The notes below the pieces were generated by a model. The model saw only the letters and a list, made by a program, of their open reading frames with translations. It was not told the origin of the DNA and made no database searches. A stretch of 64,000 nt of DNA from Acidobacteriota bacterium. Lineage in GTDB: Bacteria; Acidobacteriota; Blastocatellia; RBC074. Of the stretch, positions 1 through 64,000 are shown in pieces. Each line of letters begins with the position of its first letter. Positions within the stretch are counted from its first letter, which is position 1. Where the stretch lies: positions 19,061 through 83,060 of the forward strand of contig JANRKX010000083.1 of NCBI GenBank assembly GCA_033763255.1. Direction: 5' to 3'. The position numbers and the translations under genes were made by a program.

Positions 1-413
1 GCGAGATTCAGGATTTTCACGGTGATGACAAATCAATGCGCTCGGCTGTGTTGGAGCAATTGCGCGGCCAGTTCAAGCCGGAGTTTTTGAACCGTATTGA
101 CGACATTATCATCTTCAAGAGTCTTGGGATCGAACAGATTCGTTCGATCATCAAGGTTCAGTTGGAATCGTTGCGAAAGATGCTGGCCGACCGAAAAATC
201 ACGCTGGCGCTGGACGCTTCGGCGGAAGAGTTACTTTCGCGCGAAGGTTACGATCCGGTTTACGGCGCGCGTCCGTTGAAACGCGCGATTCAAAGTTTGA
301 TTCAGAATCCGTTGGCGATGAAATTGCTCGGCGGCGAAGTCAAACCCGGCGACACGCTCACGGTCAAAGGCGATTTGGAAAGCGGGCAGATGTTGTTTGC
401 GACAGGAGCGTAA
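1..413 (+). CDS. clpB: ATP-dependent chaperone ClpB, C-terminal part (5' truncated by window edge)
   Basis: FKPEFLNRIDDIIIF and GYDPVYGARPLKRAIQ motifs of the ClpB NBD2 small domain; frame open to window start; lies next to grpE. Confidence 0.85.
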   Translation, partial: EIQDFHGDDKSMRSAVLEQLRGQFKPEFLNRIDDIIIFKSLGIEQIRSIIKVQLESLRKMLADRKITLALDASAEELLSREGYDPVYGARPLKRAIQSLIQNPLAMKLLGGEVKPGDTLTVKGDLESGQMLFATGA

Positions 414-420
414 GACGTGA

Positions 421-535
421 TGGGGAGACAGAGGGAAAGAGGGATTGAGAGAAGGAGAGATTGCGTCCCGATCCATCTCATTATCCCTCCGTCCTTCAAT
501 CTCCCTATCCCGCTGTCGTTCTGCTGCCTTGTCTG
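421..535. repeat. Degenerate octamer tandem repeats, purine-rich arm then pyrimidine-rich arm (hairpin-like)
   Basis: gagacagagggaaagagggattgagagaagg ... tccctccgtccttcaatctccctatcccgctgtc between clpB and grpE. Confidence 0.55.
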
Positions 536-614
536 ACCTCAACTGCGATGATAGATTGCCCGTCCTTCATTGGCGGTTTAATAAGAAGCACTTTTACACA
601 CAGTTTTTCTAGCT

Positions 615-1286
615 ATGAATTCAAACACAGGTAACGAAGCAAGTCAGGCGGCAACAGCGGAAGCCGCAGAGATTCATGAAATCCGCGTCAACGACAAGCG
701 GCGGTTTACGCCCGAAGGCGAACTCATCGCCGAAAACGCAGACGCAACTCCAACAGACAATTCATCCGAAGAACTCGAAATTCTTCAGACAAAACTGAAA
801 GAAGCGGAAGAAAAACGTCGTGAAGCCGAGTTGAAGCTCAGCGAACACGCCGACAAATTTCGCAAAGCGGAAGAGCGGCTACGAAGTGAAACGGAGGAAA
901 TGCGCGCTCGATTGAATCGCACCGCTGAACAACGACTGGAAGCGGCGCGCGGAGATTTGGTCGCCGGGTTGTTGGACACGCTCGACAATTTGAAACGCGC
1001 GGTCGTCGCTGCCGAAGCCAGCCAACACAACGAAACCGATTTCAACGCCTTGCTCGAAGGCGTCAGAGCGACCGCCGGATTGTTTGAATCGAAAATGATC
1101 GGGCTTGGTCTGGAGCCTGTCGAAAGTGTCGGCCAGGATTTCAATCCGGAAATCCATGAAGCTGTCGAAATGGTTCCGGTCGAAGCCGATCAGGACAATA
1201 AAGTCATTGCCGAATATCAAACCGGCTACAAATTCGGAGACCGCTTGCTGCGCCCGGCGCGTGTTCGCGTGGGCAGAGCGAGCTAA
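615..1286 (+). CDS. grpE: Nucleotide exchange factor GrpE
   Basis: Coiled-coil N-half, [36 protein letters not shown]. Confidence 0.95.
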
Positions 1287-1303
1287 ACACTAAACAATTG
1301 ATA

Positions 1304-1373
1304 CGGAACCGGGAGCAGTAGCGACCGGGTAGGTTATTCAGCCATACCCGGTCGCTACCGCCCCCCGGTTCCG
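1304..1373. repeat. REP-like palindromic element (GGAGCGGTAGCGAC family)
   Basis: cggaaccgggagcagtagcgaccgggta ... tacccggtcgctaccgccccccggttccg; related copies at 27003-27092 and 44473-44555. Confidence 0.75.
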
Positions 1374-1381
1374 AACCGTAA

Positions 1382-3007
<1,626 letters not shown>

Positions 3008-3009
3008 AA

Positions 3010-3090
3010 GTAGTCGGAAGTCGGTAGTCAGGAATCAGTAGAGCCTCCATTGAAGATTCTACTGACTTCCGTCTACCGACTCCCGGCTAC
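3010..3090. repeat. Heptamer tandem-repeat hairpin
   Basis: agtcgga/agtcggt/agtcagg ... actgact/accgact/cggctac inverted arrangement after groEL stop. Confidence 0.6.
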
Positions 3091-3104
3091 TCTGTTGGCA
3101 TTCC

Positions 3105-3133
3105 TTGACACTGCCAATTGTGAGCAGTAGCTT
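3105..3133 (+). promoter_or_regulatory. Putative sigma70 promoter for the Clp ATPase gene
   Basis: TTGACA (3105-3110), 17-nt spacer, TAGCTT (3128-3133); TTGGCA-N11-TGCCAA inverted repeat straddles the -35. Confidence 0.55.
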
Positions 3134-3321
3134 TACCGCGCCTTCCAAAACTGCGCGGTTATTTGATCTTCGCCGCGATCCGAAAGTGAAAAAGAAACGT
3201 CGAAATTGTTTGCTGGCGGACTGTGAAGTTTCGATCTGACGGGGTAGACTTTTCGTAGTTGAAGATGGTGTTGAGAACCTGATTTTTTCAGGCGAGTTTA
3301 TTCATAGAGAGGTAAAAAGCC

Positions 3322-5583
<2,262 letters not shown>

Positions 5584-5607
5584 CTGCGAGCTTGATTTCA
5601 GTAACGC

Positions 5608-5649
5608 AAAACTGCCCGGCGAACGGTTGATTCGCCGGGCAGTTGTTTT
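5608..5649. terminator. Intrinsic, probably bidirectional terminator
   Basis: aactgcccggcgaa-cggttga-ttcgccgggcagtt with A/T flanks, between convergent genes. Confidence 0.75.
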
Positions 5650-8600
5650 TAGCGGAGAAGCCTTAACAACCAGTTCGATTCATCCAGCTTTCTTCCCCAC
5701 AAGCGATGCTGTCGCGTGAAAACACGTACGGATTTATCGTGTCCGCCGGAAGCCAGTTGCTTTCCATCAGGCGAAAAAGCGATGGCGGAAATGGATGCCG
5801 TGTGGATGCCGATTTCAGCAACCTGGCGGCGTGTTGCAACTTGCCAGAGCCTTATCTTTTGGTCATCGCCAACGCTGGCGACCTGTGTGCCGTCAGGCGA
5901 AAAGGCTATTTGTTTGACGCGCGTGGCGTGGTTGCCCAGTCGCCCGATGCGAGCGAGCGGGTCAGTTTGGAAAAGCATCAGTTCGCCGCTGACGTTACCG
6001 ATAATGATGTATCGCCCATCAGGCGACATAGCAGCGCCACCGCTGTCGCCAACTTTGATTTGGCCAAGCAGTCGCCACTGCTCTGTTTCCCATACACAAA
6101 GGCGTCCAAACCCGGCGGCGGCAAGCCGTTTCCCGTCTGCTGAAATCGCGGCGCTCATCGTCCCCCAACTTTCGACTCCAAGCGACGAACTGTACTGAAA
6201 AAGCAGCTTTCCCGTAGCAGCGTCATAAACTCCATCGAAAGCTGCAATCCAGCGCCCTTCCGGCGAAATCGAGATTCGTTTGGCGCCGAAGTCGGTTTTA
6301 ACCCGCCATCGAGGTTGACGCTCGGCAAGCTCCCAGCGAATCAACTCGCCGTCCCAACCATTTGAAACAAGCCATTGGCTGTCAGGCGAAAAGGCAACGC
6401 CGTTGACATGCGATTGATGTCCAACCAGAGCCATTTCCTTGCGCCCGCTGTAGGCGTTCCAGATCAAGACCGAACGGTCTTCGCTGCCTGATGCGATGTG
6501 TTGGCCATCGGGAGAAAAGGCTACTGCCGCAACCGGACTGCTGTGTTGAGCCAGGTCGCCAGCGCGTTCGCGTGCAATCACGTCCCACAGCAGGATTGAG
6601 CCGTCGTCGTGCGTCGAAACCAAATACTGCCCGTCTGGTGACCACGTCAACCCCCAAATTTCGGCTGAATGATCCCATTGTGTGATGATTTCCTGAGTCG
6701 CGGCATTCCACAGGATGATGTCATCCGCACCAGTGGCCACTAATTTGCCGTCGGGCGAAAAGGCCACCGCACGCCCGTTGTCGTGATGGACGAAATGTGG
6801 CGAGCAAATCGCCTTCCCTCGCGCCGGATCGTAAAACACTACTTCCCCACGAATCCTTACCGTTACCAGCCGCAATCCATCCCGCGAAAATTCGACACCG
6901 GCAGCGAAGTCGAAGCCAGCCGGCCGCTTCACTTCTTGCCCCGTTTCAACGTCGAATGTCTGGCCAGCGTTAAACAAAAGCTGTGGATGCTTTGGGGAAA
7001 ACAGCAAAGGAGACCAATCCCCTGAATACATGGGAATCTCGCGGTGTTTCTCCCAACTTTCAACGTGCCAGACTGCCGTAACGCCAGTCCCGACGTTGAG
7101 CCCTGCCGCCAGATATTTGCCGTCGGGAGAAAAAGCGACGCCAGTGAAAGGGCCGCGCGGATCGTGCAAAACTTTGATCTTCTCCAAGCTTTCCGCATCC
7201 CACACGATCACGCTTCGATCCCAACTTGCCGTCGCCAAGAACCGTCCGTCGGGCGAAAAAGAAACCGCCACCACCCAGGCCGTGTGATCCTTCAGTTCGC
7301 GCTTCAGTTCGCGCCGGTTAAAATCCCACACGCGCACGCGACTGTCTTCACCGACCGAAACCAGCCAGTGGCCATTGGGCGAAAAAGCCGCGCGTCGCAC
7401 GCCCGCCGTATGCCCATCGCGCAAGACTCGTTCATCCCATTTTTCCTCAACGGAATTCCACGCAGTGAAAACCAGTGTCACCAAACCGGCCAACATTGCG
7501 ATTGCTGCTACTTTGCCCAGTGCGCTCAAATAACTGCGCCGTAGTAACGAAGATTCCAATGAGCCGCGTTTGACAGTCGAGTGTCGCCCAATTGTCCATA
7601 GTGCGGCGGGCGACAGGCGGATGCTTTTGTCACTGGCATAAAGCGCGACGGCTTGATTCAACAGTTGGTTGGCGCGTTTTTCCGCCAGCGTCCGGGCGCG
7701 CTCTTCAAGCTTGGTTTGCGCTGGCGGACGAAGTTCATTCAGCGCGTCCAGCATTTCCCCAGCGGAAGCAAGCCGTTCATCGCGGGATTTTCGCGTAGCC
7801 TTCTTCACGACGGCATCAAGCGCCGCAGGCAGGTCTTTGCGCTGTGCGTTGAGCGGCGGGAGTTCTTCAGACTTTCTTACGGCCTCCAGCTTTTCCTGAA
7901 GCGATAGTTTGGCGTAAGGATGCCCCGCGAGCATTTCGTACATCAATACGCCGAGCGAAAAAATATCCGTCCGGGCGTCTATTTCTTTTTCTCCACGCGC
8001 CTGTTCCGGCGACAAATAACCGGGCGTTCCCAACACCAACCCGGCTAGTGTCGCATTTGATTGGCTTGTCAGGTTGCCACCACTGGTTTCGGCTGCGGGC
8101 AGATCGAAGCGTTTGGCGATACCGAAATCCAGCGCCTTGACCAAACCGTCGGCCCGCAACATGACGTTTTCCGGTTTGATGTCGCGGTGAATGATGCCTG
8201 CGTTGTGGGCTGCATTGAGTGCGGCAGCGATTTCCGCGCCGATGCCGACGGCTTCCTGCCAACTCGGTTTGGAATCTTGCAGCCGCTGCCGCAGTGTCCG
8301 GCCTTCGACAAATTCATAAGCGATAAAAACTGTTTCTTCGTGCTGGCCGATTTCGTGAACGGTGATGATATTCGGATGGTTCAACATCGAAGCCGCGCGC
8401 GCTTCCCGCTCGAAGCGTTGCAGCAGCGCAGGCGAAGAACCCAAATGCGCCGTCAGAAACTTGATCGCCACTTGCCGATTCAGCTTTGAATCTTCGGCCA
8501 GCCAAACTTCGCCCATTCCGCCTTCGCCCAGCAGCCGCAGAATCTGATAATGGCCGACTTGCTCTCCCGCCCAATCTCGCCGTGAAGCGTCGGCCAGTTG

Positions 8601-8813
8601 TCGCGCGGCCAGTTTGATGGCTGATGTCGGCAACGCTCCATCATCGTTATTCGCGTGATCCAGCAAGGATTCAAGCTCTGCGCGCATCTCGACATCGTCG
8701 CGGCAAGCCTCGGCCAGGAAAGCCTTGCGTTCCGCCGGAGGGAGTTGGATGGCTTGTTCGAACAATTCAATCAGCCGTTCACTGCGATCATCGGGTGTGT
8801 CATCTGAGTTCAT
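5649..8813 (-). CDS. Hanks-type Ser/Thr protein kinase with one TM segment and C-terminal WD40 repeats
   Basis: GEGGMGEV, VAIK, HRDIKPEN, DFGIAK, GTPGYLSPE; TM VAAIAMLAGLVTLVFTAW; many AFSPDG...WD repeats; ATG 8813 preceded by GGAGG. Confidence 0.92.
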   Translation of the reverse strand: MNSDDTPDDRSERLIELFEQAIQLPPAERKAFLAEACRDDVEMRAELESLLDHANNDDGALPTSAIKLAARQLADASRRDWAGEQVGHYQILRLLGEGGMGEVWLAEDSKLNRQVAIKFLTAHLGSSPALLQRFEREARAASMLNHPNIITVHEIGQHEETVFIAYEFVEGRTLRQRLQDSKPSWQEAVGIGAEIAAALNAAHNAGIIHRDIKPENVMLRADGLVKALDFGIAKRFDLPAAETSGGNLTSQSNATLAGLVLGTPGYLSPEQARGEKEIDARTDIFSLGVLMYEMLAGHPYAKLSLQEKLEAVRKSEELPPLNAQRKDLPAALDAVVKKATRKSRDERLASAGEMLDALNELRPPAQTKLEERARTLAEKRANQLLNQAVALYASDKSIRLSPAALWTIGRHSTVKRGSLESSLLRRSYLSALGKVAAIAMLAGLVTLVFTAWNSVEEKWDERVLRDGHTAGVRRAAFSPNGHWLVSVGEDSRVRVWDFNRRELKRELKDHTAWVVAVSFSPDGRFLATASWDRSVIVWDAESLEKIKVLHDPRGPFTGVAFSPDGKYLAAGLNVGTGVTAVWHVESWEKHREIPMYSGDWSPLLFSPKHPQLLFNAGQTFDVETGQEVKRPAGFDFAAGVEFSRDGLRLVTVRIRGEVVFYDPARGKAICSPHFVHHDNGRAVAFSPDGKLVATGADDIILWNAATQEIITQWDHSAEIWGLTWSPDGQYLVSTHDDGSILLWDVIARERAGDLAQHSSPVAAVAFSPDGQHIASGSEDRSVLIWNAYSGRKEMALVGHQSHVNGVAFSPDSQWLVSNGWDGELIRWELAERQPRWRVKTDFGAKRISISPEGRWIAAFDGVYDAATGKLLFQYSSSLGVESWGTMSAAISADGKRLAAAGFGRLCVWETEQWRLLGQIKVGDSGGAAMSPDGRYIIIGNVSGELMLFQTDPLARIGRLGNHATRVKQIAFSPDGTQVASVGDDQKIRLWQVATRRQVAEIGIHTASISAIAFSPDGKQLASGGHDKSVRVFTRQHRLWGRKLDESNWLLRLLR

Positions 8814-8859
8814 TGTGGGATACCTCCGTTGAAGCGCGATTGTCACGACCGCGTTTCGG

Positions 8860-9417
8860 CTATTTTTCCAATTCTCGCCGCAACCAGGTCATCGCAAAGT
8901 TCCAGTAACGGGTCGCTGCCGTTTCGGAAATGCTCATCGCTTCGGCGATTTCCTTGTTCTGGAACCCGCCGAAGAAACGCCATTCGACGACAAACGCCGC
9001 GTTGGCGTTGAATGCGGCCAATCGTTCCATGGCTTCGTGAATGGCTACGATGTCGGCGAGCGATGTCGTCTGGCAGATGGTGACATCGCCCAGCGAAACC
9101 TGCGCCGCGCCGCCGCCACGCTTTTGGTAGGCTTGCGCCCGCGCCCAATCCACCAGAATGTGGCGCATTGTCGTTGCGGCCACGGCGATGAAATGCGCGC
9201 GGCTTTGCCAATTGACCTGCCCGCTTTCCAGCAATCGCACCCAGGCTTCATTAACCAACCCCGTTGTTTGCAGCGTGTGGCCATCGCGCTCGCCGCGCAA
9301 GTAATGGCGCGCCAAGCGGCGCAACTCCGCGTCCACCAGCGCCGCAAGCTGTTCAAACGCCTGCCGGTCGCCCGCGCGCCAAGCCGCCAATAGATCGGTA
9401 AATTGTGGTGTAGTCAT
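8860..9417 (-). CDS. ECF-type RNA polymerase sigma factor (TIGR02999-like, kinase-associated)
   Basis: [47 protein letters not shown], C-terminal region 4 HTH; directly upstream of the kinase. Confidence 0.9.
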   Translation of the reverse strand: [185 protein letters not shown]

Positions 9418-9702
9418 GTTCTCGCCCCTTCTTCAGGCTGTATTGGTCGGGGAACCGACTGTCGTGTTGAACTCAACGCAACCTTGAGGACAGGCTGCGG
9501 CTTGTGAGAGCGCTGAATAAAATTTTTCAGCCGCGTGAAATTTCCCGCCGCAGTTATCGCTTACGACGGCAGAGCAAAAACGCTCGGCTGATGGCCAAAG
9601 GTGAATTGCCGGACTGATGAAGAGGTCTGCAATTTACCACCGGCCTTCGGCCAATGGCAAAAGTTTTCCTCAATGCAGAAGTTATAAACAGGAGATAAAG
9701 CA

Positions 9703-10218
9703 ATGACTCAGTCAAATTTTGGTGATGCCCACATTGCTGCTCGCCAAGAAGATAATCTTAAAGGGGTTAAGGGGTGGTTGTTGGTTTTCTGCATCATTCT
9801 TACCGTTATCAGTCCAGTGATTACTATTTTTGGCGTTGTGGTAGGTTGGCGAGCAGCCAGTCCTCTGTTTGATAAAGTGCCGGGTTTAGATGGGTTAATC
9901 TTGCTGGACTCTTTGTTAAATTTGGGGATTGCAGGGCTGGCTATTTTTGTTGGAGTCCGGCTTTGGAGCGTCAAGCCCAGTGCGGACAAAACAGCGAAAT
10001 CGTTTTTGGTTGCTTTGCCTATTATTCGCGCCGTTATGTTTATGATTGTTCTCTTCAGCGACGTTCGCGGGCTTGGATTCGCAGCATTTATGGCGCTGTT
10101 TCAGGCTTCTGTTTTTGCGATGATCTGGCACGCTTATTTGGATCGCTCCAAGCGAGTTCAAGCTACTTTTGCCCAAGTGCCTAAACAAGTTTCCATCTCC
10201 CAAACCGAAGCACAATAA
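9703..10218 (+). CDS. DUF2569-like integral membrane protein
   Basis: GVKGWLL N-motif, about 4 TM helices, YLDRSKRVQATF C-motif; AGGAG RBS. Confidence 0.75.
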   Translation: MTQSNFGDAHIAARQEDNLKGVKGWLLVFCIILTVISPVITIFGVVVGWRAASPLFDKVPGLDGLILLDSLLNLGIAGLAIFVGVRLWSVKPSADKTAKSFLVALPIIRAVMFMIVLFSDVRGLGFAAFMALFQASVFAMIWHAYLDRSKRVQATFAQVPKQVSISQTEAQ

Positions 10219-10230
10219 GTGGAGTTGCCC

Positions 10231-11646
10231 ATGTCTATCATCAATACTCCGGCACCAGTTCTTTCGGCAGAGTTGTTTAATATCCCGGTCGAGAATAATC
10301 GCTACATTGTTTATGCGCCGTTACGCCGCGCAGCCTTTGTTGCCAATGCCAGCGTGGTGAATTTTCTAGCCTCTCTCAAAGAAGGGCACAGCGATTTATC
10401 CGCTGACCCAGACGGTTCGTTAGTCGAATTGCTACGACTGCTTGAAATACTTGATGCGCCGCCCGAACAATTGCCAATCTCGGAATTCAGCGGAGACCCT
10501 GAACCAACCTCTGTCACCTTATTCTTAACCACGGCCTGCAATCTTCGTTGTACCTATTGCTATGCCTCAGCGGGCGACACGCCAACAAAATATATGCCGC
10601 TTGATGTCGCCAAAGGCGGCATTGATTTTGTTGCAGCAAATGCAGTCAAGAAAGGATTGCCGGAATTTGAGATTGCCTACCACGGTGGAGGCGAACCCAC
10701 GGTCAACTGGCGCGTGATGACGGAATCGCTCAACTATGCGCGCCAAAAGGCCGCCGAATTGAATCTGGAGGTGCGCGCGGCTTCAGCCTCGAACGGCGTG
10801 CTCAATGACGGGCAGATTGATTGGATCATCGCCAATTTGCAGGGCGTCAACATCTCATTCGACGGGCTGCCTTTGGCGCACGACAAGCACCGGCTGACAG
10901 TGCTGGGGCAAGGTTCCAGCCACTTGGTGATGCGCACGATCCGCCGCTTCGACGAAGCGAAATTCCCTTACGGGCTTCGCGTCACAGTCACGCGCGATCA
11001 AATTGCCCAATTGCCGGAATCCATAGAATTCATTTGCGCGAATTTCAATGTCGAGCGCATTCAGGTTGAGCCAGCCTATCAATTGGGTCGTTGGACCGCC
11101 GCGCCCTCTGCGGAGACTGAAGAATTCATCGCCGCTTATCGCGAAGCGCAAGCCCGCGCCCGTCAGCACAGTCGTGCAATCAGCTATTCCGCCGCGCGCG
11201 CCGGTTTGCTGACCAATCACTTCTGCGGCGTTTCGCAAGACACTTTCGCGCTTTCGCCGGATGGCAACGTGTCCTCCTGCTATGAAGTCTTTTCGGAAGA
11301 CAACCCGCAAGCGAAGTTCTTCTTTTACGGGGCGCCAGCGGAAGAAACGGGCCAATACCGCTTCAATCTACCTGTGCTGAACAACCTGCGTCATCTTGGC
11401 GTGCAGCATCGTGAGTTTTGCCGGGGCTGTTTCGCCAAATGGTCATGCGCGGGCGATTGTTATCACAAAGCGCTGACGGTCACCGGCAGCGAAGAGTTTC
11501 AAGGCTCAGACCGCTGCCACATCACGCGCGAACTGACGAAAGATCAAATTTTGGAAAAGATCGCTGCACCGGGCGGCCTGTTCTGGCATGAAGGGAACTT
11601 GGCAGATGGGAACGTCATTGCAAAAGGCAAGGAGATGTTTGTATGA
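10231..11646 (+). CDS. Radical SAM/SPASM domain protein, probable peptide/protein maturase (alternative GTG start 10219)
   Basis: CNLRCTYC cluster motif, HGGGEPT, ISFDG; SPASM Cys set FCG...SSC...CRGCFAKWSCAGDC...DRC. Confidence 0.92.
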   Translation: MSIINTPAPVLSAELFNIPVENNRYIVYAPLRRAAFVANASVVNFLASLKEGHSDLSADPDGSLVELLRLLEILDAPPEQLPISEFSGDPEPTSVTLFLTTACNLRCTYCYASAGDTPTKYMPLDVAKGGIDFVAANAVKKGLPEFEIAYHGGGEPTVNWRVMTESLNYARQKAAELNLEVRAASASNGVLNDGQIDWIIANLQGVNISFDGLPLAHDKHRLTVLGQGSSHLVMRTIRRFDEAKFPYGLRVTVTRDQIAQLPESIEFICANFNVERIQVEPAYQLGRWTAAPSAETEEFIAAYREAQARARQHSRAISYSAARAGLLTNHFCGVSQDTFALSPDGNVSSCYEVFSEDNPQAKFFFYGAPAEETGQYRFNLPVLNNLRHLGVQHREFCRGCFAKWSCAGDCYHKALTVTGSEEFQGSDRCHITRELTKDQILEKIAAPGGLFWHEGNLADGNVIAKGKEMFV

Positions 11647-14087
11647 AGACCGAAAGACCACAGTTTGAATTGGCGCATGTTTCTGTTGATGAAACAAAGG
11701 GCTCGCCAGAAATTATTCCAGTTAGTCAGGTACCCCAAAGTGCTAACCTAGCGCGACGGGGCTTTTTGGGCATCGGAATCGGGGCAGCCTCGGCGCTGCT
11801 TTTCATTGATGGTAAGGCAGCAGACAGAGGGAACGGCGAACATTCGCAAGTGGACTCAACTTCGGGCGCGGACGACGCCAGCGGCACTTTTACGCCAGCG
11901 CCAAGCAACGTGTTGAAGGCCCATCGAGGGAGTGTTAATGCCTTGGCAGTAAGTCCTGACGGAAAGACCATCATCTCTGGCTCAGGCGACAATACGATCA
12001 AACTGTGGTCATTGGCCGACGGTAAATTGCGCTCCACCCTCGAAGGGCATCGCAGTGAAGTCAAAGCATTGGCGATCAGCCCGGATGGAACAAAACTCTC
12101 ATCCCGCGACGCAAGCAGGACAATTAAGCTTTGGTCATTGTCATTGCCTGAAGGTCGGCTGTTATCCACGCCGCATGGCGTCAAATCATTGGCGATTAGC
12201 CCCAATGGGAAAATACTGGCCTCTGCGGCAGGAGAGAAAGACATTCAGCTATGGTCATTGTCAGAACGTAAGATGCTTGCCACGCTGGAAGGGCATACGA
12301 AAAGCGTCAGAATGCTGGCAATTTCACCCAATGGAAATATCCTGGCGTCCAGCGCCGATGATAGGAGCATAAAGCTGTGGTCATTGCCCGAAGGGAAGCT
12401 GCTTGCCACTTTCCAAACAGATGCTGAGTCAGTCCACCAGATTACGTTCGCTGCCGACAGTAAAGCATTGCTATCACGTTCCACGAATGGCATAGCCAAG
12501 CTGTGGTCATTGCCCGAAGGAAAGTTGCTTACCACACAATCCGGGGTTCGCGTCTCAGCAATCAGCCCCGATGGAAAGAATTTGGCATTGGCATCAGTAG
12601 ATATCAGAATTGTACCCGTGTCCAAAGGCAAGGCACTGACTCTTAAAGGACATAGCGCGGCTGTCAACTCGCTGGCATTTACCCCTGATGGAAGCTTGTT
12701 GGCCTCAGGCTCGGAAGATCACTTCTCCCCGATCAGGCTTTGGTCATTAGCAAAAGGAAAGCTGCTATCCACAGTTCAAGGAGACAAAGTTTTAGGAATC
12801 ACTGCTGATGGAAAAACGCTTCTATCGGCTTCTTCGGATGGTAATCTTGGCCTCTGGTCACTGCCCGATGCGAAATTACTTGCGACCGTTAATGCAAAGA
12901 TCATTTGGAACAGCATATTTGCGATCAGCCCTGACGGAAAGATGTTGGTAGTCGCTTCCAATGATGGGACTACCGCTTTATGGTCGCTCCCTGAAGGCAA
13001 GCTGCTTACAACTCTCCGAGGAAGCACGGAAGCAGTCGAAGCAATAGCAATCAGTCCTGACGGAAACATATTGGCCTGTGGCCTTGAGGATAGCACGATC
13101 AAGCTTTGGTCATTGCCCGAAGGTAAGTTCATCGCCAGCCTTGCCTCGTATCCGGAGTTTGTCGAAAAGTTGGCGATCACTCCAAACGGGAAAACGCTGG
13201 CCACCATCGAAGGTAAGGCCATCAAGCTTTGGTCATTGCCTGAAGGCAGATTGCTTTCTACCTTTGAAGACCATCAGGGATATATCAAGGCGTTAGCCGT
13301 AAGTCCTGACGGGCGCATCCTGTTATCAGGGGATAGTGAGGGCGTGGTTATCCTTTGGGATTTGGAAAAGCATTCCTTCCTCAGCTTTCTCTTTGACTCA
13401 AAGCAAAACGAGAAGGACGCAATTTCTTACAACGTCTATGATCACACCAGCGGTCGCTTCATAACGTATATTCTGCCTTGCGGCTCCCCGATTCCCGCAG
13501 GGGCGACCTGTACTTGCAATTGCGTTCCAGGAACCTTTGGAAAACGAATTTCCGATCCGCCACTTCGCCCGACAATTATTTCCCCTTCGCCTTCGCCAAC
13601 AATTTCTCCCTTGCCAGAGCCGAGCGGCGGTTCTCGTAGTAGCACCCAACCATGTGGCCAGCCTATCCCGCCAGGTCAGACTTGCACCTGTAATTGCATT
13701 CCTTCTGACCGCGATGTCAAAGAAGCCTTCGAAGCCACTGACCCGATGCTGATTCTGCAACGTCTATCTGAGCTACCAATCCAAACCTGGAACTACAAAT
13801 GGAATGACGCCGCCGTACGCCACATTGGACCGATGGCGCAGGATTTCGCGGCGGCCTTTGCCGTTGGGGAAGACGACAAGCATATCTGCACTGTGGATGC
13901 ACAAGGTGTCGCCTTAGCAGCCATCCAAGGACTGTATCGAATCCTGCAAGAAAAAGACGCTCAGTTGGAAGATCAGCGTGGTCAGACGGAAAGTTTACGG
14001 GAACAGTTGCAGCAGCAACAGAGCGAGAATCTGGATTTCAAGACCAGGATTGAGGCTTTGGAATGCTCAATCATCACGAGGAAGTAA
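11643..14087 (+). CDS. Tat-signal WD40 protein with two Cys-rich repeats and C-terminal peptidase S74 (intramolecular chaperone/auto-processing) domain plus coiled coil
   Basis: ARRGFLG followed by hydrophobic stretch; about a dozen AISPDG...KLWSLPEG repeats; PCGxPIPxGxTCTCNC x2; SDRDVK...WNYK...HIGPMAQDF...GVALAAIQGL; ATGA overlap with the rSAM stop. Confidence 0.85.
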   Translation: MKTERPQFELAHVSVDETKGSPEIIPVSQVPQSANLARRGFLGIGIGAASALLFIDGKAADRGNGEHSQVDSTSGADDASGTFTPAPSNVLKAHRGSVNALAVSPDGKTIISGSGDNTIKLWSLADGKLRSTLEGHRSEVKALAISPDGTKLSSRDASRTIKLWSLSLPEGRLLSTPHGVKSLAISPNGKILASAAGEKDIQLWSLSERKMLATLEGHTKSVRMLAISPNGNILASSADDRSIKLWSLPEGKLLATFQTDAESVHQITFAADSKALLSRSTNGIAKLWSLPEGKLLTTQSGVRVSAISPDGKNLALASVDIRIVPVSKGKALTLKGHSAAVNSLAFTPDGSLLASGSEDHFSPIRLWSLAKGKLLSTVQGDKVLGITADGKTLLSASSDGNLGLWSLPDAKLLATVNAKIIWNSIFAISPDGKMLVVASNDGTTALWSLPEGKLLTTLRGSTEAVEAIAISPDGNILACGLEDSTIKLWSLPEGKFIASLASYPEFVEKLAITPNGKTLATIEGKAIKLWSLPEGRLLSTFEDHQGYIKALAVSPDGRILLSGDSEGVVILWDLEKHSFLSFLFDSKQNEKDAISYNVYDHTSGRFITYILPCGSPIPAGATCTCNCVPGTFGKRISDPPLRPTIISPSPSPTISPLPEPSGGSRSSTQPCGQPIPPGQTCTCNCIPSDRDVKEAFEATDPMLILQRLSELPIQTWNYKWNDAAVRHIGPMAQDFAAAFAVGEDDKHICTVDAQGVALAAIQGLYRILQEKDAQLEDQRGQTESLREQLQQQQSENLDFKTRIEALECSIITRK

Positions 14088-14090
14088 ATT

Positions 14091-14873
14091 ATGCGTAGGC
14101 TACAGGTGATATGTTTACTTGCTGCGGTTGGACTGTTACCCACCGGCTGCGCAGCCATGAAACCAGACGCCACAACAAAAAAGGATGAGATTACCCTCTT
14201 GGTAGATGCTGCGGCCAATGGGGAACGGGATCAGGTGAGCGCGATGTTGAAATCGAGCGAGGTAATGGCGCGACTCAAACAATTCGACGGCAAGCTGGCC
14301 ATCACGCCGCTGCACGCCGCCGCCGCCAAAGGCCAAGTCGAAATCTTGCAACTGCTACTCGATAGTGGGCTGCCGGTGGATGCAAAGGACGATAAGGGGC
14401 AGACGCCGCTGCATATCGCTGTGGGCGAGCGTCAGCGAGAAGCTGTTAGCCTACTGCTGGAGCGAAAGGCCAACCCCGATGCGAAATCCAGTTCGACTCA
14501 TTTTAGCGGCGAGCGCATCTCTACTGGACATGCCGAACTGACGCCACTTTCTTTGGCGGCTAATAGCGGTAACGTGGATATGCTCAAGCTGCTATTGGAC
14601 AACGGCGCTAACATTGACCGCGGCGGCAGCACTGCTACGCCGCTTTATTTTGCCGCTGCTGGCGGTCACGAAGATGCGGTGAAATATCTGCTCAAGCACG
14701 GCGCCAAAGTCAAAACGTGGATCACCTATCAGGCAATCGAAGACTCACAGCCAAAGACGGCGAAACTACTGCGAGAACACTTTTGCCGACGCGAAATGCC
14801 GCAGCCCATAGGAATTGCCAGTTTGGATCGCGCAACTTATGACCTGAGAAAGATGGCAGGATGTGTGCGATGA
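14091..14873 (+). CDS. Ankyrin-repeat lipoprotein
   Basis: Signal peptide with lipobox-like LPTGC; TPLHAAA, TPLHIAV, TPLSLAA, TPLYFAA repeats. Confidence 0.85.
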   Translation: MRRLQVICLLAAVGLLPTGCAAMKPDATTKKDEITLLVDAAANGERDQVSAMLKSSEVMARLKQFDGKLAITPLHAAAAKGQVEILQLLLDSGLPVDAKDDKGQTPLHIAVGERQREAVSLLLERKANPDAKSSSTHFSGERISTGHAELTPLSLAANSGNVDMLKLLLDNGANIDRGGSTATPLYFAAAGGHEDAVKYLLKHGAKVKTWITYQAIEDSQPKTAKLLREHFCRREMPQPIGIASLDRATYDLRKMAGCVR

Positions 14874-14925
14874 CTTGAACAAGTTCGCGCCTTCTCAGCA
14901 AAGAGGAATTGATATGAGGTGAAGT

Positions 14926-15447
14926 ATGGATAACCCGGAGATTGCAGAACAGGCCACCGTGCCCAGTGCGGATGCCGCATCCGTCGCCGTCAAGAAAGCT
15001 ACGTACATTTGCACCCATTGCGATGCTGTGATTGCGGAGCCACGTCCGGCGACGAAGGCGAAAGGCACGTTTGTTTGCGAGCATGGGCATGAAGTCAAAT
15101 CCATTGAATCTTTTGGAAAGGCATTAGTCGGCGGGTTTATGGGTGGAATCGGCCTCTTTCTGATTTTCGTTCTCTTGCCCTTCGGCGTGTTGTATGTCCT
15201 CCCGTGGAAGATTATTCAAATAGCTTTCTTCTTCGTCGCCGTGATGGGAATAGGCGGAATTTATTATGGTCCCTACTTGGTGCTAAAGAGCTTCTTTTAT
15301 GTTTTGCGCTCGGCTACCGTGCGGCGCTTAGCGAGTGGCACGCTTGGAATGGGCTTGGGATTGTTTATGGGCAGCGCCGGGTCTTATGGTCTCTTCCTTT
15401 ACCTGTATGGCCTAGTAGATTTCTTTCGTGTTATCTATCCAAAATGA
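14926..15447 (+). CDS. Hypothetical membrane protein with N-terminal zinc-ribbon-like motif
   Basis: CTHC...CEHGH then about 3 hydrophobic helices; GAGG RBS. Confidence 0.65.
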   Translation: MDNPEIAEQATVPSADAASVAVKKATYICTHCDAVIAEPRPATKAKGTFVCEHGHEVKSIESFGKALVGGFMGGIGLFLIFVLLPFGVLYVLPWKIIQIAFFFVAVMGIGGIYYGPYLVLKSFFYVLRSATVRRLASGTLGMGLGLFMGSAGSYGLFLYLYGLVDFFRVIYPK

Positions 15448-15529
15448 GATGTCCTCAGCGCGGCGGTTAGCAACAATGGCAGCGAAGTTCGCAGCTTCGT
15501 CGCCATAGTTGCCGGAGGCCATTAGGGGA

Positions 15530-16220
15530 TCATTTCCGTCGGCGGTTCTTTTTGCGCGAGGCGCGGGCAAGTTTGTTTTTATGGCGGGATTTGTCGCGTT
15601 CTTTTTTCGATTTCTCGACAGGTTTGAGGTCAGAAGCAGACAGGCCATCAAATAGAGACGGGCCAGGTTCGGGCAGCGGAATGCCGAGGAAGCTGCCAGA
15701 CTTCTGCCGGAGGTTGTACAAAGCCGTGAATGTTTTGAGGTCTTCTTCGTTTGATAGGTCAAGGCCTTCCGACCGGGCCATTGAAAAGAAAGATTTCGCC
15801 ATCCCAAAACGAGAAGGATCGTTCATCCATTTCTTGAAGTCCGCCGGTTTCACCGCGCGCAGGTAGCGCAGGATGTTTTCCGCGTTCGACAGTTGATGTT
15901 CCCGCTTCAGGTATTCCCAGAAGGCGATCATCGTGGGCAATCCGTTGTCGGCGTCTTCAGGCGCGCTGAGCGAGATTTTGCGTGGGAAGACTTCGGTCAG
16001 CAGTTCTTCCATGTCGTTCGCATCCATTTCGTGGAGTGCGACGCCGATGTAAGTGAAGCCATACTCAATGATGGATTTGGCCCAAAAAGCCATTCCATCG
16101 TCCGCTTCCGCGCTCGCCTTCGGGCGATTCGGCAAACAGATTGAGCAACTCATCCTGGTATTCGTAAAACTCTTCTTCGCCAGGTTCGATGTCGTCAAGC
16201 TATCTGATATCAAAAGACAT
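15530..16220 (-). pseudogene. Disrupted hypothetical protein gene (acidic N-terminus, basic RKKNRRRK tail)
   Basis: From ATG 16220 reads MSFDIR*LDDIEPGEEEFYEYQDELLNLFAESPEG (TAG at 16200-16202); a frameshift near 16100-16120 is then needed to join the 227-aa ORF frame. Confidence 0.6.
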
Positions 16221-16331
16221 ATTCAATGCAAATCAATGAGTAAAACAGAGCAAATACACGAAAAGCCAAGTTTCTTTGTATTTACTGTTTTCGGTTAAAA
16301 GAGATGTTCGCCGATCCAGCCCCTACTTTTG

Positions 16332-17765
16332 TTATTTCGCCGCGCCTGAAGCTGCCGGGTTTTGTTTCGGCGGCATTTGGAACGGATAAACGTCCGGCGT
16401 GACGCGAACTCCGCTGGTGAATTTGAATGGGTACTTGCCGCCGCTGGGGAAAGTCATTTCGACAAAGTACGCCGTAAAGCCGGCTTCGGGCTTGGCCATT
16501 TTGCCTACGTAAACGCCCGGTTTGACCGCTTGCAGCACTTCACTCTTGTAAGCTTTGCCGATGATGTCCACGCGGAAATCGCGCGCTTTCGGATTGGTCG
16601 CGTACCACAATTTGACCTCGGTCGGTTGCGTGACAGTGTTGACGGTGATCGAACCGTCTTTTTCAAACTTCCAACTGTAACGCGGGCGCGGAGTTCCTTT
16701 CAGCACGGATTCGTAAAACGCATCCAGCGTGAGCGGCGCATCTGTGCCATCCAAACTGTGTTTGGCGTTTGGCACGTAACGCAGATGTTTTTCGCCTTTC
16801 AAACCGTCGTAATAAAACTGTGACGAATCCGGCAAAAAGAATTCATCGCCGGTGGCGTTGATAATCATCTTGGGCATCGTCAGCCGGTCGCGGTAACTGT
16901 ACGGGTCTTCGATGTCCATCAAGGCTTTGTGTTGCGGAGTTCCCATCCAGGGAACTGTGTTCAGGTAATCGCGGACGGCAGGCGCCCAAAAACCGTAAGC
17001 TCGGTAGTGATGCTCCATGCTTTTTTCCAGATTCAGCACGTCAATCACATAAGGCACGATGGCGATGACTCGGTCGTCAACCACAGCCGTCGTCCACGTA
17101 GTCCAGCCGCGTTTCGATCCGCCGCTGACAATGAACTTTTCGACTTTTGCGGATTTCTTGCCGCCTTCGGCGCTGGCTGCAACCGAAGTGATTGTGTCCA
17201 GTGCGCGCACACCGGCTTTGGTCATTGGCAATCGCAACGGCCAGTTTTCGTCGCCGGTTCGCATGAACTTTTCCCACGTGTAAGAAATGATCGCGTCTTC
17301 GTTGCGAGATTTGGTTTCACCCGCAAAGGTCAGCGGTTCGTAAGGAACCATCTTCAATTCGGCGACAACCGATTTCGTACGCACAGCCATGTCCGTGAAA
17401 ATTCCATTCGGAACGCCGGGTTCTTTACTGTTGACCGAACCGCCGGAAATGAACAGAAAAGCGTTTGGCGAAACAACTTCGTCGGGTTGGATGATCGTCA
17501 TCCAGTGTTCCCAGATTGGCTTGTCAACTTCGGCGGCGGTGCGCCATTGCTGCGAAGTCATGCGAACCATGTAAACCGTGAAGCCTTCTTTCTTAACTGT
17601 GTTGGTGATGTTGTATTTGTAGTTTGAATCCGGCTTGGCTACGTAACGATCCAGCGCGGTCAGCTTTTTGCCTTTGCGCTGTTTGGCGTCGGTGTGGCCG
17701 ACGAAAGCGAAGAAAGCCAGAAGAAGCGCGACGTAACAAAAGAAGAAGCGGCGATTGATGGTCAT
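16332..17765 (-). CDS. PhoPQ-activated pathogenicity-related (PqaA-family) alpha/beta hydrolase, secreted
   Basis: MTSQQW, GGSKRGWTTW nucleophile motif, DEFFLPD, PNAKHSL; signal peptide from ATG 17765. Confidence 0.85.
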   Translation of the reverse strand: MTINRRFFFCYVALLLAFFAFVGHTDAKQRKGKKLTALDRYVAKPDSNYKYNITNTVKKEGFTVYMVRMTSQQWRTAAEVDKPIWEHWMTIIQPDEVVSPNAFLFISGGSVNSKEPGVPNGIFTDMAVRTKSVVAELKMVPYEPLTFAGETKSRNEDAIISYTWEKFMRTGDENWPLRLPMTKAGVRALDTITSVAASAEGGKKSAKVEKFIVSGGSKRGWTTWTTAVVDDRVIAIVPYVIDVLNLEKSMEHHYRAYGFWAPAVRDYLNTVPWMGTPQHKALMDIEDPYSYRDRLTMPKMIINATGDEFFLPDSSQFYYDGLKGEKHLRYVPNAKHSLDGTDAPLTLDAFYESVLKGTPRPRYSWKFEKDGSITVNTVTQPTEVKLWYATNPKARDFRVDIIGKAYKSEVLQAVKPGVYVGKMAKPEAGFTAYFVEMTFPSGGKYPFKFTSGVRVTPDVYPFQMPPKQNPAASGAAK

Positions 17766-17796
17766 TGGGAAAGCTCCGGGAATTTTGAGCAAGAGG

Positions 17797-17894
17797 CATT
17801 AGCCACTGACCATTCGCCATTATCCATTAACCGATTGGGTATAAACCTTACCCTATCGGTTAATGGATGATGGTCAATGGCTAATGGTTAATGG
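17797..17894. repeat. Heptamer tandem-repeat hairpin (CCATTAA/TTAATGG type)
   Basis: cattagc cactgac cattcgc cattatc cattaac ... gttaatg gatgatg gtcaatg gctaatg gttaatg. Confidence 0.7.
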
Positions 17895-17908
17895 AGCTTT
17901 TGCTGTGG

Positions 17909-18877
17909 TTACTGTTTCAGCTTTTCAGCTTCGGCGGTCAGCGCGGGAACGATTTCGAACAAGTCGCCGACGATTCCGTAATCGGCGATTTCAAAGATCG
18001 GCGCTTCCTTGTCTTTGTTGATGGCGACGATGGTGCGCGAACCTTTCATTCCGACCAGGTGTTGAATCGCGCCGGAAATGCCTACGGCCAAGTACATTTT
18101 CGGAGCAACGGTTTGTCCCGAAGAGCCAATCTGGCGATCCATCGGCAGCCATTCGTTGTCGCAAATCGGACGCGAAGCCGAAAGTTCCGCTCCCATTGCA
18201 TCGGCCAATTTCTTGACGATCTCGATGTTCTTCTGTTCCTTAATGCCGCGACCGACGGAAACGATCAGCGGAGCGGCGGTCAAATCCACAGCGGCTTTGG
18301 CTTCCTTGAATCGCTCTTCGGGCTGCTGACGAACGGCTTCGACATTGACGGTCAACGCTTTGACTTCAGCCTGACCGGCTTCGCATTCGTCTCCGCGAAA
18401 GCTGCCGATCTGAAAACTGACGAAGTGCGGTTTGTCGCCGACTGGCACGACATCGGCGGCCATCTTGCCTTGAAAAACTTGTCGAGTCAGGACGAGTTCG
18501 CCGCCTTCGACTTTGTGGGCGATGCAATCGCCGACCAGCGCGCGGCGCAAACTCGCAGCGAGTTTCGGTGCGAAGTCGCGGACTTCGTACGTGTGAGTCA
18601 TCAGAACCAGTTCCGGTTGGAGTTGTTCGATGACTTGTTTGAACGCCGCCGAATAACCGTCGGCGGTGTATGACTTCAGCGCGTCATTTTCGACCGTGTA
18701 AACCGCGCCGAGTTTTTTCGCTGCAATTTCGCCAGCCGCAGAGCCAACTCCGCTGCCAAAAATCACTGCCGAAATCGCTTGTCCTGTTGCGCCGCTGATT
18801 AACTGAGCCGCGCGCACTGCTTCGTAAGATGCTTTGTTGACCTTGCCGTCAACGTGTTCGATGAAAACTAAAATCAT
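17909..18877 (-). CDS. etfA: Electron transfer flavoprotein alpha subunit
   Basis: QIGSSGQTVAPKMYLAVGISGAIQHLVGM, INKDKEAPIF. Confidence 0.95.
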   Translation of the reverse strand: MILVFIEHVDGKVNKASYEAVRAAQLISGATGQAISAVIFGSGVGSAAGEIAAKKLGAVYTVENDALKSYTADGYSAAFKQVIEQLQPELVLMTHTYEVRDFAPKLAASLRRALVGDCIAHKVEGGELVLTRQVFQGKMAADVVPVGDKPHFVSFQIGSFRGDECEAGQAEVKALTVNVEAVRQQPEERFKEAKAAVDLTAAPLIVSVGRGIKEQKNIEIVKKLADAMGAELSASRPICDNEWLPMDRQIGSSGQTVAPKMYLAVGISGAIQHLVGMKGSRTIVAINKDKEAPIFEIADYGIVGDLFEIVPALTAEAEKLKQ

Positions 18878-18886
18878 TCTGCCTCC

Positions 18887-18954
18887 AGTAGACAGTAGTC
18901 AGTAGACAGTAGACAGAATGGCCAGCGGCTACTGTCTACTGTCTACTGTCTACT
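18887..18954. repeat. Heptamer tandem-repeat hairpin (AGTAGAC/GTCTACT)
   Basis: agtagac agtagtc agtagac agtagac ... ctactgt ctactgt ctactgt ctact between etfB and etfA. Confidence 0.75.
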
Positions 18955-18959
18955 TCCGA

Positions 18960-19739
18960 TTAAAAAACGCGAGCCTCATTTTTCAGCTTGTCCATCAACC
19001 TGGCGGCGATTTCAGACGCGGAGCCTTCGATGAACTGAGTCTGTTTGGATTTTTGCGGCACGTAGATTTTGCGAATCTGCGTTTTCGGAGCCAGATCGTC
19101 CGCCGACAAACCGATGGCTGCCGCATCCAGCTTCTTAATTTCTTTTTTCTTGGCCGCCATGATTCCTTTCAGCGTGGCGTAACGCAGCGTATTGATGCCG
19201 GATTGAATCGTCAGCACCGCCGGAGCAGGGAAGCTGACCCATTGGAAAAATCCGTTTTCCAGTTCGCGTTTGACTTTGATCTTGCCGTCTTCGGATTGAA
19301 CATCCATGACGATGGTGGCGTGCGGAGTTCCCAGCAGTTCAGCCGCGATGACTCCGGTTTGCGCGTAACCGTGATCGTCGGATTGCAATCCGGTCAGCAG
19401 CAGATCGAAACCTTCTGCCTTTGCCGCCGCCGCAATCACCGAAGCCGCGCCGAAAGCGTCCAGGCTGTCGAACGTGGCATCTTCCAGATGCAAGCCACGG
19501 TCGGCTCCGCGCGCCAGAGCTTCCTTGATGACGGATTGCGCGCGCGCCGGGCCTAGGCTAAGCGCGATGACTTCGCCGCCGTGCTTTTCTTTCAGTTGCA
19601 GCGCGGCTTCCAAACCGTACTGATCGGATTCGTTGATCTCGTAAGTCAGGTCTCGATCCTGAATCCAGGTTCCTTGTTCGTTGATGCGAAGAATTGAATC
19701 GTTCTTCGGCACCTGTTTCAGACAGACGATAATTTTCAT
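18960..19739 (-). CDS. etfB: Electron transfer flavoprotein beta subunit
   Basis: MKIIVCLKQVP, GADRG, GLQSDD, RYATLKGIMAAKKK. Confidence 0.95.
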   Translation of the reverse strand: MKIIVCLKQVPKNDSILRINEQGTWIQDRDLTYEINESDQYGLEAALQLKEKHGGEVIALSLGPARAQSVIKEALARGADRGLHLEDATFDSLDAFGAASVIAAAAKAEGFDLLLTGLQSDDHGYAQTGVIAAELLGTPHATIVMDVQSEDGKIKVKRELENGFFQWVSFPAPAVLTIQSGINTLRYATLKGIMAAKKKEIKKLDAAAIGLSADDLAPKTQIRKIYVPQKSKQTQFIEGSASEIAARLMDKLKNEARVF

Positions 19740-19879
19740 AACGACTCCTGTCGCAGTTGAGATATTCCTGCAAAATTGCTTGGGATTAAGACGTGAAATG
19801 CCGCTGAATGAATGCTCATTCAGCGGCGGATTTATACTTGATGGATTTCAATCCGGCAACCGGATGAAAAGCGTAGGCC

Positions 19880-22384
19880 TTACTTCGCTGCTCCTTCCAA
19901 ACTCTTGATCGCATCCATCGCGGCGGCTTTCAACTGATCCAGGCATTCGCTGGCTTGCGCTTCGCGCAGAGCGGGCAAGCCGCGTTTGTCGCCGACTTTG
20001 CCCAGCGCGCGAATGGCTGACACGCGCGCGCGAATGTGTTTGTCTTTGGTCAATTCGATCAAATGGTCAACGATCTTTTCGGCTTTGTCTTCTTTCTGAA
20101 GCTCTTTTCCGAGCGTTCCCAGACAGCCGATGGCAGCGACGCGAATCGGAACCGGTTGGCCGTATTTGCTGTGGTCGAGCGCCAGATCAACTCCGCGTTT
20201 GTCTTTGGCCTGATTGATTCCGTGAAAGACCGCGGCGGTGATGACTTCCTGCCACGAAGTTCGAGTCAGCGCGGCTTTCATCGCGTCGAAGGCTTTGTCG
20301 CTGCCGATGCCGGCCAGCGCGCGAACGGCGGCGACTGTGGCGAAATAACTTTCTTCGCGTTGCGAAACGTCGCGCAGCCAATCTGTCGCGGCTTCGTCTT
20401 TGAAATTGCCCAAAGCCCAAACGACGCTTCGGCGGACGCGGCTGTCTTTTTCGACTTTGTAATGTTCAGTCAAAATCGTTCGCGCTGTGTTGCCGGCGAT
20501 TTCTCCAAGTGAAATCGCCGCAGCCATTCTTATTCCGTAAAAGTCTTCGCCGGTCAGCGCAACGCTCAATGCCGCAATGGTTTCCTCGCCTTTGAATTCG
20601 GATAACTCTCTGGCGGCGCGAATGCGATCCAGCACGTCTTCGGCTTTGCTGAGTTGATAGCTGAGTTCCTGAGCCGACTTCGGAAAGTTCATCAGCTTGA
20701 AAATGCGATGGCCTTTGTCGAAAAGCACCATTCGCGGTTTGGCTTCGCAAGGGAAGTAAAAATCCTGCTCGGCTTTGGTAATTTCGACGCGGTAAGTTTG
20801 GCGGCGTTCGGTTTCGATGATCTCGCCCGGCTCGACGGTCGTCAGTTCGATTTCCACCGGGAAGCGAAAGACAGGCGTCAACTCATCTTCGTTTTCCTGA
20901 GTTTGTTTGACTGACACGCGCAACAGCTTTTGTTCGCGCTGCCATTCGTAGCTGACTTCCAGTTCGGGATAACCCGCGCAGTGCAGCCATTGATCGAAAA
21001 ACCAGTGCAGGTTTTGGCCTGTGGCTTCTTCGATGGCGATTTTGAAGTCGTTGGTTTCGGCGACGTTGAATTCAAACTTCTTCAGGTAAACGGCCAGCGA
21101 ACGGAAGAAACCTTCATCGCCCAATGTCCAGCGCAACATGTCCAGCACGCACGCGCCTTTTTCGTAAGCGTGACGATCCATCAACTCTTCGGAAAAGCGA
21201 TACCGGCGACAATCAATCGGGCGGCGATGACTGGTCCAATCTTCGCGCAGATAAGTCATGAAATCCTGAAAGATGACAAAACGTGCTTCGTCGCGTCCGC
21301 GCGAATGTTCGCGCCACAGGTATTCGCTGTAAGTGGCAAAGCTTTCGTTCAGCCAAATCTGCGTCCAGTCTTTGCACGTCACCAAATCGCCCCACCATTG
21401 ATGCGCCAGTTCGTGAGCCACAATGTCGTCGTAGTTGATGTCCAGTTCGGCTTGGGAATCCAGCAAACAGCGGTCGGTGAAGGTCGAAGCCGAGGTGTTT
21501 TCCATCGCTCCGAACAGAAAATCATCCACCAGAATCTGGGCGTATTTGGCGTAAGGGTATTTGTAGCCGAATCGTTGCTCGAACAGTTCAATCATTTTTG
21601 GTGTGTTGGCAAACAGTTTTTGCCCGGCGGCAACGCGGTCTTTGTAAACGTAATAATCCACGGGCAAATCTTTATAACTGTCTTTGATTTGCTCGTATTC
21701 GCCGATAACCAGCGTCACCAGATAAGCGGAATGAGGTTGCGCCAGGCTCCAATGAAAAGTCCGCGTGTTGTCAGGGTTGTTATGAACTCCGAGCAGTTCG
21801 CCATTCGACAGCGCGAAGTCACTGGCTTTGACCGTCACCAGCATTTCAGTCGTCATTTTCTGGTTGGTCACGTCGTGGCAAGGAAACCACCAATGCGAGT
21901 CTTCGTTTTCGCCTTGCGACCAGATTTGGCGAGGTTTGTTTGGGTAGGCTTCGTCGGGTTTTATGAAAAACAGTCCTTTGCGCGGGAAGCAGGAATAAGC
22001 GATGGCGACAGTAATTTGTTCGTCGCGCTTGTAGCCGCGATCCAGTTCAATAACCAGCCGGTCAGAGTGAGTTTCAAATTCCAACGGAGAGCCAGTCGGC
22101 AACTTGACACTGGCAACGCGCATTTCCGAAGCGTCGAGTTCAAAATGAGCGAACCCATCGTTGATCGGCGATAAGGTCACGGTTGCCGTGCCTTCGACGG
22201 ATTCCTGTTCGTCGTCAATTCGCAATTCCAGTTTCAGATGGTTGATGTTGAATCGGCGGTTGGGCGTCTGACGCTCTTCGCCTTCGACGGGCGAACGGTC
22301 AATGTTGGCAGCAGTTTCGTAAAGATTCACGTCCGACCATGACCGCGGATCGAGCAGCGCAGGATGAATAAGTTTATCGTTCAT
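19880..22384 (-). CDS. M1 family aminopeptidase with C-terminal HEAT repeats
   Basis: GAMEN, HELAHQWWG...WLNESFATY, YEKGA; HEAT-like repeats at C-terminus. Confidence 0.92.
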   Translation of the reverse strand: MNDKLIHPALLDPRSWSDVNLYETAANIDRSPVEGEERQTPNRRFNINHLKLELRIDDEQESVEGTATVTLSPINDGFAHFELDASEMRVASVKLPTGSPLEFETHSDRLVIELDRGYKRDEQITVAIAYSCFPRKGLFFIKPDEAYPNKPRQIWSQGENEDSHWWFPCHDVTNQKMTTEMLVTVKASDFALSNGELLGVHNNPDNTRTFHWSLAQPHSAYLVTLVIGEYEQIKDSYKDLPVDYYVYKDRVAAGQKLFANTPKMIELFEQRFGYKYPYAKYAQILVDDFLFGAMENTSASTFTDRCLLDSQAELDINYDDIVAHELAHQWWGDLVTCKDWTQIWLNESFATYSEYLWREHSRGRDEARFVIFQDFMTYLREDWTSHRRPIDCRRYRFSEELMDRHAYEKGACVLDMLRWTLGDEGFFRSLAVYLKKFEFNVAETNDFKIAIEEATGQNLHWFFDQWLHCAGYPELEVSYEWQREQKLLRVSVKQTQENEDELTPVFRFPVEIELTTVEPGEIIETERRQTYRVEITKAEQDFYFPCEAKPRMVLFDKGHRIFKLMNFPKSAQELSYQLSKAEDVLDRIRAARELSEFKGEETIAALSVALTGEDFYGIRMAAAISLGEIAGNTARTILTEHYKVEKDSRVRRSVVWALGNFKDEAATDWLRDVSQREESYFATVAAVRALAGIGSDKAFDAMKAALTRTSWQEVITAAVFHGINQAKDKRGVDLALDHSKYGQPVPIRVAAIGCLGTLGKELQKEDKAEKIVDHLIELTKDKHIRARVSAIRALGKVGDKRGLPALREAQASECLDQLKAAAMDAIKSLEGAAK

Positions 22385-22693
22385 GGCTGTCTAGTTTCTT
22401 GGTTTGACCGGGAAGATGCAAGACTTTGTTTTTGGATGCGTCGGTTGTTTTGGCCTACGGGGCGACGGTATGATTGCCTACGGTTGAGGGACACATCACC
22501 AATCAACCGTAGCATTCAAAAAAACAGAGTCCAAAACTGCTTTGCTGGGAATTCAGAGCAACCTGACCGCAGGTTGTCCCCAATAACACATTGATTCCGA
22601 CCAGGAATCAAATCTCGACTGGGCTGCGGAAAATCAGACCGAACGATGACGAATTGCAGCCCGAAGCACCAGCATAGGTGAAGGAGATAGCTA

Positions 22694-25600
22694 ATGAAAA
22701 AGCAATTGAAGTATCTGGCTTCCGCCATTGCCATGACGCTTGCATTGATGATCGCAAACGTCGTTTCCGCCAACGCGCAAGTCTCCAGTACAACCGCCGA
22801 AGTGCGCGGGCAAATCACAGACAGCACAGGAGCTGTCATTCCCGGTGCAACAGCCACGCTGACCGATGTCAGCAAAGGCGCGGTTCGCACCGCCACCACT
22901 GACGCTGAAGGCAATTATGTCTTTCTGGCGTTGCTGCCCGGAGCTTACGATTTGAAAATCGAAGCCAAAGGCTTTGCCGGAAAAACCACTCGTCTGGAAT
23001 TGACCGTCGGCCAGCAAGCCAACATTTCATTCCAACTGGTTGCCGGTGGAGTTGAAATCAAAGTGGATGTCATCGCAGGCGGAGAAGTCGTCGAAACTTC
23101 GCGCCCGGAACAATCCTCTGTGGTGGACACCAAACAAATCACTAACCTGCCGATCAATCGCCGCAATTTTCTGGATTACGCTTTGCTGACTCCGGGCGTG
23201 GTGGATGCCGACAACATCGCTGACGCTTCGGATTATCGCGTAGCGCAAACGCCGCAATCCGGCCTGTCGTTCGGCGGTAACAACGGACGCGGCAACATGG
23301 TTCAGGTGGACGGTGCTGAAACGCTTAGCTCTTCAGGCGGCGTGCAGGCGACTGTCAGCCAGGAAGCCGTTCAGGAATTTCAGGTCGTTCGCAACAGCTT
23401 CAGCGCGGAATTCGGTGGAGCGGCGGGCGGTGTTGTCAACATTGTTTCCAAATCAGGAGCCAACAAGTATTTCGGCAGCGCCTTTGGCCTGTTCCGCAAT
23501 CAGGCTTTGGATGCTCGCAATGCGTTTGACTTCAACCCGGACGGCCAATCGCCTTTCAGCCGCTATCAATACGGCGGTTCGGTTGGTGGGCCGATCAAAC
23601 AGGACAAAACCTTTTTCTTCCTGGTGGCAGAGCGTTTGGATCAGGAGCGCACGGCGTTCGTCAATTTGCTGAACGATCCGAATATCTTTCAACCGACGGC
23701 TTCGCAGAATGCGCTGTTGAATTATCTGGGCACGATTCCGACTTTCGCTCCGTTGGCGGCAACCGGTCGCGCAGCCTTGACCACCAGTTCGCAACTTTAT
23801 CCGCGCACGGTGAATCTGTTTACCCAAGCCAGCGGACAGTTTCCGTTCGATGAAGCGCAGACGCAGTTTTCGGCTCGCGTGGATCACAACTTCAGCGACA
23901 AGAGCACGGGTTATTTGCGTTTCAATCTGACCGATTCGTTTTTCCAGAATCAGGCTGCCGGAGCGTTGACGGCGGTGTCGCGCGGACGCACCTTCGATGC
24001 GTTCAACGGTGGCGTAGTCGCTTCGCACAACTATCAATTTGGCACCAGCGCGTTCAATGAAGTGAAGTTGCAGTTCAGCCACACGCGGTCGGCTTTCGTG
24101 CCGAACGATCCGAACGGCCCCGAATTCAACATCGAAGGTTTCGGCAATTTTGGCCGAGACATTTTCCTGCCGTCAGAAACCATCGAACGGCATTACGACA
24201 TTTACGACAACTTCACGAAGATTTCTGGCAATCACACGTTGAAATTCGGCGGCTCGCTGTTTTTCCACGATGTTTCCAGCAACAGCGAAACCTTCTTTGG
24301 AGGCCGTTTCAATTTCGGCGCGGCGTTTCCGCTGTCAACGGTTCTGGCGCTTGACCCGCGAGTAGGCCCGACAGTCGTCGGGCAATTGTCGGCGTTCCTG
24401 CAAGCCAACCAACCGAATTTGCTGCCTGCGCTTGGCGCTCCGATCAACGCGCTGCAATCTTTCAATCTGGGATTGCCAACGGTTTACCAGCAAGGTTTCG
24501 GCGACGCGGCGGCGACCAGTTGGACGAATCGGTATGGTTTTTATGTGCAAGATGCCTGGAAAGCCGCGCCGAACTTTACGCTCAATTTGGGACTGCGGTA
24601 CGCCATTCACGACGAACCGTTTTTCGTTCCGACTTACAAACGCGACTGGCAACCGCGCGCCAGTTTTTCGTGGGATCCTTTCAAAAACGGCAAGACGGCG
24701 ATTCGCGGCGGAGCGGGCGTTTTCGTGGGCTTCCTGAACAATGCCGTTGCCAACGTGACGCGCGAATTGGGCGGTTTTGCCGATCCGACCAGCATCTTCA
24801 TTGTGCTGGCTACGCCGACAACCAATTCGTTCGGCTTGCCGCGTTCGTTTGATATGTATGCCGGACTGGCGCAATTGACGAACAACTTTTCGCGTCCGAT
24901 CACATTGAACGACGTTCGCCAAATCCTGCCGCCTGCTTCGTCGCTTCCGGCGGGAGTGACGGCGCGTCCGATTACGCCGGGTCCTGGAACTCCGCTGGAA
25001 GTCCGATTCCGGCAGGAAGCCACTTATCGCAACCCGGTCAGTTATCAATCCAGCTTCGGAATTCAGCACGATCTGGGCAAAGGATTTTCGCTGGATGCCG
25101 GATATTTGTATGTTCGCGGATTGCACATCACGCGCAACCGCGACATCAATCAGTTCAAAGCGACCGGCCCGGTCAGCGCGTTGAACCCGAACGGCGGGCC
25201 TAGCTTCATTCGGTTCCCAACGGCGGCTCAGGCGCAAGCCGGGTTGACCAGCGATTTCCGCAATCCGCTGCGGTTGCAGGACAACGTGTATGAAACGACC
25301 GCCAATTCGTTTTATCACGCGATGACCTTGCAGGTGCAAAAACGATTCGCCAACAATTTCAGCTTGAACGCGCATTACACCTTGTCGAAAGCGATTGACG
25401 AAGTGACCGATTTCAACAGCGATTTTTCGGCGCAGAATCCGTTGAATCTGCGGTTGGATCGCGCGTTGTCTGCTTTCGATCAGCGGCATCGTTTCGTCGC
25501 CAGCGCGGTCATTCAAAGCTGGTGGACGAATCCTGTGGCCAAAGATTGGTCATTGGCTCCGATTGTCGTGGCGCAAAGCGGTCGCCCGTTCAACGTGTTG

Positions 25601-25984
25601 CTGGGTTTTGACGCCAACGCCGACGGGCGCGCGCAAAGCGACCGACCGGGACAGGCCGGACGCAACACCGGTCGAGGCGAAGCGTTTTACAGCTTCGATC
25701 TGCGGCTGGCGCGTCGCTTCCTGGTCAAAGAATCCCGTTTCCTGGAATTCACGTTTGAAGCCTTCAACCTGTTCAATCGCGTCAATTTCCTGGGCATCAA
25801 CAACGTCATCGGCGGAGCCTGTGCGGACAGCGGCGGCTTGCCGATTCCTTGCACGACTGGCGGAACGCCGCTGACCAACTTCAGTTTGCGCGGTCAGGAA
25901 AACAGACTGCCGACTCAACCGCTAGGATTCACTTCGGCGGCTGACGCTCGTCAGTTGCAACTTGGAGTTCGATTCAACTGGTAA
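22694..25984 (+). CDS. TonB-dependent receptor (Oar-like, N-terminal carboxypeptidase-regulatory-like domain)
   Basis: Signal peptide, [29 protein letters not shown]...SAEFGG, C-terminal [11 protein letters not shown]. Confidence 0.9.
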
Positions 25985-26011
25985 AGCTGAATCGCTAAAT
26001 GCAGCGCACTG

Positions 26012-26056
26012 AAAACGCCGAGCTTGACCAAGACGATTGGCAGGCTCGGCGTTTTT
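26012..26056 (+). terminator. Intrinsic terminator
   Basis: aaaacgccgagc...gctcggcgttttt after the receptor gene. Confidence 0.7.
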
Positions 26057-26189
26057 GTCATTTTGTCGGCTCGAAATAAATGTGCGATGATTCGGCCTCA
26101 TTCCAACGCAGTAAATTCCAGCAACAAACAATCTCCGGGCGGCAATAATCCCGGATCAACTTTGGCTTAATTGAAGGAGGCAAAAGCTT

Positions 26190-26996
26190 ATGTTTTCAAG
26201 GCGAATGATCGCCGTATTTTTACTGGCACTGGCCGTGGTGGGCAGCGCCGCTTGCGGAGGCAATAAAGAAGAAACGGCTGCTCCGGCTGCCGCCGGCCCA
26301 ACCTGGAAACCGACCGGCAACGAAGGCAACGTCACCGGAACCATTGCCTTTGCCGGAACCGCTCCAGCACCGAAAAAACTGGATACGTCGAACGACGGCG
26401 CTTGCGGCGAAGCCTTCGCCAACGATGTGTTGGTTGCGGACGGCAAGCTGCAAAACGTGTTTGTATACGTGAAAAGCGGATTGCCCGCCGATGCCAATTT
26501 TGAAATTTCCGCGACGGAAGTCACGCTCGATCAAAAAGGCTGCGTGTACATGCCGCGCGTTCTTGGCATACAAGCTGGTCAACCATTGAAAATCGTCAAC
26601 TCCGATCAGACCAATCACAACATTCACCCAGTGCCGAAAACCAACCGCGAATGGAATGAATCGCAGTTGAAAGGGCAGGCTCCGATCATCAAAAAATTTG
26701 CCAAAGCCGAAACGCAAATTCCGGTGAAGTGCAACATGCATTCGTGGATGCTGGCTCATATCAACGTCATGGCTCATCCGTTCTTTGCCGTCAGCGGCGC
26801 CGATGGCTCGTTTTCGATCAAAGGCTTGCCGCCCGGCGATTACGAACTCGAAGCCTGGCACGAAAAGTTCGGCGCCAAGACGCTGAAAGTTACCGTCGCC
26901 GCCAAAGCTGATGCCAAAGCTGATTTTTCGTTCGATGCGGCGAAGGCTTACAACGCCACTTCGCTGAAGGTTCAACCGGCGCTTGTTCTTCCTTAA
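26190..26996 (+). CDS. Lipoprotein with cupredoxin-like core and carboxypeptidase-regulatory-like domain
   Basis: Lipobox GSAAC; LDQKGC, HNIH, CNMHSWM; GDYELEAWHE. Confidence 0.75.
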   Translation: MFSRRMIAVFLLALAVVGSAACGGNKEETAAPAAAGPTWKPTGNEGNVTGTIAFAGTAPAPKKLDTSNDGACGEAFANDVLVADGKLQNVFVYVKSGLPADANFEISATEVTLDQKGCVYMPRVLGIQAGQPLKIVNSDQTNHNIHPVPKTNREWNESQLKGQAPIIKKFAKAETQIPVKCNMHSWMLAHINVMAHPFFAVSGADGSFSIKGLPPGDYELEAWHEKFGAKTLKVTVAAKADAKADFSFDAAKAYNATSLKVQPALVLP

Positions 26997-27002
26997 AAGA
27001 CT

Positions 27003-27092
27003 GGTGCGGAACAAGGAGCGGTAGCGACTTGGTTGGTTTGTGAGGAATGACAATCACAAATACCCGGTCGCTACCGCTCGCGGTTCCGTACC
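27003..27092. repeat. REP-like palindromic element (same family as 1304-1373)
   Basis: ggtgcggaacaaggagcggtagcgac ... gtcgctaccgctcgcggttccgtacc. Confidence 0.75.
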
Positions 27093-27111
27093 GAACGCAC
27101 TCCGCAATCGT

Positions 27112-27933
27112 ATGGGACGTTTACTCGCAATCCTAATTTGGTTGATTACCGCTGGCACTGCGGTGTTTTTCGCGTGGTCGAAAACGAAAACCGGCTGGTG
27201 GTTTCCCGAAGCCATTTCAGAACATGCGGCGGCGATGGACAACCAGTTCAATCTGACCTGGGCAGTCGTCGCCGTAGCTTTTTTCGGCGCGCAAGCCGCG
27301 CTCGGTTACGCCGTTTGGAAGTTCCGCTCGAAGGGAAACGAACGCGCGACTTACAGCGAAGGCAACACGCGAATCGAAATCGTGCTGGTGGCAATTACCG
27401 GAATCGTCTTCATCGCGCTGGCCATCACAGGGCAGCGAGTCTGGGCGAATTTGCATTTGAATCAGGCTCCGGCTGACGCCGTTCAAGTCGAAGCCACCGG
27501 CCAGCAATTCAACTGGTACTTTCGTCATCCCGGAGCCGATGGTCGTTTCGGTTCTACCAGTCCGAAGCTTTATGACGACACAGACAATTCGGCTGGCGCG
27601 CGACCTGGCCCGTTGGGAATTGATCCGAAAGACCCGTCTGGTAAAGACGACATCTTCGGCCAAACGCTGGTGATTCCAATCAATCGCCCGATCAACCTAA
27701 CTCTGAGAGCCAAAGACGTGACGCACAATTTTTACGCTCCGGCGTTGCGATTGAAGCAAGACGCCGTGCCGGGTTTGAAGATCAATCTGCACTTCACGGC
27801 TACGAAAGAAGGCCGATACGAAATCGCCTGCGCTGAACTGTGCGGTCAGCTTCACCACCAGATGCGCGCTTACATGCGAGTCGTTTCGCAATCCGAGTTC
27901 GACAAATGGCTGAGCGAAAACGCGCCGAAGTAG
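27112..27933 (+). CDS. coxB: Cytochrome c oxidase subunit II
   Basis: TM helices, QQFNWYF, DVTHNF, CuA motif CAELCGQLHHQM; ATG 27112 preferred because the longer ORF start lies inside the REP element. Confidence 0.93.
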   Translation: MGRLLAILIWLITAGTAVFFAWSKTKTGWWFPEAISEHAAAMDNQFNLTWAVVAVAFFGAQAALGYAVWKFRSKGNERATYSEGNTRIEIVLVAITGIVFIALAITGQRVWANLHLNQAPADAVQVEATGQQFNWYFRHPGADGRFGSTSPKLYDDTDNSAGARPGPLGIDPKDPSGKDDIFGQTLVIPINRPINLTLRAKDVTHNFYAPALRLKQDAVPGLKINLHFTATKEGRYEIACAELCGQLHHQMRAYMRVVSQSEFDKWLSENAPK

Positions 27934-27960
27934 TTCAAACGAAGTAGCTCAAGAAAAGCT

Positions 27961-29703
27961 ATGGCTGAACAAATTCAAACATTACACGCCGCTCCAACAG
28001 GCTTCATTCGCAAATACATTTTCAGTACCGATCACAAAGTCATCGGCATTCAGTATTTCTTTCTGGCGCTGGTGGCTGCTCTGATCGGGCTGGTCATGTC
28101 TTTGCTGATTCGATTGCGGCTGGCCTGGCCGACAGAGCGTTGGCCTATGCTGGAAGCGATTTTTCCCGAAGGCTTCAAGGACGGATTGATGCAGCCGGAA
28201 TTTTATCTGGCGATGGTGACGATGCATGGGACGATCATGGTCTTTATGGTTTTGACCACTGCGCCGCAATCGGGATTCGGCAATTACTTTTTGCCGCTGC
28301 AAATCGGCGCGCGCGACATGGCTTTCCCTGTGTTGAATGCTCTGTCGTTCTGGCTGACGTTTTTGAGTTTCGCTGTGTTGCTTGCCGCGCTCTTTGTCGT
28401 CGGCGGAGCGCCACTCGGCGGATGGACGTTTTACCCGACCTTGAGCGCGATTCCTTCGGCTGGGCCCGGACAGGCGCTCGGAGCCGATTTGTGGATCGTC
28501 AGCATCGCGTTGTTTTGCGTGGCTTCGTTGCTGGGCGCGCTGAATTTCATCACGACGACCTTGAACATGCGAACCGCTGGCATGAGCTTGATGCGAATGC
28601 CGCTCAGTTGTTGGGGATGGTTCACGACGGCTGTGATTGCGTTGCTGGCGTTTCCGGTTTTGCTGGCTGGAGGAATTTTGCTGCTGCTGGATCGCAACGT
28701 CGGAACAGGATTTTTCATTCCGTCGGGGTTGGTGGTCTCAGGCAAGCTGATCGAAGGCGGAGGCGGTTCGACGATTTTGTGGCAGCACCTGTTTTGGTTT
28801 TTCGGCCACCCGGAAGTTTACATCGCTATCTTGCCGGGAATGGGCGCGACTTCACACATTCTGGCGACGTTTTCGCGCAAGCCTGTCTTCGGTCATCGCG
28901 CGATGGTCGTGGCGATGTTTGCAATTGGCCTGCTGGGCTTTTTCGTCTGGGGACACCACATGTTCATCAGCGGAATGAATCCTTCTGTCGCCATAGCCTT
29001 TTCCGTTCTGACGCTGGTCATCGGAGTTCCGTCGGCAATCAAAACCTTCAACTGGTTGGGGACGTTGTGGGGCGCGCGCATTCGCTTTACGACGCCGATG
29101 CTGTTCGCCATCGGATTCGTTTCGCTGTTTGTCGCTGGCGGAGTCACTGGCTTGGTGCTCGGTCAAACGGCGCTGGACGTAGTTTTTCACGACACGCATT
29201 TCGTCACGGGGCACTTTCATTTGATTATGGGAGTGGCCGCGATTTTCGGAATCTTCGCGGCGACGTATTACTGGTTTCCGAAAATGTTCGCGCGGACGAT
29301 GAACGAAGCTCTGGGCAAACTGCACTTTGCGCTGACGTTCTTTGGCGTGTACGCCATCTTCATTCCGTTTCACATTCTGGGCATCGCCGGGCATCCGCGA
29401 AGGTACGCCGATTCGACCGGCTACGAATTTTTGAAGGCGCTCGATCCGCTGCACGTGATTATCACCATCGCGGCTTTTGTGACGGCGGCGGCGCAACTGA
29501 TTTTCCTGATCAACTTTTTCTGGAGCCTGTTCAAAGGCAAACGCGCTGAGGCGAACCCCTGGGAAGCGACGACGCTGGAATGGTCAACGCCTACGCCAGT
29601 GCCGCACGAAAACTTTGGCGAAGTTTTGCCGGTCGTTCATCGAATGCCTTATGAGTATTCGGTCCCTGAGGCTGAAAAGGATTACTTGATGCAGACTGAT
29701 TGA
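27961..29703 (+). CDS. coxA: Cytochrome c oxidase subunit I (A1-type)
   Basis: TDHKVIG, TMHGTIM, WFFGHPEVYI, WGHHMF, HDTHFVTGHFH, PRRY. Confidence 0.97.
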   Translation: MAEQIQTLHAAPTGFIRKYIFSTDHKVIGIQYFFLALVAALIGLVMSLLIRLRLAWPTERWPMLEAIFPEGFKDGLMQPEFYLAMVTMHGTIMVFMVLTTAPQSGFGNYFLPLQIGARDMAFPVLNALSFWLTFLSFAVLLAALFVVGGAPLGGWTFYPTLSAIPSAGPGQALGADLWIVSIALFCVASLLGALNFITTTLNMRTAGMSLMRMPLSCWGWFTTAVIALLAFPVLLAGGILLLLDRNVGTGFFIPSGLVVSGKLIEGGGGSTILWQHLFWFFGHPEVYIAILPGMGATSHILATFSRKPVFGHRAMVVAMFAIGLLGFFVWGHHMFISGMNPSVAIAFSVLTLVIGVPSAIKTFNWLGTLWGARIRFTTPMLFAIGFVSLFVAGGVTGLVLGQTALDVVFHDTHFVTGHFHLIMGVAAIFGIFAATYYWFPKMFARTMNEALGKLHFALTFFGVYAIFIPFHILGIAGHPRRYADSTGYEFLKALDPLHVIITIAAFVTAAAQLIFLINFFWSLFKGKRAEANPWEATTLEWSTPTPVPHENFGEVLPVVHRMPYEYSVPEAEKDYLMQTD

Positions 29704-29715
29704 AAGGGACGGGAT

Positions 29716-30006
29716 ATGAAATTTGATTGGTTCAAACCGAAGGCCGAGAGTAACATTGAAAAACACGATGGCGTTTCATTCGAAGAAGCCACGACCGCTT
29801 TCGATGATCCAATGCAGACAGTCCTGGTTGACGACGCGCATTCCGAAGGCGAAGAACGTTTTATTTTGTTGGCAACATCCGTGCAGGGGCGAGTGCTGAC
29901 CATCAGTTACACAGAGCGCGGCGACGTTACACGCCGCATCATCAGCGCACGCGAAGCAACGCGACAGGAGAGACGAGAATATGAATCACACTATTACGAT
30001 TCTTGA
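29716..30006 (+). CDS. brnT: BrnT-family ribonuclease toxin (type II TA)
   Basis: MKFDW..KAESNIEKH.GVSFEEA..F.DP, EERF, RIISAREAT..ERREYE. Confidence 0.88.
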   Translation: MKFDWFKPKAESNIEKHDGVSFEEATTAFDDPMQTVLVDDAHSEGEERFILLATSVQGRVLTISYTERGDVTRRIISAREATRQERREYESHYYDS

Positions 30007-30232
30007 AGGTGAATGCGACCTTACTGACGATCTTCCAGCAGAACTTGATTTCACCAAATTAAAACCGGACTGGCAGCGAACCGAAAGGCAGCGTGCGATG
30101 GCACGGGCAAGGCTCATCCAACTTGATTCCGATTTACTTGCGTCTTTCCCGGACTCATTCGCGGTCAATCAGGCTTTGCGCGAATTACTGGTTAGGCGGC
30201 AGAGCGAAAGCGCAGGAGTTTTTGTTCAGTAG
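29981..30232 (+). CDS. BrnA-like antitoxin
   Basis: Overlaps brnT 3' end; LDSDLLASFPDSFAVNQALRELL C-terminal motif. Confidence 0.75.
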   Translation: MNHTITILEGECDLTDDLPAELDFTKLKPDWQRTERQRAMARARLIQLDSDLLASFPDSFAVNQALRELLVRRQSESAGVFVQ

Positions 30233-30247
30233 TGAGCGTTTGATGAC

Positions 30248-30904
30248 ATGCCAACGACACTAACCCCAACCAAACACGACGAACCCGATTTCGGCGCGGG
30301 TGGCAGAGGCTTTGACGACCTGCGCGGTTATGGCGGCGGAGACAATCGTCCGCCGGAACCGGAGCGGCAACCTCCTCCAGAAGGGTATCGCATAGGCGTT
30401 TGGCTGGTGTTGGCCAGTGTGACGATGTTGTTTGCCGCCCTGACCAGCGCCTATGTTGTCAATCGGGCGCACAGCATGCCGATTGTCATGCCGAAAGTGT
30501 TGTGGTTGAGCACGGCGTTGATTTTGGTCAGCAGCGCGACGTTTGAACTGGCTCGGCGAATGTTGAAACGCCGCGTTGAAAACAAATTCAAACTTTGGAT
30601 TGGCGTGACGACGGTGCTTGGTTTGGCGTTTTTGGTTTTGCAATTGGCGGCTTGGAGCGAATTGAAAGCCGCCGGGTTTTACGTCAACAAAAATCTCCAC
30701 AGCGGATATTCGTACCTGTTCACAGGGCTACACGGAGTTCACTTGATTGGTGGATTGGCGGCGTTGGCGTTTGTGACTTTGCGAGATCAATCGAAGTGGA
30801 CGGCGGTTCGGCGGCGCGTTGCCGTGGATGTAACCTCACTTTACTGGCACTTTCTGACTGGGTTGTGGGTTTTACTTTTTGTGATGCTCTTCTTCTGGAA
30901 ATGA
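30248..30904 (+). CDS. coxC: Cytochrome c oxidase subunit III (first part)
   Basis: MLFAALTSAY, TGLHGVHLIGG, YWHFLTGLW. Confidence 0.88.
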   Translation: MPTTLTPTKHDEPDFGAGGRGFDDLRGYGGGDNRPPEPERQPPPEGYRIGVWLVLASVTMLFAALTSAYVVNRAHSMPIVMPKVLWLSTALILVSSATFELARRMLKRRVENKFKLWIGVTTVLGLAFLVLQLAAWSELKAAGFYVNKNLHSGYSYLFTGLHGVHLIGGLAALAFVTLRDQSKWTAVRRRVAVDVTSLYWHFLTGLWVLLFVMLFFWK

Positions 30905-31521
30905 ACCAAACACTGACTACCAATTGGGACGGTGGCGTTTCGCCATTCGGCATCGGCCACAAAAAGCTGGGGATGTGGCTGTTCATACTTTCCGACTCGC
31001 TGACCTTCGGCGCGCTGTTGATGTGTTACGGCTACGTCCGCATTGCCAGCGAAGCCTGGGCCAAACCATTCACTTTTTCGCCGAGCATTATCTTTTCAAC
31101 GGTCATGACGTTTTGTTTGCTGACCAGCAGCTTGACGATGGTCATGGCTGTTGCGGCTTCGGCAAATGGCGAACGGGCGAAGATGGTCAAGTGGATTTTG
31201 GCGACGATGGTTGCTGGTTTGGCTTTCGTCGTGCTGCATCTGATCGAATGGCAGCATTTGATTGCCGAAGGTCTGCGCCCGTTCAGCGTTCCTGCCGAGT
31301 GGGGAGCAAACGCTTCGCCGATGTTTGGCGCGACGTTTTTCGCCATCACCGGATTGCACATGCTGCACGTGCTTTCGGGGGTGATTTATCTGGGAGTGAC
31401 AGCGGCTCGCAAACGAGCCACGCACGAAGATGTCGAAATCAGCGGCTTGTATTGGCACTTCGTTGACCTGGTGTGGATGTTTGTCTTTCCGCTGATTTAT
31501 TTGCTTTCAATCAAATACTGA
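30901..31521 (+). CDS. coxC: Cytochrome c oxidase subunit III (second paralog)
   Basis: ATGA overlap with previous stop; KKLGMWLFILSDSLTF, TGLHMLHV, GLYWHFVDLVW. Confidence 0.88.
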   Translation: MNQTLTTNWDGGVSPFGIGHKKLGMWLFILSDSLTFGALLMCYGYVRIASEAWAKPFTFSPSIIFSTVMTFCLLTSSLTMVMAVAASANGERAKMVKWILATMVAGLAFVVLHLIEWQHLIAEGLRPFSVPAEWGANASPMFGATFFAITGLHMLHVLSGVIYLGVTAARKRATHEDVEISGLYWHFVDLVWMFVFPLIYLLSIKY

Positions 31522-31557
31522 CCTGGGAGCGCAGGCGTCCCTGCCTGCGTCGAAGAT

Positions 31558-31851
31558 ATGGAAAACGTAACGACTCGAACTTATTCAATCGTCTGGCTGT
31601 GGCTGATTGTGTTGACCGCCATCGAAGTCTTTCTCGGCTACATTCACGTGCCGCTGGCGATGATGCTGGTCAGTGTGATTGGGCTTTCCATCGTCAAGGC
31701 CGTTTTGATTATGGCTTACTTCATGCACCTGAAATTCGAGCGGCTCAGCCTGATTCTGACCATCGTGCCTGCGATGGTCGTGTGCATTTCGCTTTTCCTG
31801 CTTTTCTTTCCCGACGGATTTCGCGCGTTTAGCTTGAAGGCTTTCAGGTAA
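31558..31851 (+). CDS. Cytochrome c oxidase subunit IV (CtaF/CyoD-like)
   Basis: Three TM helices, KAVLIMAYFMHLKFE. Confidence 0.88.
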   Translation: MENVTTRTYSIVWLWLIVLTAIEVFLGYIHVPLAMMLVSVIGLSIVKAVLIMAYFMHLKFERLSLILTIVPAMVVCISLFLLFFPDGFRAFSLKAFR

Positions 31852-31853
31852 AG

Positions 31854-31963
31854 TTTAGAGTGCGTGTGGCTCGCCACCGCTTTTGGTTCCTGGCAAAACA
31901 TTTCCGATGAACAAAATTCTCCGGTAAAGAATGCAAAGCTGCGTCAAGCCGCAGCACTCCAAA
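31854..31963. repeat. REP-like inverted repeat between convergent genes
   Basis: tttagagtgcg...ccgctttt / aaagctgcg...gcactccaaa. Confidence 0.55.
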
Positions 31964-31969
31964 TATCTT

Positions 31970-33043
31970 TCAATTCCCGATGTTGATCTGCGCGAAGTTT
32001 GAAACGAATCCCGCCGCCGAAACCACAATTGCCACTGTTCCCGCACCTCGCAAACTTTCCGGCAAACGTACATTGAGTTGATCTACTCCGGGCAAATTCG
32101 GATGCGCGCCGGAATACGTCACCTGACAAAGTTGCCCGCCGATTCGCACCTCCATTGCCGGTTGATCGCGCAATCCGGTTCCATACAACACCAGATAATT
32201 CGGCAGGCCGCCGACGGTCACGCTGACCGGCACAGCAATTCGGTTGTTGTCGTAAATGCGTTGATAGCTCCGTCCGTCCGCCGTTACCTGAGCCGCAGCG
32301 ACTCCGTTGCCGTTTGCCGTCGCTGTGAAAACGGCAGGATTCGGGCCGGTCAAGGCGCTGCCTTCGGTGCGTTCGCCGTTCGAGCCTAGAATCAGAACAC
32401 CGACGGCTCCGGCATTCACCTGCGGCATCAGAAAATTGATCTGGCCGGGCGAAACGTAAAACAACTCTGCCGGAGTGTTGTTCACCAGCACCTGAGTTCC
32501 AGCAAGGTTGGTCGGCAACGGCAAGCTGTTCGCCGAAGCCGTCGCCGAAGTCAGCGATTGGCCTTGCGCGGCGAAAATCGTTGCTATCGAATTCGACGCC
32601 ACAGGCGAATTGAACGAAGCCGAATTGACCATGTTCACCAGACTGCCTCCGCCCGTACACAGGTCGCAAGGTTTGGTGTGCGGCGGATTGCCGGTGGTGA
32701 CAACCTGGCAAGTTGCGCCGGATTTCATGACTTGTTTGATCGTATAAGTTGCGCCGAATCCGCAGCCGACTGGTTCTGAAAACGAAATGGCGCTGCCGGG
32801 AACCTGACCGACTTTTGCGCCGCCGCGATAAATTTCGTAACGGTCAATCAGTGAAATCGGATCGCGGTTCAACCAGCGCAAATTGATGTTGGCGCACGAC
32901 GACGGGTAGCCTTGAAACAGAGGCGGCGTGCAGGTGGATTGCGCCGCAACCGGTTCGGTCAGCGGGTTGGATTGAATCGGGAAAAGAGCCAGAAAAAACA
33001 GAAACGACAGCGGGATAAACAACAGAGCCTTTGCTTTGGACAT
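31970..33043 (-). CDS. Secreted protein with Cys-rich N-terminal domain and Solibacter-type C-terminal domain (TIGR03437-like)
   Basis: GGAGG + ATG 33043, signal peptide; VNSASF, LPTNLAG, LFYVSPGQINF, LVLYGTGL, GVDQLNV. Confidence 0.8.
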   Translation of the reverse strand: MSKAKALLFIPLSFLFFLALFPIQSNPLTEPVAAQSTCTPPLFQGYPSSCANINLRWLNRDPISLIDRYEIYRGGAKVGQVPGSAISFSEPVGCGFGATYTIKQVMKSGATCQVVTTGNPPHTKPCDLCTGGGSLVNMVNSASFNSPVASNSIATIFAAQGQSLTSATASANSLPLPTNLAGTQVLVNNTPAELFYVSPGQINFLMPQVNAGAVGVLILGSNGERTEGSALTGPNPAVFTATANGNGVAAAQVTADGRSYQRIYDNNRIAVPVSVTVGGLPNYLVLYGTGLRDQPAMEVRIGGQLCQVTYSGAHPNLPGVDQLNVRLPESLRGAGTVAIVVSAAGFVSNFAQINIGN

Positions 33044-33321
33044 ACTTCCTCCTAACCGCCGCGACTGAGAAAGCAGGCTCCAAAGCACCAGAGAGCACAC
33101 GTCAGCCTTCATCGCCGGGCAGCGAAAATCAGCTAGAGACCAGGATTGATAACAAAGGGGCGAAAGAGCGATGGGACGCTGAAAATGGGGAAGTTTGGAC
33201 GGGGCTGGAATTTCGTGGGCAATGAAATTCCCGGTGAGTCTGCAATGCAAAAGCGGGCGCAGTTTAATGTTCTGGCGCTGCCAATTCAATTGGAAAAGAT
33301 TACACGGTAGACTGCCAGCCG

Positions 33322-34290
33322 ATGAGGTACTCAATCGTCGTTCCGTTCCACAACGAAGAAGACAATTTGCCGGAGTTGTACCGCCGATTGAAGCGCGTGA
33401 TGGAAAGCCTGAATGATTACGAACTGGTGTTCGTGGACGACGGCAGCGATGATCGGACGCATCAATTGTTGCGCGAAATCTGCGATCTCAATCCGCGAGT
33501 CGTCGGCGTTCGGCTTCGGTGAAACTTCGGGCAGACGGCGGCGCTGGCTGCGGGTTTCAATCAAGCTGTCGGCAATGTCGTCATTGCAATGGACGGCGAC
33601 TTGCAACATCAGCCCGAAGACATTCCTCGATTTGTCGAAAAGCTCGACGAAGGTTTCGACGTGGTCAGCGGCTGGCGGCAAAATCGGCAGGGCGGATTTT
33701 GGCGAACGTTTCCTTCGCGCATTGCTAATCGGATGATGGCACTGGCTTCGGGCGTGGCAATTCATGATTTCGGTACTACGTTCAAAGCGTATCGCCGCGA
33801 AGTGTTGGAAAGCATTCCGATTTATGGCCAGATGCACCGGTTCATTCCGGCAATGGCCAGCATGGAAGGCGCGTTGATCGCCGAAATTCCCATTGAAGAC
33901 AAACCGCGCCTGAGCGGCAAATCGCATTACGGCATCTCGCGCACGTTTCGCGTGATGTTCGACATTCTGACCATTCGCTTCATCGTGAGGTATTTGTCGC
34001 GCCCGCTGCATTTTTTCGGCGGCATCGGCGCAGCAATGATTTCTGTCGCCGGAGTCTTGGCTGGTTGGCTGTTGTTGAAAAAACTGGTTTGGCGCGAAGC
34101 CATCTTCATCGAAAACGGCTCTATGCTGATTTTCGCGGCAGTGACTTTTCTGGGCGGCTTGCAGTTTTTGGGATTCGGCTTGCTGGGCGATTTGCTGGCG
34201 CGATTGTATTACGCGCCCGAACGGCGAGACATTTACAACGTGGCACGGGTTTACCGGGCCGAACGTCAGCGTATTCATCTGACAAAGTAA
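33322..34290 (+). pseudogene. Glycosyltransferase family 2 (ArnC/polyprenol-phosphate type) interrupted by one in-frame TGA
   Basis: SIVVPFHNEE, VDDGSDD, LR*NFGQTAAL (TGA 33520-33522), MDGDLQ, HRFIP, two C-terminal TM helices; both ORFs share a frame. Confidence 0.8.
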
Positions 34291-34303
34291 ATCATAAGAT
34301 TGG

Positions 34304-37300
34304 ATGGCTCGGTTGATGGCGCAAATCCTGATATTTAGCTTCCGGCATGGCTGCGGCTTGCTGTTGTTTTGCCTGATAGCGGCTGCTCCGGCGGTGGCGC
34401 AATACAGCCCCTATCGCTTTGACCACTGGACGACTGACAACGGGTTGCCGCAGAACACCGTGACCAGTGTCGTCGAGACCCGCGACGGTTATTTGTGGCT
34501 GACGACACTCGACGGGCTGGCGCGGTTTGACGGTGTGCGCTTCACCGTCTTCGATAAGAGCAATTCCAAAGGCATCACCAGCAACCGCTTTTTACGCCTG
34601 TACGAAGCTGAAGACGGGGCGCTGCTAATCGGGACTGAAGACAGCGGGTTGACCATTTACCTCAATGGTTTCTTCACCACTTACACGACCGCCGACGGCT
34701 TGCCGAGTAACCAGGTCTTGGAGATTTTCCCGGACTTCAATGGCGAGCCGGTGATTGCAACCTTGAAAGGCTCGGTCTATCTGCGCGGCGGCAAATTCAT
34801 CCCTGCGCCGCCGGAATATCAGAATCCGAAGCTGAAGCTGTATCTGGCTCCTTCCGGGGCGCGCGTGACGATTGACGCGAGCGGGGTGAAGCGAGTCAAA
34901 GACGGGCGCGAGACCGATTATCCAATCAAACTTGGCGCGAGCGATTTCTCTGTCTGGGTGATGCCTTACGAAGGCAGCCGGGGCAACCTCTGGATTCGTG
35001 AGGGAGCGAACCTCTACCTACTGCGCGACAGCACAGTCACATCTTTCCCCGGTGTGCCGCCGCTTCGTCCGATGTGTGAGGACGCTGACGGTGGCATCTG
35101 GTTTGGCAAGCCTGCTCTGGCGGGATATTCAGGAGATTTTCTGGCTCGTTTCAAAGATGGGCGCTTCACGTTTTTTGGCGAGGCCGACGGACTGCTCAAA
35201 GCTTCGATCCGTTCCATCATCCGTGATCGGGAAGACTCGCTGTGGCTGGCCACGACGCGCGGGCTGTATCGCGCGCGCAAACGGCTGACGACGGCCTATT
35301 CGACCGAAAGCGGCCTGCCGAGCCACGAAGTCTACCCGTTGGCGCAATCCCGCGACGGCCAGGTCTGGATCGGGACAACGCTGGGGCTGAGCCGGGGCGA
35401 ACTGAGAGATGGTCGCGTCGAAAGTTTCTCGCCACTCCTGCCCGGCGCTAACGTTCAGGCGCTATGGGAGGACGCAACCGGAAGGATGTGGATCGGCATT
35501 GAAGGTGGCTTGCGTCGCTATGAAAACGGGAAAATTCAAAACCTCCCAGTAAAGGCGGCTATCTATGGCATGACATCAGACCGCGACGGCAAGTACTGGG
35601 TCGCTTCCAGCCAGGGATTGTTCAAATTCGACGACGACAAAGTGATCGCTCATTACACGACGAAAAACGGATTGCCGAGCAATGACGTGAAGACTCTTCA
35701 TCAAGATCGGCACGGCACGCTCTGGTTCGGGACTTACGGCGGATTGGTCGCGCTCAAAGACGGCAGGTTCATCTCCTACACGGCGGCGGATGGGTTGGCG
35801 GGCAATCGGGTGCGGGCGATTTATGAAGACGCGGACGGAACGCTTTGGATTGGGACGTATGACGACGGATTGAGTCGGCTGCGCGACGGCAAGTTTTTCA
35901 ACTATCGAACAGAGCAGGGGCTTTACAACAACGGCGTCTTTCAGATTCTGGAAGACCGGCGCGGCAATTTCTGGATCGGTTGCAACAAAGGCATCTACCG
36001 CGTCAGCCGTCACGAATTGAATGAGTTGGCCGAAGGGCGTCTTACGCGCGTGAGCAGTGCCGCGTTCGGCAAACAGGATGGAATGCTCAACACCGAATGC
36101 AACGGCGGGCGACAAGCGGCGGGCTTTGTCGCGCAAGACGGCAAGCTCTGGTTTCCGACGATGGGCGGTGTGGTGGTGATTGATTCCGAAGCCGCGCCCG
36201 TCAATCCGCTGCCGCCGCCCGTGAAGATCGAAGCGGTCACGCTCGAACGCGGCCCGGTGGATTTCAGCTTTCAGCTTTCAGACAGAGGGGGCGTGACCAT
36301 CGCGCCGGGCCAACGCGATCTTGAGATACGTTACACGGGATTGAGTTTCATCCGGTCAGAGCAGGTCAAATTCAAATACAAGCTGGAAGGCTTGGACACG
36401 GATTGGGTGGATGTGGGAACGCGGCGGGTAGTTTATTTCCCGTATCTTTCGCCTGGCAGTTACACCTTTCGAATCAGCGCAGCCAACAGCGACGGCGTCT
36501 GGAACGACGCGGGCGCAAGCCTTCGCGTCGTGGTCGAGCCGCCGTTCTGGCGCAGATGGTGGTTCATCACGCTGGCTTCGCTCAGCGTCGTCGGTACGGT
36601 CATGCTGATTTTCCGGCAGCGCGTCGCTCGCTTGCGACAGGCGCACGCGGCGCAGGAAGCGTTCTCGCGCCAGTTGCTCGATTCGCAGGAGCAGGAACGC
36701 CAGCGCATCGCTGCCGAATTGCACGACAGCCTGGGACAGAGCCTGCTCATCATCAAAAATCGCAGCTTTCTCGCGCTCGATTCCTTCGACGACACAGAAG
36801 CCGCGCGTGAGCAAGTAGAAGAAATTTCCGAAGCCAGCGCCCACGCGATTGAAGAAGTGCGCGAGATCGCCTACAACCTGCGCCCGTACAAAATGGAACG
36901 CTTCGGCCTGACCAAAACGCTTCAGGCCATGTGCCAGCAAGCCGCACGCACTTCGGGCATCCGTTTCGATACCGCGTTGCAAAACATTGACGGACTGTTT
37001 CCGAACGAAGCCGAATTGAACCTTTATCGCGTCGTGCAGGAAAGCGTCAACAACATCCTCAAGCATTCGCGCGCGACCGAGGCGAAGTTGACGATTGAAC
37101 GCGACGAACGCGAGGTGCGAATGAAAATCGAAGACAACGGCCAGGGCTTTTCGGTGGCAGATTCTCAGAAGACACGACACAATCCGCAATCCGGTGGGTT
37201 TGGGTTGATTGGCATGGCCGAGCGAGTGCGATTGCTGGGCGGCGCATACACACTTGATTCCGCGCCGGAGCAGGGCACAACGATTACCGTCAAACTGACG

Positions 37301-37312
37301 ATTCCCGATTAG
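34304..37312 (+). CDS. Sensor histidine kinase with two-component-regulator propeller repeats, Y_Y_Y domain, HisKA_3 and HATPase
   Basis: GLPQNTV..DGYLWL repeats, ECNGG, YTFRISAANSDGVW, PPFW, ERQRIAAELHDSLGQ, DNGQGF, GFGLIGM. Confidence 0.93.
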   Translation: MARLMAQILIFSFRHGCGLLLFCLIAAAPAVAQYSPYRFDHWTTDNGLPQNTVTSVVETRDGYLWLTTLDGLARFDGVRFTVFDKSNSKGITSNRFLRLYEAEDGALLIGTEDSGLTIYLNGFFTTYTTADGLPSNQVLEIFPDFNGEPVIATLKGSVYLRGGKFIPAPPEYQNPKLKLYLAPSGARVTIDASGVKRVKDGRETDYPIKLGASDFSVWVMPYEGSRGNLWIREGANLYLLRDSTVTSFPGVPPLRPMCEDADGGIWFGKPALAGYSGDFLARFKDGRFTFFGEADGLLKASIRSIIRDREDSLWLATTRGLYRARKRLTTAYSTESGLPSHEVYPLAQSRDGQVWIGTTLGLSRGELRDGRVESFSPLLPGANVQALWEDATGRMWIGIEGGLRRYENGKIQNLPVKAAIYGMTSDRDGKYWVASSQGLFKFDDDKVIAHYTTKNGLPSNDVKTLHQDRHGTLWFGTYGGLVALKDGRFISYTAADGLAGNRVRAIYEDADGTLWIGTYDDGLSRLRDGKFFNYRTEQGLYNNGVFQILEDRRGNFWIGCNKGIYRVSRHELNELAEGRLTRVSSAAFGKQDGMLNTECNGGRQAAGFVAQDGKLWFPTMGGVVVIDSEAAPVNPLPPPVKIEAVTLERGPVDFSFQLSDRGGVTIAPGQRDLEIRYTGLSFIRSEQVKFKYKLEGLDTDWVDVGTRRVVYFPYLSPGSYTFRISAANSDGVWNDAGASLRVVVEPPFWRRWWFITLASLSVVGTVMLIFRQRVARLRQAHAAQEAFSRQLLDSQEQERQRIAAELHDSLGQSLLIIKNRSFLALDSFDDTEAAREQVEEISEASAHAIEEVREIAYNLRPYKMERFGLTKTLQAMCQQAARTSGIRFDTALQNIDGLFPNEAELNLYRVVQESVNNILKHSRATEAKLTIERDEREVRMKIEDNGQGFSVADSQKTRHNPQSGGFGLIGMAERVRLLGGAYTLDSAPEQGTTITVKLTIPD

Positions 37313-37375
37313 GTACGCACGCGCCATCGCGTGCGAATTTCCGACAAAGACCGCACGCGGGGGCACGTGCGTACC
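37312..37375. repeat. REP-like inverted repeat
   Basis: ggtacgcacgcgcc..cgcgtgcg ... cgcacgcg..ggcacgtgcgtacc. Confidence 0.6.
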
Positions 37376-37386
37376 CAAGAAAGCGT

Positions 37387-38040
37387 ATGAAAGACGAAAT
37401 TCGCATTCTGATTGCCGACGACCATCCGATCTTTCGCCAGGGCTTGCGCCAGGTCATCGAACGCGATCCGCGCTTGCGCGTCATCGCCGAAGCCGAAGAT
37501 GGCGAAGCGGCGCTCGAACAGATTGAAACCTTGCAGCCGAACATCGCGCTGCTTGATCTGGACATGCCGGAACTGGATGGTTTCGCGGTGGCGCGCCGCG
37601 TGCGCGAAGCGGGTTGGCCGGTGACGATTGTCTTTCTGACCATGCACAAAGACGAGCTGCACTTCAACGAGGCGCTTGATTTGGGCGCGAAAGGTTATGT
37701 GGTCAAAGACAGCGCGGCGGCGGATGTGGTCAATTGCCTGAAGACCGTCGCCGCCGGACAGAACTACATTAGCCCTTCGCTTTCCACCTTGTTGCTCAGC
37801 CGCCATCAGCGCACTTCGACCCTGCTCGGCCAGCCCGGCTTGCAGGATTTGACCGCCACCGAACGCCGTGTCCTGGCCTTGCTGGCTGATTACAAAACCA
37901 GTAAACAGATCGCCGATGAACTAGGTGTCAGCGTCCGCACCATCGAAAACCATCGCGCTCATATCTGTCAGAAACTTGATCTGCACGGCAGCCACGCGCT
38001 GGTCAAATTCGCCATCCAGCACAAATCCGAATTGGCCTGA
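37387..38040 (+). CDS. NarL/FixJ-family response regulator (REC + LuxR HTH)
   Basis: IADDHP, LDLDMP, LTATERRVL..SKQIADELGVSVRTIENHR. Confidence 0.93.
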   Translation: MKDEIRILIADDHPIFRQGLRQVIERDPRLRVIAEAEDGEAALEQIETLQPNIALLDLDMPELDGFAVARRVREAGWPVTIVFLTMHKDELHFNEALDLGAKGYVVKDSAAADVVNCLKTVAAGQNYISPSLSTLLLSRHQRTSTLLGQPGLQDLTATERRVLALLADYKTSKQIADELGVSVRTIENHRAHICQKLDLHGSHALVKFAIQHKSELA

Positions 38041-38098
38041 GTAGAACTACTCAGCAAATTGAGCAGGACTACTTACGCGAAATGAGCAATCTTGCTCG
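38038..38098. promoter_or_regulatory. Three tandem 7-2-7 inverted-repeat boxes, probable NarL-family operator
   Basis: TGAGTAG-aa-CTACTCA (38038), TGAGCAG-ga-CTACTTA (38060), TGAGCAA-tc-TTGCTCG (38083). Confidence 0.65.
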
Positions 38099-38205
38099 CG
38101 CCACAGCCTCAGTCTTTCCCGCACAATCCCGCCCGTCGTTGGAAGAAACGCTTCCCGGCAAACAACCCGATAAACGCAGTTACCTACCAGCAAAGGAGAC
38201 AACTC

Positions 38206-38841
38206 ATGGCAATCAGATTGGGCGACGAAGCGCCGAACTTTCAGGCGGCAACCACTGAAGGCGAGATCAGCTTTTACGATTGGATGGGCAACGGCTGGGC
38301 CGTGCTCTTTTCGCACCCGAAGGATTTCACGCCCGTTTGCACCACCGAACTCGGCGAATGCGCGCGGCTCAAGCCGGAGTTCGAGCGGCGCGGCGTCAAG
38401 GTCATAGGTCTCAGCGTTGATCCGCTGGACTCGCACAAAGGTTGGGCTGCCGACATTGCTGAAACGCAAGGGCATGCTTTGAACTTCCCTGTCATCGCCG
38501 ACGCCGACCGCAAGGTTTCTGACCTGTACGGAATGATCCATCCGAACGCCAGCGATACTTTCACCGTGCGCTCGGTGTTCATCATCGGCCCGGACAAGAA
38601 GGTCAAATTGACGCTGACTTATCCGGCCAGCACCGGGCGCAACTTCGCGGAGATTTTGCGCGTGATTGATTCTCTGCAATTGACCGCGAAATACAGCGTG
38701 GCCACACCGGTCAACTGGAAGGATGGCGACGATTGCATCATCGTCCCTGCGGTCAGCGACGAAGCAGCCAAAGAGAAATTCCCCGGCGGTTGGAAGACCA
38801 TCAAACCTTACCTGCGCATTGTCCCTCAGCCGAACAAGTAG
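38206..38841 (+). CDS. 1-Cys peroxiredoxin (Prx6 family)
   Basis: AAGGAG + ATG 38206; FSHPKDFTPVCTTE, YPASTGRNF, TPVNWK. Confidence 0.93.
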   Translation: MAIRLGDEAPNFQAATTEGEISFYDWMGNGWAVLFSHPKDFTPVCTTELGECARLKPEFERRGVKVIGLSVDPLDSHKGWAADIAETQGHALNFPVIADADRKVSDLYGMIHPNASDTFTVRSVFIIGPDKKVKLTLTYPASTGRNFAEILRVIDSLQLTAKYSVATPVNWKDGDDCIIVPAVSDEAAKEKFPGGWKTIKPYLRIVPQPNK

Positions 38842-38895
38842 CCAACGGCACAAAGCAAGCGGCGTGTTCGAGCGTCCACTGAAGGAGCACGAAAG

Positions 38896-39261
38896 ATGAT
38901 GAAAGTCTTGATCGTGGATGACAACGCGGAGATGCGCCGCCTGCTGCGCGGTTTTGTCGCGCGGCTGGCCGAAGCTGTCTACGAATGCGAAGACGGCGCG
39001 CAGGTCGTTGAAGTTTATGCCGCCGAACAACTGACCGCCGCCGATTGGGTCTTGATGGACATTGAAATGCCGCGCGTGGACGGTCTGGAAGCGACGCGGC
39101 AGTTGAAAAGTCATTGGCCGGACGCGCGCGTCTGTCTAGTCACTGGCCACGACTTGCCGGAATGGCGCGAAGCCGCGGTGTCGGTGGGCGCTTCCGGTTA
39201 CGTGTTGAAAGAAGAACTGCATACCGTGCGCGGACTGTTGCGCGCACAGGAGAAACTGTAA
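38896..39261 (+). CDS. Stand-alone response regulator receiver protein
   Basis: LIVDD, LMDIEMPRVDG, GYVLK; no output domain. Confidence 0.88.
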   Translation: MMKVLIVDDNAEMRRLLRGFVARLAEAVYECEDGAQVVEVYAAEQLTAADWVLMDIEMPRVDGLEATRQLKSHWPDARVCLVTGHDLPEWREAAVSVGASGYVLKEELHTVRGLLRAQEKL

Positions 39262-42200
39262 TGAGAACAGCAAACACAAAACGATTTCGCATTATCTGCC
39301 TGGCGCTACTCGTGGCGATGGGTCTGTCGTTGGCGCTGACGATGAAATCGAGTCGGGCTTCGGCGGCGGCCAATCTCAATGCGGCGCGACAACTCAGCTT
39401 TGATGAGCGCGTGGCTTACCAGCGCGCGATTGAGGAAGTTTACTGGCGAGGCCGCATCTGGCCCGCCGCCAATGCGCAGCCCAAGCCATCGCTTGACGCC
39501 GTGATGCCGTCTGCGAAGATCAAAGCGAGGGTCGCCGACTACCTGCGCAAGTCGCAGGCATTGGAAGAGCACTGGCAGCGCCCGATTACTGCCGAGCAGT
39601 TGCAGGCCGAGATGGATCGCATGGCCAAAGAAACCAGGCAGCCTGAAGTCTTGCGCGAGCTTCACCGGGCGCTCGGCAACGACCCGCTGGTGATCGCCGA
39701 GTGTCTGGCGCGGCCTGCGCTGGTCGAGCGGTTGATCCGCAACTGGTACGCTCACGACGAACGCTTCCACGGCGAACTCAAAGACCGAGCCGAGCGGGAA
39801 CTGCTGACGCACAGCGCCGCGCATCAACTGCGGCAGACCAGCGGCGAATACTCCCAAATCGAGTGGGCGCTGAACGAGCGCGCGGAATCCCGCCAGCGTG
39901 GTGCCGAAGCAAAAGCCGTGACGATGAACGCCGAGGAGTGGCAGACCGAGACGCGGCAATTCGGCCAGTTGCGCGAGGACGAGGCGAGGTTTTACGTGAC
40001 TGTGGCGCTGGAGCAAGGAAAAGATCGGATGAAGGTGGCCGTGATTGAATGGCGCAAGGAACCGTTCGAGCAGTGGTGGGCGAAGGTCGGAGGACAGATG
40101 GAGATGGCGCAAGCGGCGACCGGGCACGAGTACCGGCTTCAGGCCATCTCAGCCGCGGCCAGTGCGTGTGCCGACGACACGTGGGCGACTCTCACCGCCG
40201 TGCCCAGTGCGCGAGAACGCCACACCGCCGTCTGGACTGGCAGCGAGATGATCGTCTGGGGCGGGAGCGATGAGAACGGCAGGGCCAACACCGGAGGCCG
40301 TTACAACCCAGCCACCAACACCTGGACGGCCACCAGCCGCGTCGGCGCGCCCACCGCGCGCAACGAGCACACCGCCGTCTGGACAGGCAGCGAGATGATT
40401 GTCTGGGGCGGATATGCCGGTGGCGATTCCAACACCGGAGGCCGCTACAATCCGGCCAGCGACACCTGGGGCGCTACCTCTACCGCTGGCGCGCCCGCGG
40501 CGCGCAACGAACACAGCGCCGTCTGGACTGGCAGCGAGATGATTGTCTGGGGTGGGTATGACTCGCTCATCAACGACAGTTTGAACACCGGGGGCCGCTA
40601 CAATCCGGTTACGGACAGTTGGAGCACCACCAGTCTCACAAATGCTCCGGTCAGGCGCTATCGTCACACTGTCGTCTGGACGGGTAATGAAATGATCGTC
40701 TGGGCCGGTAATGTCGCCACAGTCGGTGTTCTCAACACCGGGGGACGGTACAATCCGGCCACCGACACCTGGACTCCGACCAGCCTCACCAATGCCCCCA
40801 CCGGGCGAGATGGACACACCGCCGTCTGGACGGGCAGCGTGATGATCGTCTGGGGCGGACTTGACGGCAGCGGAGTGGCAGACACCGGAGGCCGCTACAA
40901 TCCGGCCACCAACACCTGGGCGGTGACAAGCCCCATCGCCCCACCCACCGCGCGACACCGCCACACCGCCGTCTGGACTGGCAGCGAGATGATCGTCTGG
41001 GGCGGACGAAATTTACTCAACAACTTTTTCAACACCGGGGGCCGCTACAATCCGGCCAGTAACAGTTGGAGCGCCGCCAACACCGTTGGTTCGCCCACTG
41101 CGCGAATCCGACACACCGCTGTCTGGACGGGCAGTGAGATGATCATCTGGGGCGGGCAAGATTCACTCTTCAACACTTTCGACACTGGGAGCCGCTACAA
41201 TCCGAGCACGAACAATTGGACTGCGACCAGCGTCGCTGGCGTGCCCACCGCACGCGACCGCCACACCGCCGTCTGGACGGGTAGCGAGATGATTGTCTGG
41301 GGCGGAAACGTCGGCTCCGGCGTCCAGGTCAACACCGGAGGCCGGTACAATCCAGCCATCGCCAGTTGGACGCCGACCACCATAATCGGTGCTCCCGCTG
41401 CGCGAGACCGCCACACCGCCGTCTGGACCGGCAGTGAGATGATCGTCTGGGGTGGGTGGGACGCACTAGGCAACCTCTTCAACACCGGGGGCCGCTACAA
41501 TCCGGCCAGTAACAGTTGGAGCGCCGCAAACGCCGTTGGCGCGCCCACTGGGCGAATTGAGCACACCGCCGTGTGGACGGGCAGCGAGATGATCGTCTGG
41601 AGCGGAAACGTAGACAGTGGCGGCGGAGACACCGGAGGCCGCTACAATCCGGCCAGTAACAGTTGGAGCGCCACCGCTACCGTTGGCGCGCCCACTGCAA
41701 GAGAGCGCCACACCGCCGTCTGGACGGGCAACGAGATGATCGTTTGGGGCGGACAGGAATATGGCGCCAGCGACCCGACCAACACCGGGGGCCGCTACAA
41801 TCCGGCCAATAACAGTTGGAGCGCCACTAACGCCGTTGGCGCTCCTGACGGGCGCGACCACCACACCGCCGTCTGGGCGGGCAGCGAGATGATCGTCTGG
41901 GGCGGAGAGGGAACCAGCAGTATTAAAATCAACACCGGAGGTCGCTACAATCCGGCCAGCGACAGTTGGAGCGCCACGACTACTGCTGGCGCGCCCGCTG
42001 GGCGAATTGAGCACACCGCCGTCTGGACGGGCAGCGAGATGATCGTCTGGGGCGGATCGTCCAATAGCTCTTTCAACAGCGGGGGCCGGTACAATCCGGC
42101 CAGTAACAGTTGGAGCGCCACCAGCCTGATTGACGCTCCGGCTGAGCGCAGGGTTCACACCGCTGTCTGGACGGGCAGCGAGATGATCGTCTGGGGCGGA

Positions 42201-43421
42201 TACGGCAGCGGCAATTTTTTAGACACCGGAGGCCGGTATTGCGCTCAAGGCGGAACCGCCAACACGCCGCCGACGATTGCGGGAACAGCCTTAACGCGCA
42301 CCGCCGGCAGCCCCGCCGCCAACGCCCAGATCGCCGCAGTTGACGATGCCGAAGACGCCAGAGCTTCGCTCGCGGTGACTGTCAACGGCGGAGCGAGCGC
42401 GACAGTCAACGGTGTCACCGTCTCCGGTCTGAGCGTCAACTCGTCGGGTCAGGTCATTGCCTCAGTCGTGGCGAACTGCACGGCGACGACCGCTGTCTTT
42501 ACGTTGCGAGTCACAGACAGCGGCGGCTTGTTCGACGAAGCCACTCTCAATGTCACGGTCAATCCCAACACGCCGCCATCGCTCGGAACTTACCCCGCCA
42601 CGACGGTCGCGGCAGGTGGCGGCGCGACCGTCTCACCAAACGTTGCGCCGTCCGACAACGGCGCAATCGCCAGTATCACGGCAATTGCGCCCGGCTTCAG
42701 CGGGATGCTGACCGGCAATCCGGCAACGGGCGCGATCACCATCACGAACGCCAATCCGCCGGGCAACTACACCGTCACGGTGACGGCGACGGACAATTGC
42801 GGCGCAATGACGAACCGCAGCTTCACGCTGACGGTGAACTCCACAAGTTGTTTGGTGGCCGTCAATCCGGCGGCGATCAAGCAACCGTATATCGCCGTGC
42901 CTTACGTCGAATCGCTTTCGGCCTCTCCGACTGGCAGCTATACGTTCAGCGTCTCGGCGGGCGCGCTGCCGCCTGGGTTGAAGTTGGTGACGACGTTTGG
43001 CGTCACATCCATCGCAGGCTTGCCGACCACGCCCGGCACGTTCAGCTTCACGATCAAGGCGAAGCGGAACAACTCGACCTGCGAGGGAACGCGCAACTAC
43101 ACGGTGACGATTCCGGCGACTGTCGTCCCGATCCTGGAGTGCGTGCAGCGCAACGCGAACGGCACGTACACGGCGCGCTTCGGTTACGACAACTCGACCG
43201 GTGCGGTGGTGACGATTCTGGTGGGATCGAACAACTACTTCACACCGGGCAGTCAGAATCGCGGCCAGACAACGGTCTTCCAGCCCGGACGGGTTGTGAA
43301 CGCCTTCAACGTGACATTCACGAAAGGCAAGGGCAGCAACCTGGCGGTCTGGAATTTGAGAGGGTCAGATGGAGTGTTGAGGCCGGTCAGCGTAGTGACA
43401 ACCTCAATCGGTTGTCCATGA
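39261..43421 (+). CDS. Large secreted protein with 14 Kelch-like repeats and C-terminal Ig-like domains
   Basis: TAATG coupling; N-terminal hydrophobic signal; 14x HTAVWTGSEMIVWGG...NTGGRYNP; GALPPGL Ig-like motif. Confidence 0.85.
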   Translation: MRTANTKRFRIICLALLVAMGLSLALTMKSSRASAAANLNAARQLSFDERVAYQRAIEEVYWRGRIWPAANAQPKPSLDAVMPSAKIKARVADYLRKSQALEEHWQRPITAEQLQAEMDRMAKETRQPEVLRELHRALGNDPLVIAECLARPALVERLIRNWYAHDERFHGELKDRAERELLTHSAAHQLRQTSGEYSQIEWALNERAESRQRGAEAKAVTMNAEEWQTETRQFGQLREDEARFYVTVALEQGKDRMKVAVIEWRKEPFEQWWAKVGGQMEMAQAATGHEYRLQAISAAASACADDTWATLTAVPSARERHTAVWTGSEMIVWGGSDENGRANTGGRYNPATNTWTATSRVGAPTARNEHTAVWTGSEMIVWGGYAGGDSNTGGRYNPASDTWGATSTAGAPAARNEHSAVWTGSEMIVWGGYDSLINDSLNTGGRYNPVTDSWSTTSLTNAPVRRYRHTVVWTGNEMIVWAGNVATVGVLNTGGRYNPATDTWTPTSLTNAPTGRDGHTAVWTGSVMIVWGGLDGSGVADTGGRYNPATNTWAVTSPIAPPTARHRHTAVWTGSEMIVWGGRNLLNNFFNTGGRYNPASNSWSAANTVGSPTARIRHTAVWTGSEMIIWGGQDSLFNTFDTGSRYNPSTNNWTATSVAGVPTARDRHTAVWTGSEMIVWGGNVGSGVQVNTGGRYNPAIASWTPTTIIGAPAARDRHTAVWTGSEMIVWGGWDALGNLFNTGGRYNPASNSWSAANAVGAPTGRIEHTAVWTGSEMIVWSGNVDSGGGDTGGRYNPASNSWSATATVGAPTARERHTAVWTGNEMIVWGGQEYGASDPTNTGGRYNPANNSWSATNAVGAPDGRDHHTAVWAGSEMIVWGGEGTSSIKINTGGRYNPASDSWSATTTAGAPAGRIEHTAVWTGSEMIVWGGSSNSSFNSGGRYNPASNSWSATSLIDAPAERRVHTAVWTGSEMIVWGGYGSGNFLDTGGRYCAQGGTANTPPTIAGTALTRTAGSPAANAQIAAVDDAEDARASLAVTVNGGASATVNGVTVSGLSVNSSGQVIASVVANCTATTAVFTLRVTDSGGLFDEATLNVTVNPNTPPSLGTYPATTVAAGGGATVSPNVAPSDNGAIASITAIAPGFSGMLTGNPATGAITITNANPPGNYTVTVTATDNCGAMTNRSFTLTVNSTSCLVAVNPAAIKQPYIAVPYVESLSASPTGSYTFSVSAGALPPGLKLVTTFGVTSIAGLPTTPGTFSFTIKAKRNNSTCEGTRNYTVTIPATVVPILECVQRNANGTYTARFGYDNSTGAVVTILVGSNNYFTPGSQNRGQTTVFQPGRVVNAFNVTFTKGKGSNLAVWNLRGSDGVLRPVSVVTTSIGCP

Positions 43422-43528
43422 TCGTGATCTCGCTGTCAGCAGAGGGAAGGCAGTCTGAGCGAAAGAAGGCTCAGGCTGCCAAATGAATTCCGCGAAAAGT
43501 GGGGCGTCACCTGAACCGGGCGCTCCAC

Positions 43529-44620
43529 TCATCTTTTCAATCGAACTTGTTTCCACGTGATTGCTGACGCTTTTGTCTTGTAGGGCAGAAAGATAAATGC
43601 CTCAACGCCTTCCAGCCCATTCAGATATTTTTGGCTTTTCTCAACTCCGAGCACATAAAACACATTGTCCATCGCATCGCCTGCCGTGCCGGTGCCGGTC
43701 AGCACGGCGACGCTCAGCACGCCTTGCACAGGCCAGCCGGTTCGAGGATCGAAGATATGAGAATATCGTTTGCCGCCAAGCTCGAAAAACTTTTCGTAAC
43801 TGCCTGACACCGACAATGCGCGATTGTTCAATTGAACTGTTCTCGCCGTTTTTTGCGAACTGACAGGATCGCGCAGCTTCACTTTCCAGCCGTCTTCTCC
43901 TGGCGGAGCACCCAATCCATAAATCGTACTGCCGCAGGCGCTGACCAAGGCTCGGCTGATTCCGTGTAGTTTCAGAATTTCAACGGCTTTATCCACTGCG
44001 TAACCTTTGGCGATTCCGCCCAAATCAAGTTCGACGCCTGCCCGATTAAATCGAATTGTCATTTCCTGTTCGTTTAGAATCACGTGCTGCCAGCCGACTT
44101 TGCCGCGAGCTTCGGCAAGCTCTTCGGCAGTCGGCATACGGCCTTCGCCGCGAAAGAAGCCCCAGGTTTTCAACAGCGGTCCGACCGTTACATCAAACGC
44201 TCCATCCGATTCACGACTGTAACGCAAACACTCGGCGATGAAATTGAACAACTCCGGCTCGACTTTGACGGCTTCGTTGGCGGCTTGGCGATTGAGTTGG
44301 GAGAGCGGGCTTTCCGGCTTGTAATGGCTCATCAACCGGTCAATGCGATCAACTTCGTCAAAGGCTGCGGTGACGGCTGTGGCAAGTTTCGATTCGTCTT
44401 CGCCGTAAACGACAATCGAATACGCGCATGCCATCGAAATGCGGCTGTCTTCATAACGGGTCTGATTTTGACGCAGTACGGGGAGCGTGAGCGACCTGAG
44501 TCTCGCACAATGCGCCACTTGCCAAAAACCAAGTCGCTCACGCTCCCCGCACTGCATCGCATCGTTGCTTTGAGTAAACAGTAAACCCAATCCAAGTAGA
44601 ATGTTTGGTAATCGCCTCAT
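43529..44620 (-). CDS. apbE: FAD:protein FMN transferase (ApbE family)
   Basis: FDVTVGPL, LDLGGIAKGYAVD, SVSGSYE, YSHIFDPRTG; signal peptide. Confidence 0.9.
   Translation of the reverse strand: MRRLPNILLGLGLLFTQSNDAMQCGERERLGFWQVAHCARLRSLTLPVLRQNQTRYEDSRISMACAYSIVVYGEDESKLATAVTAAFDEVDRIDRLMSHYKPESPLSQLNRQAANEAVKVEPELFNFIAECLRYSRESDGAFDVTVGPLLKTWGFFRGEGRMPTAEELAEARGKVGWQHVILNEQEMTIRFNRAGVELDLGGIAKGYAVDKAVEILKLHGISRALVSACGSTIYGLGAPPGEDGWKVKLRDPVSSQKTARTVQLNNRALSVSGSYEKFFELGGKRYSHIFDPRTGWPVQGVLSVAVLTGTGTAGDAMDNVFYVLGVEKSQKYLNGLEGVEAFIFLPYKTKASAITWKQVRLKR
44473..44555. repeat. REP-like palindrome lying inside the apbE reading frame
   Basis: gcagtacggggagcgtgagcgacctg ... caagtcgctcacgctccccgcactgc (24/26 complementary). 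Confidence 0.75.
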
Positions 44621-44736
44621 GCTTTTCCTTGGCGAACATTGTCACGTTTCGTTGATTGCGCGATGATGCGCGCGGCGTTCGGCATTTGATTTCAATCCAA
44701 TTTCAAACTCAAGGAACCCCAAGGAGCCTGTAAGCT

Positions 44737-45444
44737 ATGAAAAGAATCTCTCTTTTGATTGCGCTGTTTGTGACCTGCGCTTTGACGACGATCAACGCTG
44801 GCGAAGCCGGAATCGCCATCAGCCACCAGGCCAAAGCCGATTTCAAGCTGACTGCTGACCCAAACTCAGCGGCTTGGAAAAAGGTGCCTGCTTTCATCAT
44901 GGACAAAGGGCGTCGAGGCGAAAACATGGCCAGCCACAAAACCGAAATTCGTTCGCAATGGACGGCAAAAAACCTGTACCTGCTGTTCACCTGCCCGTAC
45001 GAAAACCTGCACTTGAAACCGAATCCGACGACGACGGCGGAAACCAACAAACTGTGGGAATGGGATGTGGCCGAAGTGTTCATCGGCACGGATTTCGACG
45101 ACATCAAACATTACACGGAATTCCAGGTGTCTCCGCAGGGCGAATGGGTGGATTTGGATATTGACCGTAAACCGACTCCGGCGAAACACGATGTCGGGTG
45201 GAATTCCGGTTACGAAGTCAAAGCGCGATTAGATCAGGCGAAAAAGGTTTGGTACGGCGAGATGCGAATCCCGATGGACAAGATTGATAAACGCCCAGCC
45301 AAAGCGGGCAATGAAATGCGAATCAACTTTTATCGCATCCAGGCGGCTCCGCCGAACCGCGTGTTCATCAACTGGCAACCGGTCAACAGCGACAATTACC
45401 ACACGCCCGAAGCCTTCGGACGGTTACGGTTGAGCGCGAAATAA
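44737..45444 (+). CDS. Secreted carbohydrate-binding family 9-like (DOMON-type) protein
   Basis: Signal peptide; LWEWDVAEVFI, YTEFQVSPQG, WYGEMRIP, RINFYR, HTPEAFG. Confidence 0.75.
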   Translation: MKRISLLIALFVTCALTTINAGEAGIAISHQAKADFKLTADPNSAAWKKVPAFIMDKGRRGENMASHKTEIRSQWTAKNLYLLFTCPYENLHLKPNPTTTAETNKLWEWDVAEVFIGTDFDDIKHYTEFQVSPQGEWVDLDIDRKPTPAKHDVGWNSGYEVKARLDQAKKVWYGEMRIPMDKIDKRPAKAGNEMRINFYRIQAAPPNRVFINWQPVNSDNYHTPEAFGRLRLSAK

Positions 45445-45541
45445 ATTTGTGTTTGCCAGCGTTCAGGCTGCCAGAAAAAAACTGGCAATCCTGCCTAAAA
45501 GTTTTCGCACAGACTGCACGGATGAGAATCGAAAGATTCGC

Positions 45542-47407
45542 TTACTCAACGGTAACGGATTTTGCCAGATTGCGCGGCTGGTCTACGTCGCAACCTCTTC
45601 GCACGGCGATGTGATATGCCATCAATTGCAGCGGAATCGCTGACAGCACCGGCGACAGCAATTCGCTGGACGGCGGAACTTCTATGGTGAAGCTGGCCAC
45701 GTCGCGCGTGTCGCGGTCGCCTTCGGTGACGATGGCGACGACTATGCCGTCGCGCGCCTTTACTTCCTGGATGTTCGAGATCGTTTTTTCGTAACGCAGC
45801 CGCGACTTTTCATCGTCCGGATCAAGCGTGTTGATGACCACCACAGGCAACCGCGAATCAATCAGCGCGTTCGGTCCGTGTTTCATTTCTCCTGCGGCGT
45901 AACCTTCGGCGTGAATGTACGAAATCTCTTTCAGCTTCAGCGCGCCTTCCAAAGCAATCGGGAAATTGATGCCGCGTCCCAGGTAGAGAAAATCTGTCGA
46001 AAGCACAAACGCCCGCGACAGTTCTTCGTAATCGGTTTCGGCGTTCAGCAGTTTTTCGATCTTCACTGGCAGTTCGGACAAATGCTGAGCGTGCCATTTC
46101 AGCTTTTCTTCGCTCAAGGTTCCGCGCACTTGAGCCAGGTACATCGCCAGCAAATACGCCGCGACGATTTGCGAAGTGAAAGCTTTGGTCGAAGCCACTC
46201 CGATTTCAGGCCCGGCGTGCGTGTAAATCGTGCCGTCGGCTTCGCGCGTCATCATCGCGCCCTGCACGTTGCAGATAGCCAAAGTCTTACAGCCTTTGTC
46301 TTTGCCTTCGCGCAAAGCCGCCAACGTGTCGGCGGTTTCGCCGGATTGCGAAATCACCATCATCAAAGTCGTCGGCGTCAAAATCGGATTGCGGTAACGA
46401 AATTCCGAAGCGTAATCCACTTCGACGGGCAGGCGAGCTAGTTCTTCGATCAAATACTTTGCTACCAGCGCCGCGTGCCAGGCCGTTCCGCAAGCGGCGA
46501 TCTTGATGTCGGTCAGGCTGCGAAAATCGGCTTCGGTCAATTTCATCTGGTCTAGGAAGACCTGGCCGGTGTCGAGCGAAACGCGGCCTTGCGTGGTGTC
46601 GCGGACGGCGCGCGGCTGCTCGAAAACTTCCTTCAGCATGAAGTGCTTGTAACCGCCTTTTTCAGCCTGAATCGGATCCCAGGTGATTCGCTGGACTTGC
46701 GGCTTGAGTTCCTTGCCCGCCAGATCGGTCACGCGCACGCCGTCTTTGGTCAGCAGCGCCATTTCGCCGTCGCCCAAAAAGAAAATGTCGCGCGTGTGCG
46801 GCAAAATCGCCGGAATGTCCGAAGCGACGAAGTATTCGCCTTCGCCCAAACCGACCACGACCGGCGGCCCCAACCGAGCGGCAACGATCTTTTCCGGTTC
46901 GTCCGCGGACATTGCCACCAGCGCGTAAATGCCGCGCACTTCGGCCAGCGAACGACGAAACGCTGTTTCCAGATCGGCCAGCTTGTCGGCTTCCAGATGT
47001 TTTTGAATCAGGTGAGCGACGACTTCGGTGTCGGTTTCGGATTTGAAGACGTGGCCGCGAGCCAGCAAATCGCGTTTCAACTCCAGATAATTTTCGATGA
47101 TGCCGTTGTGAACGACGACAATGCGCCCGGAGCCGTCTCGATGCGGATGCGCGTTTTCTTCGGTTGGGCGTCCGTGCGTAGCCCAGCGCGTATGGCCCAA
47201 ACCGTAATCGCCTGTGATCGGCGATTGGCGAATGGCTTCTTCCAGATTTCGCAGCTTGCCGCTGGCGCGACGAACCTGCATTTCGCGGTCGCTGTTGACG
47301 ACGGCAATTCCCGCTGAGTCATAACCGCGATATTCCAACCGCCGCAACCCTTCGATGACGACCGGGACGACTTGCTGATTTCCGACGTAACCGACAATCC
47401 CACACAT
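45542..47407 (-). CDS. glmS: Glutamine-fructose-6-phosphate aminotransferase
   Basis: [45 protein letters not shown]. Confidence 0.98.
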
Positions 47408-47426
47408 AGCTATGCCCTCTGAATTT

Positions 47427-47495
47427 ATCCACGAAGAACACGAAGAGGCACGAAGCCTGGTCTTTTCTTCGTGAAACTTCGTGTTCTTCGTGGAT
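47427..47495. repeat. Nonamer tandem-repeat hairpin (CACGAAGAA type)
   Basis: atccacgaagaacacgaagaggcacgaag ... cttcgtgaaacttcgtgttcttcgtggat. Confidence 0.7.
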
Positions 47496-47500
47496 TGTTT

Positions 47501-48886
47501 TTAGTCTCGGAGTTTTCGTTTGATCTGAGCCGGGACGCCAGCGACCAGCGTGTCTTCCGGCACGTCTTTGGTGACAACCGAGCCGGCTCCGGTCATTGAG
47601 CCGCGCCCGACTTTGACTGGTGCGACCAGCATCGTGTCGGAGCCGATCTTCACGTCGTCTTCGATCACAGTCGGATGTTTTTGCTTGCCGTCGTAATTGC
47701 AGGTGACGGTGGCCGCGCCGATGTTGACGCGGTCGCCGATGGTCGCATCGCCAAGATAAGTCAGGTGCATTGATTTTGTCTTGCGACCGAGCCGTGACTT
47801 TTTGACTTCGACAAAGTTTCCGACAACGGCGTCTTCGGCAAGTTCGGCATGCATTCTCAGGTGAGCGAACGGACCAACGGAATTGTTCGCTGTCAGTTTG
47901 GTGTCCGCCAGCACACAGGAGTTCAAGACTTTGCAGTTGTCGCCGATTTCGACGTTGGTCAGGCGTGACCACGAATGAATTTCGCAGCCAGAGCCGATGC
48001 GCGAATCGCCTTCGATGATGACTTGAGGATGAATGGTGGTGTCGCGGCCAATCTGAACCGAAGCGTCAATGTAAGTCGAATCAGGATCAACAATCGAAAC
48101 GCCTTCGACCATCAACCGGTTCAGCGTTTCCATTCGGACTCGTTTCCACATCGCGGCAAGCTCCGCGCGGTTGTTGATGCCATCGAGTTCGTGCGCGTCG
48201 GGGTGAAACACCGTTCCGACTGTCAGCCCGGCATCCAGCATGTGTTGCGGCACGTCGGTCAGGTAATACTCGCCCTGAGCGTTTTGCGGCGAAAGTTTTT
48301 CCAGCGCGTCCAGCAACGCCGGAACGTCAAAACAGTAAAAGCCCGGATTGAGTTCGGTAATCGCGGCTTGTTCGGGCGAGCAATCGCGCTGTTCGACAAT
48401 TTTCGAGAAATTGCCTTTGGCATCGCGGACGATTCGCCCGTAAGCCGGAGGCGGATCGAGTTTGATCGTCACCAGAGTCGCCGCGTGTTTGCCAGCTTCG
48501 TGCGCAGCGATCAGGTTTTGCAGTGTCTCGGTCTTGACCGCCGGCGTGTCTCCGTAAAAGACAACCAGATTGCCGCGAATTTTCTGTATGACTTCGGTCG
48601 CGCATTTCACCGCGTGGCCGGTGCCGAGTTGTTTGTCTTGAGTGACGAATTGCAGCCGCTCAGCCATTGCTGGGTCAGCGAATGCCGAGCGCGCGGCGGC
48701 TTCGACCTTGTCGGCTTGGTGGCCGACGACGACTATGACGTTTTCCGGATTGAGCGCGGCGGCGGTCCTGAGCACATGGCCGATCAACGGACGGCTGCCG
48801 AGTTTGTGCAGCACTTTGGCTTGCTCGCTTTTCATCCGAGTGCCCAACCCTGCGGCCAGGATCAAAACATTGACAGGAGTGTTCAC
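47501..48886 (-). CDS. glmU: Bifunctional UDP-GlcNAc pyrophosphorylase/glucosamine-1-P acetyltransferase
   Basis: [25 protein letters not shown], hexapeptide repeats, GNFVEVK, CNYDG. Confidence 0.97.
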
Positions 48887-49022
48887 GGTATAACCTCTAA
48901 AAAATGGAATTTTTGCTTCGAGCGGGGACTAACGTCTAATTCGAGCGGGGTGTCAGGTGGGAAGACGGCGCGGAGTATAAGCGAGATTAAAAATCAGATA
49001 AAGAGTTTCGTTAGCCGAAAAC

Positions 49023-49082
49023 CAGCCCAAAAAATGAAGGCCAAAAGCGGAATGAGTTGTTGGCCTTCATTTTTGGGGCTGG
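49023..49082 (-). terminator. Probable terminator hairpin after htrA-like gene
   Basis: cagcccaaaaaatgaaggccaa ... ttggccttcattttttggggctg. Confidence 0.55.
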
Positions 49083-49091
49083 TTATTCGTA

Positions 49092-50303
49092 TCAGATGCG
49101 CGACCGTGAAGATCGCGTTCCTTCGTCCAGGGTCATTGGCAAAGTCATTCGTCGGCCATTTCGCATGATTTCGATCTGAACGCGGTCACCGATGTTTTTG
49201 TTGTTCAATGCGCGGTCGTAATCGTCGCGGCTGGCGATTTTCTGGCCGTCAATGGCCACGATGATGTCGCCGCCAATCGGGATTTGATAACGACCATACC
49301 GAACGGCTTCGGTCGGCCCTTTGATCCCGGCGCGTTCGGCGGCGCTGCCCGATTGAACTTCAACCACCATCAAACCTTCGCTGACCGGAATGTCCACCGC
49401 ACGGATAAACCGTTCCCCCAGATTTGCCAGCGGAATGAAATTCACGCCCGGACGAGCTTTGCGAACGCGGCCATATTGTTTGATGTCATTGATGACGCGA
49501 ACGGCGGTTTCCACCGGAACCGCGAAGCCTATGCCGACCGAACCGCCCGAAGGCGAATAAATCAGGGTGTTGATGCCAATCAATTGCCCGCGCGAATTCA
49601 ACAGCGGCCCGCCGGAATTTCCGGGATTGATGGCGGCGTCGGTTTGGATTGCGCCTTCGATCAATCGCTGAGTCATCTCCGAACGAATCGGACGCGACAG
49701 CCCGGAAATGATGCCGGTGGTCAGTGTGCGATCCAGTCCGAAGGGATTGCCAATGGCCAGAACTTTTTGGCCGACGAACAGGTTTTTGGCAGTTCCCAAC
49801 GGGACAACCGTCAATTCGTTAGTGGGCGCGCTGATTTGAATCACAGCCAGATCGTTGTCCGGGTCTGCGCCCAGCACTTTGGCTTCGTAGGTTTTGTTGT
49901 TGGAAAGCCGCACGTCCAGTTTTTCGGCGTCTTGAATGACGTGGTAGTTGGTCAGGATACGACCTTCTTTGTCGAGTATGGAACCGGAACCGGAGCCGCC
50001 TTCAGTTTTGTAAGCGTTAAACCAGTCCTGAACTGTGACGGTAGAAGTAATGTGAACTACTCCGGGACTGACGGAGGAATATACTTCCTGATTGTTTTTT
50101 TCGTCGGTGGCGACCGAAGGATCAGTCAGGCCTTCGATGTTTGTCATGGTTTCAATGGCGGCTTTGTCGGTTTTGGCTCCGACCAAACGACCGAGCAAAT
50201 CTGCACCGAACCGGTCGTAAAGCAGCACCGCTCCCGACGCGAATAAGGCCGTCGCCAAAGCCAGCGTGAGCAATTGCCTGGCGGTGATTTGATAAGTTTT
50301 CAT
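49092..50303 (-). CDS. HtrA/DegS-like trypsin serine protease with PDZ domain
   Basis: N-terminal [26 protein letters not shown], one PDZ. Confidence 0.93.
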
Positions 50304-50537
50304 TGCTGTTGCACTCCTTCTGAAATTTGAACCCGTTTTGTTACCGCGCGCGGTACTGACAAATCATGCATAAGGGCATCCAAAAATACCCAAGCCTACC
50401 CGGAAAAGTTCCGAAAAACCTCGCAGGCGATGGCGAAAACCTCGTTCCAGCATAGCCATCAACGTCAACGATGTTAAAATTGTAAAGCTGACCAACAAAT
50501 CCGCTTCTACGAAAAATTTATTCCGCCGGATGTCGCT

Positions 50538-52838
50538 ATGAAGATTCTACGCTTAGGCCAGTTTTTTTCCATTGTCGTGTTGATGATGGCGTTTGTTGCT
50601 TTGACCGCCATCCATTCCGGGACGGCGCAATCTCAACCCAAAGGCTCTCAAAAACAGCAAGACCCAAACACGCTGAGAATCGAAACCGAACTGGTACAGA
50701 TTGACGTGGTTGTCACTGACAAACAGGGCAAGCTGGTCAACGACCTGAAGCGCGAAGAATTCCAATTGCTCGAAGACGGCAAAACGCAAACCATCTCTCA
50801 TTTTTCTGTGGGCACAGCCACTCGCCAGGCCAACTGGCTAAGAACCGAACCGAAATCAGCAAACAAGACTGTTCCAGTTCCGGCAAACGTTCCGCCGCCG
50901 ACTGTGGACGCCGGTCGGTATCTGGTGCTGGCGGTGGACGACATCCATTTGAAACCCGGCAATATGATGTTAGCCAAACAAACGCTGACCAAATTCATTG
51001 ACCAACAACTGGGCGTCAGCGATCAGGTCGCATTGGTGACGACCAGTGGGCAGGTTGGCATGTTTGAACAGTTCACCACCAACCGTGAAGCTCTGCGCCG
51101 AGCCGTCAATCGGCTGGGCGTCAGTACCAGAACCGTCACCAACAATTTCGACGTTCCGCGCATCACGCCGTATCAAGCCGAACTGATTGACATGGGGGAT
51201 CAGGATGCGCTGGAACTTCCAGTTCAAGAGTTGATGGCCAAACTCAATATGGATCGTCGTCAAGCTACTGCCGAATCGCAAAATCGCGCGCGGATGATTA
51301 TTCAGGAAAACCGCGCGCTGACGATGAGCACGCTTTCCACCATTGAAAACATCGTCAAAGGATTGCGCGATTTGCCGGGGCGAAAAGTTCTGGTGTTGCT
51401 GTCCGATGGTTTTTTGCTTGGCGGACAGCGCGAAGGCGTTCATTACGATTTGCGCCGCATCACCGACGCCGCCACGCGCGCCGGTGTCGTTATTTATTCG
51501 ATTGACGCTCGCGGATTGGTGGCGATGCCGGACACGATGGACGCTTCATCGCCGGGCTTTTTCGGAACCGGGCGTCTGGCCGGCGTGCGAATGCAGATTG
51601 AAAATAGTTCCATACAGGCCGAACGTGACGGCATGTTCGCACTGGCCGAAGACACCGGCGGCAAGGCAATTTTCAACAACAACGATTTGAATCTGGGGCT
51701 GCAACAGGTGATGAACGACACGGAAAGTTATTACCTGTTGGCTTTTGAACCGAACGTGTCTTACCGCGATGGGCGGTTTCGCAAACTGGAAGTTCGTGTC
51801 ACGCGACCGGGTTTGAAAGTCCGAACCAGAAAAGGATACTTCGCGCCCGACGACAAAGCAGCCGAAAAAGCCGAACGCGATCTGGCCAAAGCTGCTGAAA
51901 AAGACAAACAGAAAACTCCTGAAAAGCTGGCCGCCGAAGCCAGAACCGCCGCCAATAAACAGATCGTCAGCGGGCTGAGTTCGCTGTTCAAACGCCGCGA
52001 AGTTCCGATTGAAACCGCCGTCACCTTCCTGAACATGCCACCGCAGGGAGTTCAAACCGACATCGTGGCACACATCGAAACCTACACGATCCGGTTCAAA
52101 CAAACCGGCGACCGGCATCTGGCCAAGCTGGAACTGATCGGTGTGGTGTACAGGGACAACGGCAAGGAAGAGACAAACTTTGTTGATACGTTGAACATGA
52201 ATTTGCGACCGAGTTCGCACGAAGTGGCGCTGAAAAACGGAATCACTTACACCAAACGATTGGCCTTGAAGCCGGGCTTTTACCAGCTCCGCATGGTGGC
52301 GCGCGACGACGCCGGAGCGCAGCTAGGCACGGCATCCAACTGGTTCGAGGTTCCCGATCTGGCCAAAAAGCAGTTGACGTTGAGCAGCATTTTTTTTCCG
52401 CTGCCCGATCAGCAGGCGGAACAAATCGCCACGCCGAATCAACCCGCGACCAACGGCGAACGAAAAACTGACAATCAGGATTTGGCTCGCCCGGCTGTGG
52501 TGTATCGCCGATTCAAATCCGGCGGCACTTTCGATTTCATGGTCTTTGCGTACAACGCCAAATTGAACGACAAACACTCAACCGATCTGGCCATTCAAAC
52601 TCAGGTTTATTCCGGCAATAACCTGATTGTCGCCACGCCGCTGAAAAACTTTCAGACCGAAACCGAATCGGGCGTTCAGCGAACCGCTCAGCCAACTTTC
52701 CCAGAAACCGGCTTGCCTTATATGGCCAGGTTTTCGCTGGATAAATTTACGCCGGGCGAATACGAATTGCGGCTGGTGGTCATTGATCGCAATTCCAAAA
52801 CCAGCGCCAAACGCTCTATCAACTTTACCGTTGAATAA
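50538..52838 (+). CDS. VWFA-related Acidobacterial domain protein (TIGR03436-like), secreted
   Basis: Signal peptide; LVQIDVVVTDKQG, LPGRKVLVLLSDGF, IYSIDARGL, LAEDTGG, YYLLAF, VRTRKGY. Confidence 0.85.
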   Translation: MKILRLGQFFSIVVLMMAFVALTAIHSGTAQSQPKGSQKQQDPNTLRIETELVQIDVVVTDKQGKLVNDLKREEFQLLEDGKTQTISHFSVGTATRQANWLRTEPKSANKTVPVPANVPPPTVDAGRYLVLAVDDIHLKPGNMMLAKQTLTKFIDQQLGVSDQVALVTTSGQVGMFEQFTTNREALRRAVNRLGVSTRTVTNNFDVPRITPYQAELIDMGDQDALELPVQELMAKLNMDRRQATAESQNRARMIIQENRALTMSTLSTIENIVKGLRDLPGRKVLVLLSDGFLLGGQREGVHYDLRRITDAATRAGVVIYSIDARGLVAMPDTMDASSPGFFGTGRLAGVRMQIENSSIQAERDGMFALAEDTGGKAIFNNNDLNLGLQQVMNDTESYYLLAFEPNVSYRDGRFRKLEVRVTRPGLKVRTRKGYFAPDDKAAEKAERDLAKAAEKDKQKTPEKLAAEARTAANKQIVSGLSSLFKRREVPIETAVTFLNMPPQGVQTDIVAHIETYTIRFKQTGDRHLAKLELIGVVYRDNGKEETNFVDTLNMNLRPSSHEVALKNGITYTKRLALKPGFYQLRMVARDDAGAQLGTASNWFEVPDLAKKQLTLSSIFFPLPDQQAEQIATPNQPATNGERKTDNQDLARPAVVYRRFKSGGTFDFMVFAYNAKLNDKHSTDLAIQTQVYSGNNLIVATPLKNFQTETESGVQRTAQPTFPETGLPYMARFSLDKFTPGEYELRLVVIDRNSKTSAKRSINFTVE

Positions 52839-52895
52839 GCGTAAAATGCCGCACGAGTCGTCCCAACCCAATTCATGCCGGAGTGATCAAGCCGT

Positions 52896-55238
52896 ATGCT
52901 GACGCACACCCATACTTTTTCGCCGCTGAAAAGTTTATTGCTGGCGACTCTGTTGTGTTTGGCCGCCGCCGCTCAAAACCCTCAACCGCAACAAGCGAAA
53001 CCGGCTTCCTCAAAAGATCAGGACACGTTACGGATCGAAACCGAACTGGTGCAGATTGACCTGATTGTCGCTGACAAACAGGGCAAACCGGTTCACGATC
53101 TGAAACGCGAAGATTTCGAATTGTACGAAGACGGCAAAAAACAAACGTTGACTCACTTTGCAGTCGGTACTGCCAAACAGCCAGCTCAATGGTTGTCGGC
53201 GGAGAAAAAACGCCCGACGAATTCACCGTCCGGCGAACCGGCGACCACGACCGAATCAGCGGGGCGGCACATTGTGCTGGCGGTGGATGATTACCATCTT
53301 TCGCCCGGCAATCTGGGGTACGTCAAACGCGCGTTGACCAAATTCATCACCGAACAAATGGTCGGCGGCGACCAGATCGCCGTCGTCACCACCAGCGGCA
53401 ACGTGGGCTTGTTTCAACAATTCACCGGCGAGCGCGACGTTTTGATGCGCGCCATTAATCGGTTGACCGTGCAGGAAAAAAACATCGTTGATTCCAACAG
53501 CATTCCGCGCATCACCGAACATCAGGCGGAGTTGATCGAATTCGGCGACCGCGAAGCTCTGGAGTTGGCCATCAGCGATCTGATGCGGCGCGAAGGTTCG
53601 TTTGCCGCTCAAACTGGCCAAACCGGGGCGCAAGCCAGACAAGGCAACCAGTCGCGGCAAAGCGGTCAAGCCAGTCAGAATCAAGCGGCGCAAACCGCTG
53701 CGGCTTTGCGTGAAATGACGGAAGGCAGGGTAAAAAGTCAGGCGCGAATGATTTTGTCCATGAGCGGCAATTATACGCAGGCGACGTTGAATACTTTGGA
53801 AAACGTCATTCGCAATCTGCGTTCGTTGGCCGGACGCAAAATGATGATCTTGTTGTCGGACGGTTTTTTCATCGGCGGCAATAGCATTCATTCAAAACTG
53901 TACGACATTCGCCGCCTGACCGACGCCGCAACACGGGCCGGAGTCGTCATTTATTCGATTGATGCTCGTGGTTTGGTGGCCGTCAATTTGAGCGGCGACG
54001 CTTCTTCGCAAACGGAAATTGACCCAACTTTGATTGGCGCTCAATCCCGCATCGAAATGTCCGCCATTGCCGCCAAACGTGACGGACTGGGTTTGCTGGC
54101 CGAAGAAACCGGCGGAAGTTTGTTTTTCAACAGCAACGATTTGAACCTGGGATTGCAGCGTGTGCTGGACGCCAACGAAGTGTATTACGTGCTGGCTTAT
54201 GAACCGCTGGAATCTCGCCGTGATGGGCGCTTTCACAAAATCGAAGTTCGCATTGCCAATCGTCCGGAACTGAAAGTCCGCACTCGCAACGGATACTTTT
54301 CGCCGGACGACAAACTCGCCAAAGCCGAAAAGAAAACCGAAGAAAAGCGCCAGGAAAAATTGAAAAGTTTGCCGCCGGAAAAACTGACTCAGGAATTGAA
54401 GGCCGAAAAAGACAAACAGATGATTGCCGGAATCGGTTCTCTGTTTCCGCTCAAAGACATTCCGGTTGAAATGGCAGTGGATTTTATTGACCTGACAGAC
54501 GGTTCGGGCGCAATCATCAACACTCATATCGAAGCCGCCAACCTGAGCTTTGAAGAAGTCAAAGGTCGCCAACAAAGCGTCGTTGAAATGACAGGCATGC
54601 TGTTTGACGAACGCGGCAAAGTGGCAACCAGTTTCAGCGAGCGCATCAACATCAACGTCAAGCCGGAAAACCTGGATCGAATCGTTCGCCACGGATTCAA
54701 TTACCGAACGCTGACAGCTTTGAAACCGGGTTTCTATCAAACTCGGCTGGCCGTCCGCGAAGAAAAGACTGGACGATTGGGCAGTGCCAATGGCTGGGTG
54801 GAAATTCCGGATGTCAAAAACAAACAACTGATGCTGAGCGGCATTTTGCTTTCCGACGCTGGCAACGAAGCTCTGCAAAACGTGACGAACACGGCCAACC
54901 AAAACGAAGGTTACGCACCTCGCCCATCATCAGCATCGCGGCGATTCAAATCGGGCGGCGACGTGGATTTTTTGTTTTTCACCTACAACGCCAAAATTGA
55001 AAAAAACACGGTTGACCTGGTCAGCCAGACGCAACTCTTCAGCGGCAGCAAACTGGTTTACGCTTCGCCAATCGTCAAAATGGCTGTGCCTGCCGAAAGC
55101 AACCTGCAACGTGTGCCGTATGCCGCTCGCACTTCGCTGAAAGGCTTCGCGCCCGGACAGTATGAATTGCGTTTGATGGTAATTGACCGCCTGACAAAAG
55201 CGACGGCTTATCGGCGGGTGAATTTCACGGTTGAGTAA
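52896..55238 (+). CDS. VWFA-related Acidobacterial domain protein, tandem paralog
   Basis: Same motifs as the preceding gene across the full length; both end NFTVE. Confidence 0.85.
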   Translation: MLTHTHTFSPLKSLLLATLLCLAAAAQNPQPQQAKPASSKDQDTLRIETELVQIDLIVADKQGKPVHDLKREDFELYEDGKKQTLTHFAVGTAKQPAQWLSAEKKRPTNSPSGEPATTTESAGRHIVLAVDDYHLSPGNLGYVKRALTKFITEQMVGGDQIAVVTTSGNVGLFQQFTGERDVLMRAINRLTVQEKNIVDSNSIPRITEHQAELIEFGDREALELAISDLMRREGSFAAQTGQTGAQARQGNQSRQSGQASQNQAAQTAAALREMTEGRVKSQARMILSMSGNYTQATLNTLENVIRNLRSLAGRKMMILLSDGFFIGGNSIHSKLYDIRRLTDAATRAGVVIYSIDARGLVAVNLSGDASSQTEIDPTLIGAQSRIEMSAIAAKRDGLGLLAEETGGSLFFNSNDLNLGLQRVLDANEVYYVLAYEPLESRRDGRFHKIEVRIANRPELKVRTRNGYFSPDDKLAKAEKKTEEKRQEKLKSLPPEKLTQELKAEKDKQMIAGIGSLFPLKDIPVEMAVDFIDLTDGSGAIINTHIEAANLSFEEVKGRQQSVVEMTGMLFDERGKVATSFSERININVKPENLDRIVRHGFNYRTLTALKPGFYQTRLAVREEKTGRLGSANGWVEIPDVKNKQLMLSGILLSDAGNEALQNVTNTANQNEGYAPRPSSASRRFKSGGDVDFLFFTYNAKIEKNTVDLVSQTQLFSGSKLVYASPIVKMAVPAESNLQRVPYAARTSLKGFAPGQYELRLMVIDRLTKATAYRRVNFTVE

Positions 55239-55246
55239 GCTCTTGC

Positions 55247-56266
<1,020 letters not shown>

Positions 56267-56290
56267 TTGTTCAATCTCTCTCTTGCTACA

Positions 56291-57223
56291 TTAACGAATC
56301 ATTTTGATCATTTGCTCGATGGTACGTGGTGGCTTTGTTGCGTGAATAACAGCATGGCAGTTTGGGCAAACGGGGCGAAGGTCTTTTATTGGATCAACTT
56401 GATAACGTTCTCCAATTTCGGACAGTGGAATAATGTGGTGTACGTGAATGATCCCTGCCGCCTCTGTGCCATAACGTTTATCGAAGGAAAAGCCGCAGAT
56501 ATAACAACGCGCGCCATAATGTCTTATACAGATTTGCCGGGCACGACGATCTCTTTCGTATGCATTGACCAAAATTTGCCTGACTGCTCCCTCGATAATA
56601 GGTTCATTGTCTGGAAGTTCTTCAGCTATCAACGGTTGGGGATTCTCCTCAAGCGTATCTAAATACAAAGGTTGAGGAAGCGTTCTGCTTAGTTCCTTCG
56701 CCATGAATTGAACCAGCACTGCTGAATGGGTAGAGCGCGTAGAAGGGTGTTTGGGTTTCTTTGCCGCTCTAGAAATGATCTCAGTGTGAGAACTCAACAA
56801 CTCTTTATAAGCCTGGCTCACCATGTCAAAAGGCATATCACAAGCTTCTGATCCAGGGTTGGATTTGTAAAACCCGATTTCAGTTGGTGTTTCGTAGCTT
56901 TCATTATTGTCAGAGAAGCGAAGTCCAGAGCGGCTGCGCAATTGAGAAGGGACAGTAGTTTTATCAACGATGAGGTGAAATGGTAAACCCCAGTCGCCAA
57001 CCTGGAGAACTTCGTGTGAGCCAACTTTCAACATGATGTCTTCGGCTCCGAGTCGTAAGCCCCAGCGGTCTGGCCCATATTGATGGGCAAGCTCAATTGA
57101 TGATCCCAACGCTTCTGACACATCTTTCCAGAACTGCCTTGGTACGATCCGACGAAATACATCTTCTGGATCATATATTGATTGGTATGAACGAATAGAT
57201 TTATCAGGATTCGTTTTAGACAT
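56291..57223 (-). CDS. HNH endonuclease (McrA-like C-terminal domain) with unknown N-terminal domain
   Basis: YERDRRAR..C..HYG..CYIC, IHVHHIIPLS, DLRPVCPNCHAVIH; visibly AT-richer than flanks. Confidence 0.85.
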   Translation of the reverse strand: MSKTNPDKSIRSYQSIYDPEDVFRRIVPRQFWKDVSEALGSSIELAHQYGPDRWGLRLGAEDIMLKVGSHEVLQVGDWGLPFHLIVDKTTVPSQLRSRSGLRFSDNNESYETPTEIGFYKSNPGSEACDMPFDMVSQAYKELLSSHTEIISRAAKKPKHPSTRSTHSAVLVQFMAKELSRTLPQPLYLDTLEENPQPLIAEELPDNEPIIEGAVRQILVNAYERDRRARQICIRHYGARCYICGFSFDKRYGTEAAGIIHVHHIIPLSEIGERYQVDPIKDLRPVCPNCHAVIHATKPPRTIEQMIKMIR

Positions 57224-57286
57224 AATTGCAAGCTCTACGAAACCCTCGATAGTTGAGCTTCAGGCGAGCAAAATTGCCAACTTGCG

Positions 57287-57484
57287 TTAACGGTCTGCGG
57301 CAAACGCCAGACAGTCGCGAATGTCTTCCAGAGTCAGATCAGGAAATTCATCTACAATTCCTTCCGGCGTCATTCCGCCTGCCAGATATTCCAGTACGTC
57401 CGTCACCGTCATCCGCATGCCGCGAATGCAGGGTTTGCCGCTGCGTTTGCCGGGTTCAACAGTGATGATCTTCGAGTAATCCAT
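57287..57484 (-). CDS. DUF433-family antitoxin-like protein, possibly shortened by a premature TAA
   Basis: IITVEPGKRSGKPCIRGMR, DEFPDLTLEDIRDCLAFAA; frame continues *RKLAILLA to TGA 57260. Confidence 0.8.
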   Translation of the reverse strand: MDYSKIITVEPGKRSGKPCIRGMRMTVTDVLEYLAGGMTPEGIVDEFPDLTLEDIRDCLAFAADR

Positions 57485-57499
57485 AATAACCTCTTGAAG

Positions 57500-57718
57500 T
57501 CATAATCCCATCGGGTAATGCTGCTCTTCGAAGTCTTCGATCAGTTTGACCAGCAAATCGAAAAGCTTCGCTTCTTCCAGTGAAAGTTCGCGGCGCATCA
57601 TTGGCTCGACGATGGCAAGCAACCGTTCGTTTTCAGCTTCAGTTTCAATCACTACTGGCATCGCCTCTGCCACCAGTTTGCGATATTTCGCAGAATCGAA
57701 CTGAACTGCGTTCAGCAT
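57500..57718 (-). CDS. HigA-like antitoxin N-terminal fragment lacking HTH
   Basis: PVVIETEAENERLL...LFDLLVKLIEDFEEQHYPM resembles the N-half of HigA-type regulators; stops before any HTH. Confidence 0.6.
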   Translation of the reverse strand: MLNAVQFDSAKYRKLVAEAMPVVIETEAENERLLAIVEPMMRRELSLEEAKLFDLLVKLIEDFEEQHYPMGL

Positions 57719-57731
57719 AAAGCCCCCCATT

Positions 57732-60029
57732 TCACTCGCCGCGCGCACCAGGCGGGAGCTTTTCATTCAAAAACCGCGTCAGCAAGCCGTACAGATGTCG
57801 CGTTGTGCCGGGGCCTTCGTAAATGCCGTGCGAGCGGTTCGGATATGCCATCATCGTGAATTGTTTGTTGGCAGCAATCAGCGCGTTGATCAGCGCTTCG
57901 CTGCCTTGATAGTGGACGTTGTCGTCGCCCGTGCCGTGGACGAGCAGCAGTTGGCCTTGCAACTGGCTGGCGAAAGTGATCGGCGAGCTTTGTTTGTATT
58001 CGTCGGGATGATCTTGTGGCAGAGCGCAGTACCGTTCCTGGTAAATCGTGTCGTAATAACGAATGTCCGGCACGGGCGCGACTGACATTCCGACTTTGTA
58101 CACGTCTGGGTAACGGAACATCGCGTTCAGCGTCGAAGAACCGCCGCCGCTCCAGCCCCAGATGCCGATGCGCGCGGCGTCCACGAACGGCCATTTTGAA
58201 ATCACGCGCGCGGCGTTGGCTTGATCCGACGAATTGCGAATGCCCATCTGGCGATAAATGCTCTTGCGCCAGGCGCGTCCGCGCGGAGCCGGAGTGCCGC
58301 GATTGTCCACACTCACGACCAGATATCCCTGCTGCGCCAGCATCCGATGCCACATTGCCTGACCGCCGCTCCACGAATCCAACACAGTCTGTCCCCAGGG
58401 TTCGCCGTAAACGTGAAACAACACCGGATACTTTTTCGTCGCATCAAAGCCCGGCGGCTTCATCATCCAGCCGTCCAATTCAACACCTTCTTCAATCTTC
58501 ACTTTGAAGAATTCCTGCGTGACAGGTTTCAGCTTGGTAATGCGTTCGGTCAGTTCCTTGTTGTCGAACATCGTACGCACAACGGTGTGCTGCGGAAGGC
58601 GAACCACATCGGTGACGGGAGCTTTGTTGGCGCTGGAATAAGTGTGAATCGCCAGATCGCCGCGCGGAGAAATTGTGTAAGTGTGCGTGCCGGGTTGAGT
58701 CGCTGGCGACAGACGTTCGGCCTTGCCGCCTTCCAGTCGCACTCGGAACAGGTATTTTTGCGTCGCGTTTTCAGGCGAAGCGGAAAAGTAAAGCCAGCCG
58801 TTTGCCACGTCTGACAGTTCGACGCCGATCAAATCGTAATTGCCGGGCGTGATGCATTTGACGTCGGAACCGTCGCGCGAAATCGAGTAAACGTGCCGCC
58901 ATCCGTCGCGTTCGCTGACCCACAGAAACCGCTTGCCGCCTTCGATCCATTCCACATCGCCGCGAGCCAGTCCGCGCCGATCCCAATCAATCGCGCCCCA
59001 CGAGACATCTACCCAGGCGTCGTCTTTTTCAGTCAGCACCGTGCGGACTTTGCCGGTGCGAACATCGCCCAGCATGACGGTGTTGGTGTTCTGCAACCGG
59101 TTGAGTTGTTGAATCAAGACTTCGTTGGAATTGGCTGCCCATTCCATTCGCGGCAAATAATTGTTGCGCGCATCGCCGGGAACCTGGAACCACTGCGTTT
59201 TGCCGCCTTCGGCGCTGACGACTCCAACACGCGCGGCAGAATTCATCTCGCCAGCTTTCGGATAAGGGAAGGTGATGATCTTCGGGTAAAGCTCGGCAGT
59301 GTTGTTGATCATCTTGAACTCTTTGACGCCCGAAGCGTCCAGTTGCCAATACGCGATTTGCTTGCCGTCAGGCGACCACTGGAAACCGTCACGGCAAAAC
59401 AACTCTTCTTCGTAAACCCAATCGAAGGTTCCGTTGACCGTGTACTGCGCGCCGTCAGTTGTCAGTTGTGTGATGCGCCCATCTGCCAGCGATTCCACGT
59501 AAATGTTGTTTTCGCGCACGTAACCAACTCGCGTAGCGTCTGGCGAAAACTTGGCGAACATCAATGTCGAAGCTTTCGCTGTGCCGCCCAGCCTTTGCAG
59601 TTTCTTCGTTGTCAGATCGAAGACCCAATAATCGCCGCGCGTGTTCGACCGCCAGACGCGCTCGGAGTTGGTGAAGATCAACAGCCGTTTGTTGTCGGCG
59701 CTAAGCGTGAATTCTTCGATCACCAGCGGCGATTGCGCCCCCGCCGGAGTCAAACTCTGCGCCGAAACAAAGATCGTTCGCGCTCCCGAAGCTGCGTCGT
59801 ACCGAACCAAATCCAAGGCGTCTTTGTTGGCGGCAGAAGCTTCCAGCATCAAATAACCGCTGCCGTCCGCTTGCCATTGATGCCAGCCGACCGATTTCGC
59901 GCTGTAACTGAAGATTGTGTCCAGCGTCAGCAGGCTTTGATCCGTTTGCCGGGCTGCCTGCTGCGCGAACAGCGAAGAAGTCAGCAACAAGGCGACGAAA
60001 ATGATCTGAATGCGTCGAAAGCGTCTCAT
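57732..60029 (-). CDS. S9B dipeptidyl-peptidase IV family peptidase
   Basis: Signal peptide, DWVYEEE, GWSGGG, HGTGDDNVH, H of triad in RSHGI. Confidence 0.92.
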   Translation of the reverse strand: MRRFRRIQIIFVALLLTSSLFAQQAARQTDQSLLTLDTIFSYSAKSVGWHQWQADGSGYLMLEASAANKDALDLVRYDAASGARTIFVSAQSLTPAGAQSPLVIEEFTLSADNKRLLIFTNSERVWRSNTRGDYWVFDLTTKKLQRLGGTAKASTLMFAKFSPDATRVGYVRENNIYVESLADGRITQLTTDGAQYTVNGTFDWVYEEELFCRDGFQWSPDGKQIAYWQLDASGVKEFKMINNTAELYPKIITFPYPKAGEMNSAARVGVVSAEGGKTQWFQVPGDARNNYLPRMEWAANSNEVLIQQLNRLQNTNTVMLGDVRTGKVRTVLTEKDDAWVDVSWGAIDWDRRGLARGDVEWIEGGKRFLWVSERDGWRHVYSISRDGSDVKCITPGNYDLIGVELSDVANGWLYFSASPENATQKYLFRVRLEGGKAERLSPATQPGTHTYTISPRGDLAIHTYSSANKAPVTDVVRLPQHTVVRTMFDNKELTERITKLKPVTQEFFKVKIEEGVELDGWMMKPPGFDATKKYPVLFHVYGEPWGQTVLDSWSGGQAMWHRMLAQQGYLVVSVDNRGTPAPRGRAWRKSIYRQMGIRNSSDQANAARVISKWPFVDAARIGIWGWSGGGSSTLNAMFRYPDVYKVGMSVAPVPDIRYYDTIYQERYCALPQDHPDEYKQSSPITFASQLQGQLLLVHGTGDDNVHYQGSEALINALIAANKQFTMMAYPNRSHGIYEGPGTTRHLYGLLTRFLNEKLPPGARGE

Positions 60030-60049
60030 CGTTTTCTCTCCAATTGCGG

Positions 60050-60421
60050 TTAAGTGTGCGTCACCATCAGCGCGTATCCGTCCGGGTCAACCAGCCGGAA
60101 TTCTCCGTGCGGGGCGTAAAACGGTTTGGTAATCGAACTCGGATTCAATCCGGCTGCCGTCAACTCAGCGTGAGTTTCTTCGACGTTGTCGGCGTACAGG
60201 TAAAACAGAATGGCTTGCTGTTCCGGGATGACTGGCTCGCTCGCCTTTGCAACCATCAAATCCGCGCCCGCCGAAGTCAGCCAGGCCCAGCTAGATTCGC
60301 TGTCGTCTGGCGGGGTGAAAGTATTGCCGACCGAAAAGCCCAGATGTTCGTAAAAAGCGATTGACCGCTGCACGTTGGCTACAAAAGCCATCGGCACAAG
60401 CCTTTTGATTTGAACTGCCAT
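60050..60421 (-). CDS. VOC/glyoxalase family protein
   Basis: RSIAFYEHLGF, EFRLVDPDGYALMV. Confidence 0.85.
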   Translation of the reverse strand: MAVQIKRLVPMAFVANVQRSIAFYEHLGFSVGNTFTPPDDSESSWAWLTSAGADLMVAKASEPVIPEQQAILFYLYADNVEETHAELTAAGLNPSSITKPFYAPHGEFRLVDPDGYALMVTHT

Positions 60422-60433
60422 AAAGCTTCCTTG

Positions 60434-62485
60434 TTACATTTTTTCCGGCACTTCTATGCCCAACAGCGAAAGCGCCTGAGCCAGCTTTTGTCGCACGACA
60501 TCTACCGCTGCCAGCAAAACAGTTTTTCGTCTAGCGTCGGACTCTTTCAGGATATGGAATCGTTTGTCCTGATAAAAGGTGTTGAACTGGTCGGCCAGTT
60601 GAAACGCATACTTGGCCACGTGCGTAGGCTCAAAAGCGTTGGCCGAAACTTGCACCACGTCGTCCAGCCGCGAAGCGAAATAAACCAGCGACCACAGCAC
60701 GTCGCCTGCTTCGCCCGTGAATTGCGCGGCGATTTCGTCCGGCGACAACTGCGCGAAATCTGCGCGAACGTCATCCGCCGAACGACCAAGCTCCGTGAAG
60801 ATGTTGCTCAAACGACGCACGGAGTATTGCAGGTAAGGGCCGGTTTCGCCGCGGAACTTCAAGGCTTCTTCAAAGTCGAACGCGATGATCGAAGTGCGCG
60901 TGTATTTCAGCAGGAAGTATCGCAATGCAGCGACGGCAATTTGCCGTGCGATTTTTTGCTGCTGCGTTTCACCCAGGTCGGCGTTGCGCGATTGGACTTC
61001 GGCCAGGGCTTTGGCTTCCAGGCGATCAATCAAATCATCGGCTTTGACGCCCAGGCCTTTGCGCCCGGACATGCCGATTTGCTGGCGTTGCTGGTCGGCT
61101 TCGGAAAGTTCTGTTCCCAGCTCGATTGCCGCCGCTGGAGTCAGCGTGACTTTTTCATAAGCCAAATGCGCGCTGCGGGCGACGCGATCCAGTTCTTCTT
61201 TGGACGCCGCCAACATCATCACGCCTTTTTTGACGTTGGCTTGCGGGTAAGCCTGACCAACGTCAATCACGTTCAAAAACGCAGTGCCGTTGCCAAACTG
61301 CGGGTGAGTCGCGCTGCCAGCGGATTCGTCGCCGGTTGTGATCCAGACTTCGCGCCCGTGATGATCGTGGCGCAACAGTCGGTAATGAAAATCCAGGCCG
61401 AGCTTGCCCAGCTTCCACAGGTGATAGGCAATGTCTTTGCCCGTGTAAGTCACCGTCCCATTCGAACGAACAATGATCTTGTCAGCGTCATGTTCGCTTT
61501 CTGCGTCACTCTGCCCCTCTGTCTCTCCTTCGCCCCGTCCTTCTTCAGCTCGCATCACCCAACAGCCTTTGTTGCGGCCTTCGGTTTCAAAGACGATGAC
61601 GCCGCTGGCTTTCAACTTTTCAAAGGCGTGCGCCCAGAAATGCAGATGCAGGATTTCGCTTTCGCGCGCCAGCAAATCGTAGCTGATGTCCAGCCGAGCC
61701 ATAGTTTCCAAATGGCAATCCACGATGCGCGAAGAAATGTATTCGCCGATTTCAGCCGTCGCGTTGTTGCCTTCTTCGATCTCGTGCAAGGTTTGCGCGC
61801 GCACCGCCAGCCGGGTTTTGTCTTCTTCGTACCACTGTCCCACGCGGGAATAGAGTTCCCAACAGTAGTAATCAAAACTGTCTTCTCGCTTTTCGACCGA
61901 ACGCTCGGCAATGGCTTTGATGTCGGCCAGCGATTTGTTTTCCAGGTGCATGAATCCAACCACCACGTCTGCGACTTGCACGCCTGTGTTGTCAATGTAG
62001 TTATGAATCTCAACCGTTTCGCCCGTCGCTTTCAGAATGCGCGCCGTCGTATCGCCCAACACAGAGTTGCGAACGTGGCCGATGTGCGCGGCTTTGTTCG
62101 GATTGATCGAAGTGTGTTCGACAATCAACTTGGATTGCGGATTGCGGATTGCGGATTGCGAATTCACTGCGGCGAGTTGCGCAAAGGTTTCGGCGCGGTT
62201 GAAGAAAACGTTCAAGTAACCAGGTCCAGCGATTTCGACACGGGCTACGCCTGGGATGGCTTTCAACTCTTCCGCCAATTTGGTGGCGATTTCGCGCGGA
62301 TTTTTCTTTTCGCCGGTCGCGGCTTTGATGCGTTTGGCCAGGTCGAAAGCCAGCGGAAACGCCAGGTCGCCGAGTTCGGTTTTTGGCGGGATTTCGGAAA
62401 CCACGTCGTCCAGTTCCAGATTGAAATTGTCGCGCACCAGAGCGATCAGTTTCGTTTTGATTTCGTTCGTCAGCGATGAAGCCAT
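60434..62485 (-). CDS. argS: Arginine-tRNA ligase
   Basis: [18 protein letters not shown] (HIGH), [16 protein letters not shown]-terminal LGIEVPEKM. Confidence 0.96.
62132..62159. repeat. (GGATTGC)4 heptamer microsatellite inside argS
   Basis: Four perfect copies encoding [10 protein letters not shown] just before the catalytic domain. Confidence 0.85.
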
Positions 62486-62584
62486 CGTTGTTTGCTAACT
62501 CCTGTCAGGAAATTTGCGCGACAGCCCAAGGGCGCGCGCTTGCCCAAATTTAAGTTCGAGGTGTATAAACTCCGCCAGTTCTTT

Positions 62585-62660
<76 letters not shown>

Positions 62661-62670
62661 AGAAACTTAT

Positions 62671-62698
62671 CAAGGCGATCAGCAATGGTCGCTTTTTT
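62671..62698 (+). terminator. Probable terminator after tRNA
   Basis: aggcgatca-gcaa-tggtcgctttttt. Confidence 0.55.
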
Positions 62699-62714
62699 CG
62701 TTTGAGATATTTTC

Positions 62715-62789
62715 AACGCAAAGACGCCAAGTGGTAAAAGACGCAAAGAAAACTCTTGTTGCGCCTTTGCCGCTTGGCGTCTTTGCGTT
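62715..62789. repeat. Nonamer tandem-repeat hairpin (ACGCAAAG/ACGCCAAG type)
   Basis: aacgcaaagacgccaag..gacgcaaag ... ctttgccgcttggcgtctttgcgtt. Confidence 0.65.
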
Positions 62790-62803
62790 TTCAGATTAGC
62801 TGA

Positions 62804-64000
62804 TTACAGGCTCAGTGCTTCTTTCACCAAAGCTTGCTGTTCCAATTGGTGAATCGCATAAGAGCCGGTAGCCGGGCTGGCGCTGGCGAGGCGGCCAACG
62901 TAACGAAGCTCCTGTCCGGTTCGTTTCAATCCTTGCAACCAAGGGCGAATGAAATTCCAACCACCCATGTTTTGCGGTTCTTCCTGCACCCAGAACAATT
63001 GTTTGGCATTGCTGAACGAAGACAGCAAGCGTTGCAGCAAACTCAGCGGAAACGGATAAAACTGTTCCAGGCGCAAAATGGCGATACGCCCCGCTCCATC
63101 GCTGTCGCGGTTCTGATCCGCCAGCAGGTCGTAATACACCTTGCCGCTGCACACCAACACGCGCTCGACATTGGCCGGGTTCACGGCGTCACCAATCACT
63201 GGATGAAAGCCTCCGCCGGTGAATTGATCCAGCGTCGAAACTGCCGCCGGCAATCGCAGCAAGCTTTTCGGCGTCATCACCACCAACGGTTTCCGCAACT
63301 CTTGCCTGACTTGCCGCCTCAGCAAATGAAAATACTGCGCCGGAGTCGTCGGATAACAAACCTGCATGTTGTCTTCAGCGCAAAGCTGCAAATACCGTTC
63401 AAGTCGCGCGCTGGAATGTTCCGGCCCCTGGCCTTCGTAACCGTGCGGCAGCAACATCACCAACCGCGAAGTTTGTTTCCATTTGTCTTCGCTGGGTGAA
63501 ATGAACTGATCCATCAACACCTGAGCGCCGTTGGCAAAATCGCCGAATTGCGCTTCCCACATTGTCAATCCGTCGCGCGAAACAACCGAATAACCGTATT
63601 CGTAACCCAGCACGCCGGCTTCGGACAGCGAACTGTCAAAAACTTCAAACTTGACGCCGTCTTTTTGCAAAACTTCCAGCGGAGTCCACGAATCGCCGGT
63701 TTGAGTGTCGTACAAAATCGCGTGGCGTTGGCTGAAAGTGCCTCGCCCGCAATCTTGCCCGGACAATCGGACTGAAGTTCCTTCAGTAATCAACGAACCG
63801 AATGCCAGGCCTTCGGCAAAGCCCCAATCAATCGCAATTTCTCCGCTGCCCATCTTGGCGCGGCGAGACATCTGGCTGACCATTTTCGGATTGATCGTGA
63901 AGCCCTGCGGCACGACGCTCATCGTGCGCGAAACTTCGTCCAGCACGCCACGCGCGACGCCGGTTTCCAGCACGGTCGAACCGTCCATATCCGGTTTCAT
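62804..64000 (-). CDS. sucA: 2-oxoglutarate dehydrogenase E1, C-terminal part (5' end beyond window)
   Basis: RLSGQDCGRGTFSQRH, WEAQFGDFANGAQ, LPHGYEGQGPEHSSARLER, WVQEEPQNMG. Confidence 0.96.
   Translation of the reverse strand: MKPDMDGSTVLETGVARGVLDEVSRTMSVVPQGFTINPKMVSQMSRRAKMGSGEIAIDWGFAEGLAFGSLITEGTSVRLSGQDCGRGTFSQRHAILYDTQTGDSWTPLEVLQKDGVKFEVFDSSLSEAGVLGYEYGYSVVSRDGLTMWEAQFGDFANGAQVLMDQFISPSEDKWKQTSRLVMLLPHGYEGQGPEHSSARLERYLQLCAEDNMQVCYPTTPAQYFHLLRRQVRQELRKPLVVMTPKSLLRLPAAVSTLDQFTGGGFHPVIGDAVNPANVERVLVCSGKVYYDLLADQNRDSDGAGRIAILRLEQFYPFPLSLLQRLLSSFSNAKQLFWVQEEPQNMGGWNFIRPWLQGLKRTGQELRYVGRLASASPATGSYAIHQLEQQALVKEALSL

Follow-up and report, generated by a model that had tools for sequence, protein, structure and literature searches.

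The gene under study lies on the forward strand of an Acidobacteriota contig at positions 11643..14087 of the window (the whole 64,000-nucleotide stretch of DNA that was analysed). It is one uninterrupted open reading frame encoding an 814-residue precursor that consists of a signal region, WD40 propellers, two Cys cassettes, a peptidase S74 domain and a coiled coil. The gene immediately upstream (10219..11646, same strand) encodes P0002, a radical SAM/SPASM maturase of 475 residues, and its stop codon overlaps the start codon of the WD40 gene (ATGA) such that the two genes share 4 bases. All precursor features are read on the forward strand. The N-terminal region (11643..11822) has a conserved 37-residue stretch followed by RRGFLG (residues 38-43) and a hydrophobic segment, the latter two being a presumed Tat signal. 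The WD40 beta-propeller region (residues about 88-583; 11904..13391) scored 261 bits with the Pfam WD40 profile, matched many other propeller families and was modelled by AF2 as a WD40 propeller with pLDDT values mostly of 80-97. A beta hairpin (residues 594-611) precedes the first Cys cassette, PCGSPIPAGATCTCNCVPG (residues 612-630; 13476..13532), which is almost invariant in an alignment of 20 relatives. Next comes a Pro/Ser-rich linker (residues 631-669; 13533..13649) with pLDDT <50, the sequence and length of which differ among the aligned relatives, and then the second cassette, PCGQPIPPGQTCTCNCIP (residues 670-687; 13650..13703), read from the DNA and its translation. The AF2 full-length model treats residues 613-686, cassettes included, as disordered. 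The remainder is the S74 (or ICA) core (residues 688 to about 749; 13704..13889), delimited by Pfam, invariant residues and the models, and a C-terminal helix (residues 750-813 plus the stop codon; 13890..14087; AF2 pLDDT 85-97) predicted to form a three-stranded coiled coil.

The original prediction, made from the DNA alone, held that an S74 domain of the phage tailspike type is fused immediately after the second cassette. The Pfam profile PF13884 (Peptidase_S74) matched the precursor C terminus at 37.7 bits (E 2.5e-9), where the curated gathering cut-off is 22 bits, with residues 688-739 mapping to profile positions 1-53 of 58. The match begins exactly at Ser688, straight after ...CTCNCIP, and the junction DNA reads ...ACC TGT AAT TGC ATT CCT / TCT GAC CGC GAT GTC AAA. 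The Ser688 (13704-13706) and Lys693 (13719-13721) codons and the order of second cassette and S74 domain are as predicted, and the motifs WNYK, HIGPMAQDF and GVALAAIQGL are all present in the translation. In an alignment of 84 S74 proteins the invariant positions were the Ser, Asp and Lys of the motif plus 12 more, among them S688, D689, K693, W716, H727, G729, P730, Q733 and F735. These data, together with the models, support the assignment of the precursor C terminus as an S74/ICA domain directly behind the second Cys cassette. No NCBIfam model covered the S74 tail, and a PDB sequence search with residues 606-814 returned no S74 chain (four unrelated matches at E<=10). The same search with P0139, an S74 tail of a second subtype (subtype B), gave only sub-threshold matches to the S74 region (6f45_A, E 0.15; MyRF 7dc3_A, E 0.41), with P0132 the WD40 matches swamped the result, and when the full-length model was compared with viral structures only beta-propellers came up, which is uninformative on S74. 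Counterparts of the S-x4-K dyad are S911/K916 of endoNF and S587/K592 of MyRF, as given in the available text of PMC8326128. By analogy to cleavage of MyRF at P586-S587 (same text) and of Bd3182 at S782 (available text of PMC10769870), the scissile bond is predicted to be Pro687-Ser688, between nucleotides 13703 and 13704. Cleavage there would release a fragment of 127 residues (Ser688 to the end), and the predicted mature C terminus is ...CTCNCIP.

The statement that there is neither a beta-helix passenger nor a phage context also held, in that the modelled passenger is the WD40 propeller plus disordered tail described above and the first 30 kb of the window (0-30 kb) contain chromosomal housekeeping genes, the neighbours including GroEL, Clp, a kinase, ETF and cytochrome oxidase. 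The precursor tail is the sole S74 match in the host genome, which is 96.75% complete. The fused reading frame was found in other assemblies as well, with tails that are 100% (P0003) and 90% (P0004) identical.

A three-copy model was confidently predicted, with an interface starting at residue 683. The ipSAE values were 0.88, 0.89 and 0.89 in three runs (the best of three controls gave 0.00), partner pLDDT was 66-67 and at least 47% of the contacts were common between runs. Of the reference proteins used for the ipSAE calibration, 20 of 30 with structures solved as pairs reached the mark, as did one of the 23 that were solved as single chains. The calibration is based on two copies whereas the precursor model used three. 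Moreover, the high score may merely reflect S74 trimer structures on which the predictor was trained. The confident interface is restricted to residues 683-810 and leaves cassette 1 and the linker (residues 600-682) outside; the passenger contributes only residues 683-687 and the rest is in 688-810. Interface residues from 764 to 810 have heptad spacing, which with the modelled helix backs the proposed C-terminal coiled coil. The model thus suggests that the tail would form a homotrimer through the S74 core and the C-terminal helices.

The partner enzyme P0002 matched Pfam Radical_SAM at 37.9 bits, and both the CX3CX2C radical SAM motif and a C-terminal SPASM Cys motif can be read in its sequence. 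Its near-full-length alignments were to PapB (142 bits), SCIFF (114), QhpD (111) and CefB (87), and the PapB, CefB and StsB alignments include the SPASM part. However, all 66 matches to the curated NCBIfam maturase families fell below the cut-offs, the best being PapB at 142 versus 340. A P0002-like gene was present in 61 of 69 cassette loci distributed over many phyla, within 300 bp in 55 of them, and in a sample of phyla all five cassette-only matches lay within 2.5 kb of a P0002 relative. Six other window genes (those encoding an ECF sigma factor, a DUF2569 protein, an ankyrin protein, two hypothetical proteins and a membrane protein) were considered as members of the system and rejected, since none was matched in 71 loci. 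The Cys tail is the likely substrate of the radical SAM/SPASM enzyme, to which it is translationally coupled. By analogy to PapB, SCIFF, QhpD and CrpC, the enzyme probably forms Cys thioether cross-links. Note that CrpC puts ranthionine cross-links on a Cys-rich protein according to the available text of PMC13692751.

The passenger belongs to a large undescribed and unnamed family of putatively exported WD40 proteins with RiPP-like tails. The cassette profile matched 750 cluster representatives (clustered at 50% identity) and with search patterns derived from cassette 1, species genomes yielded 153 relatives. Family size was taken from the profile search, because a word-indexed search of proteins with residues 590-687, which scored just 46 candidates and gave 10 matches, was too insensitive for counts. 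The family plan, found in many phyla, is a twin-arginine signal, one or more WD40 propellers and a Cys-cassette tail. By regular expression a twin-arginine motif lies near residue 38 in 42 of 54 family N termini; most of the remainder have RRGAL there by eye, and two sequences lack part of the N terminus. Behind the hydrophobic stretch, a Cys resembling that of a lipobox is present in several relatives. That the conserved 37-residue N-terminal stretch might also serve the maturase as its recognition leader is offered only as an idea. No description of the pairing of WD40 and radical SAM genes was found in the literature.

Within this family the S74 domain is one of several alternative tails. 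Regarding the number of homologs with an S74 tail, these are a minority: 9 of 88 cassette reading frames in species genomes (79 without) and 17 of the best 150 of the 750 representatives (133 of those 150 without). As most family members do without S74, the domain is unnecessary for the core function of the family. Fused cassette-S74 reading frames were present in seven loci from genomes of other species, and the seven radical SAM genes adjoining S74-bearing substrates form one clade (SH-aLRT 100) in a quick, midpoint-rooted tree of 49 rows. The tails of the S74-bearing substrates have diverged by up to about 50%. The single clade and this divergence indicate long-term retention of S74.

A CxC motif within 14 residues upstream of SDxxxK was found in 48 of the 120 S74-tail matches listed, and in 32 of these 48 proteins the spacing from the last Cys to the Ser is 4 residues. 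Among 46 S74-less, short-tailed reading frames the commonest end is likewise 4 residues past the last Cys (15 of 46), followed by 5 residues (9 of 46). Since S74-less proteins so commonly end there, cleavage at the Ser would recreate the natural C-terminal end of the family. The precursor at 11643-14087 has just 2 residues past the last Cys rather than the usual 4, and in S74-less relatives with this cassette duplication the protein finishes in ...CTCNCIPGR or ...CTCNCIPGRY. Six of the best 150 representatives carry a second S74 subtype, a distant one (25% identity, E 0.002), at the same Cys-S74 junction, and Pfam confirmed it in both of the two tested. This subtype was missed by our self-built S74 HMM and by the SDxxxK regular expression and was found by eye, then by Pfam. 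The self-built HMM also included a false seed, P0122, a WD40 fragment in which SDxxxK occurs by chance; its self-match was excluded.

The same junction is found in phages. Proteins with CTCNCNY arrays run directly into S-x4-K in 21 of 38 phage loci, a radical SAM gene is present in 36 of the 38, and PF13884 matched 4 of 5 array reading frames tested. In 12 of 20 such reading frames that end in S-x4-K, the motif is followed by no more than a stub of about 13 residues, and thus the full chaperone is not always present. The arrays share with the precursor the CTCNC../S-D-x3-K junction, the S74 domain and a radical SAM gene, but the proteins are small (about 140-380 residues), have 2-10 heptad repeats and no WD40 domain, and the radical SAM genes beside them show just a remote similarity to P0002 (E 1e-7 to 1e-15). 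A scan of viral contigs with P0002 and the cassette alignment gave no close relatives of P0002 or of cassette 1. When residues 670-814 were compared by tblastn with 50,697 phage records, four records matched, over the S74 part only and at 37-38% identity. A recent phage import of the bacterial module was rejected on these grounds. We found no description of the phage CTCNCNY-array, S74 and radical SAM proteins in the literature. The pairing of a Cys tail with S74 arose at least three times: two S74 subtypes on bacterial WD40 proteins plus the phage Cys arrays. The common junction of the second subtype and the phage arrays suggests that selection favours the pairing.

S74 domains are known as folding and quality-control devices of trimeric phage fibres, with one eukaryotic case in a transcription factor, MyRF. 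The precursor shares with endoNF, the T5 L-shaped tail fibre and GA-1 gp12 the Pfam family, the C-terminal location and an S-x4-K at the start of the domain. The phage fibres have a helical trimerising end, and a homotrimer is likewise predicted for the precursor. In contrast, the phage passengers are triple beta-helices or fibres rather than a WD40 propeller followed by a disordered, Cys-rich tail, and the context of the precursor is chromosomal. Cleavage in endoNF involves an Arg from the beta-helix upstream (available text of PMC8326128), whereas the precursor has no such stalk. MyRF resembles the precursor more closely in having a globular, non-fibre passenger and a Pro-Ser cut bond (predicted in the precursor), and according to the same text it is cut only as a trimer and regardless of the upstream fold. 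However, MyRF has a short beta-helical stalk and, after the ICA domain, a transmembrane anchor, both of which are missing from the precursor, and the Cys cassettes and radical SAM partner belong to the precursor. In Bdellovibrio the MAT fibres comprise 13 chromosomally encoded proteins that end in S74, have SDxxxK and self-cleave at the Ser, and as in the WD40 family there are S74-less members with other termini (available text of PMC10769870). The MAT passengers differ in being long trimeric beta-helical fibres, with neither Cys cassettes nor a radical SAM gene. On the enzyme side, CrpA/CrpC of Methanococcus voltae, QhpC/QhpD, the PapB ranthipeptide system and SCIFF all have a SPASM enzyme gene beside that of a Cys-rich substrate, as at the P0002 locus. 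CrpC modifies a protein instead of a short peptide (available text of PMC13692751), and the WD40 substrate is likewise protein-sized. The substrates considered here differ in being putatively exported WD40 proteins of 450-1000 residues with the Cys repeats at the far C terminus, and P0002 scores under all of the curated cut-offs. The S74 domain is a further difference: we know of no SPASM system with a Cys-rich substrate that carries one.

Our preferred reading, which we consider probable, is that the S74 domain is a working autoprotease and chaperone on a Cys-tailed WD40 passenger, which trimerises and self-cleaves, with the radical SAM enzyme cross-linking the tail. Three chains would meet through the S74 core and the coiled coil behind it. 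After trimer formation the Pro687-Ser688 bond would be cut by Ser688, with Lys693 acting as the base, and the domain would depart, leaving a product with the ...CTCNCIP end typical of the family. S74 would be an accessory, added to the WD40/radical SAM system by one acidobacterial lineage, that gathers three Cys tails and then removes itself. The two roles suggested for it in the original prediction are to act as a follower protease or to align the chains for inter-chain cross-links. As to export, with three chains of 87 kDa each the trimer may be too big to pass through Tat in folded form. A bolder extension, which we regard as rather unlikely, is that the short CxCxC/(CxCxxx)n arrays build a new type of enzymatically stapled trimer. 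S74 would set three Cys strands in register, after which the radical SAM/SPASM enzyme would lock them by thioether bonds, possibly between chains, and self-cleavage would leave a covalent three-chain knot at the C terminus. Phage particle proteins and exported bacterial WD40 proteins would share this arrangement, with the stretch before the twin Arg as maturase leader.

In an alternative that we judge unlikely, S74 is mainly a self-removing C-terminal follower or cap that keeps the Cys tail in place or covered for the radical SAM enzyme, or serves to time export; trimerisation would only trigger cleavage, and the mature protein would not be a stable trimer. The confinement of almost the entire confident interface to the released part (688-810), with the passenger giving only 683-687, the disorder modelled for the passenger tail and the stubs of 12 of the 20 phage array proteins agree with such a role. 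We know of no WD40 propeller that is an obligate trimer. The indifference of MyRF cleavage to the upstream fold also fits a cap (PMC8326128, available text). However, the studied S74 domains described in the available text of PMC8326128 and PMC10769870 all leave a trimeric product, and in both S74 subtypes as well as in the phage arrays the junction lies directly at the last Cys repeat, an arrangement suggesting that it is important to keep the three tails in register. Another view is that the Cys cassettes bind metal or form disulfides after export, that S74 trimerises a metal-binding tail and that the enzyme acts elsewhere. CxC clusters are indeed typical of metal-binding proteins, and P0002 fits no curated family. 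We nevertheless think this quite improbable, given that the radical SAM gene is the sole conserved neighbour (61 of 69 loci, with none of the other six recurring), that the enzyme and substrate genes overlap, that the best profile matches of P0002 are Cys-thioether maturases and that 36 of the 38 phage Cys-array loci likewise have a radical SAM gene beside the array. A further possibility, that S74 merely trimerises the protein and stays uncleaved, or is decaying after a domain-shuffling event, draws on one paralog with an apparently truncated S74 domain. The invariance of the Ser, Asp, Lys and 12 other positions in 84 sequences and the long retention indicated by the single enzyme clade and tail divergence make it very unlikely. 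An assembly or gene-calling artefact that joined a WD40 gene to a tail-fibre gene is scarcely credible: no evidence in its favour was found, and the same fusion is present in independent assemblies (P0003 and P0004) and in seven loci of other species.

The recurrent pairing of S74 domains with Cys tails points to a functional link between the templating of trimers and the chemistry of radical SAM enzymes on cysteines, of which the literature searched gave no description. Moreover, the WD40 family would greatly enlarge the small set of protein-sized SPASM substrates.

The WD40 protein is encoded by a single open reading frame of 814 residues (11643-14087, + strand) in which a Peptidase_S74 (PF13884) domain directly follows the second Cys cassette (PCGQPIPPGQTCTCNCIP; residues 670-687; 13650-13703, +). 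Rereading of the DNA agreed exactly with the original prediction as to the cassette, Ser688 (13704-13706, +), which comes directly after the cassette, and Lys693 (13719-13721, +); the three downstream motifs it had quoted are present in the translation. The Pfam match (E 2.5e-9, 37.7 bits versus a curated cut-off of 22) aligns positions 1-53 of the 58-position profile with residues 688-739, profile position 1 being Ser688, from which 127 residues extend to the C-terminus. Invariant in an alignment of 84 S74-tailed proteins (the passenger is WD40 in 46 of them and of another kind in 38) were S688, D689, K693, W716, H727, G729, P730, Q733, F735 and six more residues. The original reading of this tail as an S74 domain is supported. 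No NCBIfam model matched the S74 tail and sequence-only searches found no significant S74 chain in the PDB. The genome of the window (96.75% complete) has one S74 domain and one enzyme of the type of P0002, the radical SAM/SPASM protein encoded upstream.

The passenger is a WD40 propeller (residues about 88-583; Pfam WD40 261 bits, high pLDDT) followed by a hairpin (residues 594-611), cassette 1 (residues 612-630), a Pro/Ser linker and cassette 2. In the full-length AlphaFold2 model (mean pLDDT 77.3, pTM 0.58) residues 613-686 have pLDDT <50, and residues 687-814 (pLDDT 85-97) end in a single long helix (750-813). No beta-helix stalk is present in this model, and the earlier claim that the passenger is not a beta-helix stands. 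A three-copy model of residues 600-814 gave ipSAE values of 0.88, 0.89 and 0.89 versus 0.00 for the best of three controls, which agrees with a trimer but may only mean that the model had already learned the solved S74 trimers. The partner chains had a pLDDT of 66-67, and the runs agreed in no fewer than 47% of their contacts. Note that the ipSAE mark, which was reached by 20 of 30 solved pairs versus 1 of 23 solved single chains, was calibrated with two copies, not three. Confident contacts span residues 683-810 and recur at heptad intervals in the helix.

The site of cleavage is suggested by two characterized proteins. In MyRF, S587 and K592 of which correspond to S911 and K916 of endoNF, the cut maps between Pro586 and Ser587, and cleavage requires the trimer but not the upstream fold (PMC8326128). 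In Bd3182, a chromosomally encoded Bdellovibrio fibre, the crystal trace stops at A781 and processing is blocked by S782A (PMC10769870). By analogy with these proteins the WD40 chain would be cut at Pro687|Ser688 to give a product ending ...CTCNCIP. The last Cys is separated from the Ser by 4 residues in 32 of 48 S74-bearing proteins and by 2 residues in the window protein. Among the 46 short-tailed ORFs that lack S74, the commonest end is 4 residues past the last Cys (15 ORFs), with 9 ending 5 residues past it, and S74-less relatives having a duplicated cassette like that of the window protein end in ...CTCNCIPGR or ...CTCNCIPGRY. As these natural ends match the predicted cut position, cleavage would restore the usual C-terminus of the family.

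The gene encoding P0002 (10219-11646, +) ends in ATGA, overlapping the WD40 gene start. P0002 is a radical SAM protein (Pfam 37.9 bits) that aligns nearly end to end with the Cys-thioether SPASM maturases (PapB 142 bits, SCIFF 114, QhpD 111 and CefB 87), but it reached the curated cut-off of no NCBIfam maturase profile and hence belongs to no named family. A P0002-like gene was found in 61 of 69 cassette loci and was within 300 bp of the cassette ORF in 55 of them. In five of the eight remaining loci (L021, L023, L036, L038 and L052) either the contig is short or the cassette ORF lies close to where it ends. When 401 genomes of the phylum were sampled, all five cassette-only matches were within 2.5 kb of a P0002 relative, and 8 of the best 10 enzyme loci contain a WD40 Cys-tail ORF. 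Six other window neighbours had no matches in the 71 related loci, and thus the conserved unit consists of the enzyme and the Cys-tailed WD40 protein. The operon is closely preceded by genes for an ECF sigma factor (8860-9417, -) and an adjoining Ser/Thr kinase of 1065 residues (5649-8846, -), which has a beta-propeller region at its C-terminus. A gene (14091-14873, +) whose product has ankyrin repeats and a lipoprotein-like signal begins 4 bases past the WD40 gene stop; neither the sigma factor nor the ankyrin-repeat gene had a match in the 71 loci. The first 30 kb of the window also encode GrpE, GroEL, a Clp ATPase, ETF, aminopeptidase N and cytochrome oxidase and contain no phage genes, as had been claimed.

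The N-terminal stretch (11643-11753, +) encodes 37 conserved residues, followed by RRGFLG and a hydrophobic segment that we read as a putative Tat-type signal. A regex for the twin arginine near residue 38 matched 42 of 54 relatives, most of the others having RRGAL, and the feature is present in nearly all full-length relatives. Comparison of N-termini also gave a lipobox-like Cys downstream of the hydrophobic stretch in several relatives. Within the S74-bearing clade the 37 residues that precede the twin arginine show strong conservation, and the stretch is still recognizable in distant phyla (PEIY...W..SRRGF). Signal-peptide n-regions are not usually so conserved. The stretch may be a leader recognized by the radical SAM enzyme.

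The WD40 plus Cys-tail family is large and unnamed. Searched against 1.84 billion proteins, a cassette-region profile built from the 20 sequences of alignment A1 matched 750 cluster representatives at E<=0.001, of which 499 reached E<=1e-10. Relatives were encoded by 153 of 202 pattern-matched stretches of species-representative genomes, and the 71 loci kept are from Acidobacteriota, Pseudomonadota, Chloroflexota, Nitrospirota, Bacteroidota, Verrucomicrobiota, Planctomycetota, Gemmatimonadota, Thermodesulfobacteriota and others. By regex 69 of these loci contain 88 cassette ORFs, of which 46 have short tails (ending within 80 residues past cassette 1), 26 HYWYPN-type, 5 helical and 9 S74 tails, and 2 are open at a contig end. 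Among the best 150 cluster representatives, with odd rows assigned by eye and one false HMM match corrected, the counts were 85 short, 8 HYWYPN-type, 40 helical and 17 S74 (11 of the window subtype and 6 of a second subtype). The helical tail (L022, L024, L025, L060, L074; P0127, P0144, P0154 and others) is a domain of about 130-190 residues, mostly from Proteobacteria, that adjoins the last Cys repeat and begins with CQAH; three fragments scanned (P0154, P0176, P0259) matched no Pfam family. HYWYPN-type ends occur in cassette proteins of L003, L008, L009, L012, L041, L061 and L078; such proteins are often 3-4 tandem paralogs and some loci have 3-4 radical SAM/SPASM genes in a row.

The second S74 subtype (P0128, P0130, P0132, P0139, P0210, P0232) occupies the same place after the Cys repeats with the junction ...CTCVPI|SSxRWK, and Pfam confirmed S74 in the two of these six that were scanned (P0132, 40.3 bits; P0139, 45.8 bits). 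Identity between the subtypes is only 25% (E 0.002), and we therefore read them as separate recruitments to one junction. Of the best 120 proteins resembling the window tail, 48 carry a CxC motif no more than 14 residues upstream of SDxxxK. A quick tree with a midpoint root was built from 49 radical SAM proteins, omitting enzymes with E >1e-60, those of fewer than 400 residues, those at the ends of contigs and those separated from a cassette ORF by over 2.5 kb. The seven enzymes that adjoin S74-bearing substrates group in it as a single clade (SH-aLRT 100), which fits a single gain of the window subtype in an acidobacterial lineage (Pyrinomonadaceae, Chloracidobacterium, Blastocatellia). In locus L013 (5864-11447) one radical SAM gene precedes three tandem S74-bearing WD40 paralogs, the first having an apparently truncated S74 with the remainder in a second overlapping ORF, possibly a frameshift. 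Many other bacterial S74 proteins, whose passengers are not WD40 (P0050, P0051, P0053, P0057, P0073 and others), have a hydrophobic segment past the coiled coil and then a C-terminus rich in Arg. This arrangement resembles that of MyRF, and cleavage in such proteins would release the passenger from a membrane anchor.

Phages have an independent parallel of this pairing. A back-translated two-repeat pattern matched 38 stretches in viral contigs, all 38 loci having a Cys-array ORF, 36 a radical SAM match to P0002 that was only remote (E 1e-7 to 1e-15) and 21 an S-x4-K within 4 residues after the Cys array. PF13884 was found in four of five phage ORFs scanned (28-34 bits), the fifth having only a 13-residue stub past the motif. 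The phage junction CTCNCNY|SDxRLK mirrors the CTCNCIP|SDRDVK of the window protein. As the viral contigs scanned contain no close relatives of P0002 or cassette 1, and the window tail matches only four phage records (37-38% identity), sequence comparison argues against a recent origin of the bacterial module from phages. In L095 (4554-7118) and L100 (4938-6995), both viral, three or four tandem paralogs each have a CTCNCNY array and end in a 13-residue stub, SDExxKxxxEY[MI], instead of the full domain, the next gene beginning at the very next base.

In the pathway we propose, whose steps may come in another order, the radical SAM/SPASM enzyme would modify the unstructured Cys cassettes in the cytoplasm, most likely with thioether links given its nearest profiles and the precedent of CrpC, which forms such links on a substrate that is a protein (PMC13692751). 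Three chains are predicted to unite through the S74 core and the coiled coil, Ser688 with Lys693 would cut at Pro687|Ser688 to release the 127-residue domain, as in the family, MyRF and Bd3182, and the protein would leave the cytoplasm via the twin-arginine signal. The Tat route may be too narrow for a folded trimer whose chains are 87 kDa each.

Our search of the open-access literature found no paper on this architecture, in which an S74 domain is joined to a radical SAM Cys-tail system. S74 tails were counted in 9 of the 88 species-genome ORFs and 17 of the best 150 cluster representatives; as most relatives lack the domain, it plays an accessory part. A rival view is that S74 is a mere self-removing cap. 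Our best guess is that it sets three Cys tails in register.
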